Part shown: positions 1 to 11,750 of the stretch, piece by piece
Position numbering within the stretch: the stretch's first letter is position 1
Layout: the number at the start of each line of letters is the position of its first letter
Source: an uncultured bacterium
Lineage (GTDB): Bacteria; Hydrogenedentota; Hydrogenedentia; Hydrogenedentales; JAEUWI01
Direction: 5' to 3'
NCBI GenBank assembly: GCA_963977445.1
Contig: CAXBPH010000220.1
Coordinates: 1-11,750 of the forward strand
Length of the DNA: 11,750 nucleotides
Translations under genes and position numbers: made by a program
Notes under the pieces: generated by a model
Databases searched by the model: none
Told to the model about the DNA's origin: nothing
The model's input: only the letters and a program-made list of their open reading frames with translations

Positions 1-8
1 AGGATCCA

Positions 9-1049
9 GTGAGCGTGACTCGGGAAGAAACAATACCCTTAGTCGCGATTGTAGGCCCAACAGGTTCGGGAAAATCCTCCCTCGCCTTGGCCTTAGCGTC
101 TCATCTGGGCACGGACATCATTTCCGTCGACTCCATGCAGTTTTATACGGGCATGGAAATCGGAACGGCTGCCCCGACCCGGGAGGACCGCCAGCAAGTC
201 CCCCATCACTTTGTGAGCTATCTGGAGCCTGACGAAGAAATTACCGCCGGGTCCTACCAGGAAATGGCCCGTGCACGGGTTTCCCTGATAAACGAAGCGG
301 GGAAACCGGCTATCGCCGCTGGTGGGTCGGGCATGTATGTCAGTGCACTCATCGATGGCATTTTTGACGGCCCTGGGGAAGACCCCGCCATCAGAACGCG
401 ACTCTATGAAGAAGCCGAGCGCCGTGGTAAGGAATTTCTGCTGCGACGCGTCCAGGAAGTTGACCCCGACTACGCGGCCCGCATTACAAGCGCCAACGAC
501 CTGATACGGATTGTTCGGGCACTGGAAGTGTATGAAATTACGGGCCGCCCATTCAGCGAGCTCCACCGGGAACACCGGGAACGCACCACCTCCTTACCGT
601 GCCTCCAACTCGCGTTGCGCTATGAGAAACGTCAGGACCTCTATGACCGCATCAATCAGCGGGTAATTCAGATGATTGATGAGGGCTGGGTAGCGGAAGT
701 ACAGCGGCTACTCGACAATGGATTCGGCCCCCAGTTGGACCGATTAAAGGCCTTGGGCTTCCGTGAGATTGCCGCCCATTTGCGTGGGGAACAGTCTCTT
801 GATGACGCCATCGCGTCCGCCCAACTCCATCACCGCCGCTATGCCAAACGTCAGCTCACGTGGTTTCGCGCCGACCCCAGAATTCATTGGATACCTGCGG
901 GGCCCGGCACAGACTCCGCAGCCCATCTGGCGACAGCCCTGGACCTGATAGAAAACTACGCCGATCCCCCCCTCGAAGACTCTGTAGAAATCCACCGATT
1001 CCTGGCCGAAACCAAAGGAAATAGCACGGAGAAAAACGGGAATGGCTGA
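9..1049 (+). CDS. miaA: tRNA (adenosine(37)-N6)-dimethylallyltransferase
   Basis: P-loop GPTGSGKS followed by IISVDSMQFY, IGTA, PHHF, GGSGMYV, RIVRALEV, ALGFRE and YAKRQLTWF, the MiaA/IPPT motif series. GTG start with AGGA at 1-4. Confidence 0.97.
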   Translation: MSVTREETIPLVAIVGPTGSGKSSLALALASHLGTDIISVDSMQFYTGMEIGTAAPTREDRQQVPHHFVSYLEPDEEITAGSYQEMARARVSLINEAGKPAIAAGGSGMYVSALIDGIFDGPGEDPAIRTRLYEEAERRGKEFLLRRVQEVDPDYAARITSANDLIRIVRALEVYEITGRPFSELHREHRERTTSLPCLQLALRYEKRQDLYDRINQRVIQMIDEGWVAEVQRLLDNGFGPQLDRLKALGFREIAAHLRGEQSLDDAIASAQLHHRRYAKRQLTWFRADPRIHWIPAGPGTDSAAHLATALDLIENYADPPLEDSVEIHRFLAETKGNSTEKNGNG

Positions 1050-1581
1050 GGCGGGCGAACTGGGCGGGGCCCTGCTGGCCTCCTATGGCGTCCGCTTCCG
1101 AAAACTGAAAGAGCTGGGCGACGGGGCCTTGGCCCGACTCTCGGAAACGGACTGGCATCACGTGCCCCCCCACGGCGAGAATAGCATTGCCATAATTGTC
1201 CAGCACCTGGAAGGCAATATGCGTTCTCGCTGGACTGATTTCCTCGTCACCGATGGTGAAAAAGAAAATCGTGAGCGGGATAGTGAATTTACTGTCCAAC
1301 CCGAGCTGGATGGGAAGACCCTATGGGCCTTGTGGGAAGGTGGATGGTCAATTTTGTTGCATGCCCTCGACGCCCTCGCCCCCGAGGATTTGCTGAAAAC
1401 CGTTGAGATTCGGCGCCAACCCCTGTTGGTACTGGACGCTATCAATCGCCAATTGGCCCACTATGGTTACCACGTAGGCCAGATTGTCTATCTGGCACGC
1501 ATGTATCGTGGCGATGCCTGGGAATCCATCTCCATTGCGAAGGGCAAGTCTACAGGCTATCAGGCCCGACCGGACGACTGA
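1042..1581 (+). CDS. DUF1572 family protein (DinB/YfiT-like superfamily)
   Basis: Motifs NSIAIIVQHLEGNMRSRWTDFL, DGEK-x2-R-x-RD-x-EF and RQLAHYGYHVGQIVY, recognised as DUF1572. Start overlaps the miaA end by 8 nt (ATGGCTGA). Confidence 0.88.
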   Translation: MAEAGELGGALLASYGVRFRKLKELGDGALARLSETDWHHVPPHGENSIAIIVQHLEGNMRSRWTDFLVTDGEKENRERDSEFTVQPELDGKTLWALWEGGWSILLHALDALAPEDLLKTVEIRRQPLLVLDAINRQLAHYGYHVGQIVYLARMYRGDAWESISIAKGKSTGYQARPDD

Positions 1582-1584
1582 ATC

Positions 1585-2523
1585 GTGGTAAAACTGCTCA
1601 CAAAGTGCGCGCTCTTCTTCGCCATCAACGCGATGCTTGCAACGCTGGTTCTTTATGCCCATAGCGCCACCTTGACCGACAAGCCCTGGGAAACCGACTC
1701 AGTCCTCTTGACCATGCCCCAGGGCGAACACCCCAATCTGGTTTTTCTCGGCACGTCCCATACCTATCTCTTCTCCCGCTTTAAAGAGCACCACGAAATG
1801 GTTGAAGCCACCCTCAACCGAAGCATGTTCAACATGGCCCTGCCCCAGGGCGGCGGCATAACACCGGCACGATTTTACCTGGAGACCTTCTGGGAATCGG
1901 GCAACACGACGGACCAGGTTATCTATTTCCTGGATCCCTTTGTCCTCTACAGTGCCGGTGCCAACGATAACCACAAGTTTGTCTATTTCGAACCCCTTCG
2001 ACTTTCGTTCCTCGCTAAACTGGTCCGCAACGGATATAGCTATCGCCGCATCATCACCTACGTGCGCTCTAAATTCGGTGCCCCCTGGCTTTTCCAGAAA
2101 CCCGAACCCCTCTATCACCATATTGCGCCCGTCCCCGAACGATTCGTCACGGAAGCGCGTAAGAATCACCGCTTGGACACACTCTACCCCGATGGCCTGC
2201 CCGCCGATGTATTTGCCACCTACACCGCGGAGTTTGAGCGTATCGTCGATCTGTGCGAGGTCCATGATACGCCCCTGATGGTTGTCATCCCCCCCACCCT
2301 GTTGGGCCACGAACCTGGTCATGCGTCCATGATGACCTGGTTGGAGAGCCTGAAAGAAGAACGGGGCATCGCCCTTTTCGACTGGGTGGACGTCATGCCG
2401 GATCGCACGAAGTTTTACAACCTGGATCACATGAATCTGGGGGGCATTGAGACCTTCATGAAAGAGTGGCTGCGGCCCGCGCTGGATGGGGTAACAAACA
2501 GGAGGTCAGGCATTCCAGCCTGA
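1585..2523 (+). CDS. Membrane-anchored SGNH-hydrolase-like protein (DUF1574/DltD/AlgJ-like)
   Basis: N-terminal hydrophobic helix (ALFFAINAMLATLVLY), block-I-like VFLGTSH, block-II-like FNMALPQGG, C-terminal FYNLDHMN. GTG start after a 3-nt gap from the upstream stop. The CDS is well supported; the family is inferred from motifs. Confidence 0.7.
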   Translation: MVKLLTKCALFFAINAMLATLVLYAHSATLTDKPWETDSVLLTMPQGEHPNLVFLGTSHTYLFSRFKEHHEMVEATLNRSMFNMALPQGGGITPARFYLETFWESGNTTDQVIYFLDPFVLYSAGANDNHKFVYFEPLRLSFLAKLVRNGYSYRRIITYVRSKFGAPWLFQKPEPLYHHIAPVPERFVTEARKNHRLDTLYPDGLPADVFATYTAEFERIVDLCEVHDTPLMVVIPPTLLGHEPGHASMMTWLESLKEERGIALFDWVDVMPDRTKFYNLDHMNLGGIETFMKEWLRPALDGVTNRRSGIPA

Positions 2524-2640
2524 CACAACGGTCGCCCGACGCAACCATCTACCTGCCCGAGCTCCGTATGTTCGCTCCTTGGTCAAGCAGCACTTTTTAA
2601 CCAATGCGTGCCTTTAACCAGGCTGAAAAGCCTGACCTCC
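2501..2640. repeat. REP doublet (REPIN-like) upstream of RAYT
   Basis: REP1 (+) 2501-2524 GGAG-GTCAGGC-attcca-GCCTGAC and inverted REP2 (-) 2617-2640 GGAG-GTCAGGC-ttttca-GCCTGGT, separated by a 92-bp spacer. Confidence 0.88.
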
Positions 2641-2657
2641 TCTTTCGTCGGACCCCA

Positions 2658-2686
2658 TTGAAACGGAAGTGCGAAGTTGCTATTCT
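2658..2686 (+). promoter_or_regulatory. Candidate sigma70 promoter of RAYT
   Basis: TTGAAA (2658-2663), 17-bp spacer, TATTCT (2681-2686) with extended TGn. GGAG RBS at 2701-2704, 8 nt before the ATG. Confidence 0.65.
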
Positions 2687-2712
2687 AGGCAGACTACATT
2701 GGAGCAGTAGTT

Positions 2713-3375
2713 ATGCATGAATACACGGCCAATAATGAAACGTCCTTTCTTCAACCTTCTTCACGTATTGACATTAGCAATCGGCATCTACCCCATTGGC
2801 AACTTGATGGGGCTTTTTACTTCGTAACCTGGAGATTGGCCGACGCACTTCCGCAATCGAAGTTACACGCGTGGAAGAAAGAAAGAATCGAATGGTTGAG
2901 AGAACATCCCAAGCCGTGGAACGGTTCTACCCGGCGGGAGTACAAGAAACGCTTTCCAAGGCGAAGCGACGAGTGGCTGGATCGGGGCTATGGCGAATGT
3001 GTTTTGCGCACCCCACCGTACGCTCAAATAGTCTTCGATGCTCTCTTACACTTTAATGGGGCGCGCTACGATATGGCGTCATTCGTTGTCATGCCAAACC
3101 ATGTCCACACGCTGTTTCAATTGCGAGGTTCCTACTCGGTGGAAACGTTGGCGCAGTCCTGGAAAGGCTATACTGCCCGGCGTATCAATCAGAAGCTAGG
3201 GAGAAGAGGTGTTTTGTGGCAAGCGGAATCCTGGGACCGACTTCTGCGCGGTGTCGACGACCTGAAACGTTGCTTTTTCTATATTAAACAGAATCCTGCG
3301 ATGGCGGGACTGAAGCGAAGCGAATACATGTACTACGAAGTGGAAAACCATCTACCGGAATCCTTCACCGAGTAA
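2713..3375 (+). CDS. REP-associated tyrosine transposase (RAYT/TnpA-REP, Y1 HUH, IS200/IS605 superfamily)
   Basis: HLPHW...YFVTWRL N-terminus, HUH motif VVMPNHVH, SWKGYTARRIN, LWQAESWDRLLR and catalytic Tyr in YIKQNP. Flanked by REPs, no tnpB. Confidence 0.92.
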   Translation: MHEYTANNETSFLQPSSRIDISNRHLPHWQLDGAFYFVTWRLADALPQSKLHAWKKERIEWLREHPKPWNGSTRREYKKRFPRRSDEWLDRGYGECVLRTPPYAQIVFDALLHFNGARYDMASFVVMPNHVHTLFQLRGSYSVETLAQSWKGYTARRINQKLGRRGVLWQAESWDRLLRGVDDLKRCFFYIKQNPAMAGLKRSEYMYYEVENHLPESFTE

Positions 3376-3382
3376 TACAATA

Positions 3383-3523
3383 CAAGACCACGCTCTCCAG
3401 CCTGACACAATATTGACTCTACGCCGTCTACAACCCGCCTAAGCGCCTTCAACACATCCGCCAAGTCACCGGCACCAACAAATCCGACACTTTCCTTCTG
3501 TCAGGCTGGAAAGCCTAACCTCC
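3383..3523. repeat. REP doublet (REPIN-like) downstream of RAYT
   Basis: Degenerate REP3 (+) 3383-3406, whose tail TCCAGCCTGACACAA (3396-3410) is identical to 2514-2528, and inverted REP4 (-) 3500-3523 GGAG-GTTAGGC-tttcca-GCCTGAC. Spacer is 93 bp. Confidence 0.82.
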
Positions 3524-5080
3524 TTATTTCTTCCAGACCAAGGCCTGACCATCCTCCAACAAGCGCGCCTGCAGTGCCGCCACATCGATATCCTGAACCG
3601 CCACGTCACCATCAATGGCCATCACGGCCGCCGTTGCTGCCGACTGTCCCAGCACCATGAACACGGGCTCCATACGGATAGAGCCATAGGCAATGTGGGA
3701 GGCCGAGAGACATACGGGCACGAGCAGGTTGGTGGCATCTTTCTTCGCGGGACGGATAGAGCGATAGGCTATGGGATAGGGACCGAATCCGCCTACTTGC
3801 ACATCGCCCTCATTGATGACCCGGCCGTCTTTCACGTAGCGTTGCATATGGTGCGAGTCCATCGTGTAGGCTCCCAATCCCACCGCGTCATCAATTTTCC
3901 GCGTTCCCACACAGTTCTGCTCGATCATCACGTAGTCCGAAATCATGCGTCGGGCTTCGCGCACATAGAGCTGATGGGGCCAGCCGCCGTTGTCGAGAAA
4001 CTCATCCTTCGGCAGCCCCCATTGCTGCATTTCTTCGTGGACCGCCTCCGGCACGCGCGGGTCGTTGGCCAGAAAATACATGAGGCCCTGCTGGTAATCT
4101 TTGTGTGCCTGGATGATGCGAGCCCGCGTAGCGTAGTCACCGTCAGGATAGTCGTAATTTCCACCGATGAAGTCGGTCGCGAACGCGCCTTTGTTGTTCG
4201 TATCCGTCTTGGAATTTGGCATGGTCTTGGAGAGTTTCATCACGGTCCAATGGCCGGCCTTTAGATAACGGAGCAGCAACTCATAGTTGAAGGCATCGTA
4301 GTTTTCCGGCTTTGGGAAGGGCAGACGGTTCGCCGGGTCATTGGTCAGACACATGCGAAAACAGTAGCCCTGCACACGATGATCACCGCTTCCTTCCTCG
4401 CCCGGCACCTCTTCCTGAATATTGGGAAGGAGTCCGCTGGACGGGTCACCGGGTGTCACATAGGGGTCAATGGGCACGACAAACTGATGATACTTCGCCT
4501 GCTTCGTCTGGACGCCGTTGAGCGTTTCCCCGTAGGTCGCGTTGGACTCACGTCCCACGTGGTAGGGCACATCCGCCAGGGCCATGAGGTCGCCTTCGTA
4601 GGTGGCGTCGATGAATACCTTACCACGATACTCCTTGCCGCTCTCCATTTTGATAGCGGTAATAGCACCATCCTTTTTGGTCACGCCATTCTTAAGATCA
4701 AGACGTTCTCCAAAATCCACGGGAGTTTTCGTTTCTTCGATGAACTCCTGGAATATGCGCTCTGCAACATGGGGCTCGAAGGTCCAATTTTCTTCGTTTC
4801 CGTAATGCTTGCCCAGACGCTTGTAGAAGTCCCGGGAGATGCCGCCGATGGCCGCTTTGTTGCCAATGTCGGTAGCACCCAGCCCCCCGGCGCTGAGTCC
4901 ACCCAGATGCTGTCCCGGCTCGATGACGATGGCCGTCTTACCCATTTTATGGGCCTGGACCGCCGCCACGACCCCCGCAGATGTTCCGCCGTAGATAACC
5001 AGATCATAGGTCTTTTCCGCTGCAGATGCGTGAAGACTCGTTGCACAAATCAATAAGAGAGCACTTAAACTACGTAACAT
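3524..5080 (-). CDS. Exported FAD-dependent oxidoreductase (FAD_oxidored-type family)
   Basis: Rossmann motif DLVIYGGTSAGVVAA, HLGGLSAGGLG, FIDATYEGDL, LYVREARRM, SASHIAYGSIRMEP. Start moved from 5107 to ATG 5080 because of the AAAGGAG RBS at 5089-5095 and the signal peptide MLRSLSALLLICATSLHASA. Confidence 0.88.
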   Translation of the reverse strand: MLRSLSALLLICATSLHASAAEKTYDLVIYGGTSAGVVAAVQAHKMGKTAIVIEPGQHLGGLSAGGLGATDIGNKAAIGGISRDFYKRLGKHYGNEENWTFEPHVAERIFQEFIEETKTPVDFGERLDLKNGVTKKDGAITAIKMESGKEYRGKVFIDATYEGDLMALADVPYHVGRESNATYGETLNGVQTKQAKYHQFVVPIDPYVTPGDPSSGLLPNIQEEVPGEEGSGDHRVQGYCFRMCLTNDPANRLPFPKPENYDAFNYELLLRYLKAGHWTVMKLSKTMPNSKTDTNNKGAFATDFIGGNYDYPDGDYATRARIIQAHKDYQQGLMYFLANDPRVPEAVHEEMQQWGLPKDEFLDNGGWPHQLYVREARRMISDYVMIEQNCVGTRKIDDAVGLGAYTMDSHHMQRYVKDGRVINEGDVQVGGFGPYPIAYRSIRPAKKDATNLLVPVCLSASHIAYGSIRMEPVFMVLGQSAATAAVMAIDGDVAVQDIDVAALQARLLEDGQALVWKK

Positions 5081-5208
5081 AAATATCACTCCTTTAGAAT
5101 CAGGCACGACAGCCGGCCAAGTTCCGCGTCGTACACACGCCAGTCAATGTATATCCAGGGAAGACTGGGCTCCATCGCCCCCGCCAACCATACAAGCAAC
5201 GCTGCAAT

Positions 5209-7212
5209 CTACTTCACCGGCCAACTCGCCCGCAGTGGACTTTCGAAGAGGCCCATCTTCTCCAGCGGAATCGGCTTGAAGCCCAATTTCAGTGCAGGCG
5301 ACTCGGGCTTGAGATGGTAGTCGTGCTTTTCCATATCCACAAAAAGCGGATCGGTATCGCTAAGGTTGTCTTCATACGCGATGTAGGGCTCGGCGTCTTC
5401 GTTCACGTCTTTCCAGCCCTCGCCCACGAAAATATTGCGGGCGACGAGGTTGCCCACCGGTGCGGCGGGTTCGTTGTCGATTATGTTAACCAGCTTGGGA
5501 TAGCGCTCCGAATAGGGCGGCTTGTTGTAGGCAATGCCCTTGAGGGTGCCCTTCTCCTTTTCCTCCGCAATCCACTCATCAGCGTGGCCATGGGCCCACC
5601 CCAGGGCACGGGCATCGATGTGGAGGGCCTTGGTGCAGTTGATGAAAATATTATTCTCTACCGTGCAATCGCGCCCGCCCCCGATGAAGGCCGCGCGGTA
5701 GACATTGCGAAATACATTGCCCACCATATCCGCCGACGAGAACATATCATCGAGATAAATCCCCACGCAGCCCTTGTCCTGATAGCCGTTGATGTCGTAG
5801 AGGTAGTTGTAGCGAATCATATGGCCGCGCTGGGTCCAGTCACGGCCCGTATATAGGGCGCCGGCATCGTTGGACTCAAGGCACACGTCGTGTATTTCGT
5901 TGAGCTCGATGAGGTGGTCGTTGCCGCCAAACCCAATGGCCATGTGGGGCGCATCATGAATGTAGTTATTCGCCACGCGATTGCCTACGCCCTGCACGTG
6001 AATGCCCGCCGCATAGACCCGCTTGATCGCTCCGTAGTGATGGACATGGTTGTTTACGGCAAAATGCCCTGCCGGCGTCAGTGTCGTGCGGTCCCCACCG
6101 CTGATACTGATGCCGGACGATCCCATACCATAGATATCGCAGCCCTCAACGCCGCAGTCTTTACCGCCACTCACCGAGATGGCACCACCGCCACTGTTCC
6201 GCACGGTGAGCCCGTTGATGCGCACCCCTTCCCCATCACGCACCGACACGACCGTACCCCGCGTGCCTTCCATGGTTATTCCCTCGATGGTCACATAGGA
6301 CGTCGTATCCAGGCTGACAAGATTGGGCAACAGGGTGACCATGACTTCGACACCAGCCGGATCGGCGGGCGGCCAGAAATAAAGCTGCCCCGAATCCCGA
6401 TCAAGAAACCACTCCCCGGGGCTATCCAGCTCACTGAGCAGGTTATAGGCGTAGTAGTAACCGCCCTTCCGATAGCCGTAACCATGGTAAGGCTCTTTAA
6501 CGGAAATCACTTTATTTTCTGTATCGATCGACGCTACAGGATGGCGCTGTTCGGACCAATCCCAGAACCAATAGCCATGGAGCCAGGCATCGGGCTCTTC
6601 CAGCCAGCGCTCGGGACGTGGATCATCGTAGATGAATTTTCCCGTCTTGCTGCCCTTTCGCCCGTGAATCTCGTGACCATCCTTTTCCACCACATCGACG
6701 ATATCGACGAAGCCTTCATTGGGCCAGCGCGACAGGGTCATACGATTGCCGTCAAAGAAAAGCTCCACCCCGCCACCGGCCGGGGTCCCAAATTCTGTAA
6801 TTCCCATGGCCGTCAAATTTATTTGCAGGACGTGGGGGCGCGCCGAAGAATCGAGACGAGACAGCGTTGCCTCATCCGTCACCGGGGTAAATCCCGTCAG
6901 CAGGCGACCACCCAGCAGGCGTGCCTCCTCGGCCCTATCGGCGATATAGCGAATTGGGGCTTCCGGCGTGCCAGAGTCCTGCGCTTCCAGGGTGAAAGGC
7001 TTCTCCAATACATAGTCGCCCCCGTGAATCCGAACATCGGCACCCTCGGGCAACCCATCGCCAGCACGGGCCGCGCGGATGGCATCCCGCGCACCTTCCA
7101 AGGTCGTAAAAGCACCTTCGGCACCGTCGGGTGAAACATGGAAAACCGTTGGCGCACTGTACACAGCGAATAACGGCAAGATAGAAACGAAAAGAAAACT
7201 CCAACGTCGCAT
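5209..7212 (-). CDS. Exported right-handed parallel beta-helix protein (pectin-lyase fold, possibly GH141-like)
   Basis: Signal peptide, FTTLEGARDAIR, SRWPN, ELDSPGEWFLD, repeated parallel beta-helix-like motifs (NNHVHH, NNYIHD, NEIHD, DAGALY, GIYLDD). GGAG RBS at 7221-7224. Substrate cannot be determined. Confidence 0.85.
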   Translation of the reverse strand: MRRWSFLFVSILPLFAVYSAPTVFHVSPDGAEGAFTTLEGARDAIRAARAGDGLPEGADVRIHGGDYVLEKPFTLEAQDSGTPEAPIRYIADRAEEARLLGGRLLTGFTPVTDEATLSRLDSSARPHVLQINLTAMGITEFGTPAGGGVELFFDGNRMTLSRWPNEGFVDIVDVVEKDGHEIHGRKGSKTGKFIYDDPRPERWLEEPDAWLHGYWFWDWSEQRHPVASIDTENKVISVKEPYHGYGYRKGGYYYAYNLLSELDSPGEWFLDRDSGQLYFWPPADPAGVEVMVTLLPNLVSLDTTSYVTIEGITMEGTRGTVVSVRDGEGVRINGLTVRNSGGGAISVSGGKDCGVEGCDIYGMGSSGISISGGDRTTLTPAGHFAVNNHVHHYGAIKRVYAAGIHVQGVGNRVANNYIHDAPHMAIGFGGNDHLIELNEIHDVCLESNDAGALYTGRDWTQRGHMIRYNYLYDINGYQDKGCVGIYLDDMFSSADMVGNVFRNVYRAAFIGGGRDCTVENNIFINCTKALHIDARALGWAHGHADEWIAEEKEKGTLKGIAYNKPPYSERYPKLVNIIDNEPAAPVGNLVARNIFVGEGWKDVNEDAEPYIAYEDNLSDTDPLFVDMEKHDYHLKPESPALKLGFKPIPLEKMGLFESPLRASWPVK

Positions 7213-7253
7213 GGAACGTACTCCAGATAGGTGGCGGGTTTACACGAGTCGCC

Positions 7254-7283
7254 AGCATAGCAGACGCACCGCAAAACTGTAAA
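7254..7283 (-). promoter_or_regulatory. Candidate sigma70 promoter of beta-helix gene
   Basis: Minus strand TTTACA, 18-bp spacer, TATGCT with extended TGn. Same TGCTAnnCT pattern as at 2678-2686 and 11361-11369. Confidence 0.5.
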
Positions 7284-7323
7284 TTGGGCGACAACGATGC
7301 CAAAGCGACGATACCGTGCACAT

Positions 7324-7357
7324 ACGACAAAGGCACACCCCGATGCGGAGTGTGCCT
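7324..7357 (-). terminator. Candidate intrinsic terminator after the metallophosphoesterase gene
   Basis: Minus strand AGGCACACTCCG-cat-CGGGGTGTGCCT (12-bp stem, one G-U), 22 nt after the stop, followed by a weak tail TTGTCGT. Confidence 0.55.
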
Positions 7358-7379
7358 CGTCATAGCATCTATTTACGCG

Positions 7380-9179
7380 TTATTTTTCAATCGTGAATTC
7401 GTCGCGCAGCGCACCTTCGATGTCGTAGGCCTTGTAGGTCAGCTTATTGCCGTCGATTTTAAGATCGAGGACCTGATAGGTGGAAACGTTGGTCATGCCG
7501 AATTCGGTGTAATCGAAATCACCCTGGTCGTAGTGCTTCGTTCCAGAAACGGAGACGATATAGATCGTGCCTTCGGCTGGTGTTTCCACTTTCGCATCGT
7601 TGTTCATGGGCCAGGTGCGCAGGTAGGCGTGGTCATGTCCCTGCAGGGCCAGATCGACGTGGTATTTATCGAAAAGGGGACCCCAAACTTCGCGAATTTC
7701 TGGATTATTGCGGTCCGCGCCAGAGGAATAGGCCGGGTGGTGATAAATCGCAAACTTCCACAGCTTATCGGAGGCCGCCAATTGGGCATCAAGCCATTCC
7801 ACCTGATCCGCCGGTGCCACGTTGGAGTCGAGCACCACAAAAAGGGCGTTGCTGTATTCAAAGTGGTAGGCCCGCTCCGGCGTCACGCCTTCGGGACCAT
7901 TCAAAGGCAGGTTGAAGAGGGACAAATACATCCAGGGACCCTTGTCGCCCTGGTCCTCGTGGTTGCCAATGGCCGGAACCAGTTGTTTCCGATTGAAAAT
8001 GCCATCCGCGTTGTAGAAAAAAGTATCCCAGTCATCCCGCTCGTTGCCCCGGTTAATCAAATCGCCCGCCATGATATAAAACGCCGCGTCAGGTTCCGCA
8101 GCATAGGATTGATGGGCCAGCTTGCCCCACGTGTCCAGACCATTTTGGGCATCGCCCATATAGATAAATTTAAACGGCGTATCGCCCGCAGGGGCCGTAA
8201 CAAATTCGACCGGCTCGCTCCAACCGATGACGGAGCCATCTCCCACTTCATACTCATACACCGTGCCGGGCTCCAGGCCAATGAGGTTGACGACATGGCG
8301 ATTGATGATGGGGTCGTTGATGGTGTTGTGGCTGACCAGGGGCGTCATCGTCGCGGCGATTGTAATCCACCGTTCCGCAGCCTCGCTACCCGGTAACTTT
8401 TTCAAACGGTAACGGAGTGCCGCCTGGTCGATAGCCGTGCTCGTGCGCCACTGCACCGTCTGGGTGGTCTTTGGGTCGCCGGTCCACGTGAGTACCACCT
8501 GATCGGGCGCTTCGGTCGCCGGGAAGTCGGTGGTCTGATAGACGTTGGTCAACTTGGCCGAGCGGCGCTTGTTTTCGTTTCCACGAAAAAGGGTCTGCCC
8601 CGCGAGCGCTTCCGGTACGGCCGTCAGTCGGGTTTCGTCCCAACTCACATAGACGCGCTCTCCCTTATTGAAGTTGCCTACCGTATACTGGCCCGGATAA
8701 ATCTGGTCGATATTGATAATATCACCGCTGTTTTGTGGCGTCATGACCGCGAAATAATGGTCGCCATCGCCACTCAATGAGTTGACACCCAGACCGATTT
8801 CGCCAGCGGGAAAATCTTTTCGCCAGCCTTCATAATCCCCGTCGTCCGAGGAAGCAATCAGATCGGTCTTTTCAAAACCCCGATCTCCCAGCCAGAAAAC
8901 CACTTCGCCCATGTCGGCCTTGCGAAACACATACAGGGTCACCGGCACATTCACCCGGAAAGTCACGTGCTCTTGCCCGAGCACATGACGCTCGTCTTCG
9001 GTGAGGGTTGCGTAGACTTTTTCTACCGAAATATTCTTCAATTCTTCTTCCGGCAGGGTCTGCTGCAGACGCTGTACAACCCCGGCGACCGTGTCGTGGA
9101 CCGAGGGGTGGTTGCCCACGTGGGCCTGGGCGGCGTTGGCCATGGTGAGAACAAGGAGGAGTCCGAAGAGACGACGCAT
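7380..9179 (-). CDS. Exported metallophosphoesterase with FN3-like (purple acid phosphatase N-terminal) domain and an extra N-terminal domain
   Basis: Calcineurin-like motifs MGDAQ, AGDLIN, GNHE, YHHP, QGHDH. FN3-like PDQVVLTW...HVVNLIGLEPGTVYEYEVG. Start moved from 9251 to ATG 9179 because of the GAAAGGA RBS and signal peptide MRRLFGLLLVLTMANAAQA. Confidence 0.88.
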   Translation of the reverse strand: MRRLFGLLLVLTMANAAQAHVGNHPSVHDTVAGVVQRLQQTLPEEELKNISVEKVYATLTEDERHVLGQEHVTFRVNVPVTLYVFRKADMGEVVFWLGDRGFEKTDLIASSDDGDYEGWRKDFPAGEIGLGVNSLSGDGDHYFAVMTPQNSGDIINIDQIYPGQYTVGNFNKGERVYVSWDETRLTAVPEALAGQTLFRGNENKRRSAKLTNVYQTTDFPATEAPDQVVLTWTGDPKTTQTVQWRTSTAIDQAALRYRLKKLPGSEAAERWITIAATMTPLVSHNTINDPIINRHVVNLIGLEPGTVYEYEVGDGSVIGWSEPVEFVTAPAGDTPFKFIYMGDAQNGLDTWGKLAHQSYAAEPDAAFYIMAGDLINRGNERDDWDTFFYNADGIFNRKQLVPAIGNHEDQGDKGPWMYLSLFNLPLNGPEGVTPERAYHFEYSNALFVVLDSNVAPADQVEWLDAQLAASDKLWKFAIYHHPAYSSGADRNNPEIREVWGPLFDKYHVDLALQGHDHAYLRTWPMNNDAKVETPAEGTIYIVSVSGTKHYDQGDFDYTEFGMTNVSTYQVLDLKIDGNKLTYKAYDIEGALRDEFTIEK

Positions 9180-9333
9180 TGGGAATTCCTTTCGAGGGTA
9201 CACCCGTATTTGTTGGGAAATCTGGGGCGTTTTGTTGCAGCGAACGGACAATCACTCACGCCATTAGAGGCTTCCGGTACGTAGATTGAGGCTGCAGATC
9301 ATTTTGTTAAGTGTAGCGAGTGATTGTTCACGT

Positions 9334-9362
9334 ATTGTAAGTCACGACCTTGCCATTCTCAA
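9334..9362 (-). promoter_or_regulatory. Candidate sigma70 promoter of metallophosphoesterase gene
   Basis: Minus strand TTGAGA (9362-9357), 17-bp spacer, TACAAT (9339-9334). Confidence 0.55.
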
Positions 9363-9434
9363 GTCACCCAATCGAAGTTTTTCACCCGACACTCCGGACA
9401 CGTCCTCTTCACCCGGATTTAGGGAACTTTTTAG

Positions 9435-9476
9435 ACGGGCCGCCCGGGATTGCGTCACCTTCCCCGAGCGGCCCGT
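9435..9476 (-). terminator. Strong hairpin after the PEP-CTERM gene (terminator or mRNA-stabilising stem)
   Basis: Arms ACGGGCCGCCCGGG (9435-9448) and CCCGAGCGGCCCGT (9463-9476), fully paired on the minus strand with one G-U, 13 nt after the stop. No U-tract on the minus strand. Confidence 0.45.
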
Positions 9477-9489
9477 TCTGCTTTAGAAA

Positions 9490-10470
9490 CTATCCACGTG
9501 CTCCCGTGCGACGGGCTAACATGACAAGCCCCAGGCCGAGAAGGGTTAACGTCCCGGGTTCGGGAATGGGTGCCTGCACCGTGTGGATGACACCTATCGC
9601 GTCCAGATCCACGCCGCCACTCCCCCAGGTGACCCAGGCATCGTAGATGGGATTCCCGTAGGCGTCGAGGAAGTCGCCACTACCGGGTATGTCGACCAGA
9701 CGAACGTAGCCAACGTTGTTGAGGTCCAGGGTCCCGTTCTGCACGAGGGCGTGTCCCGACAGTTCCTCCAAGTCAAAGGGCGTCCCCCAACTCTGACCGG
9801 CCGTATTGGCGTGTTTGCCCGCCAGGTTGTAGTAGCCCGTAGGATCTAAGGTGCCATAGGCCCCAACACGCTCGTCTTGCAAGGCGTGGGCCGCAAAGCG
9901 GGCAAAATCAATCCCGTTTGACGACACTTCCACATAGGCCAATTCCCCAAACAGCATGCCTTCCACCGGCCCCAACGGGGGCACTATATAGTTGGTGAAA
10001 AAGCCGTTTTCGAAGATGGCAAAGTCCGCGCCGAAGCCATTCCCGATGCCCGTGTCAAAGGACATGGTGATCTGGCCGGGTCCGGGATTATTCACCGGAT
10101 CGGCGAGCCACGCGTTGATCTGCGATTGCGTCAGGTCACCAAGGGAGACGATATCGCTGTTACTGCCCGTAACCGCCCCCGTGAGTTTTCCCGGTGCCTG
10201 GAAGGTCGCCGACACCCCGGGAGCCGGGCTGTAGTCCGTGTACCCGGTTGCCCAGGCCGCGAACAGGGGATTTACATAGTTATTCGCCGTTGCTCTGCCG
10301 TCCCCGTCGGGTCCGACAAATCCTGCGATGGGATTGTCATAGGGGTTCGCATCATTGGGGTTCGCTATGCCGCCCGAGTAGGGGCCAATGGTGTCGGCCC
10401 CCGCAACGGATGGGATACACGACAATGCCAATAGGGTCCAATATGCAGTTATAGTGTGTTTCTTCTTCAT
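9490..10470 (-). CDS. PEP-CTERM-sorted cell-surface protein, candidate cobalamin-binding protein
   Basis: Signal peptide MKKKHTITAYWTLLALSCIPSVAGA and C-terminal IPEPGTLTLLGLGLVMLARR (PEP, TM helix, Arg cluster). Core motifs YSPAPG, VSLG, ITMSFD, GADFAIFEN, ELAYVEVSSNG, FDL, YVRLVD. Lies downstream of a B12 riboswitch. Binding function is inference. Confidence 0.9.
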   Translation of the reverse strand: MKKKHTITAYWTLLALSCIPSVAGADTIGPYSGGIANPNDANPYDNPIAGFVGPDGDGRATANNYVNPLFAAWATGYTDYSPAPGVSATFQAPGKLTGAVTGSNSDIVSLGDLTQSQINAWLADPVNNPGPGQITMSFDTGIGNGFGADFAIFENGFFTNYIVPPLGPVEGMLFGELAYVEVSSNGIDFARFAAHALQDERVGAYGTLDPTGYYNLAGKHANTAGQSWGTPFDLEELSGHALVQNGTLDLNNVGYVRLVDIPGSGDFLDAYGNPIYDAWVTWGSGGVDLDAIGVIHTVQAPIPEPGTLTLLGLGLVMLARRTGARG

Positions 10471-11017
10471 CTTGTGCTACATGCTCCACGTTACCCACAG
10501 CACCTTCGCCGGGGTCAAAGAATTAATGAAAGAGGGGTGATTGAGGGCGACCAGGCTCGTTGAATAGGTCGCGTTGCCTGCTCCATCCTTTCCGACGCTA
10601 TACGTCACAGTTTCTACGGTGAACATCGCGTGACGATGGGAGAAACGGAATCGAAAGGAGGGCGGGACAGGCAGGACGCAACTCCCCCACGCGCAACGTA
10701 TGGCGAAGAAGTTCTATCACTCTTGTCCGGACCGACCCTACCCTCGAGGATTCGATTCCCCATCGCTATGGCGATGTTGGAATCCGGTCGGTCTTCGGAA
10801 ACGCAACCGACCGCAACCTGTGCGGTCGATACCTGCGTTCCTGAACGTTCTGAACCTCCGGAAACCAATTGGGTTTGAGGTGCAGAAAACGTTCAGCCAG
10901 AGCGATGAACACAGGTGGAGGAGGGTGAAGGGAGCTGCAAAAGACCGAACAGGGCTGCGAACCGAAAACCGGGCTCAACAGCGCACGACCAGACGTGAAC
11001 GTTGCAGCGCCACAACA

Positions 11018-11349
11018 GCCTTTCCCACGAAGGCACAATCGTAGCTGGCACCAAATCGGCACCTCGATTCACGGGTAGGTCTTCGGACTTACAGGCGGAC
11101 CACGTATTCACGTGGATGTCTACTGGCCATCGCTTCCCAGTCCATAACGGACCAGTGCTTGCATCGCACCGTGTGTGCAATGGATGGCGGTCGTTCCTGC
11201 ATACCGCTGCGGGGCAGTCCCGGATTTTCACATCACCCATGCTGACTTAAAATCAGCATTCGGTGACCGCACTATCGACGTTTGCCAATAACGCGCGGGT
11301 TCCCTTTTCATCTGTATGGACCCATAGGGCCCAGACAGAACCAATGAAC
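11018..11349 (-). ncRNA. Cobalamin (AdoCbl-type, class I) riboswitch
   Basis: Minus strand in order: TGGTTC, P2 hairpin (11311-11339), TGAAAAGGGAACCCG, GTGAAAATCCGGGACTGCCCCGCAGCGGTA, GCACTG...ACTGGGAAG, AAGTCCGAAGACCTACC. Core spans 11067-11349. P13 GCCTT-cgtggga-AAGGC (11018-11034) has a loop that can kiss L5 CCCGC. Confidence 0.95.
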
Positions 11350-11360
11350 TAACGGAGCGG

Positions 11361-11390
11361 AGTGTAGCACGATGAATATCGGGCAGGCAA
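11361..11390 (-). promoter_or_regulatory. Candidate sigma70 promoter of the riboswitch transcript
   Basis: Minus strand TTGCCT, 18-bp spacer, TACACT with extended TGn. The predicted start near 11354 falls just before P1 (11349). Confidence 0.7.
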
Positions 11391-11481
11391 TGATGAATTC
11401 AGTACAACGCTGCTTAATACGTAGAGGTTCAACGCGGACGTCCGGTAAGCGTGCGGTTCGTCTACTGTACGTCGAAGACGT

Positions 11482-11503
11482 AAAACAACGGGCCTTCGGC
11501 CCG
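11482..11503 (-). terminator. Candidate intrinsic terminator upstream of the riboswitch promoter
   Basis: Minus strand CGGGCC-gaa-GGCCCG followed by TTGTTTT. Confidence 0.5.
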
Positions 11504-11750
11504 ATGCAGGCGGGCCGCCTGCGCTCCCAATTGTCAAAAGCTACCTTACAGCGATAGGGGCCAAGCCGCCGGTACGTTCGCCTTTTTGCAGGCGATTGCG
11601 TGCACTGCCAAAACTAACGAACTGAATTTTACCGAGGTCTACCTTCGCTTATTTAATCACTCAAAAATGCCCCGCTGCACCTGAATCGCGCAGCGGCTGG
11701 ATTCAAGTACTAAATGCAACATGCTGTATTATTCGTTGTTCAGTGAGGAC

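Follow-up and report, generated by a model that had tools for sequence, protein, structure and literature searches.

A two-hairpin insertion splits P4 of a cobalamin riboswitch upstream of a gene for a predicted BtuH-like protein in one Hydrogenedentota lineage

The window analysed here, 11,750 nucleotides of a 7.1-Mb genome from the Hydrogenedentota (G000), carries on its minus strand a cobalamin riboswitch in which the 5' strand of P4 is broken after the fourth base pair by 64 nt while all ten P4 bases are kept, giving the order CCCG-[64 nt]-G-UGAAAAU-CCGGG. We regard this as a new structural variant of the RF00174 class, namely a clade-specific expansion of two hairpins that is constrained in structure and free in sequence, at a P4 site for which no description was found. 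The reading that we consider probable is a working-type class-I switch with a lineage-specific 'variable insertion' that would turn P4 into a four-way junction, the insert itself being passive and without an input of its own. Overall, the insert looks like a tolerated structural add-on and not like a new kind of sensor.

The riboswitch was identified with cmscan, which matched RF00174 to positions 11360..11057 of the minus strand over model positions 1-189 of 189 (67.6 bits, E 2.8e-15; gathering score 31.5 bits). It was the sole Rfam family in the window at the gathering threshold. The parts of the switch that surround the insertion are the following.

11057..11360, minus strand: cobalamin riboswitch aptamer RF00174, full length (cmscan).
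11304-11300, minus strand: J3/4, GGGAA (aligned to the model consensus GGGAAcccG; invariant in the four orthologs).
11299-11296, minus strand: 5' strand of lower P4, CCCG (invariant in the four orthologs).
11295-11232, minus strand: the insert, 64 nt (sequence reading and fold).
11268..11295, minus strand: insert hairpin 1, 12 bp including 4 G-U pairs, AAAC loop (fold; alignable in the four orthologs).
11232..11267, minus strand: insert hairpin 2, 6 + 9 bp with a 2x1 internal loop (fold, -18.3 kcal/mol, z -6.05).
11231, minus strand: closing G (sequence reading).
11230-11224, minus strand: L4 T-loop UGAAAAU, intact (sequence reading).
11223-11219, minus strand: 3' strand of P4, CCGGG (sequence reading).
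11207..11217, minus strand: P5/L5 (CUG-CCCCG-CAG), the kissing-loop partner (identical in the four orthologs and in the canonical switch of genome G025).

Infernal assigned the extra bases to a loop insert state and aligned GCG to the consensus GUG. A first, sequence-only reading of this DNA had placed them between the fourth pair and the closing G, and on the sequence evidence that placement is the better one, since it keeps G-UGAAAAU-C whole and the orthologs agree with it. The conserved core, comprising J3/4 GGGAA, P5/L5 and the B12-box region, matches the consensus, is invariant in the four orthologs and is common to the canonical G025 switch. The switch resembles class-I (AdoCbl-type) members of RF00174 in J3/4 GGGAA, the bases of all five P4 pairs, the L4 T-loop sequence and P5/L5, as well as in the P6 extension and the region of the B12 box. 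A candidate kissing loop between L5 and L13 and a downstream gene related to B12 are further points of resemblance. It differs from them in that the 5' strand of P4 is split by a two-hairpin arm (59-64 nt across orthologs) and in the unusually long leader that follows the aptamer (~590 nt to the ORF), which holds a further conserved structured element. Four cobalamin riboswitches are present in G000, and only the one at this locus is long. Its score is the lowest of the four (78.8-103.8 bits for the three paralogs) but lies 36 bits above the Rfam threshold, so that the concern that such a switch may score poorly in standard searches was not borne out.

Read on the minus strand and set beside its orthologs, the insertion proved real and located in P4 as first described. 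When the insert was folded alone, two abutting hairpins filled it exactly, leaving nothing unpaired at their junction or at the ends of the insert, in agreement with the sequence-only reading. Its minimum free energy was -31.5 kcal/mol, compared with a mean of -14.85 (sd 2.79) for dinucleotide shuffles (z -5.97), none of 200 being as stable, and 3 of 146 windows of the same length from its own leader reached the same stability. Searched alone against Rfam, the insert matched no family at permissive E-values. A 151-nt contig from an independent public run (X2) spans positions 11194-11344 free of gaps, and the DNA is confirmed by public runs X1 and X2. The near-identical X2 contig, whose depth was 2 so that single errors are possible, differs at 4 of 151 positions, all within the insert; two of the differences lie in loops and two in the stem of hairpin 2, where they keep pairing (A-U to G-U, U-G to U-A). 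Misassembly was ruled out by the independent X2 contig across the insert and by the same architecture in three orthologs; together with the shuffle statistics, these data exclude both chance and misassembly as the source of the structure. The sole RNA run found (X3) covers positions 11186-11224, within the conserved core, and derives from a relative.

A search for homologs with P4 inserts returned three orthologs that share the insertion point and carry two-hairpin inserts of 59-61 nt: G004:C11 (302 nt, 66.6 bits), G003:C13 (277 nt, 61.8 bits) and the metagenome contig L182/M182 (69.0 bits). G003 and G004 belong to the same genus as G000. RF00174 was present in 60 of 61 related genomes, and its span was at least 277 nt at three loci only, all of them in that genus, with the remainder at 249 nt or less. 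The insert clade therefore comprises three of nine searched genomes of the genus together with one metagenome contig; the other six genomes had neither the downstream gene nor an insert-type switch with the queries used. All four copies read CCCG-[insert]-G-UGARAAU-CCGGG, with A or G at one T-loop position, and in each the insert is exactly filled by two hairpins. The inserts compare as follows (fold energies on the sense and antisense strands; leader windows as stable as the insert).

G000 insert: hairpins of 28 and 36 nt; -31.5 sense and -16.9 antisense (kcal/mol); 3 of 146 leader windows as stable.
G003 insert: hairpins of 26 and 33 nt; -34.8 sense and -29.6 antisense (kcal/mol); 0 of 148 leader windows as stable.
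G004 insert: hairpins of 26 and 35 nt; -31.4 sense and -31.8 antisense (kcal/mol); 0 of 147 leader windows as stable.
M182 insert: hairpins of 26 and 33 nt; -31.3 sense and -19.7 antisense (kcal/mol); 0 of 148 leader windows as stable.

The fold had initially been taken to be specific to the transcribed strand, given its G-U pairs (6 of 27 in the G000 insert). This holds for G000, whose antisense strand reaches only -16.9 kcal/mol, and the asymmetry is also clear in M182, but it is not general, being weak or absent in G003 and G004.

The two hairpins differ in how much of their sequence can be compared between orthologs. For hairpin 1, covariation of the kind that the sequence-only reading had proposed to look for could be seen, with two of nine consensus pairs changed on both sides and one broken cell, in a sample of four sequences that includes two close relatives and for which statistics are accordingly thin. 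For hairpin 2 no such comparison was possible: the ortholog sequences could not be aligned and the consensus fold failed, yet each folds as a hairpin of 33-35 nt. Pairwise identity among the four orthologs was 62-98% in the aptamer core, 54-93% in hairpin 1, 31-64% in hairpin 2 and 36-78% in unconstrained leader, such that hairpin 2 diverges about as much as unconstrained leader. The hairpin loops are likewise unconserved (AAAC, GAAA or GUCU in hairpin 1; UUA, GAAUACG, CCU or AUC in hairpin 2). Since the two-hairpin fill is kept in all four copies while sequence and loops drift, comparison of the copies indicates that the architecture of the insert is selected and its sequence is not. Hairpin lengths are similar across orthologs (26-28 and 33-36 nt), and this steadiness could hint at a constraint beyond that of doing no harm.

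Genome G025, from another family, carries a canonical cobalamin riboswitch of 228 nt (101.2 bits) located 267 nt upstream of a homologous protein domain. This switch shares peculiarities of L5 and the B12 box with the insert lineage and shows a clean alignment gap exactly at the insert. Because a related canonical switch thus lacks precisely that segment, the alignment identifies the insert as a derived feature of one clade. A metagenome scan in which P4 was defined as YCCG/CCGGR with a 42-72-nt gap gave two loci in the whole collection, the L182 ortholog and a T-loop-interrupting case at L181, which is a count and not a rate. In a contig scan for GGGAA, a 44-74-nt gap, and the T-loop and L5 motifs, a pattern that also matches canonical switches with a chance upstream GGGAA, none of the 119 loci listed (123 matches) had a T-loop parted from its own J3/4; the loci were rejected as insert cases, being canonical switches with a chance GGGAA upstream or non-riboswitch sequence (L069, L107, L111, L139, L157). 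As a rough estimate, if ~3% of canonical switches carry a chance GGGAA, such inserts would be rarer than roughly 1 in 1,000. A phylum-wide RF00174 search found a match in 128 of 135 genomes; it covered all but the 73 weakest matches and is thus uninformative on long variants.

The secondary structure of P4 agrees with the earlier proposal of a new junction beside the T-loop, and would take the form of a four-way junction. In the isolated P4 domain of each of the four orthologs, lower P4, hairpin 1 and hairpin 2 were predicted, the pair probabilities of lower P4 being 0.74-0.99. By contrast, when the full-length aptamer was folded, the lower-P4 pair probabilities of the four orthologs were 0.28, 0.27, 0.05 and 0.00 and that of the closing G-C pair was ~0, whereas four canonical switches given the same full-length treatment had lower-P4 pair probabilities of 0.73-1.0. 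The lone closing pair, which would cost ~2.7 kcal/mol, was never predicted. In a nearest-neighbour model of the whole aptamer, then, the insert does weaken P4. Such a model ignores the energies of T-loop and junction stacking, and for this reason we treat the weak full-length P4 as a caveat and not as a refutation; at the level of the model, it keeps alive the readings of the insert as a tuner and of the switch as weakened. P4 has been described as having 'exactly five paired nucleotides' and a T-loop cap and as part of a double-T-loop substructure (Barrick & Breaker 2007, PMC2258182), and the L4 module as a highly conserved T-loop that directs global folding (PMC6158498; PMC7367189). Pairing of the insert with P5/L5 was considered as a conserved feature and rejected (z -0.02, -1.32, +0.39 and -2.94 across the four copies). 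It was strong in M182 alone, where 3 of 300 shuffles did equally well; the signal in G003 was weaker, and G000 and G004 showed none.

The riboswitch lies in the leader of the regulated gene, which is roughly 900 nt long. Downstream of the aptamer, the leader and the gene contain the following features.

11018..11034, minus strand: candidate P13 hairpin (loop …UGGG…/…CGGG… complementary to L5 CCCG; conserved in the four orthologs).
11013..11017, minus strand: conserved UUG/GUG start codons (2-4 nt after P13).
10730..10793, minus strand: conserved structured element of ~64 nt (alifold, 23 pairs, 2 changed on both sides).
9490..10470, minus strand: 326-aa secreted PEP-CTERM protein with a BtuH-like predicted fold (PEP-CTERM motif and AF2 model).

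The candidate P13 lies ~25 nt after P1, and by sequence complementarity its loop could pair with L5, a pairing in which this window shows a change from G-C to G-U. A purine-rich stretch in the 3' arm and loop of the hairpin resembles a Shine-Dalgarno sequence (GGGAAAGG). The UUG/GUG codons that follow open leader ORFs of 12-123 codons whose peptides are unconserved. To judge from these sequences, the candidate P13 and the leader start resemble a translational OFF switch of the common L5-L13 type, whose target would be a leader ORF ~540 nt upstream of the main gene; control of leader ORFs by B12 riboswitches has been documented in Mycobacterium (PMC11260477). The structured element at 10730..10793 is 65-94% identical among orthologs, against 36-45% in the flanking leader. 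Positions 10400-11100, this element (10793-10730) included, had no match in Rfam at permissive E-values.

In the protein encoded at 9490..10470, Pfam and NCBIfam searches found the PEP-CTERM motif alone, with no further Pfam domain at E up to 10. Between the three insert-bearing genomes its identity is 71-72%, and homologs at E <=1e-5 were found in 4 of 61 related genomes, these three and G025. The protein belongs to a large unnamed family with 2,270 members at E up to 0.001 among 8,000 proteins scored, whose tails are of the PEP-CTERM, VPLPA-CTERM, dockerin or RTX type; the closest named homolog among those 8,000 comes from a Candidatus Hydrogenedentes MAG. An AlphaFold (AF2) model built from 32 homologs reached a pLDDT of 86.3 and a pTM of 0.81. 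Among 48,161 chains, its best structural match was 7biz_B (rank 1; Z 12.0, rmsd 3.1, 164 residues aligned to chain residues 318-593, the C-terminal domain), followed by 8blw_B (Z 11.1), with generic jelly-roll modules at 8.8 or below. In BtuH2, it is the globular domain at the C-terminus that binds B12 (PMC8941943), and chain B of 8BLW is BtuG1 with a fused BtuH domain (PMC10404256). A profile of the 32 homologs showed no sequence homology to BtuH or BtuG1 among PDB sequences at E up to 1; the matches that it did return were to DARPins and were rejected as chance. The protein is thus comparable to BtuH and the H-domain of BtuG1, the surface B12-binding lipoproteins of Bacteroides (7BIZ, 8BLW), in its predicted fold, in being secreted or surface-anchored, and in its position behind a B12 riboswitch. 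It differs from them in having a PEP-CTERM anchor and not a lipobox, in lacking Ig-like and beta-propeller domains, in coming from a lineage outside the Bacteroidota and in showing no detectable sequence similarity. On the structural model, it is a likely extracellular B12 binder. A B12 switch upstream of such a protein makes biological sense, which argues that the switch is alive.

The reading that we favour can be set out as follows. One lineage would have gained a 59-64-nt insertion between P4 pairs 4 and 5, on the immediate 5' side of the T-loop's closing G. Because the bases of the five pairs and the T-loop sequence are kept and the insert has no linker bases, the outcome would be a perfect four-way junction of lower P4, hairpin 1, hairpin 2, and the closing pair with its T-loop. 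Lower P4 and the T-loop cap may stay coaxial, which would preserve the five-pair-plus-T-loop geometry for docking of T-loop on T-loop, while hairpin 1 may stack on hairpin 2, with both directed away from the ligand pocket. For the insert itself, selection would then act on compact folding only, so that it does no harm, leaving sequence and loops free; that selection spares both is the reason for which we assign the insert no input of its own. Binding of B12 would stabilise the L5-L13 kissing loop as in other class-I switches, and the kissing loop would hide the purine-rich ribosome-binding stretch and the leader start codon, such that less B12-capture protein is made when B12 is plentiful.

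Occupancy of one phosphodiester in four of four orthologs by an arm of similar hairpin lengths, despite turnover of its sequence, would also be expected of a selected functional module, for example a docking site for protein or RNA, a folding timer or a tuner. In one form of this idea, the ~60-nt gap might delay or weaken formation of P4 and the T-loop and thereby shift the B12 concentration or the corrinoid range that is sensed; the modelled P4 formation (0.00-0.28, versus 0.73-1.0 in canonical controls) is what a tuner would produce, and small peripheral changes are reported to alter the selectivity of cobalamin riboswitches (PMC7367189). We nevertheless judge a functional module to be rather unlikely, as loop and bulge sequences are conserved in neither hairpin, the drift of hairpin 2 is that of neutral leader, the insert has no Rfam motif, its pairing with P5/L5 is not conserved and no extra partner gene is evident at the locus. 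The unconserved loops, the drift of hairpin 2 and the lack of an Rfam match equally leave without support the initial suggestion that the insert could change corrinoid selectivity or add a second input, and nothing points to a new ligand. A more specific proposal, which we think distinctly unlikely, is that docking of the L4 T-loop depends on how the four-way junction stacks, lower P4 being placed either on hairpin 1 or on the T-loop cap. Pre-organisation of the aptamer would then be conditional (for instance on Mg2+, on temperature, on a protein or on how fast transcription proceeds), and the B12 threshold or corrinoid range would be retuned. If true, this would be a natural riboswitch tuned via an engineered-looking junction in its folding module, and one that controls a surface B12-capture protein.

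Equal folding of the G004 copy on both strands (-31.8 antisense, -31.4 sense) is what a DNA palindrome would give, and would fit an origin of the insert from a small mobile palindrome (MITE/REP-like) that entered the riboswitch DNA, with the hairpins as its inverted repeats and not a product of selection on RNA. No dispersed copies were found in G000, G003, G004, G006 and G008 with three insert queries, however: the insert is single-copy in these five genomes, with no off-locus match at E <0.06 and next-best matches at E >=0.067 over 25 nt or less. It also consists of two separate hairpins in place of one long inverted repeat, contains G-U pairs in G000 (6 of 27) and M182 (4 of 23), where the antisense strand folds 12-15 kcal/mol worse, and has acquired structure-preserving substitutions. 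This explanation, which we rate as very unlikely, concerns origin alone and is compatible with the favoured reading. MITE or palindromic insertions in riboswitch loops are similar in that an insert able to form hairpins occupies a peripheral arm while the riboswitch stays intact; here, the insert is single-copy, has two hairpins and strand-specific G-U pairs, and has been inherited vertically with structure-preserving changes. Decay of the switch, with docking of P4 and the T-loop broken and B12 no longer sensed, would be consistent with its Rfam score, the lowest of the genome's four (67.6 vs 78.8-103.8 bits), and with the weak pairing predicted for lower P4 in the full-length fold. The aptamer core is nonetheless 62-98% identical among orthologs, against 36-78% in the flanking leader; L5, the candidate L13 and the T-loop are kept, and the G-C to G-U change retains the loop-loop pair. 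With a BtuH-like gene linked in all four loci, as with the canonical G025 switch, and a score 36 bits above threshold, a dead or decaying switch seems highly improbable.

The sequence-only reading had further held that P4 and its T-loop are compact and that extensions fall in P2 and P6, which is too strong. Barrick & Breaker (2007, PMC2258182) report that in some cases a helix interrupts the GNR triloop of the T-loop in the P4 loop, and the unrelated metagenome switch at L181:1514-1554, upstream of a TonB-dependent receptor, is of this published kind, with a 41-nt helix within U-G-A^G-A-A-U (z -3.3). Such cases are alike in adding an unconserved paired element to the P4/L4 arm of an otherwise normal switch. 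They have one helix inside the T-loop; here the T-loop is contiguous in all four orthologs, and the insert lies one pair lower, between the two closing G-C pairs, and forms two hairpins. Identity with the published T-loop-interrupting helix was therefore ruled out, UGARAAU being unbroken and the insert ending 5' of the closing G. The 'variable insertions' described in the same paper fold into stable stem-loops and, in complex classes, sometimes stand 'at unusual positions'. The present insert is similar to these in its long unconserved sequence, stable stem-loops, defined site, intact core and lower covariance-model score; its site was not found among those given for the class in the text of the paper. 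No description of an insertion between the two T-loop-closing G-C pairs was found in the literature searched, which included passages of PMC7367189, PMC6158498 and PMC2258182, although published alignments and the Rfam seed may show some.

With the insertion point between the G-C pairs that close the T-loop, the P4/L4 folding module has a second site at which a large insertion is tolerated in nature. Knowledge of this site can serve the modelling of structures, the covariance models, which now misplace such inserts, and engineering, for example with tags or fused aptamers. The four orthologs amount to a natural experiment on a small scale, in which architecture is fixed and sequence is free. 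The regulated gene, for its part, points to a BtuH-like family under B12-riboswitch control outside the Bacteroidota; if the protein binds corrinoids, B12 capture of the BtuH type would extend to environmental phyla.

The gene putatively controlled by the riboswitch encodes a PEP-CTERM protein, and three genes lie downstream of it on the same strand:

9490-10470, minus strand: 326-aa PEP-CTERM protein, BtuH-like, putatively riboswitch-controlled
7380-9251, minus strand: purple-acid-phosphatase-like metallophosphoesterase
5209-7212, minus strand: beta-helix protein
3524-5107, minus strand: FAD-dependent oxidoreductase
2713-3375, plus strand: ORF matching PF01797 (IS200-like Y1 transposase) at E 7.2e-9, ~8 kb away from the riboswitch

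A homology search with the 326-aa protein, which scored 2,270 matches, placed it in a large family without a Pfam domain; the loci listed with it are L039:2307-3353, L040:2199-3212 and L186:1411-3714. The top structural match of its AF2 model was the B12-binding protein BtuH2 (7biz_B, Z 12.0), followed by the H-domain of BtuG1, another B12-binding protein (8blw_B, Z 11.1). In G025, a genome of another family, the domain of the 326-aa protein recurs, joined to Big_12/CopC-like domains in one ORF of at least 768 aa, with a canonical B12 riboswitch on the 5' side of this fused ORF.

In all four orthologous riboswitches, hairpin 2 of the P4 insert was compared with the P5/L5/P6 strand of the same RNA. 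The 3' arm of hairpin 2 from the metagenome contig M182 (L182:1525-1557, minus strand) is complementary to the P5/L5/P6 strand downstream, forming a duplex of -32.9 kcal/mol that 3 of 300 shuffles equalled. The same complementarity, weaker than in M182, was seen in the same-genus genome G003 (L039:1601-1633), and none between this arm and the P5/L5/P6 strand was found in the window's own genome or in G004. It may reflect chance, or a relic of the hairpin's origin. An unrelated, AT-rich metagenome riboswitch at L181 (86.4 bits), followed by a TonB-dependent receptor gene, carries a 41-nt helix (L181:1514-1554, within the region L181:1501-1563) that interrupts the triloop of its L4 T-loop, together with a second insert of 78 nt in the P6 extension. 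The T-loop helix is of the same type as the insertion described by Barrick & Breaker in 2007 (PMC2258182).

Around the riboswitch, the transcribed strand carries further elements:

11672-11696 and 11489-11503, minus strand: two terminator-like hairpins with U tails, upstream of the riboswitch
11013-11034, minus strand: candidate P13/L13 hairpin, then conserved UUG/GUG starts
10730-10793, minus strand: structured conserved element of ~64 nt, mid-leader

As the terminator-like hairpins would stop an upstream transcript, the riboswitch promoter would lie between ~11489 and 11360. The mid-leader element, for which Rfam returned no match, has 23 consensus pairs and 65–94% identity, versus 36–45% in its flanks. 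The conserved UUG/GUG starts open short leader ORFs of 12–123 codons, which are themselves not conserved, and the main ORF starts ~540 nt further downstream. Together, the candidate P13/L13 hairpin, the conserved starts and this distance suggest that the gene is controlled via leader translation or else by Rho-type polarity.
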